A stretch of 59,633 bases of DNA from a virus (IMGVR_UViG_3300025324_000002:1-59633); one strand, 5' to 3'. Shown: positions 1 through 59,633, counted from the first letter of the stretch. Translations and numbers: made by a program. The notes: generated by a model not told the origin, from the letters alone.

Positions 1-99
1 ATGCAATGTGGTGACCTAATTATCTAAGGTGCGGGCGTTAACAGTGTTGACCGTAAATAAAACGATGATCGAGTTAATAGCGATGGAATCGGTCGCCGT
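1..99. repeat. 99-bp terminal direct repeat, copy 1 (circular-closure overlap or short DTR)
   Basis: Both ends compared base by base; atgcaatgtggtgacc...aatcggtcgccgt is identical to 59535..59633. Confidence 0.95.
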
Positions 100-283
100 A
101 GAGATGCCAGCGCGGGCGCCGGTGAGGCTGTTCCATTACTATCTGGACAAGCTCGGCGTCAACCGGGTGGCAGTGTTCAAGACCGTCAAGTATGCCGGCA
201 TTAGGTATGACCGGGTAGTCGCAGCTCGACGGCTGTTTGACAAAGACGTTGCGCGCGGAAACGGCTATATGTACGACGTATGA
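29..283 (+). CDS. hypothetical protein (packaging-module position)
   Basis: 84-aa ORF with a GTG start inside the terminal repeat (alternative ATG at 65); co-oriented, upstream of TerL. Confidence 0.4.
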   Translation: MRALTVLTVNKTMIELIAMESVAVEMPARAPVRLFHYYLDKLGVNRVAVFKTVKYAGIRYDRVVAARRLFDKDVARGNGYMYDV

Positions 284-339
284 AGCTATTGACCTACCTC
301 TTCAAAGTAGCTACAGATAGCCACCAGGAGGGCAAGGCG

Positions 340-630
340 ATGATTAAAACGATTCTGGCGGTATCCCTAGCTGTATTCCTGGCTGGCTGTACGGTGGTTA
401 TGGTTCACCCAAAAACAGGGGAAAGGGTTGTTTGCAAGAGCGGGCGAGGCCATCCTTTGATTTTGTATATTCAGGCTTCCGACTGCGCTAATCAGTACGA
501 GGCGTTGGGCTTTGTTCGAGCCGGGAATCTGACGCCTCAGCAAGCGGCCATGGTTTCAAAGCCAACAGCGCAGAGAGTCGAGCAGGATATTACGATCAGG
601 CAGGAAAGGGTTAAGTCACCTAGCCCATAA
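340..630 (+). CDS. putative lipoprotein
   Basis: AGGAGG 8 nt before the ATG at 340; N-terminus MIKTILAVSLAVFLAGC is a signal peptide plus lipobox; its stop overlaps the TerL start. Confidence 0.6.
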   Translation: MIKTILAVSLAVFLAGCTVVMVHPKTGERVVCKSGRGHPLILYIQASDCANQYEALGFVRAGNLTPQQAAMVSKPTAQRVEQDITIRQERVKSPSP

Positions 631-2084
631 TGCTCGCCGCTGAACCGCAAGAAACCATCATTCGATATTGGCCCGGTCCCACGGCGAGGCTGGCACATCA
701 AGGCAGACTCAGGGTCCGTTACGCCTGGGGTCCCATCCGTACCGGCAAGTCGGTCTGGCTTTGTTGGCGGTTCTATTATTGTGCTGTCAGGGCTGCCAAG
801 CTTGGCATCGGGCTCAAGGGTGTTATTCTCCGTGATACATATCGGAATCTCAAAGACACCACACTGGACACCTGGGACACCTGGTTTGCCGCGTTGTGCG
901 AGACTACGGAGTCCACGCCACGCACGGTTAAGCTTCACCTGCCGGACACGGACATTACCTCGGAGCTTCAATTCCGGCATGGGCAGACAGCCGCCGAGGC
1001 ATCGAACTTTCTCAGCCGTGGGGTTGGCTGGATCGGTCTGGAAGAGATAGCGCCAGCCTTTACCCCTTCCGGCATCATGTCACCGGGTATCGCCGAGGAA
1101 GTATTCAACATGGCGCTCACTCGGTTGGAGCAGGCCGGCATCGACGACCCAGAACTGTGCATGACATCCAACCCGCCACCGATACCGCACTGGGCATCGA
1201 AGCGATTGATTGACGTTGCGCCCGACAAGCTCAAGGAGCAGAATTGGGCGCATTACTGGTTCCCGCCCGAGGAGAACCAAGCTAATATCCGGCCCGGCTT
1301 CTACGAAGAGCTGCTGAAAATTCTTCCTGAAGACATGGCGAAGCGTTTCATCAAGGGCGAGCGCGTTGCGATGTATCCAGGTCTTCCTGTATTTCAGAAA
1401 GACTTTAGCGAGAGAATGCACGTCGTTGATGGTCTCAAGCCTATCCACGGGCTCCCGTTGATTCTGTGTGTTGACAGTTCGGGCTGGACACCTGCAGCGC
1501 TATTCACTCAGGTCGATCACAAGGGGCGATGGCTCTGGCTTCGGGAGCTTCAGGGCGGCTATGTCGACGGCAAGCTGGCTGAGCAGGTAGGCCCGGTGAG
1601 ATTTGCCGACGAGTGCAAGACGATCGCGAAGGAGCATTTTCCGGGGTTCATGTTTAAGACTGGTTGGGGTGATCCGTTCGCGCTAACCGCCAAGGCGTCG
1701 ACGGGGCCGAACAAGAGCGATGAAAAGTCATGGCAGGATATTTTCAAGGCGCAGGGGTTCAATCTTCTGCCGGGAATCCCGTCGATTACAGACCGCATTG
1801 AAGGTGTCAGGGAGCGGCTGGTTAAAATTGTCGAAGGTGTGCCAGGTATCCAAATCAACAAGCAGGGTTGCCCGTTATCAATCGAGGCGCTGTCGGGTGG
1901 ATACCGTTGGGGCATGGATCAAACGGCGAATAGGATAACCGGAGCAGAGCCGATAAAGGATTCCTTCAGTCACACCATGGACGCCGCAGGCCACGCAGCA
2001 AGGAAGATTTTTCCGCTTGTGGTTCAGTGGCAAGACAAGAACAAGCCGGCGCCGCGGATACCGCCAAGCGCGATGGCGAGTTAA
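630..2084 (+). CDS. terL: terminase large subunit
   Basis: 484 aa; P-loop GPIRTGKS, Walker-B-like GWIGLEE, C-terminal nuclease-type acidic motifs (LCVDSSG, HTMDAAGH). Confidence 0.9.
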   Translation: MLAAEPQETIIRYWPGPTARLAHQGRLRVRYAWGPIRTGKSVWLCWRFYYCAVRAAKLGIGLKGVILRDTYRNLKDTTLDTWDTWFAALCETTESTPRTVKLHLPDTDITSELQFRHGQTAAEASNFLSRGVGWIGLEEIAPAFTPSGIMSPGIAEEVFNMALTRLEQAGIDDPELCMTSNPPPIPHWASKRLIDVAPDKLKEQNWAHYWFPPEENQANIRPGFYEELLKILPEDMAKRFIKGERVAMYPGLPVFQKDFSERMHVVDGLKPIHGLPLILCVDSSGWTPAALFTQVDHKGRWLWLRELQGGYVDGKLAEQVGPVRFADECKTIAKEHFPGFMFKTGWGDPFALTAKASTGPNKSDEKSWQDIFKAQGFNLLPGIPSITDRIEGVRERLVKIVEGVPGIQINKQGCPLSIEALSGGYRWGMDQTANRITGAEPIKDSFSHTMDAAGHAARKIFPLVVQWQDKNKPAPRIPPSAMAS

Positions 2085-2086
2085 AA

Positions 2087-2392
2087 ATGACACCGTCCGA
2101 GTTTCTTAAAATTAAGGTTGCAATGGAACAGGTCATTACAGACGCACGTAAGAAAATATACGATTCGCGCGTGCTGACGGAAGGTACTCCGCCTCCCCGA
2201 AACCGCAGACCTGCCACGCCGAGAGATATAATTATTGGCTCTATAATCTGGCATGAGCGTGATCGGGATTACGGTGGGGACTTTTGGAATATAGTGGAGG
2301 AAGTGTTACGACCAGGTGACGCATTCAAGGCTTACAATGCCGATGACGGCTGCCGATATGGGTTAGATGGTGCGTACATCGATATTGACTAA
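2087..2392 (+). CDS. hypothetical protein
   Basis: ATG 2 nt after the TerL stop; 101 aa. Confidence 0.5.
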   Translation: MTPSEFLKIKVAMEQVITDARKKIYDSRVLTEGTPPPRNRRPATPRDIIIGSIIWHERDRDYGGDFWNIVEEVLRPGDAFKAYNADDGCRYGLDGAYIDID

Positions 2393-2421
2393 CCCCTAAA
2401 AGTGGAACAAGGTAGAGCAAA

Positions 2422-2751
2422 ATGAACTACCCCCAAGCAGTCGGAGGTTCAATGGATGAAGATAAACTCTGTCTCAACGGCGATCGCGCCAAGCCCTTTA
2501 TGAAAAAGCGCATTGGCGATAGGTGTCCGATTACTCTTGATGCCGTGCTTATTGGCATCGGTATGAGGCCCGATTATTCAGGACCGGAGCCGAAGAAGGG
2601 CAAGCGACCGGAGAAACCTTACGTTGAGTTTGTTCTTCGCTCGGTTAACGGAAAATCGGATAAGGCAGACGGCGACGAGCCCGATTACAAAAACATGAGC
2701 AGCGACGACTTCGAAAAGGACGTTGCGAAAAAGAAAGGCTACCATGGCTAG
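2422..2751 (+). CDS. hypothetical protein
   Basis: 109-aa ORF, co-oriented, Lys/Asp-rich. Confidence 0.45.
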   Translation: MNYPQAVGGSMDEDKLCLNGDRAKPFMKKRIGDRCPITLDAVLIGIGMRPDYSGPEPKKGKRPEKPYVEFVLRSVNGKSDKADGDEPDYKNMSSDDFEKDVAKKKGYHG

Positions 2752-3010
2752 AAAAACCGAATCGTCCGAAGAATCGGAACCGACGGCGCTACCCGGCGAG
2801 ATCAATCATTCCCTCGGGGTTCCCGTCTCGCTGTTCGCCTTTCAGGTTCCCGATTCCGACCTGCCAGTTTTCATGTTTGAGGTTGACGTGAACGGGAAAA
2901 CCTATCGGAGCGACCCCATAGCGGGGCCTGCCGATCTAAATGAAGCTCGGGCGGCACTACTGAGCGCGGCTAAGGCTGTCATTGCGGGATCGGTCAATAC
3001 CGGTGGCTAA
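2744..3010 (+). CDS. hypothetical protein
   Basis: ATG overlaps the upstream stop (ATGGCTAG); 88 aa. Confidence 0.45.
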   Translation: MARKTESSEESEPTALPGEINHSLGVPVSLFAFQVPDSDLPVFMFEVDVNGKTYRSDPIAGPADLNEARAALLSAAKAVIAGSVNTGG

Positions 3011-3332
3011 CAAGCCCATTCCCGACGAGACCGTTATGGTGTTAAAGCAGCGTGTTGAGTTAATCGCTCAACACAGTACTGCCGAAGAAAATGCGGCGAT
3101 GGCCGATTATCTGGTTCGCAAAGAAGGTGCCGATCCGTCTATCTTGGATCGCGAATTTCAAGATACCTGGACTTACGGCTGGAAGGTCAGGCTGGGTAAG
3201 GATCAGTATGGCGACTTTGTTACCATGACAGACCCTGAGTTTGAATATGCTAGGGGCATTTTGCTCGAACAGGCAAAAATTGTTATAGATCGAATTCAAC
3301 GCGGTCTTGTTAATGATAAAGCCGATGTCTAA
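3003..3332 (+). CDS. hypothetical protein
   Basis: GTG overlaps the upstream stop; alternative ATG at 3036. Confidence 0.45.
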   Translation: MANKPIPDETVMVLKQRVELIAQHSTAEENAAMADYLVRKEGADPSILDREFQDTWTYGWKVRLGKDQYGDFVTMTDPEFEYARGILLEQAKIVIDRIQRGLVNDKADV

Positions 3333-3702
3333 ACCCACTCCGATCCGTCGCGCTCGCAGTGTCGTCACGCCCAAGCGCGATCCTAACATGGATACCATCG
3401 CGCAGACGATTGATACCATGGAGGGGAAAAACAATCCGCTCAAGCGTGATCTCCCCGCCATGGATCAGGGGCAAGCCATGCAATCACTGATTCTCGTCAC
3501 TTCCAAAGAGCCGTGCTATCTCTGTCATGGAGTTCCGCACGCGGTAAAGATATATCGGGTGCCCAACGGTCTCAATATCCTCGGCCAACGGCTAATTCTT
3601 TACACGCTCTGTTTCGACTGCATTGCGGATGTCACGAGCAAGGGGAAAGTGGAATACAAATTGGTCAAGCATCTCCAGACCGAAAATGGAATGGCGAATT
3701 GA
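3325..3702 (+). CDS. hypothetical Cys-pair protein
   Basis: ATG overlaps the upstream stop; CYLC...CFDC motifs. Confidence 0.5.
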   Translation: MSKPTPIRRARSVVTPKRDPNMDTIAQTIDTMEGKNNPLKRDLPAMDQGQAMQSLILVTSKEPCYLCHGVPHAVKIYRVPNGLNILGQRLILYTLCFDCIADVTSKGKVEYKLVKHLQTENGMAN

Positions 3703-3860
3703 TGCCTAAAGACATGAAAGGCGTCATGAAAGAGTACAAAGCCGGCACTCTTCACAGCGGCAAGGGCGGCAAGGTAGTTAAAAAGCGCAGTCAGGCCCTA
3801 GCCATCGGTATGAGCTACCAGCGCAAGGGTAAGAAGAAACGACACTTGGAAGATTATTAA
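3702..3860 (+). CDS. small basic protein, DUF6496-like
   Basis: 52 aa; KEYKAGTLHSGKGGKVVKKRSQALAIGMS resembles the family as I remember it; 1-nt overlap with the upstream stop. Confidence 0.5.
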   Translation: MPKDMKGVMKEYKAGTLHSGKGGKVVKKRSQALAIGMSYQRKGKKKRHLEDY

Positions 3861-4078
3861 TGCGTCTTAAAACCCTCATAGAATTGCGTCGTCATATCCG
3901 GGCCATCGATATTGTCCTGAAGGATGAGATTGACCATGAGAAGGTCGATAGTAAGCTAAATATCCCTTCTCCTGGCGTTGGTTCCATGAGAGAATGGTGC
4001 GGGCATCCGACTTGCGATCCGTTGATACCATGCCGGCATGCGGAAAGGTATCAAGAGTTGGCGAGGGCGGCAAAATGA
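3860..4078 (+). CDS. hypothetical protein
   Basis: 72 aa; coupled to both neighbours. Confidence 0.45.
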   Translation: MRLKTLIELRRHIRAIDIVLKDEIDHEKVDSKLNIPSPGVGSMREWCGHPTCDPLIPCRHAERYQELARAAK

Positions 4079-4557
4079 GTAAGAAGGAAATACTTGATCA
4101 AGCCGTGAAACTTGCGACCGAGGGCTGGGCCATGCCAAGTCTAGAAGGAATCTCTACTAAGCCATCGCCCGAACATTGGACGAATTGCGGACAAGACAGG
4201 CTAGCTTGGACGATAATAAATCGAATTCTCGAACCCGGTGAATCTAGTATTGGTTTGGCAAGTCCATTGCCAGATATCAGCTATGATGTGCGATCCGAGG
4301 CAATACCCGCCTCTGCATGGATAGAAGTTCCGGCGCATCGCATCCTGGTCGTGTCCTATGCTTTTTTTCAGACCGACTTTGACAAGATCGGTCACAACGG
4401 CGAGGTTCTTTCCCAATGCCAAGAAGGCGGAATAGCCTTTCTCGTACGCAAAAAAGACGGTCGTAGATTTAGGGCAGCCAAGTTTGTTCCCCGGTGGGAA
4501 TGTGAAGAAATTGCCAAGAGTGAAGTCGTGGCGCCGGTGTGCCTAGAGGAAATTTAA
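4075..4557 (+). CDS. hypothetical protein
   Basis: ATGA overlap with the upstream stop; 160 aa. Confidence 0.5.
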   Translation: MSKKEILDQAVKLATEGWAMPSLEGISTKPSPEHWTNCGQDRLAWTIINRILEPGESSIGLASPLPDISYDVRSEAIPASAWIEVPAHRILVVSYAFFQTDFDKIGHNGEVLSQCQEGGIAFLVRKKDGRRFRAAKFVPRWECEEIAKSEVVAPVCLEEI

Positions 4558-4748
4558 TGGACACACGATTTATTGAAATGCGCCGAATAGATACTGCCGT
4601 TGCCGTGTGCCGACATATCTGGAAACAGCTCCCCGACAATTCCAACTGGCCGCGTGATGAGCATTTTCGATGCTCTATTTGCGGGCTAACTGAGGTTGTC
4701 TCGGGTCATTCTACTATCAAGGAGTCGTATGTTGGCGCTAACCTCTAG
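4557..4748 (+). CDS. hypothetical Cys-containing protein
   Basis: TAATG overlap; CRH...CSIC. Confidence 0.45.
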   Translation: MDTRFIEMRRIDTAVAVCRHIWKQLPDNSNWPRDEHFRCSICGLTEVVSGHSTIKESYVGANL

Positions 4749-5187
4749 GCAGGCAACGGTTATCAAGTATCGAGCCAATGGGCTTATTTATCGTGAAATT
4801 GCTACGCGCCTTGGAATATCGGTCAAAAGAGTCGGGCAACTCAACCGAATCGCGCGTGACAAAATTGAGAGAATGGAAAGTGGAACAATTTTGAGCCATC
4901 CAGTGTTTTGCATTCCAGATATAGGCATGCGATTACAGAATTGCATCGCCAATCTGGGTAATATCGAGCGCGGATCGTGGCAAGCGTATGAGGTAAGTGA
5001 AACAATAAAGCGTATTAGTTTGGAAGATGCTAGAGACGCTATTGGTTGCGGAATAAAAACTATCGCCGCGCTTAGAGTCTTGAAAAAGTCGTATGGAATA
5101 AAAATTGATTCAGCCAGTACGCTCACACGCGAACTTGCCGAATCGATGGCAGAACATGCGATTATTAAGCAAATGGAAGAAATTTAA
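4729..5187 (+). CDS. transcription regulator: sigma-70 region-4/LuxR-type HTH plus possible RpoA-CTD-like helix-hairpin-helix
   Basis: AAGGAG 4 nt before the ATG; LTSRQATVIKYRANGLIYREIATRLGISVKRVGQLNRIARDKI; downstream RLQNCIANLG...IGCGIKTIAALRVLKKSYG. Confidence 0.6.
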   Translation: MLALTSRQATVIKYRANGLIYREIATRLGISVKRVGQLNRIARDKIERMESGTILSHPVFCIPDIGMRLQNCIANLGNIERGSWQAYEVSETIKRISLEDARDAIGCGIKTIAALRVLKKSYGIKIDSASTLTRELAESMAEHAIIKQMEEI

Positions 5188-5390
5188 TGGATGCAAGCCT
5201 GGCGAGAGTTTGGATAGGCCCGTCGTTTAGGGGTGAAGGCATCGGTAGGCTGTCCGCTAAGTATCGCTACAGGGAAGCGCGGAGCAAGGAGCGATATTTA
5301 AAACGCGATGATGCCATAAAGGTGTCATGTATGCCGCTTCCCGGTATAATTGGCAGGTATTGTCATATTAAATTTATAGAATCGAGGTAG
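5187..5390 (+). CDS. hypothetical protein
   Basis: 67-aa ORF, TAATG overlap; weak. Confidence 0.3.
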   Translation: MDASLARVWIGPSFRGEGIGRLSAKYRYREARSKERYLKRDDAIKVSCMPLPGIIGRYCHIKFIESR

Positions 5391-5427
5391 TCTCCCCCTA
5401 AAAAGGGTCCACATCTAACATGAAGTA

Positions 5428-7326
5428 GTGCCTCTCAACATCGATCCTCGCGAGTTAGTATCTCTCCAGAAGGGCCGTCCCGCCTTCCGCGGTCGCGGTG
5501 CCCGTGAAAAAAATGAGAAGTTGGAATCTCAGGGCTCCGAAGTCGTCGATCAGATAACGAAAATCCGCGACTGCACGCAATCCAACTACAAGACTACGAC
5601 CCTCTGGCGCGATGCCGGCGTAGAGTCCTACAACTTCATTGAAAATAAACAGTGGGACGAAAAAGACCTTGAATACTTAAAAAAGCAAGGCCGTCCCGCG
5701 ATGACCTTCAACAAAATTCTGCCTCAAGTCCGTTTACTCAGCGGCATGGAGCGCCAGAACCGGGAAGAACTCCGCGTATTCCCGCGCGAGGGCTCCGACA
5801 CTCAAGATGCCGACGTAATGACAGGGCTGGTCAAATACTGTCTTGATGAAAACCTTGCTCCTTGGCAGCTTACCCGCAAGTCGAACGATGTTTATATCTG
5901 TGGCCGAGGTTGGATTAAAACCGACATCAGCTACGATGAGAACATCAACGGTGACTGTACCATCCAACGTCTAAACCCATTTCGGATATTTTGGGATACG
6001 ATGTCAGATGATTGGTCCGGGGCTGACATGCGATGGGTACAAGACTCCCCGTGGATGACCGAGGATGAAGCGAAAGAGCTTTGGCCCGAGTTTGCCGACA
6101 TTATAAAAATAGGCGATTGGCTTTCCGGTAGCACTCCGTTTTTAGTGTCCGGAGTACAGACGGGCGATAAAAACTGGGAGGATAAACTTTTTCTCGATGT
6201 CGAGACTAAACGGGTCCGGTGCCTCGAACATTGGTACAAGATTCGCCAACCTATCCTTTTGGCCGTGAATGCGTCTACCGGCGATATTAGGAACGCCGAG
6301 GATGAAAGTTTCGTAAAAGAATTGGAGGGGTTGAGCGGCCAACAGAGGGGTGCTTTTCGGTTCGTTCGCCAGAACAAGACCATTATTCGCGTTGCCACCG
6401 TGATGAACTGGATAATCGTCCAGGACAAGCCCAGCCCCTTCAAGCATAACAATTTGCCGATCATTCCTTACATCGGTTTACAGTTTATGGGAGAGCCGAA
6501 CGGGTTAGTAGAGTATCTCAAAGATCCTCAAAGGCTCGGTAATAAGTCCATTTCTCAAACCCTGAATCATCTTAACCGATCGGCGAATAGCGGCTGGTTG
6601 AATAAAAGCGGAACGGGAGCGAATCATCAACAGTTGGAACAATTCGGGTCTGCTGCTGGCGTTGTAATTGAATATGAGGAAGTAATGCCGGACAGGATTG
6701 AACCGGCTAGGTTGGATTCCGGTCACATGACACTAGCTCAGGCCAGTGATGGGCTGATTCGGGAAATCTCCCTTTTGAATTCTGAGCTGTCGGGGCTGGG
6801 CACGCAAAAAACCGTATCAGGCAGAGCAATAGAGGCTAGACAGCGCGGCGGCATGACCGGCAACGAAGACTTTTTCGACAACATGCTTTTGGGCGACAAG
6901 ATCCTCGGTTATCAACTTATCTCTAACATCCAACAGACCTACACCCAGGCGAGAATTATCCGCATCCTCGGCGCGCAGAGCGTGAGAAATTCCGATGAGT
7001 TGGGCGCGAAGATGTACATGGAGCTGAAAAACGATACTGATAAACTCTTTCAAGTCGTGGATCGTTGCTTAAAGGCAGAATATGATTATGTGGTTGATCG
7101 CTCGCCGCAGTCCGTGACGATCCGACTGGCTCAGTTTGAAACATTGTTAAAAGCGGCGAAGGATTTTCCAGGGTCTATCCCCCCGGATGTGATCGTGGAC
7201 ATGTCGGACTATCCCGAGAATGCGAAATCGCGAATCAAGCAACATCTACAGAAAATTCAGCAAATGGAAGACATGGCGAAACAGGTCGGTATGGGTAGCG
7301 GGGTTGCTTTACCGCCGGTTCAATAG
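5428..7326 (+). CDS. portal protein
   Basis: 632 aa; size and position before scaffold and capsid; RLNPFRIFWDTMS...DMRWV segment typical of podovirus portals. Confidence 0.8.
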   Translation: MPLNIDPRELVSLQKGRPAFRGRGAREKNEKLESQGSEVVDQITKIRDCTQSNYKTTTLWRDAGVESYNFIENKQWDEKDLEYLKKQGRPAMTFNKILPQVRLLSGMERQNREELRVFPREGSDTQDADVMTGLVKYCLDENLAPWQLTRKSNDVYICGRGWIKTDISYDENINGDCTIQRLNPFRIFWDTMSDDWSGADMRWVQDSPWMTEDEAKELWPEFADIIKIGDWLSGSTPFLVSGVQTGDKNWEDKLFLDVETKRVRCLEHWYKIRQPILLAVNASTGDIRNAEDESFVKELEGLSGQQRGAFRFVRQNKTIIRVATVMNWIIVQDKPSPFKHNNLPIIPYIGLQFMGEPNGLVEYLKDPQRLGNKSISQTLNHLNRSANSGWLNKSGTGANHQQLEQFGSAAGVVIEYEEVMPDRIEPARLDSGHMTLAQASDGLIREISLLNSELSGLGTQKTVSGRAIEARQRGGMTGNEDFFDNMLLGDKILGYQLISNIQQTYTQARIIRILGAQSVRNSDELGAKMYMELKNDTDKLFQVVDRCLKAEYDYVVDRSPQSVTIRLAQFETLLKAAKDFPGSIPPDVIVDMSDYPENAKSRIKQHLQKIQQMEDMAKQVGMGSGVALPPVQ

Positions 7327-7341
7327 TACAAGGAGATCAAT

Positions 7342-7560
7342 ATGATAACTCCGATTCGTTGGTTTCTAACATATAGACGGGAGCGTAGACTTCGCAATCT
7401 TAAGGTCAGCATTGCGGGACTAAACAGGCTTCGCCAACAAGTGAACGCGCTAGCTGAATATCACGGCGGCACATCAATCCGCGATTGTGACATTCTGAGA
7501 AATACAGCCAAGCAACTCGGAGAGGCCGAAGAGTTGCTGAAATTGGAATTGGGAAACTAA
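7342..7560 (+). CDS. hypothetical protein
   Basis: 72 aa; AAGGAG upstream. Confidence 0.45.
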   Translation: MITPIRWFLTYRRERRLRNLKVSIAGLNRLRQQVNALAEYHGGTSIRDCDILRNTAKQLGEAEELLKLELGN

Positions 7561-7562
7561 CA

Positions 7563-7850
7563 ATGAGCGATGCGGTGTTGAACACGGATAAACAAATTTG
7601 GCGTAAACCTCCGGGTGATTATTACCAGCCGAGTATCCATGTCACACAAGGCAACGGGGTCGGAATTAATGTCGGCGGTCACGTCATAGTTGCGCCTGTA
7701 GAAGACTGGCATCAGGCCGGGGAAACCTTTTTCTGCGTAGATCCTAGGTTACCATGGTGGCGCTGGAAACTCGCGATGTGGCTTCTTGCCAGGCGGCCAG
7801 TAAAAAATAAAGAGATTCGTGAGAGGGGGCAATATGCTCAGATTTATTAA
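7563..7850 (+). CDS. conserved phage protein, paralog of 36033..36410
   Basis: NTDKQIW...PSIHVTQGNGVGINVGGHVIVAPVEDWH aligns with the early-region copy. Confidence 0.55.
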   Translation: MSDAVLNTDKQIWRKPPGDYYQPSIHVTQGNGVGINVGGHVIVAPVEDWHQAGETFFCVDPRLPWWRWKLAMWLLARRPVKNKEIRERGQYAQIY

Positions 7851-8772
7851 TGGCGAATTGGTTTTCATAGAACCGCTCTTGAGCGCTCAAGCCGACGAGG
7901 GCAACGACGATCAGGGCGGCGGTGGCACCGATGCTGGGGCCGATGATGCCGGGGACCAGGGCGCAGCAGACGACAAGGGCGATGAAGGCGGAGGCGACGT
8001 TGGCAAGACAGACAATACCGGGAAAGATGCTGGAAGCCAAGCTAAACCGGATTGGCGCGTCGAGAAGTACGGGGAGGACTACGAGAACAGCGTAGCATAC
8101 TGGAAAGATACCTCCAGCTATTGGCGCGGCGAGACGGACAAGGAAAAAAAGAAACGCCAAGGTAAGGCACCTCTCGAAGACTTCAAGGCCGCCGATACCA
8201 CGGTAAAACCTGCCGGGACTAACGGCAAAGAAACTATGAAGGCTGGTACCGAAGGCGAGCCGGAATTTAAAACCGTTCAAGACCTGCTTGAACACGTCAA
8301 GAAAAATCAGGAGCAATTCTTTGAATCGAAATTTACCGAACGTTTAACCGAGCGCGAACGGGAGAATAACTTTCGTAGCGCCATGCAGAGAGCGAGAAAA
8401 GAACAAACGGGAGACCCGGAAAACGGGATTCCGTCCTTTGCGGAACTGGAGCAAGACGTTCTGATTCCGTTGGTAGAGAGTAACCCGAAAGTGCTGACGC
8501 TACTCAAGGAATTGGGCGGCGACCCGGCGGAAAACGCTTATACGCTCGCAATCGTGGTCAAGAGCCGCAATATGGACGGCTTGAAGGCCATGTTCGAGCG
8601 CAGGGGTCGTGAGCAGTTCGCCAAGAAACTTGATGATGTCAGTAAAGAGGCCGTGCGCGTCAAAGGGGGTCGAACCGGCCCGACGACTACGAAGATCGGC
8701 CCGGATGATATTTGGAAAATGTCGTCCGAGGAATTCGAAAAGCACGTAGCCAAGGAAACGGGTAGAGCCTAG
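7834..8772 (+). CDS. scaffolding protein (putative)
   Basis: Between portal and capsid; very acidic Gly/Asp-rich N-terminus, charged helical remainder. Confidence 0.6.
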   Translation: MLRFINGELVFIEPLLSAQADEGNDDQGGGGTDAGADDAGDQGAADDKGDEGGGDVGKTDNTGKDAGSQAKPDWRVEKYGEDYENSVAYWKDTSSYWRGETDKEKKKRQGKAPLEDFKAADTTVKPAGTNGKETMKAGTEGEPEFKTVQDLLEHVKKNQEQFFESKFTERLTERERENNFRSAMQRARKEQTGDPENGIPSFAELEQDVLIPLVESNPKVLTLLKELGGDPAENAYTLAIVVKSRNMDGLKAMFERRGREQFAKKLDDVSKEAVRVKGGRTGPTTTKIGPDDIWKMSSEEFEKHVAKETGRA

Positions 8773-8951
8773 TCGAAAGACTTTTATCTTTGGCTCGCGG
8801 TGGCTTGCCTACCGCTTCCCTTAGATAGAACCCAGATACGGTTGTCTCGGCAACCTACTCTGGGAACTAAAATCTAATTCCGAAAAACCAGCCCGCCTCT
8901 TTTGAGGTTTCCTGGAAATGTTTCCCGTGAAACACGAAAGGAAATCTCGTC

Positions 8952-9959
8952 ATGCCGACTTCATTATATGCGACGATGGAAGCCACCGATCAGGCATTTT
9001 ATGATCGGAAACTTCTCGAACGTGCCTTGCCGGAATTGGTTCACACCCATTTCGGTCAGGACAGACCACTTAAAGACAAAAGCACAAAATCAATCATCTT
9101 CCGGCGCTGGGAATCGCTGAGTCCGAACACGGTCGCGCTCATTGAAAGTATCACCCCGCTCGGAACTTCCCTGTCAAAGACCGACATCACGGCAACCGTG
9201 GCCCAATATGGCGACTATGTTACCGTATCGGACATTCTCACCTGGACTTCTCGCGATGAGGTTCTGAACGAAGCCGCTGATGTTTTGGGTGAACAGGAAG
9301 GTCAATCCCTCGACCAGGTCTGCCGCGACATCATAGTCGCTGGGACTTCGGTGTTTTGCGCCACGGACGATTCAGGTGCAACCGGTACGACTCGGACCGA
9401 CGTTGATGGACTCATCAACGCAGTGGCGATGAACAAGGTTCTACGGTTTCTGCAGAACGGTAATACCAAGCCATTCACCAAGCTCATCAAGCCGGGAACC
9501 GGAATCGGGACTCAGGGCATTCTGCCTGCGTTCTGGTCAATCGTTGCCCCAAATACGTTCTACTCACTCCGCGCCGTGTCGGGATTCGTATCGGTGAAGG
9601 ATTACCCGGCGCAGCAGGAAGTCATGCCGTCCGAAGTCGGGTCGTATCGCGAGGCTCGGTTTGTGATGACGACTTTCGCAAAGGTGTTCATCGACGCTGG
9701 GGCCAACGTGGCCTCTGGTCATCAGAGCACGGGCACCGTCAAGGAAGATGTCTTCGCTACCCTGTTCATGGGGATGAACGCCTACGGTAAGGTGCCACTG
9801 ACTGCGCACGCAACCGAGATGATCACCAAGCCGCTCGGGAGCGCGGGCACTGCCGACCCTTTGAACCAGCGTTCGACCGTAGGCTGGAAGGCAGCGCAGA
9901 CGTTCAAACTATTGAACAACGCTTTCATCAGCAGGCTTGAACACGGAGTGTTAGCGTAA
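8952..9959 (+). CDS. major capsid protein, N4-gp56 family (HK97 fold)
   Basis: 335 aa; FYDRKLLERALPELVHTHFGQ...IIFRRWESL...VAQYGDYVTVSD...LGEQEGQSLDQVCRDI matches the family pattern as I remember it. Confidence 0.85.
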   Translation: MPTSLYATMEATDQAFYDRKLLERALPELVHTHFGQDRPLKDKSTKSIIFRRWESLSPNTVALIESITPLGTSLSKTDITATVAQYGDYVTVSDILTWTSRDEVLNEAADVLGEQEGQSLDQVCRDIIVAGTSVFCATDDSGATGTTRTDVDGLINAVAMNKVLRFLQNGNTKPFTKLIKPGTGIGTQGILPAFWSIVAPNTFYSLRAVSGFVSVKDYPAQQEVMPSEVGSYREARFVMTTFAKVFIDAGANVASGHQSTGTVKEDVFATLFMGMNAYGKVPLTAHATEMITKPLGSAGTADPLNQRSTVGWKAAQTFKLLNNAFISRLEHGVLA

Positions 9960-10034
9960 ATCTAGTGGCTTCGCTTGCTTTTGTTACGCGCCGATCATGG
10001 CAGGAAATTAAAAAACCAGTTGGAGGGTTTTAAA

Positions 10035-10463
10035 ATGAGACAGTATATTTATTTGTTAGTTTTAACCGCTGTCAGCATTATCGTTGATTCGTATCTCAAT
10101 CAATGGCTGGGCTCGGCTGGCGTAGTTCTGGCCGTTACAGGTACGGGCGTGTCTCAACTTGCAGAGTGGGACGTTAAAGGCGGTCTTATGCAGTGGTGGA
10201 CAGGGACCGTTGACCCAGGTTCGATTGCTGCGGCCGCCCAGGAAATTGAGACCTTTACGATTCCAGGGGCAACGGCAGGTGATCCGGTATGGGCGTCCTT
10301 AGAAGCGCCCGTAGCGAACTTGAATATTCAGGGAGCTAAAGTGACCGGTACCGACGTGGTTTCGGTTTATCTTGGATGCAATTACGGAGTGACAACAGCC
10401 GTGGATTCGACAGCCGTGGTTGTGCAGATGATGGTGCTAAAGCGGGCCATCGCCAGCAGCTAA
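10035..10463 (+). CDS. putative capsid-associated or decoration protein with hydrophobic N-terminus
   Basis: GGAGGG RBS; 142 aa; directly after the MCP. Confidence 0.45.
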   Translation: MRQYIYLLVLTAVSIIVDSYLNQWLGSAGVVLAVTGTGVSQLAEWDVKGGLMQWWTGTVDPGSIAAAAQEIETFTIPGATAGDPVWASLEAPVANLNIQGAKVTGTDVVSVYLGCNYGVTTAVDSTAVVVQMMVLKRAIASS

Positions 10464-10464
10464 G

Positions 10465-11058
10465 ATGAAACTGGGTATCGGCATCCCGTATCGCAGCAGC
10501 ATCAAAGTAGTAACGATGATGAGCTTGATTGTCGCGGTGCAGCGGCTCGGCGAAGGCGCGGAGATTTTTTTCTGCGCCAAGCCGGGCGCGTTAGTACACT
10601 GGAACCGTGAAGAGATTTTTGAAATTGCACGGCTGGCGGGATGCACGCACCTTTTGTTTCTCGATACTGACATGAAATTCCCGGCTGTCACGTTTCAAAA
10701 GCTGCTCGACTTGGATAGGGATATTGTCGGCGTGCTTTCATTCAAGCGCGCCTTGCCGCTCATACCTACGGTTCATGTATCAGATGAACAGGCTCCTAAC
10801 GGCTGGCGAAATGCGGCAATAGAGGAAATTCCATCCAGACCGTTCAACGAAATCAGCGGGCGGTCTATCGCGGTCGGAACTGGGATCATGCTTATAAATA
10901 TGGCGCGGGCCGAGCGCGTGGCGCAACCGAGATTCAAAGCAGAGTGGCAGGGACTTGGCGAAGACGTTTATTTTTGCGCTCAAGCCATTGCCGCGGGGTT
11001 AGGGGTTTGGTGTGACCCGACCATACCAATTAAACACATAGGAGACTTTGACTACTAA
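10465..11058 (+). CDS. GT-A fold glycosyltransferase (family-2-like)
   Basis: LFLDTDMKFP (DxD at 10663..10671), GTGIMLI, GEDVYFC, KHIG motifs. Confidence 0.7.
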   Translation: MKLGIGIPYRSSIKVVTMMSLIVAVQRLGEGAEIFFCAKPGALVHWNREEIFEIARLAGCTHLLFLDTDMKFPAVTFQKLLDLDRDIVGVLSFKRALPLIPTVHVSDEQAPNGWRNAAIEEIPSRPFNEISGRSIAVGTGIMLINMARAERVAQPRFKAEWQGLGEDVYFCAQAIAAGLGVWCDPTIPIKHIGDFDY

Positions 11059-11127
11059 TGACCCAAATAATTAACCCAGCTTCGGGGCTGTGAAATACCA
11101 GCCCCTCGCTATAACAAAGGAGTCTAT

Positions 11128-11610
11128 ATGCCACGGAGAGGAAGGCCGAGAAAAGATATCGGCATTGAAGACATCGAAGGGGAGAGATTTCGGGCACAGC
11201 AGAGTTTTGTCAGTGAAAGGGAAAAACAACTGAACGAAACTCACTACTGGATTACCTTTCATCGTATGGGCGAGCAGGATCAAGTTCGGGACGTATTTAT
11301 CGGCGCCGCGGGAGTGAGCTATAACATCCGCAAGGGTGAACGCGTGCCGTTGCCCGAGTCCGCGATCAACGCGCTGAAGCTCGCCGTTCGCCAAGGGCTT
11401 GACCACGGTCATCCCATCGATATCAACGGGAAAAAGTATCTCAGGAAGATCCAAGAATCGGAGTACTCCTACACTATTGACGGGCAATGCAGCCCCGAGG
11501 AAGCGGCGGAGTGGAAGGCCGGTGTGAAGCGAGCGGCGGATAAAGATTCCGATATTGTGCAGATCGGCGGACCACCGGATGCCGATCTTGTGGAAGTCGG
11601 CGTGGCATGA
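11128..11610 (+). CDS. hypothetical virion-module protein (AT-hook-like RRGRPRK N-terminus)
   Basis: 160 aa; AAGGAG RBS. Confidence 0.5.
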   Translation: MPRRGRPRKDIGIEDIEGERFRAQQSFVSEREKQLNETHYWITFHRMGEQDQVRDVFIGAAGVSYNIRKGERVPLPESAINALKLAVRQGLDHGHPIDINGKKYLRKIQESEYSYTIDGQCSPEEAAEWKAGVKRAADKDSDIVQIGGPPDADLVEVGVA

Positions 11611-12080
11611 AATTACGCGGCTTAATGGTCATGGTTCTGTGCTTTCTCTTCGTGCGTAGCGGCGATGCGGCGATGCTGTTTATCGATCTCGGGACCGATA
11701 TTGTTTTCTGCGATGGCACTATGCACGAAAAGTCATGGATTAATAATACCGGCGCGTCCCTATCGTTGATTCGAGCCATACCCCGTGCCGGATTGGATTT
11801 AGGATCAACGCAGGATTTCTACCATATCATCTATCTGACCCCAGGTCCTGCCGAACAGGCCATCCCTGTAGCCATGCAGGAAGGTGACGCGAGCTATAGG
11901 CGCGGCCATGATGGCGCTTATAACAAGCTATGGGATTGGCATGAGGGGGATATTGTAGTCCCGCTAGGCTGGCGAATTTTTACCCGCTATGGCTGTGCGG
12001 CCTTTCTTGACAATCCAGATTTTAATATAACGGCACCCCAGACCCGAACAGCATTCAGGGCGTATCTTTGGTTTAAATAA
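11607..12080 (+). CDS. hypothetical protein with N-terminal signal-peptide-like segment
   Basis: ATGA overlap; MKLRGLMVMVLCFLFVRSGDAA. Confidence 0.5.
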   Translation: MKLRGLMVMVLCFLFVRSGDAAMLFIDLGTDIVFCDGTMHEKSWINNTGASLSLIRAIPRAGLDLGSTQDFYHIIYLTPGPAEQAIPVAMQEGDASYRRGHDGAYNKLWDWHEGDIVVPLGWRIFTRYGCAAFLDNPDFNITAPQTRTAFRAYLWFK

Positions 12081-12728
12081 ATGATCAAAGACGAAGTCAT
12101 CGATAGAGTTGTCGAGCTGGTATCTGATAAGTCCGGTGAGATGCGGCTACTCGTGTCTCATTGGGTAGATATCGTCTTGGCTGATATCGCATCGCGCGGG
12201 CTGCTTCATTCCCTCAAGAGGGGGGAGAATGCCTATACCCTAGTGCTCGGGCAACGTGACTACACACTGCTCTCGACTACCGATCATATTACACAGGTAT
12301 TCGTGCTGGCATGGGGATCGGAGGGCAGGCTGACGAAGAAAAGCGACGACGAGTTTTTAAAGCTCGTATTAGACGAGGGTACGACTCAGGGCCGTCCTAA
12401 ATATTACAATGTGTTTAGCAATCTTATTAGGTTTCATCCCGTACCGGACTTGGCTAGCGCCCCGGTTAGTCCAAGCGTAAGTGAGAAAGTAACGACATGG
12501 GGATATAGAGACATAGCCAGTATTGCCGATACAGCCGACATCCCTGAACTCAAGCTCAAGCACATTCCGACTCTGATCTACGGTGCCTATTCGTTCGGTG
12601 CAAAATTCGACTCGATACTCGATGCCGCCGATGCAACCATGAAGTACGAGCGCGGAGTCAACAGAATCATAGGCGATTCCAATAGAGACCTCGATAGACC
12701 GTCGCAGGTGCCGTATCAGGATTTGTAA
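12081..12728 (+). CDS. putative head-tail adaptor
   Basis: 215 aa; position and general adaptor-like pattern only. Confidence 0.4.
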   Translation: MIKDEVIDRVVELVSDKSGEMRLLVSHWVDIVLADIASRGLLHSLKRGENAYTLVLGQRDYTLLSTTDHITQVFVLAWGSEGRLTKKSDDEFLKLVLDEGTTQGRPKYYNVFSNLIRFHPVPDLASAPVSPSVSEKVTTWGYRDIASIADTADIPELKLKHIPTLIYGAYSFGAKFDSILDAADATMKYERGVNRIIGDSNRDLDRPSQVPYQDL

Positions 12729-12731
12729 ACA

Positions 12732-14252
12732 GTGGGAATTCTAGCTCCTGATTATACGATAACCTCTTTCGCCGGAGGTGTTAATACCCGTGACCATCCC
12801 GTGGGGGAGGGTTTAGGCAGGGCCGATTTAGTGACCTGCGTGAATATGATGCCGCTCGGTAGCTCGCTTCAAGGCAGGGGCGGGCAGACAGAGTTATTCG
12901 GAACGCAAATCGACGCCAACCCTATTCGTAGTCTCTACAGGTTCTATAAAAATTCTGGAACACGAATCACGGTCGCCACTTCGGGAACCAAGGTTTACAC
13001 TGTAACCGGGTCCGGTGCTACAGAAATTGATGCCGCCTACACTGCGGACAAGAAATTCTCGATTGTGAATTGGTCCGTCAAGGATAAGATCTACTGGATC
13101 AACAATTTTGAAGTACTGAAAAGCTATGATGGCACCACGGTTGCCTCAGTCGGCGGCAGCCCTCCGATCGGATCACAGGTCGAGCTCCACGACGATCGAT
13201 TATGGATACTCCAAAACAACCTCGTTTACTTCTCAGACCTGAACGTTGACAATGTTTGGCCGGCGGCCAATGCTCTCAATCTTGCGGATAAGTTTGGCGG
13301 CACAGGGCAGTTTCTGAAATCGTTTGGCCGTGGACTTCTGATAGCCGGCAAGGATTCCGGCATATATCGCTTTGAGGGTTCGCCGAAACTTGGCGGGAGG
13401 CTCACCAGATACAGCGATGTCAAGTGCGTGGCGCCATGGAGCGCCGCTATCGTCCCGTCGCAAAAGGGGACGCCCGACAGCTTGATCTTTCTTGCTCAGG
13501 ACGGAGTTTACGCTACGGACGGATTTAACTGTGGTCATATTTCGGAAAAGATCGATCCGTTATTTACCGGCTTTTTTCGTACCGCAGTTGGAAAATACTA
13601 TCCTAAAAAGCGACAGTACTTTCTTGCCTTTTCAACTACGGGCGCGGCCAATGATCAATTTTGGGTTGCTACCTATCTCGATACTCCAAACGGTTCTTAT
13701 ATTTCATGGAGTCCGTACACCGGATTTAACGCCGATTCCTTTTCGGTATGGGACGGACCACAAGACAGCGGAGAAATCTACTATGGTCGGTCGGACGCTG
13801 GCAAGATTCGCCAGGCAGATATCGGGGTTCAGGATGTCGGGGTTGATTATAAGTGCAGCTTTCAGACCCGATGGGAAAATTTTGGAACCCTGACGCGCGC
13901 GAAGCAGGCCCGTTGGTTGTTTCCTGTGTTTGAGGCGACCCAGCCTGTCAATTACCAAATCGGCTATACCTTCGGTCGAAGTGTAGTCACTGGGGCTCTG
14001 GATGACCGAGGGCAAAGCGGAATTGCATGGGGACCGGGAACGGTGACATGGGGACCGGGAACGGTGACATGGCTGCTTGGCGGTCCTTTAGAAAATGAAG
14101 TGTCCTCAGTTTTGAACTTTAACTGGGGAAGGTATCTATCTTTTTACTTTGAAAATACCGGAGAAGGCAGTGGCTTTAAGTTTCATCAATTGGGGGCACA
14201 GTTAAAAATTAAAGATAGCCATCTCCGTCAGCCTTTTGCTATTGCTTCTTAG
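12732..14252 (+). CDS. putative tail tube/nozzle (beta-propeller-like) protein
   Basis: 506 aa with repetitive beta-strand blades; contains the WGPGTVT tandem repeat. Confidence 0.5.
   Translation: MGILAPDYTITSFAGGVNTRDHPVGEGLGRADLVTCVNMMPLGSSLQGRGGQTELFGTQIDANPIRSLYRFYKNSGTRITVATSGTKVYTVTGSGATEIDAAYTADKKFSIVNWSVKDKIYWINNFEVLKSYDGTTVASVGGSPPIGSQVELHDDRLWILQNNLVYFSDLNVDNVWPAANALNLADKFGGTGQFLKSFGRGLLIAGKDSGIYRFEGSPKLGGRLTRYSDVKCVAPWSAAIVPSQKGTPDSLIFLAQDGVYATDGFNCGHISEKIDPLFTGFFRTAVGKYYPKKRQYFLAFSTTGAANDQFWVATYLDTPNGSYISWSPYTGFNADSFSVWDGPQDSGEIYYGRSDAGKIRQADIGVQDVGVDYKCSFQTRWENFGTLTRAKQARWLFPVFEATQPVNYQIGYTFGRSVVTGALDDRGQSGIAWGPGTVTWGPGTVTWLLGGPLENEVSSVLNFNWGRYLSFYFENTGEGSGFKFHQLGAQLKIKDSHLRQPFAIAS
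14026..14072 (+). repeat. 21-bp perfect tandem repeat x2.2 inside the tail gene
   Basis: catggggaccgggaacggtga repeated head to tail; encodes AWGPGTVTWGPGTVTW. Confidence 0.9.
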
Positions 14253-14263
14253 GAGTTGAATCA

Positions 14264-15067
14264 ATGGGCGTAATTGTAAAACCGAATACTTTTACAGGTG
14301 AGGCTGCGCCTCAACTCCCATGGCTCGATGCTGATATCGATACCATCTACTCCGAATTCAACGGCAATATCGACAATGCGAACGTCAAAGCCAATGCCTT
14401 AATTGCCGAATCCAAAATCGCGAACCTCGTTACCGATCTCGCCGCTAGATTGTTATTGTCGGGAGGCGAACTAACCGGCCTATTGCATATATTTACCGCC
14501 GCCGCAACTATTTACTTAGAAGACTCCGGTGGAAAAGAATTTGCTATCGGATCGGGCGGCAATAGCATTATAATTTCCGAAAACACCGGAACGCATGCCG
14601 CGCCGGTTTATACAGAGCGTTACACATTGCCGAGCGGCGCTGGCGGACCGGCGACAGGGAACGATCTAACCACTAAAACCTATGTTGATGGGTTACACGC
14701 CTGGCTAGTTAATGGCGCGGCGCCCGCTACTCCGGCGGCGAATACTCTTTACCGTGACTTGATTGTAAAGGGGTGGTTGGAAACCAGTGGCGCTGGAGCT
14801 TGGACCATCGATGCTGATGTTAACGTGGCCTCCATTACCGACAATGGCGTTGGCAACTTTACGATCAACTGGGCTACGGCGTTTGCGACTGCAAATTATG
14901 CGGTGGTTGGATCGGGCGGATCTCTGTCCGGCGATCCTCTATACCTCCGCGAAGATCCGGCAACCCCAAAGACTGCCAGTGCAGTGACGTTAATAGTTAC
15001 GGGCACATCGGGCGTTCCGGGAGACCCCGACGTAGGAGTAAGTGTGATGGCGATAGGGGCACAATAA
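14264..15067 (+). CDS. tail fibre protein
   Basis: N-terminus PNTFT...LDADIDTIYSEFNGNIDNANV...SKI is a common fibre N-terminal pattern. Confidence 0.6.
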   Translation: MGVIVKPNTFTGEAAPQLPWLDADIDTIYSEFNGNIDNANVKANALIAESKIANLVTDLAARLLLSGGELTGLLHIFTAAATIYLEDSGGKEFAIGSGGNSIIISENTGTHAAPVYTERYTLPSGAGGPATGNDLTTKTYVDGLHAWLVNGAAPATPAANTLYRDLIVKGWLETSGAGAWTIDADVNVASITDNGVGNFTINWATAFATANYAVVGSGGSLSGDPLYLREDPATPKTASAVTLIVTGTSGVPGDPDVGVSVMAIGAQ

Positions 15068-15068
15068 A

Positions 15069-15413
15069 ATGAAAGTCCGAGTGTACCAAGAACCATCCGG
15101 CAATCTGAGAATAGTTCGGATCAATCCGCGCCTTCGAGAAGTAGACGAAAGCGACGATGATTGCTTTATCAGGATTGCAGGGATGGCAGAAGCTGGCGAT
15201 TCGTCGCTGCAAGGGTTATCCTTCGTGGACGTGGATGAGGCCGAAATCCCCACTGATCGCGCTGAGCGCTATAAATGGCGCATACAGGCCGGAAAGTGCG
15301 TTGTCGATAAGACCATTCCAGATAAGTTTGATCCTAGAGAAGACTTGAAACAACGGATCAATGCCGCCACGACTATTGCTCAATTGAAGGTGTTGATGAG
15401 GGAATTAGTCTAG
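15069..15413 (+). CDS. hypothetical protein
   Basis: 114 aa, tightly packed. Confidence 0.5.
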   Translation: MKVRVYQEPSGNLRIVRINPRLREVDESDDDCFIRIAGMAEAGDSSLQGLSFVDVDEAEIPTDRAERYKWRIQAGKCVVDKTIPDKFDPREDLKQRINAATTIAQLKVLMRELV

Positions 15414-15694
15414 TGCCTAGACGTGTCCAAAGTGGAGGTGAGTTCGAAGAGCAATTCAGGGAGATAATTGATACCGCCCTGGATAAAACTATTTATGCCG
15501 AAGTCACAACGCACGCGACACCGGATACCGAGTTTTCTATCGAGCATGGCATGGGTGTCATCCCAACGGGTTATATCCCGATCAAGCAAGACAAGGCGGC
15601 TTCTATATACGATGGTACAACGGCAAACACTACCAGCCTGCTTTACCTTCGCTGCAATGTGGCGTCCGTAGCAGCTAGAATACTGATATTTTAA
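15413..15694 (+). CDS. hypothetical virion-module protein
   Basis: 93 aa; start overlaps the upstream stop. Confidence 0.5.
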   Translation: MPRRVQSGGEFEEQFREIIDTALDKTIYAEVTTHATPDTEFSIEHGMGVIPTGYIPIKQDKAASIYDGTTANTTSLLYLRCNVASVAARILIF

Positions 15695-16134
15695 TGCAAC
15701 GCATCGGATCATACCTCGACGACAAACAGGGCGAACTGCTCCTGACCGCCTACAGACTTGCCCGAAAGTCGTTTCCGAATGCCACCTCGGATGAACTTCT
15801 TGACCTGTTGGAACTTTGCCGAAAAAACAACGGGCTTTTTATTGATCGGGATTTAGAAATTGTTATGGGCGTATTTTGGTACTATCCGGGGAGTCGAATT
15901 GCGGGCAAGAAGATGGTCGATATTGTCAAAGAGTATGACTTGGACACTTTGAAGTTGTTGGATCTGCGTGAAGGCAGCGTTCTCCATATTGTGGGATACG
16001 TCGGACCCAAGGGTGCATTCCCAATGGTTAGGAAGATGATTCACGATCTTAACCCGCGTGCTGTATCGACGCATCGTGAAAAGCCGGAAGGGCGATACTT
16101 CGCTCTTAGAAAGAACACGAGTCACCATGTTTAG
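15694..16134 (+). CDS. hypothetical protein
   Basis: 146 aa; TAATG overlap. Confidence 0.5.
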   Translation: MQRIGSYLDDKQGELLLTAYRLARKSFPNATSDELLDLLELCRKNNGLFIDRDLEIVMGVFWYYPGSRIAGKKMVDIVKEYDLDTLKLLDLREGSVLHIVGYVGPKGAFPMVRKMIHDLNPRAVSTHREKPEGRYFALRKNTSHHV

Positions 16135-16816
16135 ATTTGATATTCGGTCGTTGTTTGACTGCGAAGACTCCTTTTATATTCCTGGAATTTGCTGCATTAG
16201 CATGGGCAAAAGTAAAACAAAGAGCCAATCGTCAAGCGGGACGCGATGGAATTCCGAATTCATGAACGAACTGGAGAAAAACGCTCCGCCCATTCGATAT
16301 TCCAATGAGCAAGATGGCGTCACGGTTGAAGGTGGCGAAGAAGGAGTGCCCCAACAATTCAACCTTGGATTGCCTAAATTCCGCGGCCTCGAAGACTTGG
16401 ATTTTGATAAGCTGGAGAAAGGGCTTTACACCAGACAGATTCAAAATACCGATCCCCAATATAAGCAGGCCAGAGCAACGCGCCGGGAGGAACTATCGCA
16501 GTCCGGCCTGTTGGATTCTCCGGTACAGTACAGCGAGGGTGGCGCAATCGATCAGCTAGACAAGGCGTATCTTGCTGAGACGCAAAAGGCCGCGCAAGAC
16601 GCATCGAACAAAACTATCGAGTTGAAGGCTCAGGAGCTAGCCCGCAAAACTGGCTTTGATATCGATATGGTGAAACTGTTCCAGACCATCATGATGCAAT
16701 ATGCCGATGTAGCCTTAAGAGCTGGTCAATTTGGTCAGCAAAGCAGCGTGGGCAGCGGTAGTCAAAGGGGATTTATTACATTCGGTCCCAGTAGCAGCGG
16801 CAGCACCGCCGAATGA
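16127..16816 (+). CDS. putative internal virion protein
   Basis: ATG overlaps the upstream stop by 8 nt (alternative ATG at 16202); Gln/Ser-rich. Confidence 0.45.
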   Translation: MFRFDIRSLFDCEDSFYIPGICCISMGKSKTKSQSSSGTRWNSEFMNELEKNAPPIRYSNEQDGVTVEGGEEGVPQQFNLGLPKFRGLEDLDFDKLEKGLYTRQIQNTDPQYKQARATRREELSQSGLLDSPVQYSEGGAIDQLDKAYLAETQKAAQDASNKTIELKAQELARKTGFDIDMVKLFQTIMMQYADVALRAGQFGQQSSVGSGSQRGFITFGPSSSGSTAE

Positions 16817-16832
16817 AGATAGTTAGGGAGAG

Positions 16833-18047
16833 ATGGGCATGGCTGAAATTCGACTTCCCTTTGGTCTTAATGATGTAGTCAGAGCCGGCAGACGGTTAGG
16901 CGGAATCAGTCCAGAGGATTATGTCAGGTCGCAGGAATTTAGAGATTTGATGACTTCTGGCTTTAAGCAACAAATCGCCGGTGAGGAACCTACCGATTTA
17001 ATGAAGATCGAGGGAGAATTGATGCGTAGGGGGTGGGGGCCTAAGACATCACAAGCTTATGTTAGTGGTGTTACCGATCGTTTAAAAACTGCGCACACCT
17101 ATCGCACTGTTGCCGAAGTCAATAAAGAAAATGCTCCACGGACCCAATTTGCTGAACCCGAAACGTTGCAACTTAATCCTATCCAACAGCCCGCCTCGCC
17201 GATCAACCGCCAAACCTTCGGGCTTGGCGCATCCGGCCTGGAGCAATCTGCTAAAGATCTGGCGCCATCGTTCGGGCCGATAACCGGGAGTACGCCGCGT
17301 CGGAATCTCCGCCAAGACCAGGCAATGAATATCATGCCGGAAGAGGCATGGAAAAATCCGTATCAAGTCGGCTCGTTCATGGAGGTGCCACAGAGACAAG
17401 CGCACCTAGAAGCCCAAAGAGAGAATCAGGCAGCACAGGCGCAACGTAATATCGAACAGGCGGGTAGGGATAAAACACTCAGGCGGTTAGAAGAACTAAA
17501 GGAAGAAACAATCAGGGGGTTGAGTAGCGAGCCGGGGCCAGCAGGCGAGCCTAGCCAACGGGCAATAGCCTTGTCTCCTACGGGACTGGTGCAATATCTA
17601 CCACAGAGAGAAAAGACGGAAGACCCGCTGTTGGAAGAGAGGCGAAAACTTTTAGAATCGCAAACGGCAGAGAGTGGCGCGCGGGCCGGTTATTATCGTG
17701 GGCGCGAAGGCAATAGAGGCAACGCAAGCACATTAACACCAGCAGCTATTGCCACCCGTCTAAACGGAATTGGCCGCGCGCTCCAAGATCCATTGTTGGA
17801 GGATGAGGACAGAGAGGAACTTATTGCCGAAGCAAAGGCACTGCGTCAGGAATTGTTGGGCCGGACTCGGGGTGGCGCCGCCACATCGCAGCCGGGCGGT
17901 CCCAGGCCCGCAATGAATGCGCTTCCCGATCCTAAAAAGAATAAGGGGCGGATTGTCCGTGATACCCAAACAAATGACCGCTTTCAGTCGGACGGAAAAA
18001 GCTGGGTGAAGTTAAGTGCCGGCGCGCCGGCTGGTAGGGAATACTGA
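16833..18047 (+). CDS. putative internal virion protein (Gln/Glu/Arg-rich)
   Basis: 404 aa; its stop overlaps the start of the 1746-aa gene. Confidence 0.5.
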   Translation: MGMAEIRLPFGLNDVVRAGRRLGGISPEDYVRSQEFRDLMTSGFKQQIAGEEPTDLMKIEGELMRRGWGPKTSQAYVSGVTDRLKTAHTYRTVAEVNKENAPRTQFAEPETLQLNPIQQPASPINRQTFGLGASGLEQSAKDLAPSFGPITGSTPRRNLRQDQAMNIMPEEAWKNPYQVGSFMEVPQRQAHLEAQRENQAAQAQRNIEQAGRDKTLRRLEELKEETIRGLSSEPGPAGEPSQRAIALSPTGLVQYLPQREKTEDPLLEERRKLLESQTAESGARAGYYRGREGNRGNASTLTPAAIATRLNGIGRALQDPLLEDEDREELIAEAKALRQELLGRTRGGAATSQPGGPRPAMNALPDPKKNKGRIVRDTQTNDRFQSDGKSWVKLSAGAPAGREY

Positions 18048-21000
18048 TGGCGTTTGTTTTCGAAGATGAATTACCGAGTCAAGCTCAATCCCGCTACGTC
18101 TTCGAGCCCGAAGAACCCAAGCGAGGTGTCCTCGATCGCCTTGCCACGTCCGTAAAATCCGATCTTTCCCGAGCAGGCCGAAATATCAGCCGCGCAGTCC
18201 CGGCGGTCATCGAGGGTGGCCGTAATCTTGCAGTGACGTCTATATCTGCGCCTCCCATTGAAGATCAAATAGGGCAGGCCGACTTTTCGCCAATAGTTAG
18301 GGGAATAAAAGCAATCCCTGGGGCAGCTCTGGATATCGTCAAGCATGGCGTAGCAGCACTCCGTAAGGCGCCGCAATTTTTAAGCGAGGTGCCGGCGGAT
18401 GAGCCGAGACTCTCTAACGCGACACGTATAGCGCGCCGGCTTTATGAAACGCCAGGAGAGCTATTACGCGGCTTTGGGGAAACGGCTAGCGCGGGGCTTA
18501 CACGGGAGTTTGGCATTACTCCGCCACCCAAGACCGAAGGCGCTGAAGCGTTACGTACTCTAGGCGGGTTTGCATCGTTTCCGGCTATTCTGAAACGTAT
18601 TCCCGGTGGCGCACCGGGAAAAGTAGCTGCTGGTGCAGCTATGGGCGCCGCTGTGCCCGTTGTAAGGGGAGAAGGAGAACAGGCCCTAGAGGGAGCAGTC
18701 ACCGGCGCGGGCTTAATGGCAGGCTTCGAGTTGGCCGGTGCCGCATTCCGGCGTTACAAGGGTCGCAATCCTGTTAGTCGTGCAGAGGTTGTTCAGACGA
18801 TGCGAGAGGAGCCGGCTTTTATTGAAGTTCTCAAAGAGGAACGCGCACGGCGGACCACCGGAGAAGAGCCCGCCTTTATTGAAACGCTCAAGGAGGATTT
18901 ACAGGCAACGGCAGAGAAATCCCCAGAGAAACCGCGATTTGTGTTTGAGGAACCGAAGGTTGAGTCCCAAGTCGCAGTGAAGTCCGTTGAGCAACAGCAA
19001 GCGCAAGCGGCATCCCAAAAGGCTCGCCCTAAAATGGACGACTCCGAAGTCGCCGTCTCCACCTTCATTGCTCGTCAAGGCGGCCTAACTATCCCGAAAG
19101 AATTGAAGGAGGAATTCGGCGGCTGGAGTAGGCTGAACAAAAAGGGCGGGCTTGCTCCCGATGAAATGGCCGTTGAGGCTCATAACGCTGGCCTTATACC
19201 GGAGCCCACAACCAACGCACTCCTAGAAGGATTAAAAAGCGGCAAGAAATCATCGCGTATAAGCGAGGGCGGACTTGTCAGGCAAGAAGTGGAAGCGGCG
19301 GCTGAGAGCAAGATCAGAGATCTTACGGAGACACCATCGGATCTTGAATATAAAGGCAAGACGTATCACAACGCAACTCGTGAAGGTAATAACGTTAGAT
19401 TGCGGGATGATACCGATGTTGTGCTCAAGAAGGCTGAGCAGATATTGAGCGTTGAGGAAAAGGTCGCTCCTGTAATTCAGCAAACCGAAGCGGGCGCGCA
19501 AACCATCATTCCCGGCGCCGAGACCCGCACGGTTCCAAGCGGGCCGCTCAGGCCGAGACGGGCACAGACAGAGACGCCAATGGATCTTGAGCAGTTCGGA
19601 ATACGCGCGAAGGAGCCGGGACTCTTCGGCCAACAAAAGAAGCCGGTTCCCGTTCCCCGCGAACGGCTCTCCCCAGACGAGATAGCCGCGCAGGATGAAA
19701 TGAGAGGGATGCTCGGCGGTCGTCGCTCAGCAAAGCCCCCCGACGAAGCGCCGTTTGATATTCCGCCCGCAGGCGCCGAGATGGAACCGGGCTCCTACGG
19801 CTTCCCTGAATTTCGCAAAACCCCGAAAGACGTTCCGCAGTCGGTCACACCCATGGAGCGCAACTACCAACCGCCGACACGGAAAGGGCCGCTGCCGATT
19901 GTTCGCCGTGGCGATATTATCCGCGACATGCAGGATGCTTTCCAAGTCCCGATTCGAACCGGACATGGAAACTTCGCGCAGATGAAAGCGGCGGGCTTTT
20001 TCAAGGTCAAAGAGGAAGTCATCCGGTTAAAGCAGGCCAACGACATGGAAGCGGTCGCCCACGAGGTTGGGCACTTCATCTCGAAAAAGATTTTGAACTA
20101 TGAGTACAGCAAGGGGAAGGGTAGACGCCAGCCATTCCACGGCGAGCTCGAACAGATGGGTAAAGACCTATACGGCAGTCGCAAGCCTCATGGTGGATAT
20201 GCCGAGGAGGGCATTGCCGAGTTTATCCGATACTACGTCGTCGATCCAGCCAAGGCGCAGACAAAGGCGCCAAAGTTTTTCAAGTTCTTTGAGGAAGCAA
20301 TTGGACCGAAGCACCCCGATGTCATAGACACCCTGCACGCGGCGCGCGATAACTGGCGCCGCTACCAAGAGCAGCCCGCCGTTGCCCGCGTGCTTTCTCA
20401 AATATCGATTGGTGAGAAGGATACCAGACCAATCACGCTCGACGGACTTTATAAGCATGCCATCGACGATATTTACCCGATCAAGGTATTTACCGAGCGA
20501 ATGAGCCAGGGTAAGGCGCCGCTCGATGCTTCGGATAACCCCTACGTGTTAGCGCGCCTGTTTCGCGGCTGGATCGGGAAAGCCGACCTGTTTTTAAAAG
20601 ACGGTCCAATTGATTTCGACACATTACGGCCAGTCGGGGGCGCAACCTCGCTTAACAAGATTCTGGCACCGTTCTCCAAAAACCTAGACGATCTTCGGGC
20701 GTATCTGGTGGCTCGCCGGGCGGCAGAGCTCATGACCCGCGGGAAAGAGACAGGACTTGCGGCAAAAGATGTCCAGGCGACCCTTGAAGCCTACAATGGT
20801 CGGCCGGAATTTGTGAAGGCTGCCGAGATGCTTCAGTCCTACAATAATGCGCTTCTCGATTACCTCCAAAAATCGGGTGTCCTTAGCGCCGAATCGGTGG
20901 CGCGAATCAAGGAGTTGAATCAGGACTATGTTCCTTTTTATCGGTTGATCGAGGGTGAACGCACCGGCGGTGGTGCGGCTGGGACACAACGGTTTGCCAA

Positions 21001-23287
21001 TCTCGGAAGCCCCATAAAGAGACTTAAGGGGTCGGCCAGAGAAATCATTGATCCGCTGGAGTCGATAGTCAAAAACACCTACGCCATGATCAATGTCGCA
21101 GAGCGTAATCAGGTTGGCCGCGCTCTGGTGCGCCTTGCCGAGAACGGCGAGGGCATGGGTAAGTTCATTGAAAAGGTTCCTCGGGACAAAATTCCTGTCA
21201 CGCTAAAGGACATCGAACTACAGAACGTGCTCCGGCGCTACGGCAGGATCAAAGAGACCGAATCCTTTCAGACTTCCAAACAGGAACTCACGCGCGAGAT
21301 CGGCGCCAGTGGTGAAACCCCAGCGAGCGGCGGGCGCGCGCAGCAGCTCGTCGAAGCTAAGGTTATGGAAGCTCTTAGAGCGCGCGGGTTCGCAGATGGC
21401 GAGTCGAAGCAATATATCGCCAGGCTAAAGAGCGCCAAATCAGAGGCCGCCGTTAATAGCATCATTGAAAAGATCGTTACTGAGAAAACTATTCGGACAG
21501 TCACCAAAGAACTCGAACTCGATCTTCCACCTGAATTGGTTGCGGCCTTTCGCCCCGACCCCAAGGTTCCCGGCATGGACAACATCCTGTCGGTAAGAAC
21601 AAATGGAAAGCCCGAGCTTTACCAAGCCCATCCCGACCTCTATAACGCAATGCTCAATCTGGATCAGGGTTCGCAGAACATTCTCATCAAACTCTTGAGC
21701 CTGCCGGCAAGAGCATTGCGCCTAGGGGCAACCACGCTATCGCCGGAATTTGCAGTGAGAAATCCGCTTCGCGATCAATGGACCGCCGCGATGTATTCAA
21801 AATATGGCGGAATCAATATACCCGGAGGCGATCTTATCCGCGGGCTTTTCCACGTCATTAAGCGCGACGCTCTTTATCAAGCCTGGAAGGCTGGCGGCGG
21901 CGTTGGTTCTAGCCTTGTGTCCCTTGACCGGCGAAACCTTCAAAAGACGCTCAATGATGTAATTAGAAGTGGTCAGGCCAAAGGGATCGCTTCGACCATC
22001 GTCCGCCATCCCATTGAGTCACTTCGTATGTTTTCCGAGCTGGGCGAGTCAGTGACCCGCGTGGGAGAATTTGCAAAGGTCATTCAGAAGGAGGGCGGGT
22101 TTTCAAAGGAAAATATCCTACGCGCCGGCTTTGAATCACGCGAGATCACGCTTGACTTTGCGCGCATGGGCTCGGCAATGAAGGTGAGCGGCGCCAATCA
22201 GATTGTTGCCTTTTTAAACGCCAACATTCAGGCGCAAGATAAGATGATCCGCGCTTTTAGGGAACGACCCGCGCTCATGACGGCGCGCGGTGTTGCGACC
22301 ATTACTGTTCCGTCGCTGCTTCTGTATATGGCGAATAAAGACGATCCGCGCTACCAGGAGCTTCCCCGCTGGCAGAAAGACCTGTTCTGGATCATCCCGA
22401 GCGGCACCATGACGACTGCGACATGGGGAAAGATGACCCCAGAGGAAAAAACCAGCTTCAACCGCGAGCACACGATCTGGCGAATTCCCAAGCCTTTCGA
22501 ACTTGGAGTTTTGTTCGGCACGCTTCCCGAGCGTGTTTGGGATTGGATAGAGAAAAATGACCCGCAAGCCATGGCCGATTTTGCCAAGAGCGCCTTTGGC
22601 TCGTTCCCCAATCCCATCCCAACAGCTACAGTTCCTCTCATTGAAAACATGGCGAACTGGTCGATATTCCGCGAACGACCGATAGTTTCGCGCGGTAAGG
22701 AATTTGTAACGCCGTCTGAACAGTACGGACCATATACCTCTGAGACGGCCAAGAAAGCCGGAAAACTCCTTGATTACTCACCTGCCAAGATTGAAAATCT
22801 AATTCAAGGGTACACGGGAGGCACGGGCCGTAGCGTCCTTTCGATGACAGACTTACTGGCGGGATTCGGAAAAAAATCTGAGCCGCCCGAAAAGACGCTC
22901 GCGGACGTGCCAGTGCTACGGGCTTTCGTGGCGCGCTCACCCGCTGCGTCATCTCAATCGATCGAAAGGTTTTTTAAAAGGCTCCAGGAAGCCGAGACAA
23001 TCCGCAACACTTTTCTCTCCTTGAAGAAAGAGCGACGTATTGACGAACTGAGGGGCTACGCTACGGAGCATAAGGAAGACTTGAAGGAATATCCAAAACT
23101 TCGCGCCGTGGCTAATCTACTCGCTAAAGTAAGAAAAAAGGCTGGTGCCGTTAGAGAAAACGACGATATCACACCGGCTGAGAAGAGAGACAATCTGGAT
23201 GCCTTGAACTTCCGCATGATAGACATTGCGCGCAGGGGCTTAAACAGGGAAAATCAGCAGGTGCTTCAAGACCTCGGACTGCAATAA
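18047..23287 (+). CDS. giant virion/ejection protein with gluzincin-type metallopeptidase motif (polyvalent-protein-like)
   Basis: Uninterrupted 1746-aa ORF; HEVGH at 20060..20074 plus EEGIAE at 20204..20221; internal EEPAFIE(V/T)LKE duplication. Confidence 0.8.
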   Translation: MAFVFEDELPSQAQSRYVFEPEEPKRGVLDRLATSVKSDLSRAGRNISRAVPAVIEGGRNLAVTSISAPPIEDQIGQADFSPIVRGIKAIPGAALDIVKHGVAALRKAPQFLSEVPADEPRLSNATRIARRLYETPGELLRGFGETASAGLTREFGITPPPKTEGAEALRTLGGFASFPAILKRIPGGAPGKVAAGAAMGAAVPVVRGEGEQALEGAVTGAGLMAGFELAGAAFRRYKGRNPVSRAEVVQTMREEPAFIEVLKEERARRTTGEEPAFIETLKEDLQATAEKSPEKPRFVFEEPKVESQVAVKSVEQQQAQAASQKARPKMDDSEVAVSTFIARQGGLTIPKELKEEFGGWSRLNKKGGLAPDEMAVEAHNAGLIPEPTTNALLEGLKSGKKSSRISEGGLVRQEVEAAAESKIRDLTETPSDLEYKGKTYHNATREGNNVRLRDDTDVVLKKAEQILSVEEKVAPVIQQTEAGAQTIIPGAETRTVPSGPLRPRRAQTETPMDLEQFGIRAKEPGLFGQQKKPVPVPRERLSPDEIAAQDEMRGMLGGRRSAKPPDEAPFDIPPAGAEMEPGSYGFPEFRKTPKDVPQSVTPMERNYQPPTRKGPLPIVRRGDIIRDMQDAFQVPIRTGHGNFAQMKAAGFFKVKEEVIRLKQANDMEAVAHEVGHFISKKILNYEYSKGKGRRQPFHGELEQMGKDLYGSRKPHGGYAEEGIAEFIRYYVVDPAKAQTKAPKFFKFFEEAIGPKHPDVIDTLHAARDNWRRYQEQPAVARVLSQISIGEKDTRPITLDGLYKHAIDDIYPIKVFTERMSQGKAPLDASDNPYVLARLFRGWIGKADLFLKDGPIDFDTLRPVGGATSLNKILAPFSKNLDDLRAYLVARRAAELMTRGKETGLAAKDVQATLEAYNGRPEFVKAAEMLQSYNNALLDYLQKSGVLSAESVARIKELNQDYVPFYRLIEGERTGGGAAGTQRFANLGSPIKRLKGSAREIIDPLESIVKNTYAMINVAERNQVGRALVRLAENGEGMGKFIEKVPRDKIPVTLKDIELQNVLRRYGRIKETESFQTSKQELTREIGASGETPASGGRAQQLVEAKVMEALRARGFADGESKQYIARLKSAKSEAAVNSIIEKIVTEKTIRTVTKELELDLPPELVAAFRPDPKVPGMDNILSVRTNGKPELYQAHPDLYNAMLNLDQGSQNILIKLLSLPARALRLGATTLSPEFAVRNPLRDQWTAAMYSKYGGINIPGGDLIRGLFHVIKRDALYQAWKAGGGVGSSLVSLDRRNLQKTLNDVIRSGQAKGIASTIVRHPIESLRMFSELGESVTRVGEFAKVIQKEGGFSKENILRAGFESREITLDFARMGSAMKVSGANQIVAFLNANIQAQDKMIRAFRERPALMTARGVATITVPSLLLYMANKDDPRYQELPRWQKDLFWIIPSGTMTTATWGKMTPEEKTSFNREHTIWRIPKPFELGVLFGTLPERVWDWIEKNDPQAMADFAKSAFGSFPNPIPTATVPLIENMANWSIFRERPIVSRGKEFVTPSEQYGPYTSETAKKAGKLLDYSPAKIENLIQGYTGGTGRSVLSMTDLLAGFGKKSEPPEKTLADVPVLRAFVARSPAASSQSIERFFKRLQEAETIRNTFLSLKKERRIDELRGYATEHKEDLKEYPKLRAVANLLAKVRKKAGAVRENDDITPAEKRDNLDALNFRMIDIARRGLNRENQQVLQDLGLQ

Positions 23288-23323
23288 GGAGATTGTCATA
23301 AACTAAACCAAAAGACTCCAAGT

Positions 23324-23350
23324 AACTCCGGCTCTGATCAAGCCGGGGTT
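23324..23350 (+). terminator. stem-loop after the giant gene
   Basis: aactccggct/agccggggtt, 10-bp stem with one G-U pair and a 7-nt loop. Confidence 0.4.
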
Positions 23351-23364
23351 ATCCGAATTTAGGG

Positions 23365-23410
23365 AAGAAAGGGCTGTCCTGTGTACACAGCGGGGCGGCC
23401 CTTTCTTTTT
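23365..23410 (+). terminator. rho-independent terminator
   Basis: Perfect 10-bp arms aagaaagggc/gccctttctt enclosing the palindrome ctgtgtacacag, followed by a T-run. Confidence 0.6.
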
Positions 23411-23431
23411 GGAGCCAGCGGACTACAAACC

Positions 23432-23797
23432 ATGCCAACGAATCCAAGAAAATGTGTTTTGACGATTCTTGACGGTCAATCGACATCGGAGACAGTCGAT
23501 TTGAGAATTTATAGCTGGCCGGTAATCGTGGCGGCGTTTCTGACAACCCCGGCTACCCTCACCGAAACCATCAACATAGAGACTGCGCCGGATGAACTAT
23601 TCGCGGCGGGTGAGACCGGCTTATTGACCTCCGGGGGTACGGTTATCGACATCACAGTAGCAAGTAGAACCACTCCGCTGTTTCCGCTCATAACGGGGTG
23701 TCTCAGATTAAAGGCTACGGCGAACCTTGCCAGCGGCAATAGAGTCTTTCAATGGCAGTCTCAACCGGCGCTCGGTAGGGGTATTTTTCTAACATAG
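23432..23797 (+). CDS. hypothetical protein
   Basis: 121 aa from the ATG after the terminator. Confidence 0.45.
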   Translation: MPTNPRKCVLTILDGQSTSETVDLRIYSWPVIVAAFLTTPATLTETINIETAPDELFAAGETGLLTSGGTVIDITVASRTTPLFPLITGCLRLKATANLASGNRVFQWQSQPALGRGIFLT

Positions 23798-23807
23798 GGG
23801 AAATGAA

Positions 23808-24356
23808 ATGAAACGATTACTAACATTGTTTTTGTTATTTGCATGGCTCTTGCCTGCGCCGGTTCAAGCCGCAGCAGGCCATTTTACCGTAGCCAGTTGT
23901 AGCGATGCTTCTACGCCATCAACTCAGGATACCTGCTTTCAGCTTCAGGACCGCAAATGGTACGTTTTCGACGGCACAAACTGGATCGATTGCCCCAACG
24001 GCGCCTGCGCGCTGGCCACCAAGTCCTTTTGCGATCCTCAATACACTACGAGCGTCGGGATAACCCATGCGGACGCCACCGACGGCCTGATAGTTGCTGG
24101 AGTAGCAGGCAAAAAGATCACCCCCTGCGGCGGCTACATAATCGCCGCTGGCGCAGTGAGCGCAAAATTCATTCGTTCATCGGGCGGGACCTGCGCAGGG
24201 ACGGACGCCAATTTCACTGAGGCTGTGCCGCTCACTGCTCAGGTTGGCCATCTCATTCCGGCTGGTGGCAAGACGGCCCTCGGCGACTCATTCTGCATTA
24301 ACTTGAGCGCCGCTATAGCTGTGACAGGAGAGTTTATCTACAGGCAAGAGCCATGA
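23808..24356 (+). CDS. secreted Cys-rich protein (Sec signal peptide)
   Basis: MKRLLTLFLLFAWLLPAPVQA/AAG; nine Cys in the mature part. Confidence 0.6.
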   Translation: MKRLLTLFLLFAWLLPAPVQAAAGHFTVASCSDASTPSTQDTCFQLQDRKWYVFDGTNWIDCPNGACALATKSFCDPQYTTSVGITHADATDGLIVAGVAGKKITPCGGYIIAAGAVSAKFIRSSGGTCAGTDANFTEAVPLTAQVGHLIPAGGKTALGDSFCINLSAAIAVTGEFIYRQEP

Positions 24357-26887
24357 AACGCCTTCTACTCTCAATTTTGTTCATCCTTTCGCTCGCCTTC
24401 CACGCCGAGGCCGTGGACATCTTCGTTGACAAGGACAATGCTTGTCCCGGTGACGGAACGACCGGCGATCCTTACTGCACTATTCAAGCGTGTGCAGATG
24501 TAGCCGTCGCTGGTGACTCGTGTTTGATTCGAGATGCCGCGAGCGCCTATGACGAAACTGTGTCGCCTGTTAATAGTGGCACCGCAAGTCTCCCGATCAC
24601 GTTCGAGCCTGACGCGGGGCACAACCCGTCGATTTCACGAGTCGCCGCAGGGTCATCGAGCGGGGCGTTTGATATTACCAACAAGAATTATATCCACATC
24701 CTAAATTTTAATTTCGTCGGCACTGGTCTCGCTACGCCTAAAGTAGCGATCCGCATCCGCTCAACATCATCCACTACTCCAACCACGGGGCACTTGGTTA
24801 GTGGCAACACGATCACGGGATGGGGCGACGGAGACAGCGACGACGACACCGCTGAAGCCGCCATGATCGAGCTTCGCGGGATTTGGCCGAATGGCGCAAT
24901 CACGAATAGCACGGTCACGCTAAACACCATCGCCAGTTCGCGCACCAGAGGTATTCGCGTGGTGGCGGGTAGTAATATCAGTGGAACCCCTGACAGTGAA
25001 ATCAAAATTACTAAAAACACAATAACCGGCATGAAGTGTGGTCGGCTTACCTTTTCCGGCGGCCGCCAAGTATACGGTATCTTCGTGGACAGCGAGGGCA
25101 ATGCTCCTATTGTCTCTGAAAACATCATCAAGGATTTTCAAGACCCGGCAGACTGTGACATAACCGGCGCTTCATCTACACAAGTACTGACGAATGGGTT
25201 CAAGTGTGATGCCGGACCGGCGAACGGCGTACTTGAGAAGAATCATATCTCTAACTTGCTTGCTGCTCCTAGTGGACAAGGGGCAACCACTGGAGCATTT
25301 TTAGAAAGCCGCTGCAACGATTGGGTGGTCAAGAATAATAAAGTCAATGGTATAGGCTTCATCGGTCTGCAAAATGGCAGCTCTGGCTTGCAGGCCAATA
25401 GAACGAGCTGGGTTAATAACACGGTTGTAAACGTTGGATCGGCGGGCAGCCCCGCCGTGGCTATGCTTCTATCGGATGGTCAAGGCGTCAAGATCCAAAA
25501 TAACTTTCTTTGTATTGAAGACGCAGAGGCGTCGATTCTTGTTAAAGATGATGCCGTCACAGACGGTGGTCACACGATCAATAATAATGTTTACTGTGAC
25601 GAAGCAAGTAATACTAAAGTCGGCAAGTGGAACCACACTGGCAGTCAAGGAAGCGGGACCCCGCTCGATCTTGCGGCATGGAGAACTGCTTGCAACTGCG
25701 ATGGTAATTCCTTCGCCGCAACTCCACCATTTACTAGTGCATCGGATTTAACTTTAACGGCTAGTACCTATGACAATGCTGGAGTGCCGGCTTCCGGTGT
25801 AGGCTGCAATGCTTCAAATTGTGCGATAGGAGCCTACGAACCTCCGATTGTTCCCTCCGGCAACTGCGTCGTAGGCATCGTCTCGGCGCTTCAGTTGATC
25901 TGTACACCGGAGAACAACCGCTATCCCGGCCTGCTTGCCACTGATTTTACAGATGGTTGGTCTGTCAAAAAGGACGATGTAGATAATCCAGTTACGTCCG
26001 TTACACAGAGCGGTGGCGTTCTCACCATCAACTTGACCAACGCCTTCACCGCTGGGACTAGCTGCAAAGTCACCTACAACGCGGCTACGGGCTCACTTAC
26101 CGACGACGCACCATCGGCCTTTGTTAACAAGCAGAAGATGTTGTCGTTTACCGATACTACCTGCTCTGTTCAAGTTGGCACAGGCGGAACCGCTTCTTTT
26201 GTCGCGGCAGGGACGGCGGGAACTTCGAGCACAAACACCAGTCCTGCACCAGGAATGCCAGCGGGGGTTACAGATGGTGATGCCATCTATGCAGCGCTCG
26301 CAGGGCGAGATACAAACTTTACGGCGGCAATCAGCGCGGGCTGGACAGCGGTGGTTACTCCAACCCAAGACACTGGACGGATGCTGGGTTTGTGGCGATG
26401 TTTCTATCCAACCTGTAGCGCGGCCCCTTCGTGGACCATTGGCTCTAATAGCGGTGAGATCGTGGCCCAGCTTGCAGCCTTTCGCGGCATAAATCAGACG
26501 ACGCCCGAGGGTGAAGTCACCACACCGTCACTCAACGTCAGCGGCAACGACATCGGCCCAATCACTGGCCTCGATCTCGCGGCGGATAACATTGTGGTCG
26601 TCGTCGGGATGAAGCGCCGAGCCTGGACTTCCGTCACGGCGCTTGTTGGTTTTACTGAGATAGGCGAGCCGGACCACGATGCTGGTGTCGGCACAGTCGG
26701 CTTGGTTTGGGACTATCTAATCGACAGCGGTTCAGGCCAGACGATTGCCAGTCAAACCTTCGACGTGGTTGGCGGAACTGATGACACCGGGAAAGGGTTC
26801 ATGGTCGAACTCAACGTTGAAACTACTCCACCGGCTGTATCCCGTCCCGACGGCGCGAGCGGCTTGTTAACGGGATGCTGCAAATAG
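24353..26887 (+). CDS. right-handed parallel beta-helix protein (depolymerase/tailspike-like) with N-terminal signal peptide
   Basis: MKRLLLSILFILSLAFHAEA/VD; at least 9 PbH1-like turns (VSGNTITG, VTLNTIAS, ITKNTITG, VSENIIKD, LEKNHISN, VKNNKVNG, VNNTVVNV, IQNNFLC, INNNVYC). Confidence 0.8.
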   Translation: MKRLLLSILFILSLAFHAEAVDIFVDKDNACPGDGTTGDPYCTIQACADVAVAGDSCLIRDAASAYDETVSPVNSGTASLPITFEPDAGHNPSISRVAAGSSSGAFDITNKNYIHILNFNFVGTGLATPKVAIRIRSTSSTTPTTGHLVSGNTITGWGDGDSDDDTAEAAMIELRGIWPNGAITNSTVTLNTIASSRTRGIRVVAGSNISGTPDSEIKITKNTITGMKCGRLTFSGGRQVYGIFVDSEGNAPIVSENIIKDFQDPADCDITGASSTQVLTNGFKCDAGPANGVLEKNHISNLLAAPSGQGATTGAFLESRCNDWVVKNNKVNGIGFIGLQNGSSGLQANRTSWVNNTVVNVGSAGSPAVAMLLSDGQGVKIQNNFLCIEDAEASILVKDDAVTDGGHTINNNVYCDEASNTKVGKWNHTGSQGSGTPLDLAAWRTACNCDGNSFAATPPFTSASDLTLTASTYDNAGVPASGVGCNASNCAIGAYEPPIVPSGNCVVGIVSALQLICTPENNRYPGLLATDFTDGWSVKKDDVDNPVTSVTQSGGVLTINLTNAFTAGTSCKVTYNAATGSLTDDAPSAFVNKQKMLSFTDTTCSVQVGTGGTASFVAAGTAGTSSTNTSPAPGMPAGVTDGDAIYAALAGRDTNFTAAISAGWTAVVTPTQDTGRMLGLWRCFYPTCSAAPSWTIGSNSGEIVAQLAAFRGINQTTPEGEVTTPSLNVSGNDIGPITGLDLAADNIVVVVGMKRRAWTSVTALVGFTEIGEPDHDAGVGTVGLVWDYLIDSGSGQTIASQTFDVVGGTDDTGKGFMVELNVETTPPAVSRPDGASGLLTGCCK

Positions 26888-26921
26888 GGAGCAGGGAAGT
26901 AGGAATAGAAAGGGAGAATTT

Positions 26922-27524
26922 ATGGCCTGGCATCTTTATCTAGTTCCGGTGATAGGTACGGGGTTCCCAATTGGCGACCCTCCGGTGAGAGACCCGCGCC
27001 GTCCTAAATACGTGGCCGATCTTGGCGTTCTGTGGGCCGCAATGGATTACGGTTTCCAGCCCGTTATGTTGGTGGCGGCGGATGTAGACGATCTCACAGA
27101 TACGTCCCTACAGGTCAACGCGGATGTGACAAAAGTCCCGGACGCCTTAGATAATCAAATTGGTGCGGTGGCTATATCAATCGTTCAAAACGCATTGGAG
27201 ATACGCCATCTCCCGGCTGGATGGGTGACGACGGATATTACGTATCGTGTTTTACTCCGTACACTCGCAGGCTTTTTTGCTTTCGTCCAACGTTATGCCA
27301 CCGTAGCGAACACCACGGCTTTAGTTTTTGGTGGCGCGGTTGATCTCAATACTCGCGTCAATCAGCTTCCGGTGGCAGTGCGGCAAAATTTACAAGCTAC
27401 TGCAACTAGTTTGGGGCTGGACGCGACGGGAATAAGCGGCTCGACAACGCTCCGGGTAGTGTTGAAAAATATAGCCGATCAATGGGGGCAAAGATCATTT
27501 CAGATCGGAGAAATCACGGTCTAA
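26922..27524 (+). CDS. conserved phage protein, fibre-module
   Basis: 200 aa; MAWHLYLVPVIGTG...DPRRPKYV pattern seen near phage fibre genes. Confidence 0.5.
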   Translation: MAWHLYLVPVIGTGFPIGDPPVRDPRRPKYVADLGVLWAAMDYGFQPVMLVAADVDDLTDTSLQVNADVTKVPDALDNQIGAVAISIVQNALEIRHLPAGWVTTDITYRVLLRTLAGFFAFVQRYATVANTTALVFGGAVDLNTRVNQLPVAVRQNLQATATSLGLDATGISGSTTLRVVLKNIADQWGQRSFQIGEITV

Positions 27525-28124
27525 ATGTCTACGATCACCGAAAGTTTTAATAAGGCGAACAATGGCCTTGGGCCTGATCTGGCGTGGACCGTTTATTTTG
27601 GGACAGCAGCCAATGTTGGTGTCACGAACAATCAAGCCAATGCTCAAGGAACGGGAGAAACTGAATCACGCGCAGATAGCGATTTAGCCAGTGACGATCA
27701 CTATGTCCAAGCGGTCGTTGGAGCGGATTACGCTGTTGGTTTTGTAGGTGTTTTGTGCCGAAAAGACAGTACTGCGACAAGAACACTCTATCGTTGGTCC
27801 AAGTTCGTACCCGGATCTGGTGCGTGGGAACTGGCAAAATTCGTAGGTGGCTCAGAGACGATTTTAAGCTCGGCTTACTCTAGTACATTAGCAGCGGGTC
27901 AGAGCTTTAAAATGGATGCAAACGGATCAACGATCAGAGGGTTCCACTTAGGCACGCAGCGAGTAAGCGTTACGGATGCTGCGATTACCGGCAACCTGCG
28001 TTGTGGAATCCACTTGGGAGATAGCACAGCAGCCTACATCGATTCGTTCGAGGCTGGCGATTTGGCTGGCGGGGGCGGGGCGCCTGCAATCGGATCGTTA
28101 GGCTTACTGGGGGTGGGGTTATAA
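27525..28124 (+). CDS. jelly-roll (LamG-like) fibre-associated protein
   Basis: 199 aa; ESFNKANN..LGPDLAW...; C-terminus ends in the GSLGLLGVG junction motif. Confidence 0.5.
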   Translation: MSTITESFNKANNGLGPDLAWTVYFGTAANVGVTNNQANAQGTGETESRADSDLASDDHYVQAVVGADYAVGFVGVLCRKDSTATRTLYRWSKFVPGSGAWELAKFVGGSETILSSAYSSTLAAGQSFKMDANGSTIRGFHLGTQRVSVTDAAITGNLRCGIHLGDSTAAYIDSFEAGDLAGGGGAPAIGSLGLLGVGL

Positions 28125-28561
28125 TGGCGTCACTAGGATGGCTTTTGAATCAAGATTTTGCTGGTTCGGCATCAGGCGCTGCTCCAGTCGGTCCGGCAGT
28201 AGGCTCTTTATTACTTCTCGGCGTTGGCCGCATGTGGTGGCTGCCGATGGTTTGGCCTTGGATCACGGGCGCGAGTTATGGAGGCGAGATGGATTTAGCG
28301 ATTGAAATAATTACTTACTTGTCGGCAATCGGCGCTGGAGCGTTGGGGTTTCACGGCTTCAATCGATATCAAGACTACCAAAAGCGTAAACACGCGCCAC
28401 CGCCTAAGCCTTTTGTTGATGACAAGGTAAGGCCGCACATCATCGGTTCAGTAACTGGCATAAACCGCATTTGCCCATCGTGTGACAAGAAAAAATCGCC
28501 GCTTCGCATTCTCTCGGATAGAACGCGCGCCTGCGATGCGTGCTTGGAGGGAGTGAAATAA
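28124..28561 (+). CDS. membrane-segment plus C-terminal zinc-ribbon protein
   Basis: N-terminus repeats the GSLLLLGVG motif; hydrophobic stretches; CPSC...CDAC. Confidence 0.5.
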   Translation: MASLGWLLNQDFAGSASGAAPVGPAVGSLLLLGVGRMWWLPMVWPWITGASYGGEMDLAIEIITYLSAIGAGALGFHGFNRYQDYQKRKHAPPPKPFVDDKVRPHIIGSVTGINRICPSCDKKKSPLRILSDRTRACDACLEGVK

Positions 28562-28562
28562 C

Positions 28563-30140
28563 ATGGCTGACGACGTAGTACTCAATGCTGGAAGTGGTGG
28601 CGCCACCCTAGCGACCGACGAAATCGCGGGGCCGCGTCATGTGCAGTTTGTCAAGTTAATGAACGGCACGGCGGACGCCGCCGATGTGATAGCCGGCGAG
28701 GCGACCAACGGCCTCGACGTTGATGTGACTCGTTTGCCTGCTGATCTTGTCGTCACCGATACGCTCACCGCCGACGAAGATACCGTTGCGCTGAATATCG
28801 CGCGCGGCGAAGGGGCCGTAGGGGTACAAATTCTTGGCACATGGTCCGCCAGTCTAGTTTTTGAGGCTACCCTTGACGATACCAACTGGTTTGCTATCTC
28901 GGCGCACGACGGCAGCAATCGAGTAGCCGGAACAACTAGCAATGGAAACTTTCTTATCGGCGCTGGCGGTTACTCTCAGGTCCGGGTACGGGCCGACACC
29001 TATGCCAGCGGCACGGCGACGGTTACGATTATTGCCAGCCGTGGGACTCAAGTTGTTTGCCTTGTCCTACCTCTTCCAACCGGCGCAAACGCAATAGGAA
29101 AACTCGCTGCAAACTCGGGTGTGGACATCGGCGATGTTGACGTGCTTACTCTGCCGGCGATCACCGGAACCGTCACGGCGAACGCGGGAACTGACCTCAA
29201 CACTTCGGCGCTGGCTACCTCCGCCAAGCAGGACACCCTACTTACCGAGCTTCAATTAAAAGCCGATCTTACAGAGACTCAGCCAGTGTCCGCCGCTTCA
29301 CTTCCCTTGCCGACTGGGGCGGCGACAGAAACGAGCGTAGCCGCGGCTGTTACGTCCCTGGCGATACTCGATGACTGGGATGAGACCGACAGGGCCAAAG
29401 TTAACATCATCGTCGGTCAAGCGGGAATTACTGCGGGAGCGGGAGCCGTAGCCGCCAACACGCCGCGCGTAACCCTCGCCTCCGATGATCCGGCAGTTGT
29501 AGCCCTACAAATTATCGACAACATTGTTTCCGGTAGCGAAGCGCAAGTCGATGTTATTACCTCGGCACTTCCGACAGGTGCGGCCACACTTGCGGAGCAG
29601 CAATCTCAAACCACCGCACTGCAAATCATGGATGACTGGGACAACGGTGCCAGCGACGGCCTGAGTGCATCCGGCGACGTTGCCCATGATGGTGTCGACG
29701 CTGGAGAGCCGGTAAAAATTGGCGGCAAGGCGAATCTCGACGAGCCGACGGCGGTAGGCGAGAATGATCGCGTTAACGCCTGGTTCGACCTGCACGGGCG
29801 CCAAGTGGTGCTGTTAGGGCATGGCGACCCTGAGCCGCCAGTAACGGCCAACGGCACAGCAGCGGGTTTGAGTGTTATCGCGGCACCCGGCGCGAGCTTG
29901 AGTCTCTACATCTGTAAAGGCAGCGTCATCAATGGGGCAGCCGCGAAGCAACTTATTAGCCTGAGAGACGGCGCGGCTGGTACGATTCGTTGGACTATTG
30001 ACGCTGCCGCCAACGGGGGCGGGTCAAAATTTGATTTTGGTGTGCGTGGCTGGAAACTCACAGCGAATACCGCTCTGGTAGCCGATATTGCGGCGGCTAC
30101 TGGGTACGTGAATGTAGAAGAATACTACATCGCGCCCTAG
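28563..30140 (+). CDS. tail fibre / receptor-binding-like protein
   Basis: 525 aa; three LP(L)PTGA(A/N) repeats; Gly/Ala/Thr-rich. Confidence 0.55.
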   Translation: MADDVVLNAGSGGATLATDEIAGPRHVQFVKLMNGTADAADVIAGEATNGLDVDVTRLPADLVVTDTLTADEDTVALNIARGEGAVGVQILGTWSASLVFEATLDDTNWFAISAHDGSNRVAGTTSNGNFLIGAGGYSQVRVRADTYASGTATVTIIASRGTQVVCLVLPLPTGANAIGKLAANSGVDIGDVDVLTLPAITGTVTANAGTDLNTSALATSAKQDTLLTELQLKADLTETQPVSAASLPLPTGAATETSVAAAVTSLAILDDWDETDRAKVNIIVGQAGITAGAGAVAANTPRVTLASDDPAVVALQIIDNIVSGSEAQVDVITSALPTGAATLAEQQSQTTALQIMDDWDNGASDGLSASGDVAHDGVDAGEPVKIGGKANLDEPTAVGENDRVNAWFDLHGRQVVLLGHGDPEPPVTANGTAAGLSVIAAPGASLSLYICKGSVINGAAAKQLISLRDGAAGTIRWTIDAAANGGGSKFDFGVRGWKLTANTALVADIAAATGYVNVEEYYIAP

Positions 30141-30304
30141 AGGTGACTTATTCTTGGCTGGATCGCAAATTTAGATTTTGCGGGCTCGGGGGCGGATGCA
30201 CCGGCTTCTACCGCCTCCCGCAAGCTTATCACCGTGAACACGATTGACAAAATTGACGTGGTTTTAGGAGAACTGATTCTCTGGCTGATTCTTAAGGTAC
30301 ACCT

Positions 30305-30718
30305 ATGACTCCAGAACAACTTATCACAGCGGCGTTGATCGTAGTCTTCGGTGCGCTCGTGACGTTGCTCGTTAAGGCGCTGAGAAACGAGGCGATGCAA
30401 CGGTTTAACACCCTAGACAGGGATATAGCCCTTTTAAGAGACGATTGTAAAAGCGATAACGCGGATCTTAAAGACCAAATTTTAAAGGTTCGCGACCGAC
30501 TCCACGATCTTGAAGGCGCGCCAACCAAAAAGCAGGTCATTGCCATGCTTGAGGAAATGGACATCGACTTTGGTAGGCGGACCCAGGTGCAAGCCGCTAG
30601 TGCTATTTTGGTGGCCGCTGAAACAGCAGAGAAGAGGTTAAAACAAGCGGCGCTAGAGGCGGCAGAATTGATAAGGCAAAAGACAGAAGAGTTGCCCAAT
30701 GTTGGAAAACGACCATGA
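30305..30718 (+). CDS. type-II membrane coiled-coil protein (i-spanin-like)
   Basis: N-terminal TMD LITAALIVVFGALVTLLV, then a charged helical region. Confidence 0.45.
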   Translation: MTPEQLITAALIVVFGALVTLLVKALRNEAMQRFNTLDRDIALLRDDCKSDNADLKDQILKVRDRLHDLEGAPTKKQVIAMLEEMDIDFGRRTQVQAASAILVAAETAEKRLKQAALEAAELIRQKTEELPNVGKRP

Positions 30719-30885
30719 CTGACGCGCAACTTGAAAAATTAAAAGTCCTCCAGGACGGCATTGTGCGCGAAGTGGACGGCTGGGACCGGCTACGGCAACA
30801 GATGATTTATTCGTATCTGCGCGCGATCGGGATTCAGATAGAGAATATTCATCACAACATCGACAAAGAGGCGGAAAAGCTGTGA
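30715..30885 (+). CDS. hypothetical small protein
   Basis: 56 aa, below the ORF-track cutoff; ATGA overlap upstream and GTGA overlap downstream. Confidence 0.4.
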   Translation: MTDAQLEKLKVLQDGIVREVDGWDRLRQQMIYSYLRAIGIQIENIHHNIDKEAEKL

Positions 30886-31064
30886 GACTCGCCGCTTTAT
30901 GTCTTTTGCTTGCCGGATGCACTCAGGCGGGGCCGGTGAAACTTGATTTTGTGTGTAGGAGTAGGCCGCAAGGAAGCATGATCGTCACGGAGTGCGCAGA
31001 TCCGGCGACGTGGGATGAGTGGATTGAAAAACACAAACGATCTAGTGCAGACATGGAGATGTGA
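30882..31064 (+). CDS. small lipoprotein (o-spanin-like)
   Basis: MRLAALCLLLAGC lipobox; 60 aa. Confidence 0.5.
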   Translation: MRLAALCLLLAGCTQAGPVKLDFVCRSRPQGSMIVTECADPATWDEWIEKHKRSSADMEM

Positions 31065-31068
31065 TTTT

Positions 31069-31254
31069 ATGAATCTCGACATTTTGAAACTCGCTGGCTA
31101 TAAGACGTATCTCATTGTTGCGGTGGGTGTGCTCGTCTACGGCGCGGAGGCGATGGGTATTTTGGAGAAGGGCACAGCCGATAAGCTCGAAGGCTTGCTT
31201 ACGATCCTCGGCGTTGGCACGCTCCGGGCAGGCGTTTCCAAGGCTACAAAGTGA
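31069..31254 (+). CDS. small membrane protein (holin-like)
   Basis: 61 aa; GYKTYLIVAVGVLVYG TMD and a second amphipathic segment. Confidence 0.45.
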   Translation: MNLDILKLAGYKTYLIVAVGVLVYGAEAMGILEKGTADKLEGLLTILGVGTLRAGVSKATK

Positions 31255-31379
31255 AAGCCTGCCTTATCACACTCGGTATCCTCGTTCTTGTAGGCATTGG
31301 AATTTACTTTGCCGCCGTGGTCTACTGCGTTCAAAACTTCACGCTGTGGTCGCGCGCGGCGTGTTGGGGGTTACAATGA
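31251..31379 (+). CDS. micro membrane protein
   Basis: 42 aa; GTGA overlap; single TMD. Confidence 0.3.
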   Translation: MKACLITLGILVLVGIGIYFAAVVYCVQNFTLWSRAACWGLQ

Positions 31380-31489
31380 TTGAACTATTAAAGCTTGTAT
31401 TTTTGCCGAGCCTTGGACTTACCTTGCTGTGCCTTCTTGCGCTTTGGCTACTTTGGCGTAATCCCAAGACTCGGCATCTCGTGAAGTGA
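31376..31489 (+). CDS. micro membrane protein
   Basis: 37 aa; ATGA overlap; single TMD. Confidence 0.3.
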   Translation: MIELLKLVFLPSLGLTLLCLLALWLLWRNPKTRHLVK

Positions 31490-31503
31490 AGGATTGGAGC
31501 TCT

Positions 31504-31830
31504 ATGAAACACATCATCGTTCTCGCGCTGTGCCTGCTCGTGAGCGGGTGCGCCTTCTTCCAAGAAAAAGTATTACTTGATTTGCGTCAAGCGGAAGCCA
31601 TCGCTCGGAAGTACAAAGACCCGGTGGGCGAGAAATGCTGGGTCTACATTGAAGCCGAGGTCAACTCGGCTGGCATTCTCGACGAGGATATAAAGGGTGT
31701 GGCATCGATAGTAGAAGTGGCGAGAATTGTCCGTCTCTACGGGCCGCAAAGGCGCAAGGAGATCGTAGCGGCTTGTGGCGAAGTGGTAATGGATATCATG
31801 ATCGAGTTGGCGAAAAGGGCGAGACGGTGA
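31504..31830 (+). CDS. lipoprotein
   Basis: MKHIIVLALCLLVSGC lipobox. Confidence 0.55.
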   Translation: MKHIIVLALCLLVSGCAFFQEKVLLDLRQAEAIARKYKDPVGEKCWVYIEAEVNSAGILDEDIKGVASIVEVARIVRLYGPQRRKEIVAACGEVVMDIMIELAKRARR

Positions 31831-32090
31831 GTAGAGCATTACGACGCCATCATGCGATTCGCTGCATGAACCGGCGGTTGAAAGAAGACCGCAATCAGCA
31901 TCGCGTGTTAGACGAACGCTCTCGCAATTGGGGATGGAGCGTTTGTTCATGTTGGACCGATCCTAAAGCCATGGCGCGATTTAAAGAACAGCCGCAGATC
32001 TGTAGCGGTGTTTGTTGTGGAAACCAACGACAATATGCAGGCCCTACGCTTCAAGAACGGCGCGCGCCTGTGGTTGGGGAATATCTGTAA
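31827..32090 (+). CDS. hypothetical Cys-rich protein
   Basis: GTGA overlap; CSCW...CSGVCCGN. Confidence 0.4.
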   Translation: MSRALRRHHAIRCMNRRLKEDRNQHRVLDERSRNWGWSVCSCWTDPKAMARFKEQPQICSGVCCGNQRQYAGPTLQERRAPVVGEYL

Positions 32091-32105
32091 GGCGGGGAAG
32101 GCGCC

Positions 32106-32288
32106 GTGATAGAACCCATTCTCAAATGCGATCATATACTTTCTGGTGTTAGCGAGACAACAGATGGAAGATTTTGGGGAACCTGTATCAAGTGCGGTAA
32201 GGGGCAGTGGTGTGATATCAAGTGGCCGCTGACAGGCTATGACGATAGCGGAACAGGGCCCCCTCTTACGATTTGGAAGCCATCATGA
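32106..32288 (+). CDS. hypothetical small Cys protein
   Basis: 60 aa; CIKCGKGQWC. Confidence 0.4.
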   Translation: MIEPILKCDHILSGVSETTDGRFWGTCIKCGKGQWCDIKWPLTGYDDSGTGPPLTIWKPS

Positions 32289-32764
32289 TTGAGCCTATTG
32301 ACCTTTTGACGCTAGTCATCCGCCCTGTGCTGATGGATCTCGGGCTTCACACTACTAAGGCCGAGCTGCTTATCCTGGGCACGGCCTGCGCCGAGTCGGA
32401 CTGCGGGCGATACTTGAAGCAGCGCGGTGACGGGCCGGCACTGGGCATTTTTCAGATGGAGCGGGCGACTCATGATGATTTGTATGAGAACTTCCTCTCA
32501 TTTAGACCGCTCTTGCGCGATAGGGCGTGGCAATACGTTACGGATGGCCGCCAAAATGCAGAAGAGATGATCGGCAATCTTTATTACGCCACAGCGATGT
32601 GCCGCATTCACTATCTCCGCGATCCTGAGCCTATTCCTGACACGCTGCCGGGACAGGCCGCTTACTGGAAGCGCGTTTACAATACCGAGGCGGGCAAGGG
32701 CACCGTGGAAAAGTATATCGCCAAGTGGAATCAATTCCTCGGTCAAGGCGGGATGATGCCGTAG
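32285..32764 (+). CDS. endolysin, SLT/lytic-transglycosylase-like
   Basis: CAESDCGRYLKQ...GPALGIFQME resembles the ES...G(L/I)xQ catalytic pattern; alternative TTG start at 32273. Confidence 0.6.
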   Translation: MIEPIDLLTLVIRPVLMDLGLHTTKAELLILGTACAESDCGRYLKQRGDGPALGIFQMERATHDDLYENFLSFRPLLRDRAWQYVTDGRQNAEEMIGNLYYATAMCRIHYLRDPEPIPDTLPGQAAYWKRVYNTEAGKGTVEKYIAKWNQFLGQGGMMP

Positions 32765-33072
32765 TGGGCCTCATCAAACTCAAAGCAAAGCACAAAGTAG
32801 CGGTCGTTCCCAGAACTCGCTGCAAAGGGCCGAAGTGCCATGATGAGATATTGTTCCCGTTGGAGGGCTTATCCCAGGCTACGGCGTTCACCTGTAGCCT
32901 CCCACTTGGGCACAGGGGGCGCTGTGAATTCGAATCAACCCATCGACAGCCCGACGGCACGATTAGGCGGTATCATATTGATTGGAGCGCGCCGCTGACT
33001 CAGGCTCCACGACAACACAAAACAGAATGGTTCTACTGGAGGGGACAAGATGAAAAAAAATACCAAGATTAG
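32764..33072 (+). CDS. hypothetical protein
   Basis: GTG overlaps the upstream stop; 102 aa. Confidence 0.4.
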   Translation: MGLIKLKAKHKVAVVPRTRCKGPKCHDEILFPLEGLSQATAFTCSLPLGHRGRCEFESTHRQPDGTIRRYHIDWSAPLTQAPRQHKTEWFYWRGQDEKKYQD

Positions 33073-33409
33073 AATCTGGGGCGCGCTATGGGTGCTCCTA
33101 CTGTCAGCGGGGCCGGCGCTGGCCGTCGATGCAGATTTGTCGTGGACAGACAACGCGACGAATGAAGACGGTTTTCGTGTCCAGCGAAAACTCAACGGGA
33201 CGGCGCTTTCGACAATCGAAATCGTTGGGGCGAACATCGTAACGTTCAAAGACCAATCGCTTGTTCAGGACAAGTTTGTCAACAATGTCTACTGCTTTGC
33301 TGTCAGTGCATTCAACACGGGAGGTGACAGCAGTTTGTCTAACGAGGGGTGTAAGACGGTGGCGCGCGCGGCGCCGGACGGTGCCCCGAATAACTTGACT
33401 GTTAAATGA
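33050..33409 (+). CDS. secreted fibronectin-type-III-like protein
   Basis: Signal peptide ...LLLSAGPALA/VD; DLSWTDNATNEDGFRVQRK is Fn3-like. Confidence 0.6.
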   Translation: MKKNTKIRIWGALWVLLLSAGPALAVDADLSWTDNATNEDGFRVQRKLNGTALSTIEIVGANIVTFKDQSLVQDKFVNNVYCFAVSAFNTGGDSSLSNEGCKTVARAAPDGAPNNLTVK

Positions 33410-33429
33410 GATGCACCATGCGTGATTGA

Positions 33430-33448
33430 AATCTCCGGTGCGGAGATT
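33430..33448 (+). other. 8-bp stem-loop after the last late gene
   Basis: aatctccg gtg cggagatt. Confidence 0.4.
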
Positions 33449-33524
33449 ACGGTTGTCAGGTTTTTGAAGGAATAAGGAGGGCCGCTATGTAAAAATCACG
33501 GTTGCTTGTTTCGTTGACAGCTAG

Positions 33525-33566
33525 CACAAGGGCCGGCGCTGGATCGCCGGCCCTTTGTGTTTGTGG
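33525..33566 (+). terminator. hairpin H1 with interrupted U-tract
   Basis: cacaagggccggcg / cgccggccctttgtg (14-bp stem with one bulge), then tttgtgg. Confidence 0.55.
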
Positions 33567-33595
33567 TTGACGGCAAAGCGAAAATGTGGGATAAA
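33567..33595 (+). promoter_or_regulatory. sigma70-like promoter P1
   Basis: TTGACG-17 nt-GATAAA immediately after H1. Confidence 0.4.
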
Positions 33596-33601
33596 GGAAA
33601 T

Positions 33602-33668
33602 CCTTGCAAAGGGGTCAGGTTTTCCAGCACTCAGGCCCGGTTGAGAAATCTTCCGGGCCTTTGTGTTT
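33602..33668 (+). ncRNA. candidate small RNA 1 (P1 to H2)
   Basis: About 67 nt between the predicted +1 and the H2 U-tract; no credible ORF. Confidence 0.35.
33633..33668 (+). terminator. hairpin H2 with U-tract
   Basis: aggcccgg-TTGAGAAATCTT-ccgggcct, then ttgtgttt. Confidence 0.55.
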
Positions 33669-33695
33669 GACACCAAAAGGGAAATGTGAGATAAG
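33667..33695 (+). promoter_or_regulatory. sigma70-like promoter P2
   Basis: TTGACA-17 nt-GATAAG, exactly 100 bp after P1. Confidence 0.4.
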
Positions 33696-33701
33696 GAAAA
33701 C

Positions 33702-33811
33702 ACGGTGAAGGAACACACAAAGGGACCTGCGGACCCCCATTTATCTGAATAGCTACGCAGGGCGATGTCAGGTAAGGCCGGGTTGAGAAATCTTCCCGGC
33801 CTTTGTGTTTT
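33702..33811 (+). ncRNA. candidate small RNA 2 (P2 to H3)
   Basis: About 110 nt ending at H3; no credible ORF. Confidence 0.35.
33774..33811 (+). terminator. hairpin H3 with U-tract
   Basis: aaggccggg-TTGAGAAATCTT-cccggcctt, then tgtgtttt; same loop as H2, with a compensatory stem change. Confidence 0.55.
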
Positions 33812-33916
33812 AAAGGAGCTCGAATCGCTTGCGTAGCCACCGCCACGCCCGCTTGATGCGGCGCCAATAGAACCCGCACAGCACGCGCGCGGCGAAGAGG
33901 TTGGCGGAGCGGTTGT

Positions 33917-34249
33917 TCACGATTCCTTCTCTATCCAATTCGCTCCGCCTTGTATACCAGGGTACTCCAGCGCGCCGGCAAGCCGTGACAGCCGACGTCG
34001 TAGCGCTGTCGGACCTTCCTGCCAGTTGCCACTTTTTAGACCCTCTTGCCAAAATTCGCATTCCCACTTTATCACTTCGCGGAGTCGCCGGATTCTGTCA
34101 AGTGCGAGATCCAGGTCGTATTTAAGATGGGCGTTCTCTTGCTGCGTTGATTGGAGCAGTTCTTCCCTCGTTGGCAACCGGCGCACCTTCGGGACCCGGA
34201 TTTGCTCACCGAAAGACTTCATGGGGATGATTGGCTTTTCGTGGGGCAT
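33917..34249 (-). CDS. hypothetical coiled-coil protein
   Basis: 110 aa, downstream of and co-oriented with the XRE gene. Confidence 0.5.
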   Translation of the reverse strand: MPHEKPIIPMKSFGEQIRVPKVRRLPTREELLQSTQQENAHLKYDLDLALDRIRRLREVIKWECEFWQEGLKSGNWQEGPTALRRRLSRLAGALEYPGIQGGANWIEKES

Positions 34250-34393
34250 GGTTGTCTAGCAATGGCCGGGCCGTGACGGATAATTGACAATAACTGACTT
34301 AGATGTCGCGCTAACTCCCTGAAATTCCAGGGATTACGTTTTCCAAGGTCTGATATGATATATTCTGAATGATATTAAGTACTTAGATACACT

Positions 34394-34413
34394 AACTATA
34401 GTAAACTATAGTA
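34394..34413. repeat. tandem AACTATAGTA x2 (each contains the palindrome ACTATAGT)
   Basis: Read directly in the AT-rich spacer between the two minus-strand genes. Confidence 0.8.
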
Positions 34414-34431
34414 TTGTTTTCTTACTATTTC

Positions 34432-34791
34432 TTACGCTGTCTTGATAACGCCTTTAGTCCTCGAACTATGTCTACTTGCGTCCCCTTTGTCCTGGATTTT
34501 CGCGTTTTGTTCCCGCCCAAAATCACTCTGAGCTTTGCTCTGCGCAGTGCCGCGCGAATCTGTTTTAGGTTCATGCGGCGCGTGGCGTTGCAAGTCGCGT
34601 TCCGTGAGCAGGTCACATTCAGCCATCAGAGGAAGCAGGCGGAGAAACGCCGCGAACTGTTTCTCTAAATTACTGCCGGCGTTTTCCATTCCCTGAATCA
34701 TTTGCTGATTCGTGTTCAATTGCTGCGCTAATTGGGCCTGGGTCCAGTTTTTTTCTTGCCTAATTTTCCTAATTGTTTCGCGCAATTGCAT
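34432..34791 (-). CDS. XRE-family HTH regulator (repressor-like, no peptidase domain)
   Basis: IRKIRQEKNWTQAQLAQQLNTNQQMIQGMENAGSN; divergent from the early operon. Confidence 0.7.
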   Translation of the reverse strand: MQLRETIRKIRQEKNWTQAQLAQQLNTNQQMIQGMENAGSNLEKQFAAFLRLLPLMAECDLLTERDLQRHAPHEPKTDSRGTAQSKAQSDFGREQNAKIQDKGDASRHSSRTKGVIKTA

Positions 34792-34819
34792 TTTTCTTTC
34801 CTTTTAGCCTAAATAATCC

Positions 34820-34848
34820 TTGACAGGATTTCCTGTTTCCTGTATAGA
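34820..34848 (+). promoter_or_regulatory. early rightward promoter
   Basis: TTGACA (34820..34825)-17 nt-TATAGA (34843..34848). Confidence 0.55.
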
Positions 34849-34849
34849 C

Positions 34850-34865
34850 TGTTGCATATGCAACA
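34850..34865. promoter_or_regulatory. operator: perfect 16-bp palindrome TGTTGCATATGCAACA
   Basis: Immediately after the -10 box and covering the ATG at 34858. Confidence 0.55.
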
Positions 34866-35103
34866 CAACACACTTTCATCACTATCGCGAGCCGAAGTCA
34901 AGGCCGAGATGAAGACCCGCAAGGGCTTCACTTTCGCCACTTACGCGCGGCTCATAAAGCGGCATCGCTCAACGGTTACTCGTTTGGCTGATGGTGAAAT
35001 CGGCGGCGAACGTCGTGAGCGATTCTTGGCGTTCTTCGGATTCACGCCAGAAGACATTCCGTATCGCGGTTCGAAGGTTTACAGCGGAAGGCGGGCGGCT
35101 TAG
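34858..35103 (+). CDS. Cro-like small DNA-binding protein
   Basis: First early gene; FTFATYARLIKRHRSTVTRLADGE is HTH-like; alternative TTG at 34852; near-leaderless. Confidence 0.5.
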   Translation: MQHNTLSSLSRAEVKAEMKTRKGFTFATYARLIKRHRSTVTRLADGEIGGERRERFLAFFGFTPEDIPYRGSKVYSGRRAA

Positions 35104-35505
35104 ATGAAGCGCAGCGACCCGGAATATTCTCGGGACTATTACCGCCGCAACAAAATGTGGATCGCTGGCTACAAAGCCGCACGCCAAAAATACGACATCG
35201 ATTATCGACTCAAGGGAATTCTCCGCACCATCGTTCAGCGCTGCGATGATCCGCGTCACGCTACTTTTAAATATTACGGCGCAAGGGGCGTGAAGTGCTT
35301 TCTCACTCTTGATGTACTCAGGTTTATGTGGAATCGCGACGGGGCGGCGAAAATGAAAAAGCCAAGCATCGACCGCGATGATGCTAGCGGCGATTACGTA
35401 TTCTCGAATTGTTGTTTCCGCGAACTGTACGACAATCAGAAGCGCGGCTGGTCGAACAAGCCCGCCCGCACCGCCGCGATCCGCACCGGCATGGAGGCTC
35501 GGTAG
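35104..35505 (+). CDS. conserved phage DNA-binding/endonuclease-like protein (YYGARG family), paralog of 48082..48558
   Basis: FKYYGARGVKCF...IDRDDASGDYVFSNC parallels YPRYGGRGITVC...NGNYESQNCRW. Confidence 0.45.
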   Translation: MKRSDPEYSRDYYRRNKMWIAGYKAARQKYDIDYRLKGILRTIVQRCDDPRHATFKYYGARGVKCFLTLDVLRFMWNRDGAAKMKKPSIDRDDASGDYVFSNCCFRELYDNQKRGWSNKPARTAAIRTGMEAR

Positions 35506-35721
35506 ATGAAATTCAAACTGTCTTGCTTGGAGACCAATTCGCGCCATACGAAATTCAATGTTTTTGATCGCCGGGGCGCAAACTGCGGAACTATCGTTAT
35601 TCTGACTGACGATGTTGTCGAGTTCGTCTCTAAAAACTGGAATGGCGATGTTTGGTGGAATGGACATCTTCCGAGGGGTCTGGAAGTTCGGCCTATAGAC
35701 CGGAGCCGAGGTAGCCTATGA
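35506..35721 (+). CDS. hypothetical protein
   Basis: 71 aa; starts right after the upstream stop. Confidence 0.45.
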   Translation: MKFKLSCLETNSRHTKFNVFDRRGANCGTIVILTDDVVEFVSKNWNGDVWWNGHLPRGLEVRPIDRSRGSL

Positions 35722-36032
35722 GCACGCACACGAAGGGGTTGAAAATTAGCAAGGCGAACTTGGACCCGCGGTGGTGGACGATTCGCGGTTCTAAGGGTGA
35801 GGCCATCGCCTACGCTGCGCATTGGCTGGATTCTGATCCACTCGATGAGCTGGCGGCGACTCTTCAACTGCTCGTAGATCGTTACAACTCCCATGACTCC
35901 CTTGTCGAGGCGTTTGAACGCATTGCGAAGGATACGATTCTGGATAAGCAGAGTATCGAATACTACAAGCGATTGCATCTCATACATAAGGATTGGGCCC
36001 GCGCCGCCCTTGTCTTGGCGAAAGGAAAGTAG
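35718..36032 (+). CDS. hypothetical protein
   Basis: ATGA overlap; 104 aa. Confidence 0.5.
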   Translation: MSTHTKGLKISKANLDPRWWTIRGSKGEAIAYAAHWLDSDPLDELAATLQLLVDRYNSHDSLVEAFERIAKDTILDKQSIEYYKRLHLIHKDWARAALVLAKGK

Positions 36033-36410
36033 ATGAGCATGCACACAGAGACGGACGCCGCAGAAAATACAGACAAGAAGATTTGGCAGGAAAACCCTGA
36101 CGATGCCTATTCGCCCACTATCCATGTCACACAACACGGCGGCATCGGAATCAACGTTGGCGGATATGTGATGGTTAAACCCGTGCGTGAATGGCATCGC
36201 GTCGGCCTTGCCCACGACTCCCTCGTCGCCGCGCTGGGCGCCGCAAGACGACTAGGCAATGTAGGGTATCTACAGGGCGAAGCGGACATTCAAGGGCGCG
36301 AGAAATGCGGGGACCGCATGTTTTGTAAGCGTGAAGAGATAGAAGCGCAGATAGACGCCGCCCTGGAGCTGGCGAAAGGCGATAAAGCGGCAGGCAAGGA
36401 GAGGTTATGA
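36033..36410 (+). CDS. conserved phage protein, paralog of 7563..7850
   Basis: NTDKKIW...PTIHVTQHGGIGINVGGYVMVKPVREWH. Confidence 0.55.
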   Translation: MSMHTETDAAENTDKKIWQENPDDAYSPTIHVTQHGGIGINVGGYVMVKPVREWHRVGLAHDSLVAALGAARRLGNVGYLQGEADIQGREKCGDRMFCKREEIEAQIDAALELAKGDKAAGKERL

Positions 36411-36601
36411 GATCTAAGCACAACCGCGTAACCGAGCAGATTGAGATGGTCGAAACTCATAATCTGGCGATCTGTCTGCGCCGGTTACGAGACGGTGAAT
36501 ACAGCGACCGATGGCGACGGGCTCTTTATCATGCTTTGACGATGACGGGAACCTCACGCGGCGTCGTCGAAAAAATCAGGATCGCGCTGGAGTTGCCATG
36601 A
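36407..36601 (+). CDS. hypothetical protein
   Basis: ATGA overlap; 64 aa. Confidence 0.45.
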   Translation: MRSKHNRVTEQIEMVETHNLAICLRRLRDGEYSDRWRRALYHALTMTGTSRGVVEKIRIALELP

Positions 36602-36798
36602 TCACCCCCGATATCCGCTGGACAAAACTCCTACTCGCCGCTCTGTTAAATCCATTTACGCTGGGCGTAGATACTCATCGCCGCCGTGCCGGCTTGAAGG
36701 GCAATAGGTGGAAACGCCGCGACTACCGCGAACACCGGGCGGTGAGGCAGGCAATGGCCCGCGAGAGTAGGCGGCGAAATCGAAGTAATTGGAGGTAG
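36598..36798 (+). CDS. hypothetical Arg-rich protein
   Basis: ATGA overlap; 66 aa. Confidence 0.4.
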   Translation: MITPDIRWTKLLLAALLNPFTLGVDTHRRRAGLKGNRWKRRDYREHRAVRQAMARESRRRNRSNWR

Positions 36799-36800
36799 CC

Positions 36801-36965
36801 ATGATCGACGATCAATTCACCGACGTTCCCGTGTGCATCTCATTGACCGACTTCAATCGGCTACCCGACATGCTGTTTCGCGTCATGAGTACGTTTTATC
36901 TGATGGCGGACTGCGGGATGATTTTAGAGGCGTGGGCAGACGAGTGCTATTGGAGGGTTCAATGA
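36801..36965 (+). CDS. hypothetical small protein
   Basis: 54 aa, below the track cutoff; GGAGG 5 nt upstream. Confidence 0.4.
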   Translation: MIDDQFTDVPVCISLTDFNRLPDMLFRVMSTFYLMADCGMILEAWADECYWRVQ

Positions 36966-37225
36966 GCGAACAGAAAAAGATTGATGACGGCGGGCCTACT
37001 TATCCACAAGGTCGGCAAATGGACGAAACTCAGTTGCTTTATCATTCCGGCGAAACCCGGCGCCAGAAGTTGGCGCGAAGTGCGATGCAGGCGTTTTTAA
37101 TTAGAGCCGACACGGCAGATATAGCTCAGCTTGACAAACTCCATGAAATACTACCCTTCGCGAGCTATAAAATCGCCGATTTCATGCTCGCCTACGAGCG
37201 CGCCGAGGGGGGAAAGAAGCTATGA
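36962..37225 (+). CDS. hypothetical protein
   Basis: ATGA overlap; 87 aa. Confidence 0.45.
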   Translation: MSEQKKIDDGGPTYPQGRQMDETQLLYHSGETRRQKLARSAMQAFLIRADTADIAQLDKLHEILPFASYKIADFMLAYERAEGGKKL

Positions 37226-37545
37226 CATTCGACGATGCAGTTAGGCTCGCGAGCAAGGGGCCATGGGAAAAGGGTCAATTTTATCAGAGTGCGCTAAGAG
37301 GAACCTTGGCTGAATGTGAGATCACGCCATCAGGAGAGGTGGGGATAATCGCTCACGTTTATCGTCCCAATAAAAGCCGAGAAATGGGCGAAGCCAACGC
37401 CATCCTGATGTCCCGCGCGTATTTGATGCGAGACGTACGGGATCAGTTGATTCGCGTACATACTCTGTTCGATCAATGGCAAGGCTTTGGTAAATATACT
37501 GAGGAACTTCGTATCCTTATCGCCCGCATCGAGGAGGGAAGTTAA
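37222..37545 (+). CDS. hypothetical protein
   Basis: ATGA overlap; 107 aa. Confidence 0.5.
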   Translation: MTFDDAVRLASKGPWEKGQFYQSALRGTLAECEITPSGEVGIIAHVYRPNKSREMGEANAILMSRAYLMRDVRDQLIRVHTLFDQWQGFGKYTEELRILIARIEEGS

Positions 37546-37637
37546 ATGAAACGCCTCCTTCGCATCTTTCGCCGTCGCCGAATTGTGGACCTAAGCGAAT
37601 ATCAGAGATTACTTGCGTTAACGATTACGAGGATAAA

Positions 37638-37781
37638 ATGAAACAACATATCGACGGTTACCCGCCACGGCGCCGCGTCGATTGGCTCTTCCTCGGCTTC
37701 TGGGTTGGCTACTTCGCGCTCCTGTATTACTTGGTCTGCCTGCCGGCGCTCAGGTGGGCGCATAGGATGGGGCTACTATAA
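37638..37781 (+). CDS. micro membrane protein
   Basis: 47 aa; WLFLGFWVGYFALLYYLVCL TMD; TAATG overlap with the next gene. Confidence 0.3.
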   Translation: MKQHIDGYPPRRRVDWLFLGFWVGYFALLYYLVCLPALRWAHRMGLL

Positions 37782-38035
37782 TGGCGACACCGAAACATAA
37801 GTGTACGCCTTATTGTGAGCCGGACGACGGAACCCATTGTCTTCCATTCATGGGCATACCTGATTTAACTTTGGATAAACTTCTTATGCACTATCCAACA
37901 GTCGTGAAACTGCAACGGGAAGACGATGTGACGCCAAGCGTCGTTGATAGAGTAGTAGACGCCACGGCAATTAATAGAGGCCCTGAACATACCGTTGGCT
38001 ACCTCGCGTGGCTGCGTGAGAAGGAGTCAACGTGA
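37781..38035 (+). CDS. hypothetical protein
   Basis: 84 aa. Confidence 0.45.
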   Translation: MATPKHKCTPYCEPDDGTHCLPFMGIPDLTLDKLLMHYPTVVKLQREDDVTPSVVDRVVDATAINRGPEHTVGYLAWLREKEST

Positions 38036-38181
38036 ACCTCACCAAAGCTTTACGGGCTCACATCGTCGAGCATTTCAAAGCGGGTACAGCGATTGCCACA
38101 CTCGCGCATATCTATGGCAGAACCAGCCTACAAATCGAGGCGGTAATTAGAGACGCACTGCGCGAAAAGGACGGCGTATGA
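38032..38181 (+). CDS. hypothetical small HTH-like protein
   Basis: 49 aa; AAGGAG upstream; GTGA and ATGA overlaps. Confidence 0.4.
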   Translation: MNLTKALRAHIVEHFKAGTAIATLAHIYGRTSLQIEAVIRDALREKDGV

Positions 38182-38192
38182 AAATCACGTTT
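38178..38192 (+). repeat. 15-bp direct repeat, copy 1 (ATGAAAATCACGTTT)
   Basis: 14/15 identical to 38397..38411. Confidence 0.85.
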
Positions 38193-38414
38193 CCGCGACA
38201 AAAAAGGGAGATCATTGGCGATGGCTACGGCGCCCTATACGTTGTTATTGCGAGTTTTAATAACGACGAATGGGGCTTTGCGGATTTTTGGGATGTTCCC
38301 TATACAGCGCCAACCTATCGTGCTGCCGTGCAATACAAACGCATCATTGTGGCAAAGGCGAAAGGCTACCACTGGAAAGCAAAGAGTTTTGCAGTAATGA
38401 AAATAACGTTTTGA
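38178..38414 (+). CDS. hypothetical protein (cassette bracketed by direct repeats)
   Basis: 78 aa; begins and ends with MKITF. Confidence 0.45.
   Translation: MKITFPRQKREIIGDGYGALYVVIASFNNDEWGFADFWDVPYTAPTYRAAVQYKRIIVAKAKGYHWKAKSFAVMKITF
38397..38411 (+). repeat. 15-bp direct repeat, copy 2 (ATGAAAATAACGTTT)
   Basis: Forms the last 5 codons of the same gene. Confidence 0.85.
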
Positions 38415-38423
38415 AGGCGCAGG

Positions 38424-38681
38424 ATGAAACCGGACCCGCATAATTGCCGGCATGAATACGAGCAGGAACTTAATGAAATGGCTGACTTCAAAAACAAAGT
38501 GGAGATAGAAGGCGTGTTTGTGAAAGCCGAGACAGCTAAGGCTTTACTTTGTGTCATCGATGGCAAGGAACACTGGATACCACAAAGTCAGATCGATGAT
38601 GATTCGGAGGTCTGGCAAAAGGATGATGAGGGAACCCTGATTATTTCAGAGTGGATTGCGACCGAGAAGGGGCTGATATGA
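38424..38681 (+). CDS. conserved phage protein
   Basis: 85 aa; VKAETAKALLCVIDGKEHWIPQSQI pattern is common in phages. Confidence 0.45.
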   Translation: MKPDPHNCRHEYEQELNEMADFKNKVEIEGVFVKAETAKALLCVIDGKEHWIPQSQIDDDSEVWQKDDEGTLIISEWIATEKGLI

Positions 38682-38691
38682 GGCCCCTGAC

Positions 38692-38753
38692 GTAGCGGCT
38701 CGAACAGGCTGAAACGGTTCGCGTCTGATAGCGCCCAACCGGCGAGCCGCTAC
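38692..38753 (+). other. long-range inverted repeat (11-bp arms)
   Basis: gtagcggctcg ... cgagccgctac with a 40-nt spacer, intergenic. Confidence 0.6.
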
Positions 38754-38764
38754 ATGAGGGACTA

Positions 38765-39205
38765 ATGATTTGGGAGCGCGTAACAAAGTTTGACCGTAGA
38801 GCCTGCGCCCTAGCTGATCGCCATTATTCGCGGCGCAAGATTGGCGCTCCGCAATTCATGCCGCCGGGAGAAACGATTGTGTTGTTATCTCATGATGCTA
38901 GAGCGGTTTGGGGTTGGTGGCGGCCACATCCTAGCAGTGGGCTCAAGGCCATGAACGGTCTTGATGGTTGGACCTGCACCATATTTAGGAATGAAAGTTC
39001 AACTCTATCAAGTCTCATGGTTATAGCCGCCGAAGAGTTTTTGTTGAGTTTGCGCGTGACGATAGGGCCGGATGGCTTGTTGACCTACGTTTGGGATTCG
39101 AAGGTTCAGAGCTCTAACCCTGGCTATTGTTTTAAAATTGCAGGCTGGCAGGCGGTAGGGCGATCAAAAGATAATAAGAAAACCTTACTTCAAAAGAAAA
39201 TGTGA
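38765..39205 (+). CDS. conserved phage protein (possible acetyltransferase-like fold)
   Basis: 146 aa; ADRHYSRRK...CTIFRNE...NPGYCFKIAGW; function uncertain. Confidence 0.4.
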   Translation: MIWERVTKFDRRACALADRHYSRRKIGAPQFMPPGETIVLLSHDARAVWGWWRPHPSSGLKAMNGLDGWTCTIFRNESSTLSSLMVIAAEEFLLSLRVTIGPDGLLTYVWDSKVQSSNPGYCFKIAGWQAVGRSKDNKKTLLQKKM

Positions 39206-39212
39206 GATTCCC

Positions 39213-39428
39213 ATGCGCTATTACGGCAAATCCTCCGAGAACCCTGCCGGCACACCTGAGGACATCCGCCACTGCATTTCGAAAGTGGCGGACGGCAGCG
39301 CCCAATGCTCGCGTTATAGGATCGCCGCGTTGAGGAGTGGCTTAGTTCTTGAAAATAGTAACCTCTGCCACCAGCATCGGGCGATGCTGAGGAAGGGGAA
39401 GAAACTGGATATTCCTTTTGATGAGTAG
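39213..39428 (+). CDS. hypothetical protein
   Basis: 71 aa. Confidence 0.4.
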   Translation: MRYYGKSSENPAGTPEDIRHCISKVADGSAQCSRYRIAALRSGLVLENSNLCHQHRAMLRKGKKLDIPFDE

Positions 39429-39438
39429 GAGGCAAGTT

Positions 39439-39909
39439 ATGGCGACAGAAACATACCAGACAGCTTATGAAAGAGGCATGACGGAAATAGAGTTTTTAAC
39501 CGAGAAGCTGGAGAAATGGAAACCCGCTCTAGATGTCATTGAGGAATTGAGGCTTGCTTTCCCTGATTTGCAAATCCATACAAGTTGCGGACTTCAGCAC
39601 GGCCAAGTCCAGGGTGCGCTGATACATTTGAACGATCTAATAGATATGGCCCAAGCGTTGCCGGTTGCAAAATGGCTCACGCAGCGCGGTTTCCACACCA
39701 AGGGATTTGAAGACTACCCGGAGCTCCGACGACGGACCTACGACTACGGCGATATCAAACTCATGTGCTTTTTGAAGTATGATGAGGGCGCAAAGTGTCA
39801 ATGGGTGAAAGTGGGTGTTAAGGAAGAGCCAGTTTATAAATTGATGTGCGAAGATAAGCCCTTTGATGCTGCCCCCGACGAGGCGGTCAGCGTGGAGGTT
39901 AAACCTTAA
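39439..39909 (+). CDS. hypothetical protein
   Basis: AGGAGG 8 nt before the ATG; 156 aa. Confidence 0.5.
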   Translation: MATETYQTAYERGMTEIEFLTEKLEKWKPALDVIEELRLAFPDLQIHTSCGLQHGQVQGALIHLNDLIDMAQALPVAKWLTQRGFHTKGFEDYPELRRRTYDYGDIKLMCFLKYDEGAKCQWVKVGVKEEPVYKLMCEDKPFDAAPDEAVSVEVKP

Positions 39910-39931
39910 ACGTGCGCAACAAGGAGATCAT

Positions 39932-40981
39932 ATGGAAGCAACGCAAACAGATGAAACTACTAACACTCATGACAGCGAAGGGCCGACGTTTCTTGAGGAA
40001 GGGCCGAACCTTCCAAGAATTTTGACGCCTAACTTCGTTGAGGAATTCGAGAAGGGCATTGCGGTCTACAAGCGGTGGGTTGCCGCATGTTATCGACTCA
40101 CCCGGGAATCGCACTGGATAAATCACGGCACGGCGAACGCGCCGAAGTTTTCGCTGCAAGGGCCTGGCGCCGAAGCGCTCATGAATCCTCTCGGCATAAG
40201 CTTCGAGGCGCCCAACACGCGCAAGGAGCCGTTGGAACAGAGCGGATATGCTTACTGGGTTGAGGGGTACATGGAGTCCCGCACGCTTCGGCGCCGGGGA
40301 TACTACCTCGGATATTGCGATAGCCGCGATCCGTTTTTTAATGCGCGATCGGGCTGGAAGCCGGAAACTGGTCACGGCGATATCCGCAAGGCCGCAACGA
40401 CCAACTGGATAGTCAACGCGGTGACTCGCCTGGCTGGGCTCCGGGATCCGGACCCTAAGCTTCTTGCTGATGCGGGGCTGGATATGTCCCGCATTCAGAC
40501 AATCGACTACCGCGGCGGCAAGACGCCCGAGGAATCCACGGGGGCAATCAGCGAGCCGCAACGCAAGCGCCTGTGGGCAATAGCTAAGAGCGCTGGTATC
40601 TCCGAGGACGCCCTGCGCCCGTATCTCAAGGACTTCTTCAAAGTCGATAGCATGAAGGAGATCAGGCGCGGCGACTATGAGGCGATCTGCAAGCAGGTTG
40701 AGACCGGCAAGCTGCCCGCGGTCGATGGCACACCGCAGAATTCGGACTCACCCGTCGAATCGAAACCCGATAAACTCAAGGCCGCGATGGATTGGGTTGC
40801 TGCTGCCCCGGACGCCGACATTCTTTCGCCCGTCGAGTATCGCCGATGGAATGACGAGTTGCATGTTAAAACTGGCAGCCAGGCAGATTCGATCGCATTC
40901 CTTAAAGCGCATGAAGCGCGGAAACAAAACATCCTGGAATCGTTGAAGCGCGATTCCGGAAAGCCAGGGGAAGAGGAATAG
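39932..40981 (+). CDS. putative single-strand annealing / recombination protein
   Basis: AAGGAG RBS; 349 aa; the call rests mainly on adjacency to the Cas4-like exonuclease. Confidence 0.35.
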   Translation: MEATQTDETTNTHDSEGPTFLEEGPNLPRILTPNFVEEFEKGIAVYKRWVAACYRLTRESHWINHGTANAPKFSLQGPGAEALMNPLGISFEAPNTRKEPLEQSGYAYWVEGYMESRTLRRRGYYLGYCDSRDPFFNARSGWKPETGHGDIRKAATTNWIVNAVTRLAGLRDPDPKLLADAGLDMSRIQTIDYRGGKTPEESTGAISEPQRKRLWAIAKSAGISEDALRPYLKDFFKVDSMKEIRRGDYEAICKQVETGKLPAVDGTPQNSDSPVESKPDKLKAAMDWVAAAPDADILSPVEYRRWNDELHVKTGSQADSIAFLKAHEARKQNILESLKRDSGKPGEEE

Positions 40982-40982
40982 C

Positions 40983-42020
40983 ATGGAAGCAGAGGAAAAA
41001 ATCACAGTCGAGGCGCTGTGCGCCGAAATCATGGAGAAGCGCGCCGAACGTTACGCCAGGAAGACGGCGCCCTATGCTAAATCGCAACCCACGTCTTCCG
41101 ACCTTGGAGACTGTCTACGCGAAACTGTTCTCGGTATTACGAACTGGCGAGATAAGCCGAATTTCTCAGTCGAGTTGGTGCAACGGTTTAATCGTGGAGG
41201 CAAGATTGAAGACTTGGCAATCGCCGAGCTTCAGGAGTTAGGCTACCGCGTGCGTGTAGATCGCCGTCCGTTCGAGATGAAAGACAAAAAGGGGCGCGTG
41301 GTGCTTCGCGGCATCATTGACGGGTTTGTTGAGGTCGGGCACCGGCAAATATTTCCGATGGAGTGCAAGAGTCTCAACCCCAACATTTGGGGAAGGATAG
41401 ACAGCCAAGAGGACTTTGATAATTACGCTTTTTTCCGAAAATACCCTCGACAACTCCAGTCGTATCTGCTTGCCGAAAATCTGTATCACGGCTTTTGGTT
41501 GCTTGATGACTGCCTCGGGCATTGGAAGCTGATTCCTTGCCACCTTGACCTTCACCGCGCCGAGAAACTTCTGAGCCACGCCGAGCAGGCCGTTGAACAT
41601 ATCGCCAACGGCACCTTGCCGCCATTCCACTACGATCCTTCTTACTGCCTCAAGTGCTGGGCTTTCAAAAGAGTCTGCACGCCTGATTTTTTCACCGGCG
41701 AAGGCATGAAGCAGGTCAACGACCCGGAATTTGAGGAAAAGCTCGCGCGTCGGGCTGCGCTAGACTTAGCGGCGACTGAATATGACCATCTTGACAAGGA
41801 AATAAAGGAAACGCTCAAGGCCGCTATGAAGCCGATGGATAATTGGATCATTGGTGATTGGCTTGTCTCGGCAACTGAAAAGGAGCGCCGGATGAAGGCG
41901 CAGCCGGCGAAAGAAGCGCACACAAGCAAATACATGGCCTTCGATGTTTCTCGAATCGACGAGGAAGAGGCGATCAAGAAGTCAGACGCCGACTACGAGG
42001 CGCTTGCCGGGAAGGCCTAG
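40983..42020 (+). CDS. PD-(D/E)xK exonuclease, Cas4/RecB-like with a 4-Cys cluster
   Basis: GIIDGFVE...PMECKS (D...ExK); Cys in LGDCLRE plus CLKCWAFKRVC. Confidence 0.7.
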   Translation: MEAEEKITVEALCAEIMEKRAERYARKTAPYAKSQPTSSDLGDCLRETVLGITNWRDKPNFSVELVQRFNRGGKIEDLAIAELQELGYRVRVDRRPFEMKDKKGRVVLRGIIDGFVEVGHRQIFPMECKSLNPNIWGRIDSQEDFDNYAFFRKYPRQLQSYLLAENLYHGFWLLDDCLGHWKLIPCHLDLHRAEKLLSHAEQAVEHIANGTLPPFHYDPSYCLKCWAFKRVCTPDFFTGEGMKQVNDPEFEEKLARRAALDLAATEYDHLDKEIKETLKAAMKPMDNWIIGDWLVSATEKERRMKAQPAKEAHTSKYMAFDVSRIDEEEAIKKSDADYEALAGKA

Positions 42021-42022
42021 CC

Positions 42023-42199
42023 ATGAGTCTAGTCATAGTTCCAAATAGCTTACGCGATGCTATCAATGAGAAAATAGACACCGCTTTACTAGAATGCCCG
42101 GAAGCAGCACCCGACCGCGACTATTTTTATTCAGTCTTACTCAACTATTTTGATGAGCATGGACACATACCGGAATTCCGGTTGCAGAAGAAGGTTTAG
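42023..42199 (+). CDS. hypothetical small protein
   Basis: 58 aa, below the track cutoff. Confidence 0.4.
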   Translation: MSLVIVPNSLRDAINEKIDTALLECPEAAPDRDYFYSVLLNYFDEHGHIPEFRLQKKV

Positions 42200-42250
42200 C
42201 CATGGACTCAATCAACGCCAAGGTAAGGGCGAAGGAAAGGAGTGACACAA

Positions 42251-42523
42251 ATGGAACATTGGGGCATGCCGGGAATCGGCGGTAACCTTGGAAAATGCGC
42301 CGTGTGCGGCGACACTTTCCTTACTGAAATTTTGTTTGGCGAAACCGTCAGTCAAGTAGTGGTAGAAGGAATTTCGCAACAACTCAGTATTCATACCGCC
42401 CGGTGTAAGCCGAAGTTGCAAGAAGTGATGAATGCTGGCGGCGATTGGAAGTTGCTTCCAGAGGGGCCACTACGGGAGGCGTTCGCGCGTGCGGCGGAAA
42501 AACTGGGCGAGGGACATACCTAG
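42251..42523 (+). CDS. hypothetical protein (CAVC motif)
   Basis: AAGGAAAGGAG upstream; 90 aa. Confidence 0.45.
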   Translation: MEHWGMPGIGGNLGKCAVCGDTFLTEILFGETVSQVVVEGISQQLSIHTARCKPKLQEVMNAGGDWKLLPEGPLREAFARAAEKLGEGHT

Positions 42524-42526
42524 CCA

Positions 42527-42850
42527 ATGATCACAATAAATAAAAACTGGCAGGGAATCGGCAGGATCCCGCAAACAACGATGAAGCAGTTCATAGAGGC
42601 AGTGCATACAGCCGAGGGACTGCAAACGATTGGCGAATTCGTAAACAAGGGAGGCGCAATGAAGCAAGAAAAACTGATTAGACGTAGCCCGCAGGAAATA
42701 GCAGAACTCAGGCAGACGCAATCGGCGAAGCTGTCAGAGTACATCAAGATCGAGGCCGAGAAGACGGCGGCGGACTCCGACTACAACGAGCGGCTAAATG
42801 ATCTGTGGGATGAAATCAAAGGCATTCAGACGCGGATCAACGAGGGGTAG
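42527..42850 (+). CDS. hypothetical protein
   Basis: 107 aa. Confidence 0.5.
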   Translation: MITINKNWQGIGRIPQTTMKQFIEAVHTAEGLQTIGEFVNKGGAMKQEKLIRRSPQEIAELRQTQSAKLSEYIKIEAEKTAADSDYNERLNDLWDEIKGIQTRINEG

Positions 42851-42852
42851 CA

Positions 42853-43728
42853 ATGTCGTATCTTCATATTGCGAATCTTTATCGGCCTGAAGCCCAACGG
42901 ATTCTTGAATTTAAGCAAGTATTCGTCATGGAAAAAATACACGGCACCTCGGCGCATGTGGCTTGGAAGGATAATGCTCTACGGTTTTTCTCCGGTGGAT
43001 CGAAGCATGAAACGTTCGTTGCTCTGTTCGCGGAGGAACAACTGCAGGCCGCATTTAGCGAGATGGCAAATCCCGATGTGACTGTCTACGGCGAAGCCTA
43101 TGGCGGCAAAATTCAGGGAATGAGCAAAGTTTATGGACCCAAGATTAGATTCGTAGCCTTCGAAGTCAAGATAGGCGGTTCTTGGCTTTCTGTCCCACAG
43201 GCTTGCGATATTGCCGTGAATAGGCTCGGTTTGGACTTTGTTTGCTACGATCTGAGCGCAACCGATATTGAATCGCTGAACGAGCACCGAGATGCAAACT
43301 CGGCTCAGGCCATGAAAAACGGCATGGGCGAGCATCCACGCGAAGGTATAGTAATCCGTCCGCCATTTGAGGTCATCCTAAACAACGGCGAAAGACTAAT
43401 TGCTAAATACAAAACCGAAGCATTTCAAGAACGGACACGCGAGCCCAAGATAGGCGAAGATTTGAAAACTCTCACCGATGCCGAGGCGGCAGCGGATGAG
43501 TGGGTCACAAATAACCGGATGGAGCATGTACTAGATTCGTTGTGTTCCGAATCTGTGGATGTTCAGGATATTACCGCCACGGGTGCAGTGATTAAGCGAA
43601 TGTATCAAGACATAGAGCGTGAGGGCGCGGGAGAACTTGAGTTTTCAAAAATGCTTTCGCGGGCTATCGGACAAAAAACGGCCAAAATGTTTAAGCAGAG
43701 ATTGCAGACGCGGATTAATGAGGGGTAG
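42853..43728 (+). CDS. RNA ligase (Rnl2 / PF09414-like nucleotidyltransferase)
   Basis: Motif I EKIHGTS (Lys at 42934..42936), GEAYGGKIQG, FVAFEV, REGIVIRP, AKYK. Confidence 0.7.
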   Translation: MSYLHIANLYRPEAQRILEFKQVFVMEKIHGTSAHVAWKDNALRFFSGGSKHETFVALFAEEQLQAAFSEMANPDVTVYGEAYGGKIQGMSKVYGPKIRFVAFEVKIGGSWLSVPQACDIAVNRLGLDFVCYDLSATDIESLNEHRDANSAQAMKNGMGEHPREGIVIRPPFEVILNNGERLIAKYKTEAFQERTREPKIGEDLKTLTDAEAAADEWVTNNRMEHVLDSLCSESVDVQDITATGAVIKRMYQDIEREGAGELEFSKMLSRAIGQKTAKMFKQRLQTRINEG

Positions 43729-43731
43729 GGG

Positions 43732-44946
43732 ATGACGCCATCTAACGCCTGGATGGGCTGCTACGAGATGGGCTGGCAAGGGCTAATTGTGCCAGAGGCA
43801 TTCGCTCATCCTGCCAAGGTCTCCCGCGGACTGATCCGCCGCATCTACAAGCACGCCTTTGACGAGGGCTGGCTGAAACACGGCGATTCGGTGGTTGATC
43901 CATTCGGCGGCATCGCCGGCACAGCCTTAGACGCCATGTGGAACCGCTGTCACTGGATAGGTGTGGAGTTGGAACCCCGCTTTGTGGCGCTAGCCGAGCA
44001 GAACATCGCTCTTTGGCAACGCAAGTTCGGGAGCAATGCGGGCTGGGGCCGAGGGATAATCATTCAGGGGGACTCCCGGCAGTTGGTGAGCGTGATAGCG
44101 GGCGCGGATTTGATTTGTTCTTCGCCGCCGTTCCATGACTCGATGAGCAACAAACCAAGTGCGCAGATTCTAGCTGGTAGCGGCGGGCGCATGGGTGAAA
44201 GTTGCAAATCTAACGATATCTACGGCACCACCGAAGGCCAGCTAGGCCGCATGAAAGAAGGCACCCCGCCGAGCGTGGAGATGATTGTCGGGAGCCCGCC
44301 GTTTACCGACAGCATGAACACGCAAGACGTTAAATTTTGGCACAAACACATAACCGATATCGGGCGTGATCCCGATACACCAGGGGCGAGAAGTTTGATT
44401 GGCGATTACGGCTCCACTCCCGGCCAGCTCGGCGCCATGCCCGAGGGCAAGTTTGACGCGGTGATTAGCTCGCCGCCGTTCGAGCAAAGCAATCTCACGG
44501 TTGACAAAAATTTTATGGCCCAGGTTGAGCGAGACAAACGTAATGGGTCCCGTCTGCAGCCAGGACTCGGCACGTACGGAAAAGAGGCTGGCAACATCGG
44601 CAACCAATCCGGCTCCACTTTCTGGACCGCCGCCCGCGAGATTGTCGCCCAATGCCACGCGATATTGCGACCGGGCGGTCACTCGATTTGGGTTTGTAAG
44701 GATTTCGTTAGAAAGGGCCAGCGCGTGCCCTTCAGCGACCAATGGCAGGCGCTATGTGAGGCGGAGGGCTTTCGGCTGGTCTGCCGCCATCGCGCAATGC
44801 TCGTGGCGCATCACGGGGAGCATGGTCAGTTATTCGGTGGGAGCGAACAACTCAAAACCGAGCGAAAGAGTTTTTTTCGCAGGCTTGCCGAGAAAAAAGG
44901 TAGCCCTGCGATAGACTGGGAAGACGTGCTCTGCTTGGAGCGATGA
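43732..44946 (+). CDS. DNA N4-C/N6-A methyltransferase with triplicated SPPF motif IV
   Basis: AHPAK...VVDPFGGIAGT (motifs X and I), then SPPF at 44122, 44293 and 44470; LRPGG after the third. Confidence 0.8.
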   Translation: MTPSNAWMGCYEMGWQGLIVPEAFAHPAKVSRGLIRRIYKHAFDEGWLKHGDSVVDPFGGIAGTALDAMWNRCHWIGVELEPRFVALAEQNIALWQRKFGSNAGWGRGIIIQGDSRQLVSVIAGADLICSSPPFHDSMSNKPSAQILAGSGGRMGESCKSNDIYGTTEGQLGRMKEGTPPSVEMIVGSPPFTDSMNTQDVKFWHKHITDIGRDPDTPGARSLIGDYGSTPGQLGAMPEGKFDAVISSPPFEQSNLTVDKNFMAQVERDKRNGSRLQPGLGTYGKEAGNIGNQSGSTFWTAAREIVAQCHAILRPGGHSIWVCKDFVRKGQRVPFSDQWQALCEAEGFRLVCRHRAMLVAHHGEHGQLFGGSEQLKTERKSFFRRLAEKKGSPAIDWEDVLCLER

Positions 44947-44985
44947 CGTTAGGAAGTCCTGAAATTCTGATGTTGGCAAAACTCT

Positions 44986-45180
44986 ATGATGTTATCTAGT
45001 CCGCTGTGTGTTCTTTGCGGCCATACCCACGTGTATAGCGGCGTCAGATACGACGACTGTCCGTACTGCGCGTGTGAAATCTACTCGCCCAAAAATCAAA
45101 CTGTGAAAAGTGGCATAAATTATTGGAGTAATAGACAGCGAGCCGTGGTTCGCCGAAGGGAAAGGGCACGGCATGGTTGA
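44986..45180 (+). CDS. small zinc-ribbon protein
   Basis: CVLC...CPYC. Confidence 0.4.
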   Translation: MMLSSPLCVLCGHTHVYSGVRYDDCPYCACEIYSPKNQTVKSGINYWSNRQRAVVRRRERARHG

Positions 45181-45235
45181 GTTGGCAATGCCTACCGCTA
45201 AGTATTATAACCCTCCCACAAAGGAGGGCGACGAC

Positions 45236-45388
45236 ATGGCAAAAAAGAAAGACCCTGGGGCGGTAAGGCTTGGCCGCAAAGGCGGGCTGGCAAGGGCGAA
45301 GAAGTTGAGCAAGGAAGAGTTGCACCGGCAGGCTGTGTTTGCTGGTAAGCAAGGCGGGCGACCGAGAAAGAAAAAACCAGTTGACTAA
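45236..45388 (+). CDS. small basic protein
   Basis: AAGGAGGG RBS; KKDPGAVRLGRKGGLARAKKLSKEE. Confidence 0.4.
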   Translation: MAKKKDPGAVRLGRKGGLARAKKLSKEELHRQAVFAGKQGGRPRKKKPVD

Positions 45389-45410
45389 AGCGTAGCGCTA
45401 CGGTATTGTT

Positions 45411-45746
45411 ATGCAGCAATCCAAGCCGGGCATAAAGCTGAATCCGCTAATAGCCTCCAAGACAACGCCGATATTTGAGGCGGACCCGAAGCGATACCAG
45501 CGAATTTGCCGCTGGGTTTGGACGCAGCAAAAACGGGGCTGGCCGGACGAAGCGATAGCGGAGGCGCTCAGTCTGGCCGGCACGAACATTCACAGGGCCG
45601 ATAGCTGGTGGAAATATCTGACGGCATTGTTACCGAAAGGGAAAGGGCGCGCGGCGGAAATTGAATCAACTCGCCATAAATCGGAAGTGGGAGAGATCGC
45701 GGGCGAGTTTGTTGAGTTTCTAAAGCAAAAGAGAGGGGCAAAATGA
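45411..45746 (+). CDS. hypothetical protein
   Basis: 111 aa; ATGA overlap with the initiator gene. Confidence 0.45.
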   Translation: MQQSKPGIKLNPLIASKTTPIFEADPKRYQRICRWVWTQQKRGWPDEAIAEALSLAGTNIHRADSWWKYLTALLPKGKGRAAEIESTRHKSEVGEIAGEFVEFLKQKRGAK

Positions 45747-46264
45747 AAGAACGGATTAACCCATATAACATGTTCGTCGGCTCATTTATTCCGAACTGGC
45801 TATTAGAGCAGCCTGAACTAAGCTCGAACGCGAAACTTGTCTATGGCCGGCTTTGCCAGTTTGCCGGGAAAGATGGGCGGGCATTCCCGACTATCGAGAC
45901 TCTTAGCGTGAAGACGGGCCTTTCTAAGAGTACAGCCGAAAGAGCCCTGGCTGAACTTAAAGACGCCAAGCTTATTGACGTTGAAAGACACGGGTTGAAT
46001 CAGCCTAATAGCTATTTTTTTTTACGCCATAAGTGGATGGATGGGAAACCGGATACGTCACCGGTGACGTATCAAGATACTTCAACGTTGACGGATCAGG
46101 ATACGTCACCGGTGACGTACATAAGAGAATCAGAAGAAGAGAATCAGTTAAGAGATCCCGCAAGGCGGGCGCCTTCGGCGGGTTCTTTAAAGAAATCAGG
46201 ATCGGGAATGACACCGGAAGCGGCCAAGGCGCACCTTAAACAACTGCGCGAAGGACTGAATTGA
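45743..46264 (+). CDS. replication initiator, winged-HTH (lambda O / DnaD-like)
   Basis: LSSNAKLVYGRLCQFAGKDGRAFPTIETLSVKTGLSKSTAERALAELKDAKLI; carries internal iterons. Confidence 0.65.
   Translation: MKERINPYNMFVGSFIPNWLLEQPELSSNAKLVYGRLCQFAGKDGRAFPTIETLSVKTGLSKSTAERALAELKDAKLIDVERHGLNQPNSYFFLRHKWMDGKPDTSPVTYQDTSTLTDQDTSPVTYIRESEEENQLRDPARRAPSAGSLKKSGSGMTPEAAKAHLKQLREGLN
46051..46119. repeat. putative origin iterons inside the initiator gene
   Basis: GGATACGTCACCGGTGACGTA at 46051..46071 and 46099..46119; GATAC+TTCAACGTTGA between them; GATAC phased every 24 bp. Confidence 0.55.
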
Positions 46265-46373
46265 CTATCCTCGGGGGTGCTGTAGGTAGAACGGGTGTGT
46301 CTAAAATCAGGAGAATCGTCACCACGATGCCGGAAGCAAGTCCCTTATTGTTCAGAGGTAGGAAGGAAAGACT

Positions 46374-46874
46374 ATGAGCAAACATGCAAGGTCATTAGTT
46401 CCCAGGGCAAACAGCTCAGTGGTTATTGCTCGCCTTCTGCATTCCGAGGGTTGGACCGAGCACGTGGCTGCGACGTGCCGTAGTTATTGGCGCAGGGTCG
46501 TTGCAAATCAATCGGATAAGGCGCAGCGGCGTATCGAACATATCGAGCAAGCGTTTAGGGAGACTGTCACAGCGAGCATGACAGCAACGCAAAAGCAAAT
46601 CTTGGGAAAGTTTATCTCATTACGTGAAAAGGCCGCCTTTGACACTGGGTTTATAGTTGGGTTTATGACTTCTCTTTATCCTGAAGAACTGCCGAGCGCC
46701 GCAGTTAAAATAGCCGAAAAGAACGGATATTTGAAAGGGTTAAAGAAGACTTGGTATTTGTCGCAGGACCTTAGATTAACACCCTTGCAGATTTCAACGA
46801 AGATTAGGGATGCCATTGACGAAGCGGAACATGAGCAAGAAGTAAGCCAACCTCCGGCGCATACGGGAAATTAG
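46374..46874 (+). CDS. hypothetical protein (replication-module position)
   Basis: 166 aa after the initiator. Confidence 0.5.
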   Translation: MSKHARSLVPRANSSVVIARLLHSEGWTEHVAATCRSYWRRVVANQSDKAQRRIEHIEQAFRETVTASMTATQKQILGKFISLREKAAFDTGFIVGFMTSLYPEELPSAAVKIAEKNGYLKGLKKTWYLSQDLRLTPLQISTKIRDAIDEAEHEQEVSQPPAHTGN

Positions 46875-46898
46875 CGAAGGGATAGGGAAGGGGGTCAT

Positions 46899-47186
46899 AT
46901 GACAGAGGATGAGTCATGGGATGAGCTTCGCGCTTTGGTCGATAAGCAGCAAGCGGAGATAGATGACTTGAAACCAGCAGCGGCTAAGTGGTGGCAGGTC
47001 TATCAGGATCAATGTGAAGGGGCGTATGTGGAAGCAACGATAGTTAAAGAACTAAAGAAAGATATTCAGAGGTTAAAGGATTCACAAGAGTTAGCGTTAA
47101 AATTTCTACTTGATACCAGACATTCATGGAATGGCCCGATTCATCGTGCGGCAAAAGAGTTGGGTTATGAAGGGATAGGGAAGTAA
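46899..47186 (+). CDS. hypothetical protein
   Basis: 95 aa. Confidence 0.45.
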   Translation: MTEDESWDELRALVDKQQAEIDDLKPAAAKWWQVYQDQCEGAYVEATIVKELKKDIQRLKDSQELALKFLLDTRHSWNGPIHRAAKELGYEGIGK

Positions 47187-47199
47187 TGCCCACAGGTCG
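47184..47199 (+). repeat. 16-bp direct repeat, copy 1 (TAATGCCCACAGGTCG)
   Basis: Identical to 47425..47440. Confidence 0.9.
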
Positions 47200-47214
47200 A
47201 TCAGAGGAGGAAGC

Positions 47215-47427
47215 GTGACACGAGAACAAATAGAAAAAGCGGCAGCCGAATTTTTCATTGATTATGAGGAAGATATTGTAACAAGCTGCCCGCTAGAGGA
47301 CTTCGCCATCCAGCAAGTCAACGCGGCGCTGGAAGAGGCGGCGAAGGTTTGTCAAGACGATAGGATCTCTGCTTGGGGACAAGGGAAAAAATTTAGGCGA
47401 GCCATCCGTGCTCTCAAGGTATCCTAA
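47215..47427 (+). CDS. hypothetical protein, paralog of 52033..52227 (cassette between the 16-bp repeats)
   Basis: MTREQIEKAA...QQVNAALEEAAK versus MTREQIREAA...QHVNAALEEAAN. Confidence 0.45.
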   Translation: MTREQIEKAAAEFFIDYEEDIVTSCPLEDFAIQQVNAALEEAAKVCQDDRISAWGQGKKFRRAIRALKVS

Positions 47428-47440
47428 TGCCCACAGGTCG
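47425..47440 (+). repeat. 16-bp direct repeat, copy 2
   Basis: Contains the functional start of 47427..47660. Confidence 0.9.
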
Positions 47441-47660
47441 CCCCAAAACCGACCGCAGCCGACCGGTAATCAAACATTCGCGCCTGGGCGACCCGTTCTC
47501 GATCGCGAATCGGCGCCGGACTAGGAGCGCGATGGCAACCGGTAGAGATCTTTTGGCGCGTACGGTCACGTGCGGGGCTTGCACGGCGACGTTTCGAGAT
47601 GAGTATTGGCGGGACGATCATCAGCGGCGATTTCATGGACCTAGATTTGGAGAGAATTAG
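47427..47660 (+). CDS. C2H2-type zinc-finger-like protein
   Basis: CGACTATFRDEYWRDDHQRRFH. Confidence 0.45.
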   Translation: MPTGRPKTDRSRPVIKHSRLGDPFSIANRRRTRSAMATGRDLLARTVTCGACTATFRDEYWRDDHQRRFHGPRFGEN

Positions 47661-47675
47661 GGAAAGGAACAATTT

Positions 47676-48002
47676 ATGGAAACTGAAAAATTTGACCAGT
47701 GGGCGATCATCGAGATATTTGGTCATACGCAGATAGCCGGCAAGGTTACAGAGGCGGCTATCGGCGGCTGCTCTTTCATCCGTGTCGATGTGCCAGAGTG
47801 CAACGGCAAACCGGCGTTCACTAAATACTACGGCCAGGGAGCGATCTATTCCATGACGCCGTGCAGTGAAGAGATCGCGCGCGCGGCAGTCGAAAGTATC
47901 AGACCAGCGCCGATCAACGTGTATATGCCCCAGTTACGCGCCCTGCCTGCCAATGTGGACGGCAGCCCCGACGAGGATATGCCCGACGAGGACCGATATT
48001 AA
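47676..48002 (+). CDS. conserved phage protein
   Basis: WAIIEIFGHTQIAGKVTE...FIRVDVP...YYGQGAIYSMTP pattern recurs in phages. Confidence 0.5.
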   Translation: METEKFDQWAIIEIFGHTQIAGKVTEAAIGGCSFIRVDVPECNGKPAFTKYYGQGAIYSMTPCSEEIARAAVESIRPAPINVYMPQLRALPANVDGSPDEDMPDEDRY

Positions 48003-48081
48003 TACTGTATCTTGGTTTGGAGAGGAGGCGAGGACGTGAGCGGCAGAATTAAACATCTCTATCCGCCGAATTGGTGAATTT

Positions 48082-48558
48082 ATGAAAAAACATGGTCACA
48101 GGGGTTCTAATTACACATCTCCAACGTGGTTTTCTTGGCGAGCCATGAATGAAAGATGCCACACGCCCGGTACAGCGGATTATCCTCGTTATGGTGGACG
48201 CGGAATTACGGTGTGCGAACGCTGGCGGCAATCCTTTGGGAATTTCCTTACCGACATGGGCGAACGTCCAGAAGGCACAACGTTGGAGCGTGAAGAAGTA
48301 AACGGGAATTATGAATCGCAAAACTGCCGATGGGCGACAAGCATGGAGCAGGGTGCCAACAAACGGAGCAACGTATATTTAACATTCAACGATAAAACAC
48401 AGCACATAAGAGCATGGGCTAGGGAACTAGGGATTGATCGAACAACTATTTCGTGGCGTTTAAGACACGGGCAAACCACGGAAGAAGCTCTTACTGGGCC
48501 TATTAAATCAAGAGCGGAACGAGGGATTTTAGGATTGAAGGCTAGAGGGCTACTTTAA
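48082..48558 (+). CDS. conserved phage DNA-binding/endonuclease-like protein (YGGRGI family)
   Basis: YPRYGGRGITVCERWRQSFGNFLTDMGERPEG...NGNYESQNCRWAT plus a C-terminal HTH-like region. Confidence 0.5.
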   Translation: MKKHGHRGSNYTSPTWFSWRAMNERCHTPGTADYPRYGGRGITVCERWRQSFGNFLTDMGERPEGTTLEREEVNGNYESQNCRWATSMEQGANKRSNVYLTFNDKTQHIRAWARELGIDRTTISWRLRHGQTTEEALTGPIKSRAERGILGLKARGLL

Positions 48559-48905
48559 TGCCAATGGATAGAAAGCTATATCCTCCTGACTGGGAAGAAA
48601 TTTCCCGTCATATTCGGTTTGATATCGCAAAGGGTCGTTGCCAGTGCGAGGGCGAATGCGGACTGCATCGTACCACGCCCGGCCCGCGCCGCTGTATCGA
48701 GAAGAACGGCCATGAAGCAAAATGGGCGAGGGGTAAGATTGTCCTGACCACGGCGCATCTTTGCGAATGCGATCCGCTGTGCGGGAACGAGGCGCACTTA
48801 AAAGCTATGTGCCAACGTTGCCACCTTCGAGTAGATCAGGACCTGCACGCGAAGAATTCCAAGGCGACACGGCGCAGCAGGATGGCCGTGGGGGAGTTGT
48901 TTTAA
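48558..48905 (+). CDS. HNH endonuclease
   Basis: CQCEGEC...TAHLCECDPLCGNEAHLKAMCQRCHLRVD. Confidence 0.6.
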   Translation: MPMDRKLYPPDWEEISRHIRFDIAKGRCQCEGECGLHRTTPGPRRCIEKNGHEAKWARGKIVLTTAHLCECDPLCGNEAHLKAMCQRCHLRVDQDLHAKNSKATRRSRMAVGELF

Positions 48906-49402
48906 TGATTTTCATCGGCATAGACCCTGGGCAAACCGGAGCGGTGGCCTGGATACAGTCCGGAGAAATAGTCGGCAATTTTGGCGTTATAGATGCGCCG
49001 ATTTTGACCGTAGAAAAAAACAAAAGCATACGGCACGAAATGGACCGCGTAGGTATGGCTAGAATCGTCGAGGATATTAAAAGCTTGGTGGCTCCGATGA
49101 GTCGGATTGTTGCCGCCGTGGAGCGCGTGCACAGCATGCCCGAGCAAGGCGTGGCTTCATCGTTCAGTTTTGGCATGGGCTATGGAATTTGGCTTGGTAT
49201 CCTTGCGGCTTTCGAAATTCCCGTGGACCTCGTTCACCCTACGCGCTGGAAAAAGGTCATGATGGATGGCATGGGGAAAGAGAAACAGGCGTCCATGGTG
49301 CGGGCGAAGGAACTATTTCCGACTGCCGAGTTGTCCCTAAAAAAGCATCATGGGCGAGCCGATGCGCTTTTGATCGCAGAATACAGGCGCCGATTAGGAT
49401 GA
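48905..49402 (+). CDS. RuvC-like Holliday junction resolvase
   Basis: TAATG-coupled start; MIFIGIDPGQTGAVAW ... HGRADALLIAEY. Confidence 0.8.
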   Translation: MIFIGIDPGQTGAVAWIQSGEIVGNFGVIDAPILTVEKNKSIRHEMDRVGMARIVEDIKSLVAPMSRIVAAVERVHSMPEQGVASSFSFGMGYGIWLGILAAFEIPVDLVHPTRWKKVMMDGMGKEKQASMVRAKELFPTAELSLKKHHGRADALLIAEYRRRLG

Positions 49403-49413
49403 GCGATAACAGT

Positions 49414-49489
49414 TTCCGCCCCGTGGTTGCCCGGGAAGGTAACGACCCGGCTGGTTTAGATCGCCAGTTTTCACGGCCACGGGGCGGAA
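49414..49489 (+). other. 13-bp-arm inverted repeat after the resolvase gene
   Basis: ttccgccccgtgg (49414..49426) / ccacggggcggaa (49477..49489). Confidence 0.7.
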
Positions 49490-49491
49490 TT
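49475..49491 (+). repeat. 17-mer GGCCACGGGGCGGAATT, copy 1
   Basis: Ends 31 nt before the ATG at 49523. Confidence 0.85.
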
Positions 49492-49522
49492 AAAAACAGA
49501 GGCGCAGTGACAAGGAGGCATA

Positions 49523-49699
49523 ATGAGGTATCCTAAAGAACTATTTATTTACGTTGTTGATAAACTGAATGACGGGACTCCATGTTTTGGGGCAGTGCCG
49601 GATATTAACGAGATTTCTGAAGATCAGGCCGGCGAGAAAATTGCCATTTACACCTTGAATCGGCAAATGACTTTTAAGGTCAAACGGGAATTGACTTAA
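49523..49699 (+). CDS. hypothetical small protein
   Basis: 58 aa, below the track cutoff; AAGGAGG RBS. Confidence 0.4.
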   Translation: MRYPKELFIYVVDKLNDGTPCFGAVPDINEISEDQAGEKIAIYTLNRQMTFKVKRELT

Positions 49700-49734
49700 C
49701 AGTGTTGCCGCGAGGTAACTGCGATGAGACCAGG

Positions 49735-49751
49735 GGCCACGGGGCGGAATT
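49735..49751 (+). repeat. 17-mer GGCCACGGGGCGGAATT, copy 2
   Basis: Ends 29 nt before the ATG at 49781. Confidence 0.85.
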
Positions 49752-49780
49752 CAATAGAGCGTTTTTAAACAGGAGGGAAT

Positions 49781-50035
49781 ATGGATTTTAAATTTAATCT
49801 TGGCGATAAAGTCAAGCATAACTTGACAGACTACCAGGGTACGATCATTGGCCGAACACAGTGGCTGAGCAACTGTAACACCTACTCGGTCAAGGCGCGC
49901 GAGTTGAAGGATGGGAAGCCTATCGAATCACAAGCATTTGACGAACCCGAATTGACACTCGTTCAGCCCGAGACTCACCCCGCGCACAGGGAAACTGGTG
50001 GGCCAACCGAAGCGGTGCGAAGAACCAACCGATGA
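49781..50035 (+). CDS. conserved phage protein
   Basis: 84 aa; AGGAGGG RBS. Confidence 0.5.
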   Translation: MDFKFNLGDKVKHNLTDYQGTIIGRTQWLSNCNTYSVKARELKDGKPIESQAFDEPELTLVQPETHPAHRETGGPTEAVRRTNR

Positions 50036-50277
50036 GCATGATCGAGACAATCAAACAGGCACTGGCGAGATTAGAGGTCAAAGGCGATTTAGACGAGATG
50101 CATGCTGCCGATATCCATATCCAGTGCAATGCGGTCGAATGGCTCACAGCGCTGGTGGAGTTTTGGGACGCATATAACGGTCATCAAAACTTGGCAATGA
50201 ATAGAGATGAGTTTGTTGTGTCGTATAACCGTCTTCAAGCCGCCCGCAAGAGGCTGGAGGGAGCCAATGGAAGATAA
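50032..50277 (+). CDS. hypothetical protein
   Basis: ATGA overlap. Confidence 0.45.
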   Translation: MSMIETIKQALARLEVKGDLDEMHAADIHIQCNAVEWLTALVEFWDAYNGHQNLAMNRDEFVVSYNRLQAARKRLEGANGR

Positions 50278-50349
50278 AGAGGTCGGGAAACTATGGAACC
50301 TGGCGCAACACTAAGACCGTGACCCCGCCGTGGAAAATTGGGAGGGAAA

Positions 50350-50538
50350 ATGACGGAAGATGAAACGCGAGCGTATAATCGTGCGTTACGCGACGTGCTC
50401 CGTGTGATTATTGGGCAATATTGTAACGGTCATTGTGATCATGAAGTAACGCCGGATCATAAACTCTCGTGTCCAGAGGGGATACGGCGGGCGGTTTTGA
50501 AACTTCAGAAGATGGAGGAGCCGCCCGAAAGAGGCTAG
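50350..50538 (+). CDS. hypothetical protein
   Basis: GGGAGGG RBS; 62 aa. Confidence 0.45.
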   Translation: MTEDETRAYNRALRDVLRVIIGQYCNGHCDHEVTPDHKLSCPEGIRRAVLKLQKMEEPPERG

Positions 50539-50542
50539 AATC

Positions 50543-50698
50543 ATGACCAAAGACGAACGTAAGACACTTGAGAAAATAGACCGATCCTTGCTATCCGCCT
50601 GGCGCGAGTTTGCTTCGGATAACGAATGGGAAAGCGCGATGGAACATTTGCGGTGGGCACGGTCAAAACTGGCTGTGATGCTGAAAGGAAAGCCATGA
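50543..50698 (+). CDS. hypothetical small protein
   Basis: 51 aa, below the cutoff; ATGA overlap downstream. Confidence 0.4.
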   Translation: MTKDERKTLEKIDRSLLSAWREFASDNEWESAMEHLRWARSKLAVMLKGKP

Positions 50699-51009
50699 GC
50701 ACAAGAACTTCGCCGGGAACGTGGCGAGCGTCTGAGGATACGGCGATTGAAGCCGAGTTTGAGGGCAAGCCAGCTCAAATCTTTTCGGCTGCACGAACTA
50801 CGTGGGGGCAGCCAGACGGCGGTAAAAACAAACGGTTTCGTGCAACACGAGCCGCCGATATGGCCTTTGTCGAAATCGCCGACCACCACTTCGACGCCAT
50901 GGAGAAGGCGCTGCGGGAGCTGTGTGAAACGAGCCTTGATACCGAAATTGTCATGGATCATGCCCGCGCTATCCTGCGCGCGATAGATGAGGAAAGGGCA
51001 AAGCCATGA
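50695..51009 (+). CDS. hypothetical protein
   Basis: 104 aa. Confidence 0.45.
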   Translation: MSTRTSPGTWRASEDTAIEAEFEGKPAQIFSAARTTWGQPDGGKNKRFRATRAADMAFVEIADHHFDAMEKALRELCETSLDTEIVMDHARAILRAIDEERAKP

Positions 51010-51158
51010 GCAGTAAAATCCTTCCGCCCTTACGCGCATGTTTGAATTGCCGTGTGTTTGTTAACTGGGGCTGGCTCTGTTGGGACTGCGTCAGAGCGAT
51101 GTTGGTATCAGCAGCCATGGCCAGTGGCGCGATGCTTGCCGCTTGGCTGTGGGGGTAG
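51006..51158 (+). CDS. small Cys plus TMD protein
   Basis: 50 aa; CLNC...CWDC, then a hydrophobic tail. Confidence 0.35.
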   Translation: MSSKILPPLRACLNCRVFVNWGWLCWDCVRAMLVSAAMASGAMLAAWLWG

Positions 51159-51166
51159 GAGACGCT

Positions 51167-51340
51167 ATGACTAAACACACCTGGAAAGTGCATGCCATCG
51201 CTCAGTGTAACGATTGCGGCAAGGAATTTGCGAATTACAAAAACGCTCAAGGATTGGCCGCACAACACGCCAAGGTCTACAAGCATACAGTGAGGGGCGA
51301 AGTTGCCCTAGCGTTTGAGTATGACGGAAAGAAATCATGA
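51167..51340 (+). CDS. small zinc-finger-like protein
   Basis: 57 aa; CNDCGKEF...H...H. Confidence 0.45.
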   Translation: MTKHTWKVHAIAQCNDCGKEFANYKNAQGLAAQHAKVYKHTVRGEVALAFEYDGKKS

Positions 51341-51678
51341 CTACCGACCCCGAGATCACCGACGAGCAGCGCAGGGCGTGGCGATGGATCATGCGGACGA
51401 AAAATCCTGATGTTGTTTGCACGAAACTTGATTATTTCCGTGTCGCCGATGCCTTGCTTATCCAAACGGCGCGGGTGCTGAGGGCGGAGTTTGAGCGGGA
51501 TCATTCTACGACTTTGATGCGCGTAAAAGATGACCATCCGAAATTAGGTGAGCATTGTAAAAAGTGTGGATTCGTTGACGTGCCCAACGTGCCAGAAGAT
51601 CATAGAACACTTGACCCCCGCCACTCCTACGATTGGGCGCAGTGGCTGGAGTTAGCGAATGAGGAGTTGAGCCGATGA
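51337..51678 (+). CDS. hypothetical protein
   Basis: ATGA overlap; 113 aa. Confidence 0.5.
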   Translation: MTTDPEITDEQRRAWRWIMRTKNPDVVCTKLDYFRVADALLIQTARVLRAEFERDHSTTLMRVKDDHPKLGEHCKKCGFVDVPNVPEDHRTLDPRHSYDWAQWLELANEELSR

Positions 51679-51857
51679 AAGAACCCAAAATATTACATGA
51701 AATTAGAAAACGGGTTAAAGAATTTCGGGTTCTCATAATTGTCAGAGTCACTAGAAAATGCGGGCATGAAACCGATTATCCCATGAAAACAAAGTTGAGC
51801 GCATTGCGGCGAATGGCTAAAACCGCATGCGCGGAATGTAGAGAGGCGAACCCATGA
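51675..51857 (+). CDS. small Cys protein
   Basis: ATGA overlap; C...CAEC. Confidence 0.45.
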   Translation: MKEPKILHEIRKRVKEFRVLIIVRVTRKCGHETDYPMKTKLSALRRMAKTACAECREANP

Positions 51858-52036
51858 CCGCGCAAGAAATCATAGAGCGAATCATGTCTCACCATTGGGA
51901 TATACAGGCGTGTCGATGTTGGATTTGCGTCAACGGGCGCGAGCTGGGGTTTAGACCTCGGCCGGAATATTTGCCGCATAACAGCAAAATCAAAGTAGCC
52001 AAGGTTCCGATGATTGAATGGGAGAAAAAGCCATGA
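51854..52036 (+). CDS. small Cys protein
   Basis: ATGA overlap; CRCWIC. Confidence 0.45.
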   Translation: MTAQEIIERIMSHHWDIQACRCWICVNGRELGFRPRPEYLPHNSKIKVAKVPMIEWEKKP

Positions 52037-52227
52037 CGCGAGAACAGATCCGTGAGGCTGCGTATAGTTTAATCAACAATCTTGAGCGGGGGGCGAATGC
52101 TCATGATTTAATTGTTTTTACTATTCAGCATGTCAATGCGGCACTCGAAGAGGCGGCAAATAGCATGCGCGGTACAAATTCGTTTTCACACAGCGAGCAT
52201 ATCCGGTCCCTAAAGGTGAAACCATGA
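52033..52227 (+). CDS. hypothetical protein, paralog of 47215..47427
   Basis: ATGA overlap; shared N-terminus and VNAALEEAA core. Confidence 0.45.
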   Translation: MTREQIREAAYSLINNLERGANAHDLIVFTIQHVNAALEEAANSMRGTNSFSHSEHIRSLKVKP

Positions 52228-52850
52228 CACCACAAGAACAAGAAGCCGCAGAAATGCTCAAGCAGATCGGCTATGATCCCGGTTGGAATTCGTCTCTGTT
52301 TAGAGAGGTCGCTGTCAAGCTCAAGGAGCGCGACGAGCGAATTGCTAATTTAGAGCAGTCCCGGAAAGTCTTGGTAGAGAAACGCGATGTCGAGATCGCC
52401 GATCTGCGCGCCAAGTTAGCCGCGGCCGAGAAGGAAGTAAAGAGGTTAAAGGCAGGTTACGAGTTAGGCCCGGTTGATTCGTGCCCCTGTCCCGGCTGTG
52501 TTCACGAACAAGGGGTGTTTATCCGGTATTGCGCTTTGCATGAGCGGATCGCCGAGGCCGAGAAGCGGGCTGATTGGTGCAATAAATTGTATGACGGGCG
52601 GGAACAATATTTAGTTAATCTAAGAGTGGAGATTTCTGAGCTAAGAGACAAGCTCGTCGCGGCAGAGGCTCACATCGAGCAGGCGTTCAGTTTGGCCGAC
52701 GAAAAGGTGAGAGCCGCCGAGAAGCGGGCCGAGGCGCGGTATGTGGAGGGGATGGAGGCGATGTATAAAATCGCGTCCGATCCTGGATATGTCGTCGAAG
52801 CGACCGTATTGGGTGACATGCGCGCCGAGATCGACAAGGCGCCTGGCTGA
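52224..52850 (+). CDS. coiled-coil protein with CPCPGC motif
   Basis: 208 aa; ATGA overlap. Confidence 0.5.
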   Translation: MTPQEQEAAEMLKQIGYDPGWNSSLFREVAVKLKERDERIANLEQSRKVLVEKRDVEIADLRAKLAAAEKEVKRLKAGYELGPVDSCPCPGCVHEQGVFIRYCALHERIAEAEKRADWCNKLYDGREQYLVNLRVEISELRDKLVAAEAHIEQAFSLADEKVRAAEKRAEARYVEGMEAMYKIASDPGYVVEATVLGDMRAEIDKAPG

Positions 52851-52879
52851 TGCATCCGCGCTGCTAAAAGGAGATTATT

Positions 52880-53107
52880 ATGGCTGAACGGGAGCATAAA
52901 ACAGACGGAACTCCGTGCTGGTGCAATCTGATCAGAGTTAGCTACAAGACTGAATATGACCTTGCTATAGCATTGGCAAATCATGTTCTGGAAAAGGCTC
53001 ATCTTGATCCCGATTCGGACTTGTCCACGCTGGCCCGTCAATTTCTGCGATTGGTTGAACGGTGCCAAGCGCCGGAGCCCAAGGCTAAGGAGCCGAATTA
53101 TCCATGA
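52880..53107 (+). CDS. hypothetical protein
   Basis: 75 aa; AAGGAG RBS. Confidence 0.45.
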   Translation: MAEREHKTDGTPCWCNLIRVSYKTEYDLAIALANHVLEKAHLDPDSDLSTLARQFLRLVERCQAPEPKAKEPNYP

Positions 53108-53346
53108 GCGACTTAGATAATTTTATCGACCGTGATAAATGTCCTCGATGTAAGTGTTGTGAGGCAGATTTTTATAAATGTGAGAATTGTGTTGAAGGAT
53201 ACGTAGGGCATGATTGCGGTGATGATACCTGTTGCTGTCTTGACCCAGAAGATAATGTAATTTGCGATGCTTGCTATGGCAAAGGGTTTTGGTTGATTTG
53301 CCGGGGGAAAGATTGCAAAGGGCAATGTGGAAAAGGGAAGTCATGA
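53104..53346 (+). CDS. Cys-rich protein with DnaJ-type CxxCxGxG element
   Basis: 17 Cys in 80 aa; CDACYGKG. Confidence 0.5.
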   Translation: MSDLDNFIDRDKCPRCKCCEADFYKCENCVEGYVGHDCGDDTCCCLDPEDNVICDACYGKGFWLICRGKDCKGQCGKGKS

Positions 53347-53609
53347 GCACCGGAATGGTAATTTGTAGCAAGTGCTTGAGGGAAGTGCATCAAGATCTCG
53401 TTGACCATACTTGGTATCATTGCGAGGATGCAACGCCACGGTGCGACGGCGCCGATTCTGTTTATCCACTCATGGGGCACGTTAAGGGCTATTGGTGCGG
53501 GAGAGATGGGAATCCCGGTGGTCCCAGCTATTGCGAATATTGCGGAGCACTTGTACCGGACGGCGGTTCTTTTTGTGATCCATATTGTACGGACTTGGGG
53601 CAAAGATGA
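53343..53609 (+). CDS. Cys-rich protein
   Basis: ATGA overlap; CSKC...CEYC...C..C. Confidence 0.45.
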   Translation: MSTGMVICSKCLREVHQDLVDHTWYHCEDATPRCDGADSVYPLMGHVKGYWCGRDGNPGGPSYCEYCGALVPDGGSFCDPYCTDLGQR

Positions 53610-53833
53610 GCGCCCCGTATCCGGTAAACATGCCGGGAGAAAACATGAGCGGCTTCGATGTTTGTGTAAAACGAAAAGGTATTCTCTATTGGTGTTTCCT
53701 TTCAGTCACCGGCATTAAATGCGGCGCTTGCAAACGTGGGAGAATTAGAACGCCATGGCTAGGATATATCTGCAAGGTTTGTGGGGCTGAAGTGATTCAC
53801 AATAGGGAATCAATCAAAGGTTGCGCACGTTAA
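53606..53833 (+). CDS. Cys-rich protein
   Basis: ATGA overlap; CGAC...CKVC. Confidence 0.45.
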   Translation: MSAPYPVNMPGENMSGFDVCVKRKGILYWCFLSVTGIKCGACKRGRIRTPWLGYICKVCGAEVIHNRESIKGCAR

Positions 53834-54069
53834 TCTTTGGGAGTATCGGAGTCCAAAAGGAAATACGATGTTTGCTCGGTAGCAGCGAGGAGATCGTTGA
53901 TTTGCTGCAAGACCTTTTCGGGATAGTTCGGCTGCACGATATTAGGCATGAGATTATCGGCAACCACCTTGCCAAGGATGGGAATTACCAATTTAAGAGC
54001 GTTGCGCATCGCTTCGTTTCGTGTTTCTAACTTATAAATTTGCTCATCTATGGCGGTTGCTAGTTTCAT
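53830..54069 (-). CDS. hypothetical protein (last gene of the leftward operon)
   Basis: AAGGAGAATGACCATG initiation region, identical to that at 56676; its stop shares TTAA with the convergent gene. Confidence 0.5.
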   Translation of the reverse strand: MKLATAIDEQIYKLETRNEAMRNALKLVIPILGKVVADNLMPNIVQPNYPEKVLQQINDLLAATEQTSYFLLDSDTPKD

Positions 54070-54112
54070 GGTCATTCTCCTTTAACTCACGCTCCACTTA
54101 TAGTTAAAATAG

Positions 54113-54274
54113 TCACTGTCGTTGGGGTGCCATTTTATCCTCAGTACAGGCTTTGCACCACACTGCTATCGGCGACTGTTTTCGTTGACACCTGCCGTTA
54201 TGTCCCACCGCGCACTGCGGGTTTACGCAGACACAGCGTAGCAGGCCATATTTGTTTTTATTTTTGCGATTCAT
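54113..54274 (-). CDS. small zinc-ribbon protein
   Basis: 53 aa; AAGGAG RBS; CVC..C...C...CKAC. Confidence 0.45.
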   Translation of the reverse strand: MNRKNKNKYGLLRCVCVNPQCAVGHNGRCQRKQSPIAVWCKACTEDKMAPQRQ

Positions 54275-54276
54275 GA

Positions 54277-54729
54277 TTAGGACTCCTTGGCTTGTGCGAT
54301 CGCGGCGCGGGCCTGTCCTTGTGCGCAATCACAAGGTATTACGTGGCAATATTTATCATGCACGGGCATAGGTGACAGAAGCCGTTTCAGCGCCTCCAGC
54401 ATCGCCGCGTTGTCGCGGGCGAGCTTGGCATTGTCGGCCTTAAGGCTTATATTCTCGGCAGTAAGTACGTCTAGTTTTGCCATCGCCATCCCCGGCGAAA
54501 TCTCCCAGGCATGCATCTCCAATTCTGCTGTTAGTCGTTCGTTGTCGCGGGCGAGCTTGGCGTGGGAGTTGAATCGGTTTACGATATCATCAGCCGTCCA
54601 GTCACTGCTAATATTACATGCTACGGTTATCTCTCTTGCGTTGGTCACGTCATGCCAGTGGAGATCGATTCGAGATCCGTTTTGAACTTTAAAAATAGGA
54701 CCATCTATATAGGTGTGTTTCGTTGTCAT
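54277..54729 (-). CDS. hypothetical coiled-coil protein
   Basis: 150 aa from MTTKHTY; GGGAGGAGAGG RBS; the C-terminus lies in the 35-bp repeat. Confidence 0.5.
   Translation of the reverse strand: MTTKHTYIDGPIFKVQNGSRIDLHWHDVTNAREITVACNISSDWTADDIVNRFNSHAKLARDNERLTAELEMHAWEISPGMAMAKLDVLTAENISLKADNAKLARDNAAMLEALKRLLSPMPVHDKYCHVIPCDCAQGQARAAIAQAKES
54298..54332 (-). repeat. 35-bp junction repeat, copy 1
   Basis: GATCGYGGCGCGGGCCTGTCCTTGTGCGCAATCAC; 34/35 identical to 54755..54789. Confidence 0.9.
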
Positions 54730-54754
54730 GTCATTCCTCTCCTCCCGCTTGTTT

Positions 54755-54789
54755 GATCGTGGCGCGGGCCTGTCCTTGTGCGCAATCAC
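54755..54789 (-). repeat. 35-bp junction repeat, copy 2 (relic C-terminal coding)
   Basis: Lies between the stop at 54803 and the start at 54729. Confidence 0.9.
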
Positions 54790-54802
54790 TGTGTCCTCCG
54801 TT

Positions 54803-54952
54803 TCAATCCGTCAAATCCTCGTCATCCTCGCCGTCCCCGTCATCATCGTCCGGCTCGAGCCGCTCGAGCCGATACAGCCGCGCTTGCTCGGCGGCAATCT
54901 CGGCCTCGGTGTACAGGCCGTATTTGCCGTTTATGGTGTAGGGGCGTGTCAT
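54803..54952 (-). CDS. small acidic protein
   Basis: 49 aa, below the cutoff; GGAGAAACGATAATG RBS; DDDDGDGEDDED tail. Confidence 0.4.
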   Translation of the reverse strand: MTRPYTINGKYGLYTEAEIAAEQARLYRLERLEPDDDDGDGEDDEDLTD

Positions 54953-55062
54953 TATCGTTTCTCCTTTTCAGTTTGGTTAGTGCTCGCCTTGACGGAGCGA
55001 GCCCGAGGCTGGCGTGCCACCGTTCGCCACGGCCCGGAGTGGGCCGGAGAGAATTAAGCCGG

Positions 55063-55473
55063 TTACGAAACGCTCCATTTGTAATTAAAATAATCGCTCT
55101 GCAGGTCGCTCCGGTCGTCGTGGTTAGGAAATGCACGGAGCAGAACGGTTTCTAACTTTTTCGCTGCACTCCAATGGGTTTGATTGCGAATCTTGGCCGG
55201 CACGTTGTCGGGCATATCGGCAAAGGATTGCCCGCGGTAGTCAACGCCGTTGTAGAAATATTCGGAATCATGGCCCATATAGCCGGGGATTTTGACATCC
55301 ACAGCCTGCGCCATGCTGTAGTTAGGCGCCGTCACGCTGACACCCTTGATGCCGAGCCTCTTGAATAGCTCGCGGCAGAGCTTGGCTTGCTCCTTGCGCC
55401 GGATAGAGCGGTCGGTTGACATGACAGGAACCTTGTCCAGGTTCACGCTAAAAATTTGAGTTAGAGTTTCCAT
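55063..55473 (-). CDS. conserved phage protein
   Basis: 136 aa from METLTQ; GGGAGGATAACATG. Confidence 0.5.
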   Translation of the reverse strand: METLTQIFSVNLDKVPVMSTDRSIRRKEQAKLCRELFKRLGIKGVSVTAPNYSMAQAVDVKIPGYMGHDSEYFYNGVDYRGQSFADMPDNVPAKIRNQTHWSAAKKLETVLLRAFPNHDDRSDLQSDYFNYKWSVS

Positions 55474-55516
55474 GTTATCCTCCCGCCCGGCAGCCACGCC
55501 GGGCTTTGTTTTGGGT

Positions 55517-56044
55517 TTAGTCTATTACCGTGTCATAGTTGGATCTCAACCCGCTTTCAGGGCTAAAGGTCATACTCAGGACAAATCCCTGTTCGATGAA
55601 TTTCAACGCCTGCTCATAGGTTGGTTTTGGGCTGATATCCCTGTAGCCGTGTTGATATGCAAAATCGCCATTTTCCGACAGATAGCGAGCAAGCTCTTGT
55701 TTTGTTGCAAACGGCGGGCTGACTGGTGTTCCCTCAGTTACGGTTTCATAGATCTGAAACCATGTTGGTTCGACGGCGAAATTTGGTCGATAAGATTCCC
55801 TATCGGGCGGGTTGCCATCCTGTTCCCAGTAGTATTTACACGTAGCCGGGTTTTCGCCCATTTGGTCCTCATGTTCACCTTTAGCCCACCGGATGCAGCT
55901 GTCAACCCACTGATTCGCGACTGTTTCATAGTCCCGGTCGTGCATCGGAATATATTCGCCGACCAAATTTGATTGTGGAGCATTATCCTTCGCATAGCAT
56001 GGATGTTTCCAGTTGGGTGGCACCATTCTTATTTCCCGTCCCAT
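55517..56044 (-). CDS. conserved phage protein
   Basis: 175 aa; MVPPNWKHP...YETVTEGTPVSP pattern recurs in phages. Confidence 0.55.
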   Translation of the reverse strand: MGREIRMVPPNWKHPCYAKDNAPQSNLVGEYIPMHDRDYETVANQWVDSCIRWAKGEHEDQMGENPATCKYYWEQDGNPPDRESYRPNFAVEPTWFQIYETVTEGTPVSPPFATKQELARYLSENGDFAYQHGYRDISPKPTYEQALKFIEQGFVLSMTFSPESGLRSNYDTVID

Positions 56045-56155
56045 TGTTTTTTTCCTTTCCTACGCACCTGCCACGGCGCGCTCGTTTTGGCCCGTCGTGG
56101 GGCGATATCGTTAGCCGGACATGGAGTTGAATTTTTTATCTAACCGTTTTCCTTC

Positions 56156-56183
56156 CCTCCATGTTCTGCGCCAGTCCGTTCAC
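56156..56183 (-). repeat. junction motif B, copy 1
   Basis: Minus-sense GTGAACGGACTGGCGCAGAACATGGAGG; the ATG here opens only an 8-codon ORF. Confidence 0.85.
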
Positions 56184-56192
56184 ATCCGCCTG

Positions 56193-56450
56193 CTATGACC
56201 CATAGCGCGCTATTCGCGCTTCTGTTCTCTCTCGCCGCAATTGCGTTTTAATTTCATCAGGAGTTAATCCGCGCTGTCTTATGCGGTCTAGTGCCGCTTT
56301 GAATTCGCTCGCCGTTGGTTGCCACTGAGGGTGGCAGCTAGTCTGGATCATTTTTCTTTCTAAACACGTCCGGCATTTTGGTACTTCCGTCTCTATGGCT
56401 TTTAACGCATGATATTCATGCGCTTCTTGGTTAAAAGATTGATATGACAT
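56193..56450 (-). CDS. hypothetical protein
   Basis: 85 aa; preceded by motif A. Confidence 0.5.
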   Translation of the reverse strand: MSYQSFNQEAHEYHALKAIETEVPKCRTCLERKMIQTSCHPQWQPTASEFKAALDRIRQRGLTPDEIKTQLRRERTEARIARYGS

Positions 56451-56457
56451 TTTAATT

Positions 56458-56484
56458 CCCTCCAGGTTGCAGAGTTAGGGGTTA
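56458..56484 (-). repeat. junction motif A, copy 1
   Basis: Minus-sense TAACCCCTAACTCTGCAACCTGGAGGG. Confidence 0.85.
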
Positions 56485-56676
56485 CATCAATCGGCGCCAT
56501 TCTTCGCCAGCCTTGAGAAACTCGTCATGACCTGCGATCTTTGCTCCTTCTGGCTGGTAGCGTTTATCGCCGGCCTGCTTGCCAAAGGCTGCTTTTAGAT
56601 TTGCAGACCATGCGTGATCAGCGGCTAAAAATCGCTGGTACGCCTCGGTCACTAGCTCCTTTTTAGTTTTCTCCAT
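56482..56676 (-). CDS. hypothetical protein
   Basis: 64 aa from MEKTKKEL; AAGGAGAATGACCATG. Confidence 0.5.
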   Translation of the reverse strand: MEKTKKELVTEAYQRFLAADHAWSANLKAAFGKQAGDKRYQPEGAKIAGHDEFLKAGEEWRRLM

Positions 56677-56696
56677 GGTCATTCTCCTTGTCTTAG

Positions 56697-56714
56697 TTCC
56701 CTCACGTCCGGGGC
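56697..56714 (-). repeat. junction motif C, copy 1
   Basis: Minus-sense GCCCCGGACGTGAGGGAA; encodes the C-terminus ..PRT* of 56702..56848. Confidence 0.85.
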
Positions 56715-56848
56715 TCTGACGGGCATTTAGGGCATGTACATTTATCGCAATGCCAGGTTGAGCCATGCTCGATGATCGGGTCTCCGCGTACTAGATAAGT
56801 CCGGCACACGGGACAATTTTCGTTACTCGTCAGTCTTAAAGGTGTCAT
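56702..56848 (-). CDS. micro zinc-ribbon protein
   Basis: 48 aa, below the cutoff; CPVC...CDKCTCPKC. Confidence 0.45.
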   Translation of the reverse strand: MTPLRLTSNENCPVCRTYLVRGDPIIEHGSTWHCDKCTCPKCPSEPRT

Positions 56849-56864
56849 GGTTTTTCCTGCTCAT

Positions 56865-56882
56865 TTCCCTCACGTCCGGGGC
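56865..56882 (-). repeat. junction motif C, copy 2 (non-coding here)
   Basis: Identical 18-mer, upstream of the start at 56848. Confidence 0.85.
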
Positions 56883-56908
56883 CTGCTGCCAGGCCCGAGG
56901 GTCGGGGA

Positions 56909-57079
56909 CTAGATGGGCCTTACCGCGGCGTCGGCAGCTTCCCCAGTCCAGCGATTACCTGAACTGTGAGCACCAGCCTCGACGCAGCGCTCTAATTCTC
57001 TTTTGTGCGCGTTACAGGCGTTGCCGTGTTTTGCTGTTGTCCACTTTGCCTCGTTGTCGCACCAGTTGCATGTTTTCAT
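56909..57079 (-). CDS. micro zinc-ribbon protein
   Basis: 56 aa; CNWC...C..H; CTGGAGGAACGACCATG RBS. Confidence 0.45.
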   Translation of the reverse strand: MKTCNWCDNEAKWTTAKHGNACNAHKRELERCVEAGAHSSGNRWTGEAADAAVRPI

Positions 57080-57086
57080 GGTCGTT

Positions 57087-57112
57087 CCTCCAGGGTTCGG
57101 AGTTAGGGGTTA
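57087..57112 (-). repeat. junction motif A, copy 2
   Basis: Minus-sense TAACCCCTAACTCCGAACCCTGGAGG. Confidence 0.85.
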
Positions 57113-57259
57113 GGTCGCTTTTAGGGCAGTCTTAGCTTTTAGCATTTGCCGCCAAATAATTTCAGGGACCTTTGTCCCGCCGAGATCTTCGACCACGCCG
57201 ACAAATTCGATCAATACGCGTCTGAGCTTTTCTATTTCTATCGTGAGCTCGTTTTCCAT
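57110..57259 (-). CDS. micro helical protein
   Basis: 49 aa; TAGGAGTATAAAATG; its stop lies in motif A. Confidence 0.4.
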   Translation of the reverse strand: MENELTIEIEKLRRVLIEFVGVVEDLGGTKVPEIIWRQMLKAKTALKAT

Positions 57260-57268
57260 TTTATACTC

Positions 57269-57409
57269 CTATTTTTTTGACTGCTGTTTGCATTCTTTAC
57301 ACTTGATTGTAATTGTAACTAGATCGGGGGTTACGGATACAACACTATGATCTGTTATCGCGCCGTCGCATTTCTCAGAGTGGCAACGGCAGTAAAAATG
57401 GTCAAACAT
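57269..57409 (-). CDS. micro zinc-ribbon protein
   Basis: 46 aa from MFDHFYCRCH...CKEC; the start lies in motif B. Confidence 0.45.
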   Translation of the reverse strand: MFDHFYCRCHSEKCDGAITDHSVVSVTPDLVTITIKCKECKQQSKK

Positions 57410-57413
57410 TTGT

Positions 57414-57441
57414 CCTCCAGGTTTTGCGCCAGTCCGTTCAC
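57414..57441 (-). repeat. junction motif B, copy 2
   Basis: Minus-sense GTGAACGGACTGGCGCAAAACCTGGAGG. Confidence 0.85.
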
Positions 57442-57473
57442 GTCTGCCCCCAGCCGGGGGCAGGGTCAGGGGA

Positions 57474-57641
57474 CTAGGCTTTTCGCTTGCCGCCGGCCAC
57501 GGTGGCGAACTCATATCCGCTAGGCCGGGCAGGCGGAGTTATGATCTCTACCGCTGGGTCCAGGCAAACCCAGTGCCGATCAGATAGCGGCACTGGGGGA
57601 TTGTCGTTGTTTGCCTGTTTGCAAACTGGACATATTTTCAT
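57474..57641 (-). CDS. micro zinc-ribbon-like protein
   Basis: 55 aa; MKICPVCKQ...; AAGGAGGATGACAATG. Confidence 0.45.
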   Translation of the reverse strand: MKICPVCKQANNDNPPVPLSDRHWVCLDPAVEIITPPARPSGYEFATVAGGKRKA

Positions 57642-57647
57642 TGTCAT

Positions 57648-57674
57648 CCTCCTTGGTTGCGGAGTTAGGGGTTA
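57648..57674 (-). repeat. junction motif A, copy 3
   Basis: Minus-sense TAACCCCTAACTCCGCAACCAAGGAGG. Confidence 0.85.
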
Positions 57675-57806
57675 ATTCGCTCGCCCGTCTTTCTTTGCTG
57701 ATTTTAAACAGGCAGCGCAAACAGGTTCCGGCGTACCGCCGTGAAAAACGAAATTTTCTCCGTTACAGTTTTTGCCGCATTCTGAACACTGTTCGTATTT
57801 TTTCAT
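57672..57806 (-). CDS. micro zinc-ribbon protein
   Basis: 44 aa; CSEC...CAAC; AAGGAGGATAACATG. Confidence 0.45.
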   Translation of the reverse strand: MKKYEQCSECGKNCNGENFVFHGGTPEPVCAACLKSAKKDGRAN

Positions 57807-57811
57807 GTTAT

Positions 57812-57832
57812 CCTCCTTGGTTGCTGAGTTAA
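57812..57832 (-). repeat. junction motif A, partial copy 4
   Basis: Minus-sense TTAACTCAGCAACCAAGGAGG. Confidence 0.7.
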
Positions 57833-57861
57833 TCTTTAGCTAATTCAATACTCAAAAAAAA

Positions 57862-58038
57862 CTACGCTGCGTGTTCGGTCAAAACTTTATCAACTGCGAG
57901 CTGTACCACGAGGGGGATTTCTTTGTTGCCACGCTCGTAATTGCTCAGTGTGACCGGGTGCACTTCTATAAGCTTTCCGAGCTGCGCTTGTGTGAGCCCG
58001 GCTTGCTCGCGTCTGGTTTTCAACTCGATTGCGTTCAT
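57862..58038 (-). CDS. XRE-family HTH regulator
   Basis: 58 aa; LKTRREQAGLTQAQLGKLIEVHPVTLSNYERG; ATGA overlap with the upstream gene. Confidence 0.7.
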   Translation of the reverse strand: MNAIELKTRREQAGLTQAQLGKLIEVHPVTLSNYERGNKEIPLVVQLAVDKVLTEHAA

Positions 58039-58232
58039 GCGTGGCAATCCCTTGCGCAGTCTTGGCACACGTTAAACGTGCCGTAAGCTGTTTTGACGAC
58101 TTGGATATATGCAGGTGTGAACTGTCGGCCATATTGATGACCTGGATTGCCGTTTGGTGTGCGCTTAGCTGATTCCATGTGTGCGATGTGCTCGCACTGG
58201 CATTGCGGAGAATCTATTTTTTTTGCGTTCAT
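58035..58232 (-). CDS. small Cys/His-rich protein (first gene of the leftward operon)
   Basis: 65 aa; CQCEH...CQDCARDCH. Confidence 0.5.
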   Translation of the reverse strand: MNAKKIDSPQCQCEHIAHMESAKRTPNGNPGHQYGRQFTPAYIQVVKTAYGTFNVCQDCARDCHA

Positions 58233-58284
58233 AATTTTCTTGACCCTCTACCCTATTAAGGTGAGAAAATCGTGCCAAGCAATC

Positions 58285-58299
58285 GTCAACCAAGTTGAC
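58285..58299. promoter_or_regulatory. dyad GTCAAC-CAA-GTTGAC upstream of the leftward operon (candidate operator)
   Basis: Perfect 6-3-6 palindrome; minus-sense TTGACT-18 nt-CACTAT just upstream. Confidence 0.4.
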
Positions 58300-58406
58300 A
58301 TAGTGAGTGAATTCATGCAGTTGAGTCAAAAACTATTTTAGCGTGAGGCTAAAAATACATATTTAGTCGTATGCTAAATTGGGCGCCTGGTGTGCATATA
58401 GTTTAC

Positions 58407-58423
58407 GTGCCGATATTTCGGCA
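58407..58423. repeat. GTGCCGATATTTCGGCA dyad, copy 1
   Basis: Identical 17-mer at 58436..58452. Confidence 0.9.
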
Positions 58424-58424
58424 G

Positions 58425-58461
58425 GGGGTCCACAGGTGCCGATATTTCGGCACTTGACCCC
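58425..58461. repeat. nested hairpin: GGGGGTC...GACCCCC enclosing dyad copy 2
   Basis: 7-bp outer arms around GTGCCGATATTTCGGCAC. Confidence 0.8.
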
Positions 58462-58808
58462 CGAGGGTAAGTAGCGCAAAAATAAGCCGATCGGACGGTC
58501 AAAGCCGATTCCGCTTGACAGATTCTGCCGAGTCTGTTTTAAGATGTTTCTACCGTCCTGAAATGCTACTCTCAAAGCCCAATTAAGATTGACGGCTTCA
58601 ACCTTGACGATAGTTTGATAGCGTAGCGGCTGTCTATGTGTGGCGCCTACCATCGCTAGTGTCTCATCGGCTTATCATCACTACCGCTTGACATCGGACA
58701 AAATTGGGAGTAAGGACAGAATTGTGCTAAGTCCAGGGTGTCGATTCCTCCTTCGCGGTAATGGCCGGTATCTCAGCAATGAGGTGCCGGCCTTGCTGTT
58801 TAAAGACC

Positions 58809-58994
58809 ATGAGTATCACGGCAATCAACTATCATGATCGTATCCTACCCGGCTCCAAGTGTCCGGTGTGCGGCACGATCGTATTTCCGCCGCGGCGGGT
58901 TGCTCACTGTATTAGGCGTCATCGACTCAAAATGCTGGCGCTACGAGCTTACATCGCACCGGTTAAAGCGTGGCTGGAAAGGGCTAGGCTGTAG
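58809..58994 (+). CDS. small zinc-finger protein (candidate late activator)
   Basis: 61 aa; CPVC...HCIRRH; just upstream of the packaging operon. Confidence 0.4.
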   Translation: MSITAINYHDRILPGSKCPVCGTIVFPPRRVAHCIRRHRLKMLALRAYIAPVKAWLERARL

Positions 58995-59010
58995 TTGCGA
59001 AATATCGCAA
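58995..59010. repeat. dyad TTGCGAAATATCGCAA (same CGATATTTCG core, inverted)
   Basis: Its reverse complement shares the 10-nt core with the 58407 and 58436 copies. Confidence 0.7.
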
Positions 59011-59024
59011 CATTGCATTTTGCA
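59010..59024. repeat. ACATTGCATTTTGCA, copy 1 (TTGCA-N3-TGCA dyad)
   Basis: Identical 15-mer at 59045..59059. Confidence 0.9.
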
Positions 59025-59042
59025 CGATAGTTAATGTATTAA
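59013..59042 (+). promoter_or_regulatory. candidate packaging/late operon promoter
   Basis: TTGCAT-18 nt-TATTAA; the two dyads overlap the -35 box and the +1 position. Confidence 0.4.
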
Positions 59043-59044
59043 GT

Positions 59045-59059
59045 ACATTGCATTTTGCA
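59045..59059. repeat. ACATTGCATTTTGCA, copy 2
   Basis: 35 bp after copy 1. Confidence 0.9.
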
Positions 59060-59084
59060 ATAATGGTTCAACGGAGATCAACCG

Positions 59085-59378
59085 ATGCCGAAGCTGCTAT
59101 TTGAAAAGGGAAACAAACTGGGAAAGGGTGGAAAGAGGGAAGGTGCCGGAGATAAGCCCAAAGCAGTTAAGCTTGCAATGGAGCAATATAAGCTCGCGCT
59201 GGAAAAAGCGATCACCGACAATCAGGCTAAATTAGCCAAAGCATACGCGCTATTTGCGGAGACCGATGCTGCGACAGCGAGGGATTTAGCAGCTAAGGTA
59301 TTACCCGCCGCCAAGCAGGAAATTGAGCTCTCCGGTAAGCTTAAGGTCGTCAAAGTAGATGCGTTCGATCCGGAGTAA
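59085..59378 (+). CDS. putative terminase small subunit (DUF5681-like N-terminus)
   Basis: 97 aa; FEKGNKLGKGGKREGAGDKPK; first gene of the block that continues across the junction to TerL. Confidence 0.4.
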   Translation: MPKLLFEKGNKLGKGGKREGAGDKPKAVKLAMEQYKLALEKAITDNQAKLAKAYALFAETDAATARDLAAKVLPAAKQEIELSGKLKVVKVDAFDPE

Positions 59379-59534
59379 TGGCACAATTAAAATGCCGTTC
59401 GGCGTAATCAAACTGACTTATCCACAGTCAACACGGTTCACATTCTGTTTGTTATCAGATAGTTAATGCAAGGTATGATAATAAACATTATGTAAATGTT
59501 TAATGATTCTGCTAGGTTACAGTGCCTAAAGCCT

Positions 59535-59633
59535 ATGCAATGTGGTGACCTAATTATCTAAGGTGCGGGCGTTAACAGTGTTGACCGTAAATAAAACGAT
59601 GATCGAGTTAATAGCGATGGAATCGGTCGCCGT
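59535..59633. repeat. 99-bp terminal direct repeat, copy 2
   Basis: Identical to 1..99. Confidence 0.95.

Follow-up and report, generated by a model that had tools for sequence, protein, structure and literature searches.

Reiterated sequences at the micro-gene junctions of an early operon from an uncultivated groundwater phage: candidate expression signals and exchange points

The early operon of an uncultivated groundwater phage contains short sequences which are repeated at the junctions between its micro-genes, and one of these, motif A, is also found in a related phage. What is conserved is the connector rather than the gene: not a letter of it changes, although synonymous sites have become saturated and other genes have taken the place of its neighbours. 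We consider it probable, though with considerable reserve, that this hyperplastic operon is composed of portable cassettes, each a junction plus a micro-gene, in which the junctions supply both expression signals and short-homology exchange points. The early regions of phages are full of tiny genes with a fast turnover, many of them suspected of roles in host takeover or anti-defence; to our knowledge, little is understood of how a phage obtains and expresses such genes, except in a handful of model groups.

General features of the phage and its operon

The window, that is, the whole stretch of 59,633 nucleotides that was analysed, represents a complete, uncultivated phage of roughly 59.5 kb from groundwater which possesses a P22-type portal; it is labelled W in the comparisons below. 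The motif-bearing operon is an early operon on the minus strand, 3' of a gene specifying a Cro-like HTH protein (Table 1). The ATGAACGCA at the end of the leader is identical to the 9 nt which open the HTH gene. The eight micro-genes, g1 to g8 (56193–57806), specify proteins of 44–85 amino acids, several containing CxxC pairs. Screening against Pfam and PHROG gave no match above the curated cut-off, g8 having a sub-threshold match only, and no homologue of g8 was found among 5.8 billion proteins. The first-pass annotation regarded the genes flanking the motifs as unrelated, and this was borne out, the similarity between the micro-proteins g1–g8 never exceeding that of composition-preserving shuffles (best z-score 2.5). 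W also codes for a RecE/Cas4-like exonuclease and a Holliday-junction resolvase. No Rfam family was recognized within 53.5–59.6 kb, a consensus scan of the minus strand from 56100 to 57860 revealed no sigma-70 promoter-like site, and no -35 or -10 hexamers were seen on inspection by eye within motifs A, B and C.

Table 1. Positions of the junction sequences, micro-genes and associated features in the window
Feature	Position	Strand	Description
Leader/regulatory region	58224..58358	-	conserved, 86% identity to L156; 3' end is ATGAACGCA
Cro-like HTH gene, 58 aa	57862..58038	-	conserved anchor of the operon; 72–79% aa identity in L156 and L152
Motif A0, short form TAACTCAGCAACCAAGGAGG	57812..57831	-	serves g1; conserved in L152 and L156
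Micro-gene g1	57672-57806	-	
Motif A1	57648..57674	-	g1 TAA stop, 13-mer TAACCCCTAACTC, SD AAGGAGG; serves g2
Micro-gene g2	57474-57641	-	
Motif D1, CTAGTCCCCTGACCCT	57462..57477	-	contains g2 TAG stop
J3 hairpin, CTGCCCCC-GGCT-GGGGGCAG	57444..57463	-	perfect 8-bp GC stem; junction g2/g3
Motif B1, 35 nt	57414..57448	-	ends in g3 SD
Micro-gene g3	57269-57409	-	
Micro-gene g4	57110-57259	-	
Motif A2	57087..57112	-	g4 TAA stop, 13-mer, SD; serves g5
Micro-gene g5	56909-57079	-	
Motif D2, CTAGTCCCCGACCCT	56898..56912	-	contains g5 TAG stop
J6 hairpin, GGGCCTG-GCAG-CAGGCCC	56879..56896	-	perfect 7-bp GC stem; junction g5/g6
Motif C1	56860..56882 (core 56865-56882)	-	non-coding; between J6 hairpin and g6 start
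Micro-gene g6	56702-56848	-	
Motif C2	56692..56714 (core 56697-56714)	-	encodes g6 end (..EPRT, TGA inside motif)
16-nt TIR AAGGAGAATGACCATG of g7	56674..56689	-	same 16 nt present at g13 (54067-54082) and at gZ in L156
Micro-gene g7	56482-56676	-	
Motif A3	56459..56484	-	g7 TAA stop, 13-mer, SD; serves g8
Micro-gene g8	56193-56450	-	
Motif B2, 35 nt	56156..56190	-	31/35 (89%) identical to B1; SD with no gene behind it
Stub ORF, 8 codons, MEGRKTVR*	56136..56162	-	start codon within B2; separated from g9 by ~90 nt of non-coding spacer
Repeat E1	54747..54807	-	upstream of g12; relic of a g12-like gene 3' end plus junction
Repeat E2	54290..54350	-	native g12 3' end plus SD of the next gene
g10-end relic	54082..54117	-	non-coding; SDYFNYKWSVS*, as in g10 end; no in-frame start codon

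Junction sequences

Motif A is built, in order, of a TAA stop codon, an invariant 13-mer, TAACCCCTAACTC, which consists of tandem heptamers, and a strong Shine-Dalgarno (SD) sequence. Three copies and a partial one had been noted by the first-pass annotation, and all are indeed present, on the minus strand and far above chance. The pattern TAACCCCTAACTCYG is matched exactly at 57660–57674, 57098–57112 and 56470–56484; with up to two mismatches allowed, four matches were observed against 0.11 expected from shuffles, none of which reached four. The fourth match is a two-mismatch site at 10994–11008. The 13-mer is located 5' of the SD, with its end 20–21 nt from the ATG in W, and the tract as a whole comprises two to four tandem heptamers (TAACCCC TAACTCC GAACCCT), is poor in G and is predicted to be unstructured. 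Motif A is not palindromic and contains no stem-loop of its own, and in A3 the whole translation-initiation region (TIR) also lies within a 9-bp stem, GAUUGAUGU/AUAUCAAUC.

Motifs B and C were each confirmed as two minus-strand copies, against chance expectations of 0.01 and 0.05, respectively. As originally described, one copy of B precedes a real gene (start at 57409) and the other an eight-codon stub only, and one copy of C encodes a C-terminus, that of g6, the other being non-coding. C1 and C2 are identical at 18/18 positions, or at 21/23 when extended, and bracket g6 as direct repeats. B and C share the core GAYGTGA. The further statement that every motif spans a stop codon, a spacer and the next SD applies to A and fails for the other two: the TGA inside B is not the stop codon of the upstream gene, the real stops being TAGs located 36 nt (B1) and 12 nt (B2) upstream, and motif C lacks the SD of the next gene.

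Additional repeat families, overlooked in the first reading, occur in the same minus-strand operon, namely motif D, GC hairpins, repeat E and a 16-nt TIR. The motif D pattern, CTAGTCCCC(T)GACCCT, is present twice against a chance expectation of 0.00, and the two copies differ by a 1-nt indel, which shows that conservation is at the nucleotide and not the protein level. Directly after each D copy, at an equal position, there is a perfect GC hairpin (J3 and J6); the two stems differ in sequence, with pairing kept. The fold of the whole J3 junction has a predicted energy of -34.7 kcal/mol (z -3.1), and in the predicted structure GGACUGG of B1 pairs with CUAGUCC of D1. Neither hairpin possesses a U-tract or was listed as terminator-like. 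Their identification as canonical terminators was rejected for want of the U-tract, terminators consisting of a hairpin and a T-run being used elsewhere in the W genome. Read-through or recoding of the TAG codons, which in J3 and J6 are followed by an in-frame TGA, was likewise rejected in view of the D1/D2 indel, the lack of tRNA genes in W and the intactness of the long ORFs. In the two junctions with the order D, hairpin, GACGTGA, the GC stem-loops may act in mRNA processing, stability or attenuation.

Scars of exchange are found beside the junctions, in the form of the dead SD and stub at B2, the E1 relic and the g10-end relic, the last of which shows eight differences from g10, all synonymous. 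The repeats are concentrated at the junctions. Between the HTH gene and g9, 22 repeated 12-mers were found compared with 0.14 in shuffles, and of the 165 bases which they cover 132 are situated in junctions, which constitute 31% of this stretch. In a listing of the 20 largest families of direct repeats in the complete 59.5 kb genome, A and B both appear.

Comparison with related phages

Among the relatives, L156 (L156/L008) alone spans the operon past the first junction, and L152 is a 631-nt fragment covering the first junction. The motif A of L156, TAACCCCTAACTCCG[AACTCCG]AACCCTGGAGGA, is located at a junction of the homologous operon before a different gene, the homologue of g12. It agrees with A2 at 27/27 bases, save for one extra heptamer in L156, and forms an island of 27–29 nt with 93–100% identity, both flanks of which are unrelated. 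In the HTH gene, by comparison, W and L156 share 70.6% nucleotide identity, and only 47.5% at third positions, which indicates that motif A is either under selection or has been repeatedly re-spread. A0 is kept in W, L152 and L156, each time before an unrelated gene, and the similarity between W and L152 has sharp limits, beginning precisely at the HTH gene's ATG and ending at the ATGAAA with which the following gene opens.

W and L156 have no more in common than the leader and HTH gene, their A-type junctions, the TIR of 16 nt and a distant homologue of g12; the remaining genes of the operon all differ, cassette-wise. The unrelated genes g0 and g0' occupy the same point, each bracketed by ATGAACGC[A/C]. 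The motifs thus coincide with breakpoints in gene content. The original proposal that the motifs are boundary sequences which allow genes to be swapped therefore receives support for A, from the L156 junction and from A0 in three phages, where recurrence and cassette-wise variation go together, albeit in very few relatives. It does not extend to B and C, which were not found in either of the relatives sequenced at the operon (L156, and L152 for the first junction only); these two behave as recent duplicates or relics and not as shared linkers.

No copies of B, C, D or E were found outside W in searches which included IMG/VR and the relatives of g9, and a comparison of the region plus 25 kb of genome with about 50,000 GenBank phages yielded no DNA match. 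Scans of IMG/VR, JGI metagenomes and GTDB genomes for the exact A and B patterns gave almost exclusively single chance matches, many of which lie in cyanobacterial or eukaryote-like heptamer repeats, and with the exception of L008 none is followed by GGAGG. One otherwise unrelated, AT-rich sequence (L052) carries the 15-mer together with a 24-nt A0-like TIR elsewhere (E 0.002), and is treated as unproven; the matches to an 18-mer of the leader in L153–L155 are due to chance only.

In L100 and L101, whose terminase is about 80% identical at the amino acid level, a homologue of the operon was absent from the DNA fetched; since it was not seen in these relatives of the structural module, the operon appears to be located in a variable region. 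None of the motifs occurs in the g9 relatives L098, L099 and L140–L150. Three close ones (L142, L144 and L147) display gene replacement with breakpoints at start codons and no shared long linker, and L140 has a short junction consensus of its own, TGAATGAAGGAG. Some 12 metagenome contigs of W are identical or colinear, with a few mismatches at contig ends and no deletions or duplications between repeats, so that active exchange was not observed; one sequence (L089) is a gapped scaffold, probably chimeric.

Interpretation

The conservation of A greatly exceeds that of neutral sites, and this points in the first place to a function in expression that is under selection. We suggest that motif A is a conserved, selected junction acting as a portable translation-initiation leader. 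It may represent an enhancer or standby tract, or possibly a coupling device, in which a ribosome terminating at the TAA would open a weak CUCC:GGAG hairpin. Such pairing was the basis of the first-pass suggestion that the SD might be sequestered. A weak hairpin of 4–5 bp (-4.4 to -6.2 kcal/mol) is in fact predicted in 4/4 full A copies, but in its 76-nt context it is no stabler than shuffles (z 0.28 and -1.3) and A0 does not form it. By comparison, pairing of the SD with the anti-SD would contribute -9 to -13 kcal/mol, a value which assumes an E. coli-type 16S 3' end. The folding predictions speak neither for nor against SD sequestration, which is a weak hypothesis.

The junction repeats are in direct orientation and A-type junctions are common to relatives, from which we infer that genes are gained, lost and swapped at or beside the junctions by short-homology recombination, the crossovers presumably falling within the motifs. 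B, C, D and E would represent junctions duplicated in the W lineage together with left-over 3' ends of replaced genes. Against exchange, function alone could suffice to explain the conservation of motif A, and breakpoints at gene boundaries are also expected from illegitimate recombination followed by selection (PMC3029335). The colinear contigs of W and the gene replacements in L142, L144 and L147 that lack a shared long linker also speak against it.

The strongest competing explanation, which we regard as possible though distinctly less probable, is that the motifs are purely regulatory and play no part in exchange. On this view a protein, an sRNA or a segment of rRNA would recognize motif A in trans, or else the motif would couple translation, as the switch of a small micro-gene regulon, after the manner of the start-associated sequences (SAS) discussed below, and breakpoints would be found there because viable mosaic joints all lie at gene boundaries. 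It is in keeping with such a role that invariance within A is confined to the 13-mer preceding the SD and does not include the SD itself, that the type of stop codon, TAA, and its distances to CUCC and ATG are fixed, that A is kept at 27/27 bases between phages whose synonymous sites are near saturation, and that the weak SD-masking hairpin recurs in all four full copies; the logic of SAS, which are also linked to different gene families, is alike (PMC3203893). Regulation by itself leaves the dead B2, the E1 and g10-end relics and the genes bracketed by direct repeats unexplained. Furthermore, an antisense partner of the 13-mer is absent from the W genome, and the hairpin has the shortcomings noted above, being indistinguishable from shuffles in context and missing from A0.

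A bolder form of the cassette reading, to which we attach little confidence, may be sketched. Motif A could be a portable switch, made up of the stop codon and heptamer array, which either the ribosome on terminating or some factor of the phage or host would read, so that no inserted micro-gene is expressed independently of the gene before it. It could also provide the attachment sequence for cassettes that require no integrase, Zn-ribbon micro-genes being traded in this way among groundwater phages via small circles or short-homology crossovers.

The regular succession A, D+B/C, x, A, D+C ..., together with the similarity in gene size, could likewise stem from a unit of ~0.6 kb that was duplicated in tandem long ago. 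Its three genes would have been a Zn-ribbon gene preceded by A, then, beyond a D-hairpin junction, a Cys-rich and a helical gene; the coding sequences would have diverged beyond recognition and the junctions been kept. The copies of A are located at junctions 1, 4 and 7, with spacings of 562 and 628 nt, and D-type junctions come right after A1 and A2. The corresponding genes are alike in size (55/56, 46/48 and 49/64 amino acids) and in their traits (MKxCxxC starts, Cys-rich, ME-helical), and the similarity of A1 and A2 extends into ATGAAAAYATG. We nevertheless consider this origin improbable: 0/3 corresponding protein pairs score above shuffles, all ranking below the 15 best listed (z < 0.92), and the junction cores are 100% identical. 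In addition, the presence of A before the g12 homologue in L156 and of A0 before three unrelated genes indicates that the motif moves independently of any gene family.

It is very unlikely that an RNA polymerase or sigma factor, either phage-specific or alternative, uses A (and possibly also B and C) as its promoter, starting a short transcript just upstream of the SD in the manner of T7-type promoters. A highly conserved asymmetric sequence of 13–27 nt in one orientation, at a fixed distance from gene starts and kept between related phages, would suit a promoter. Against this, no RNA polymerase or sigma factor was recognized among the proteins scanned (many W genes carry no annotation), the junctions are devoid of sigma-70-like hexamers, and there are only 3–4 copies in one operon which has its own conserved leader/promoter region. 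Chance similarity of strong ribosome-binding sites, suggested by the fact that AAGGAGG and ATGAAA are common to any optimised TIR and that L140 has its own junction consensus, is refuted by the conserved cores outside the SD and by the shuffle controls (0.00–0.11 expected matches per pattern; 22 repeated 12-mers against 0.14).

Relationship to known systems

The connectors look like a variant of something known from T4-like, lambdoid and mycobacterial phages, and nothing known is overturned by them; rather, the idea behind promoter-early stem-loops (PeSLs), boundary sequences and SAS is extended to a phage lineage unrelated to these, and to a connector in which no promoter was detected and which presumably acts in translation. 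The 13-mer provides a concrete candidate expression element and crossover point, and a handle with which to search for cassette-borne micro-genes.

PeSLs of T4-type phages (Arbiol et al. 2010, PMC2839356; Comeau et al. 2014, PMC4122927) extend from a stop codon to the next SD or start, precede ORFans in hyperplastic regions and mediate indels (PMC2839356). Motif A resembles them as a reiterated composite intergenic cassette which leads from the upstream stop to the SD and start of the gene that follows, the genes so preceded being small ORFans of a hyperplastic region. Indels and replacements between related phages end in PeSLs, which also form mini-circles; the differences in gene content between W, L156 and L152, one or two relatives in all, start and stop at A-type junctions. 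Some PeSLs contain GC-rich stem-loops, here found in J3 and J6. Unlike our junctions, in which no promoter hexamers were detected, PeSLs possess a strong sigma-70-type promoter (-35/-10 and an AT-rich upstream region) and a terminator stem-loop, whereas motif A has no stem-loop and J3 and J6 have no U-tract. They also number about 50 per T4-type genome, compared with a few copies in one operon here.

The SAS and ESAS of Cluster K mycobacteriophages, which are suspected of acting in translation (Pope et al. 2011, PMC3203893), resemble motif A in layout: short asymmetric repeats in one orientation just upstream of the starts of non-structural genes, sometimes including the upstream stop codon, and kept across related phages on different gene families. 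All copies of motif A are similarly on the minus strand of the early operon, and the L156 copy precedes a different gene. The sequences themselves differ, SAS being GGGATAGGAGCCC (up to two mismatches), which contains the SD and lies 3–7 bp from the start, whereas the 13-mer is 5' of the SD and 20–21 nt before the ATG; moreover, there are 11–19 SAS per genome versus 3–4 copies here. ESAS are 17-bp inverted repeats which bind protein in their authors' view, while the stems in W differ in sequence and still pair.

The primary papers on lambdoid boundary sequences are reportedly those of Susskind and Botstein and of Clark et al. These sequences form part of the model which explains mosaicism by homologous recombination; across phages in general the majority of mosaic joints lack them, and illegitimate recombination plus selection is the usual alternative (PMC3029335). 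Being short sequences common to phages at the borders of unrelated genes, and proposed as crossover points, they find a counterpart in A2/L156 and in A0; here, in addition, a single genome has several copies of the motif, and signals for translation form part of it. The cassettes of integrons depend upon a site-specific integrase and imperfect palindromic attC sites; motif A is not palindromic, and no integrase was detected among those W proteins that were scanned.

Intercistronic stem-loops are known to set mRNA processing and stability, examples being the RNase III sites that separate the early genes of T7 and the REP-type hairpins of bacterial operons. J3 and J6 resemble these as GC-rich stem-loops without a U-tract, situated between a stop codon and the next SD of a polycistronic unit; no sequence or Rfam relationship was found, and only two copies are present here. 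Translational coupling by masking of the SD is also well known, and the UAA at a fixed distance before a CUCC able to pair with the SD recalls it, the hairpin here being of 4–5 bp only. Leader enhancers may be C/A-rich and G-poor, e.g. the epsilon sequence of T7 gene 10, UUAACUUUA. The G-poor, CA-rich tract of motif A is similarly placed directly 5' of the SD, and A0 includes UUAACUC.

Operon organization

The genome of phage W, an uncultivated groundwater phage, is complete and circularly assembled (terminal overlap of 99 nt), measures ~59.5 kb with 52% GC, and encodes a P22-type portal and no tRNAs. Among ~50,000 GenBank phages no DNA-level relative was found. Identical or near-identical copies are present in aquifer metagenomes, every one of them colinear with the window; samples containing the phage include SRR3989293 and ERZ27254865. 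None of the micro-proteins of its minus-strand operon (g1–g8) gave a Pfam or PHROG match above the curated cut-off; g8 alone had a sub-threshold Pfam hit, and no homolog of it was found among 5.8 billion proteins. CxxC pairs are present in several of the micro-proteins. A strain variant, L151, carries a TAG within g0 (window 58193).

Coordinates of features in the phage W genome
Feature	Position	Strand	Remarks
Conserved operon leader	58224-58358	minus	start of operon
Leader palindrome TTAGCCTCACGCTAA	58338-58352	minus	
Leader palindrome GTCAACTTGGTTGAC	58285-58299	minus	
g0	after leader, before HTH gene	minus	65 aa
Cro-like HTH gene	57862-58038	minus	58 aa; Pfam HTH_31/HTH_3
Micro-genes g1-g8	after HTH gene	minus	44-85 aa
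g9-g13	3' of g8, reaching 53830	minus	
g9/g10 junction	55471-55504	minus	GC hairpin GCCCGGC-GTGGCT-GCCGGGC, then GGAGGATAACATG
g10 C-terminus	55063-55098	minus	
Repeat E1	54747-54807	minus	upstream of g12
Repeat E2	54290-54350	minus	3' end of g12
Copy of g10 end	54082-54117	minus	before g13
Terminator-like hairpins	33633-33668, 33775-33810	plus	36 nt each, with T-runs
Cas4-domain/RecE-like exonuclease	40983-42020	plus	
RNA ligase	42853-43728		
DNA methylase	43732-44946		
HTH_36 gene	45743-46264		
Three repeats GGATACGTCACCGGTGACGTA	46051-46119	plus	21 nt, palindromic, 24 nt spacing; within HTH_36 gene
HNH endonuclease	48082-48558	plus	
Holliday-junction resolvase	48761-49402	plus	

Repeated junction sequences

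All copies of the repeat families A, B and C reported in the first-pass annotation lie where it had placed them. No copy is expected by chance (expected counts of 0.11, 0.01 and 0.05, respectively), and the pattern is real and richer than first described. In the 1.8-kb stretch from the HTH gene to g9, 22 repeated 12-mers were observed versus 0.14 in shuffles; these cover 165 bases, 132 of them within junctions. A listing of the genome's 20 largest direct-repeat families includes both A and B. No relationship could be detected among the flanking proteins (best z against shuffles 2.5).

Full copies of A, with the sequence TAACCCC TAACTCC G(C)AACC.. GGAGG, open with the TAA that ends the preceding gene and continue through a nearly G-free tract of two to three tandem heptamers (NAACYCY) to a Shine-Dalgarno (SD) sequence. 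The 13-mer TAACCCCTAACTC is invariant among them, and the stretch from it to the ATG measures 20, 20 and 21 nt in spite of internal indels. In W, copies of A stand before g2, g5 and g8; a short form, A0 (TAACTCAGCAACCAAGGAGG), is missing the first heptamer. The claim that the motifs span a stop codon, a spacer and the next SD holds for A only: the TGA inside B is not the stop of a gene, and C does not carry the SD of the next gene. B and C have a core, GAYGTGA, in common. The 12-mer GGCGAGCGAATT occurs directly 5' of the TAA of copy A1 (57674-57685, minus) and again inside g8 (56302-56313), and at 85 aa g8 is unusually long; both observations hint that this gene may have arisen by fusion across a junction since lost.

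In a fourth family, D (CTAGTCCCC(T)GACCCT), lie the TAG stops of g2 and g5. Behind each copy comes a GC hairpin with perfect pairing (CTGCCCCC-GGCT-GGGGGCAG or GGGCCTG-GCAG-CAGGCCC), with the B or C core next in line. A 1-nt indel distinguishes D1 from D2, so that D is conserved as nucleotides and not as protein; read-through of an in-frame TGA was ruled out by the same indel.

B2 keeps 31 of the 35 bases of B1, SD included, and, as first noted, has nothing but a stub of 8 codons behind it, with non-coding spacer from there to g9. It had also been stated that one C copy codes and the other does not; g6 natively ends in C2, and C1 is a non-coding copy before that gene, which thus lies between direct repeats. 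A 61-nt direct repeat, E, lies on either side of g12 (82% identity, 93% over a 43-nt core). The native 3' end of g12 is E2, with a similar end in the homolog of the related locus L156, and E1 reads as a decayed g12-like gene end (..DCAQGQARATIKQAGGEE*) in frame after the g11 TGA. Finally, 36 non-coding nucleotides before g13 read SDYFNYKWSVS*, identical to the C-terminus of g10; the eight nucleotide differences are all synonymous, an in-frame start codon is absent, and the segment resembles a stump left by a g10-like gene that was replaced. Judged from their sequences, B2, C1, E1 and this stump are scars or debris of insertion, deletion or replacement beside junctions. No copies of B, C, D or E were found in L156, in a second relative (L152) or in any collection searched, and in W itself they have the appearance of leftovers and recent duplicates.

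Comparison with related phages

Database scans for the motifs returned mostly chance hits. In IMG/VR, one of 78 hits (L008) has the motif followed by AACCCTGGAGG and ATG; it is a true relative of the W operon, and the longer locus L156, on the same contig, supplied the entire operon. L152 is a groundwater contig of 631 nt whose HTH protein is 79% identical to that of W.

The leaders of W and L156 are 86% identical over 135 nt (L156 6622-6756), and the HTH genes 72% at the amino acid and 70.6% at the nucleotide level, with just 47.5% identity at third positions. Also common to both are A0, the 16-nt translation-initiation region (TIR) AAGGAGAATGACCATG, which serves g7 and g13 in W, a distant homolog of g12 (E 9e-6), and the converging plus-strand genes. 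The rest of the operon differs: W has g0, g1-g11, and g12b plus g13 where L156 has g0', then gX, gY and gZ, and gR, respectively. In L156 one A copy has diverged; another is exact but for an additional heptamer (TAACCCCTAACTCCG[AACTCCG]AACCCTGGAGGA) and stands before the g12 homolog. Across W, L152 and L156, A0 stands before three unrelated genes, and the stretch of similarity between W and L152 has exact limits, the ATG of the HTH gene on one side and the ATGAAA of the following gene on the other. The unrelated genes g0 and g0' occupy the same insertion point, each bracketed by ATGAACGC[A/C]. This 9-nt repeat, ATGAACGCA, forms both the leader end and the HTH gene start (58224-58232 and 58030-58038, minus; L156 6748-6756 and 7001-7009).

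For A, this new comparative evidence partly supports the cassette or boundary interpretation: in line with the first-pass prediction, relatives carry the motif and their gene content changes at it (in a very small sample). Since 27 nt of A are identical in W and L156 between unrelated flanks, with synonymous sites near saturation, comparison of the two sequences indicates that this identity cannot be neutral and would reflect purifying selection or repeated re-spread. In the leader, the palindrome GTCAACTTGGTTGAC reads GTAAACTTGGTTTAC in L156; because both arms are altered together, an operator or RNA stem is the probable identity.

In an otherwise unrelated AT-rich phage contig (L052), TAACCCCTAACTCTG forms the stop and leader of one gene (308-322, minus), and GCAACCAAGGGGGATAACATGA (3169-3192, plus), 23/24 identical to the A0 TIR (E 0.002), precedes another gene ~2.9 kb away. 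These matches could be due to chance or to a broader spread of connectors. Cyanobacterial tandem heptamer repeats (..CCCCTAACTCCGAACCCCTAACTCCGAA..; L102, L111 and L137, from Crocosphaera watsonii and related contigs) match copy A2 over 22 nt, probably a low-complexity coincidence, though one that echoes the heptamer build of A.

RNA structure

Sequestration of the SD, as first suggested, would depend on a CUCC:GGAG hairpin (4-5 bp, -4.4 to -6.2 kcal/mol), which can form in every full A copy, L156 included, and is absent from A0; SD:anti-SD pairing was modelled at -9 to -13 kcal/mol with an assumed E. coli-type 16S 3' end. Folded within 76 nt of context, A1 and A2 did not exceed shuffles in stability (z 0.28 and -1.3). 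The hairpin could still serve translational coupling: a ribosome terminating with UAA in its A site would cover roughly the invariant 13-mer and have CUCC at its leading edge.

The g2/g3 junction (J3) has a predicted fold of -34.7 kcal/mol (z -3.1) in which D1-B1 pairing encloses the inner hairpin. At the g5/g6 junction (J6) the inner hairpin is present and the total energy is indistinguishable from shuffles. Since the two hairpins differ in sequence yet occupy the same position, the modelling argues for a structural role. Both are devoid of a U-tract; canonical terminators are used elsewhere in the genome. The operon gave no Rfam family match. The sequence after the g9/g10 hairpin is the same 13 nt as in the g1 TIR (57804-57816). 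The two terminator-like hairpins are 94% identical, both differences amounting to a stem base-pair swap (CCCGG/CCGGG vs CCGGG/CCCGG).

Origin of the junctions and known systems

We propose that the operon is a hyperplastic cassette array, one cassette comprising a junction and a micro-gene. A would be a portable leader for translation, kept by selection, that moves together with unrelated genes or takes them in, and the D-hairpin junctions a second, structured type. The cassette-wise gene differences are, we infer, most economically explained by short-homology recombination at or next to the junctions, because the junctions are direct repeats, the A type is common to relatives, and the phage encodes an exonuclease and a Holliday-junction resolvase. 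Alternatively, the role of the junctions might be purely regulatory, the breakpoints being a result of selection at gene borders. If a three-gene unit had been duplicated in tandem long ago, this would account for the periodic order (A, D plus B or C, x) and the matching gene sizes, a scenario to which protein similarity lends no support. The motifs might also be phage-specific promoters; the junctions yielded no sigma-70-like promoter, and the W proteins scanned no RNA polymerase or sigma factor.

The closest known system to this proposed cassette array is the promoter-early stem-loop (PeSL) of T4-type phages, reiterated cassettes running from stop codon to SD or start before ORFans in hyperplastic regions, which mediate indels and mini-circles (PMC2839356; PMC4122927). 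The W junctions are not PeSLs, since the defining promoter was not found in them and terminator function is only putative, but they may work alike at the level of genome plasticity. The start-associated sequences of Cluster K mycobacteriophages (SAS/ESAS), whose function is still unknown (PMC3203893; PMC12699233), are, like A, start-linked asymmetric repeats conserved though attached to different gene families; they differ from the W motifs in sequence, position and copy number. The lambdoid boundary-sequence model provides the general frame. Such sequences are missing at most mosaic joints (PMC3029335), a pattern which the g9 relatives fit. Among strains from the same aquifer samples (L142, L144 and L147), different genes precede one identical g9 homolog, with breakpoints exactly at start codons (ATGGAAAC.. 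and ATGAAACTCCCTGACA). In another phage with a g9 homolog (64% aa; L140, 720-2430), several genes follow a junction consensus of its own, TGAATGAAGGAG.

Outside the operon, the palindromic repeats in the HTH_36 gene look like origin iterons within a replication-initiator gene.
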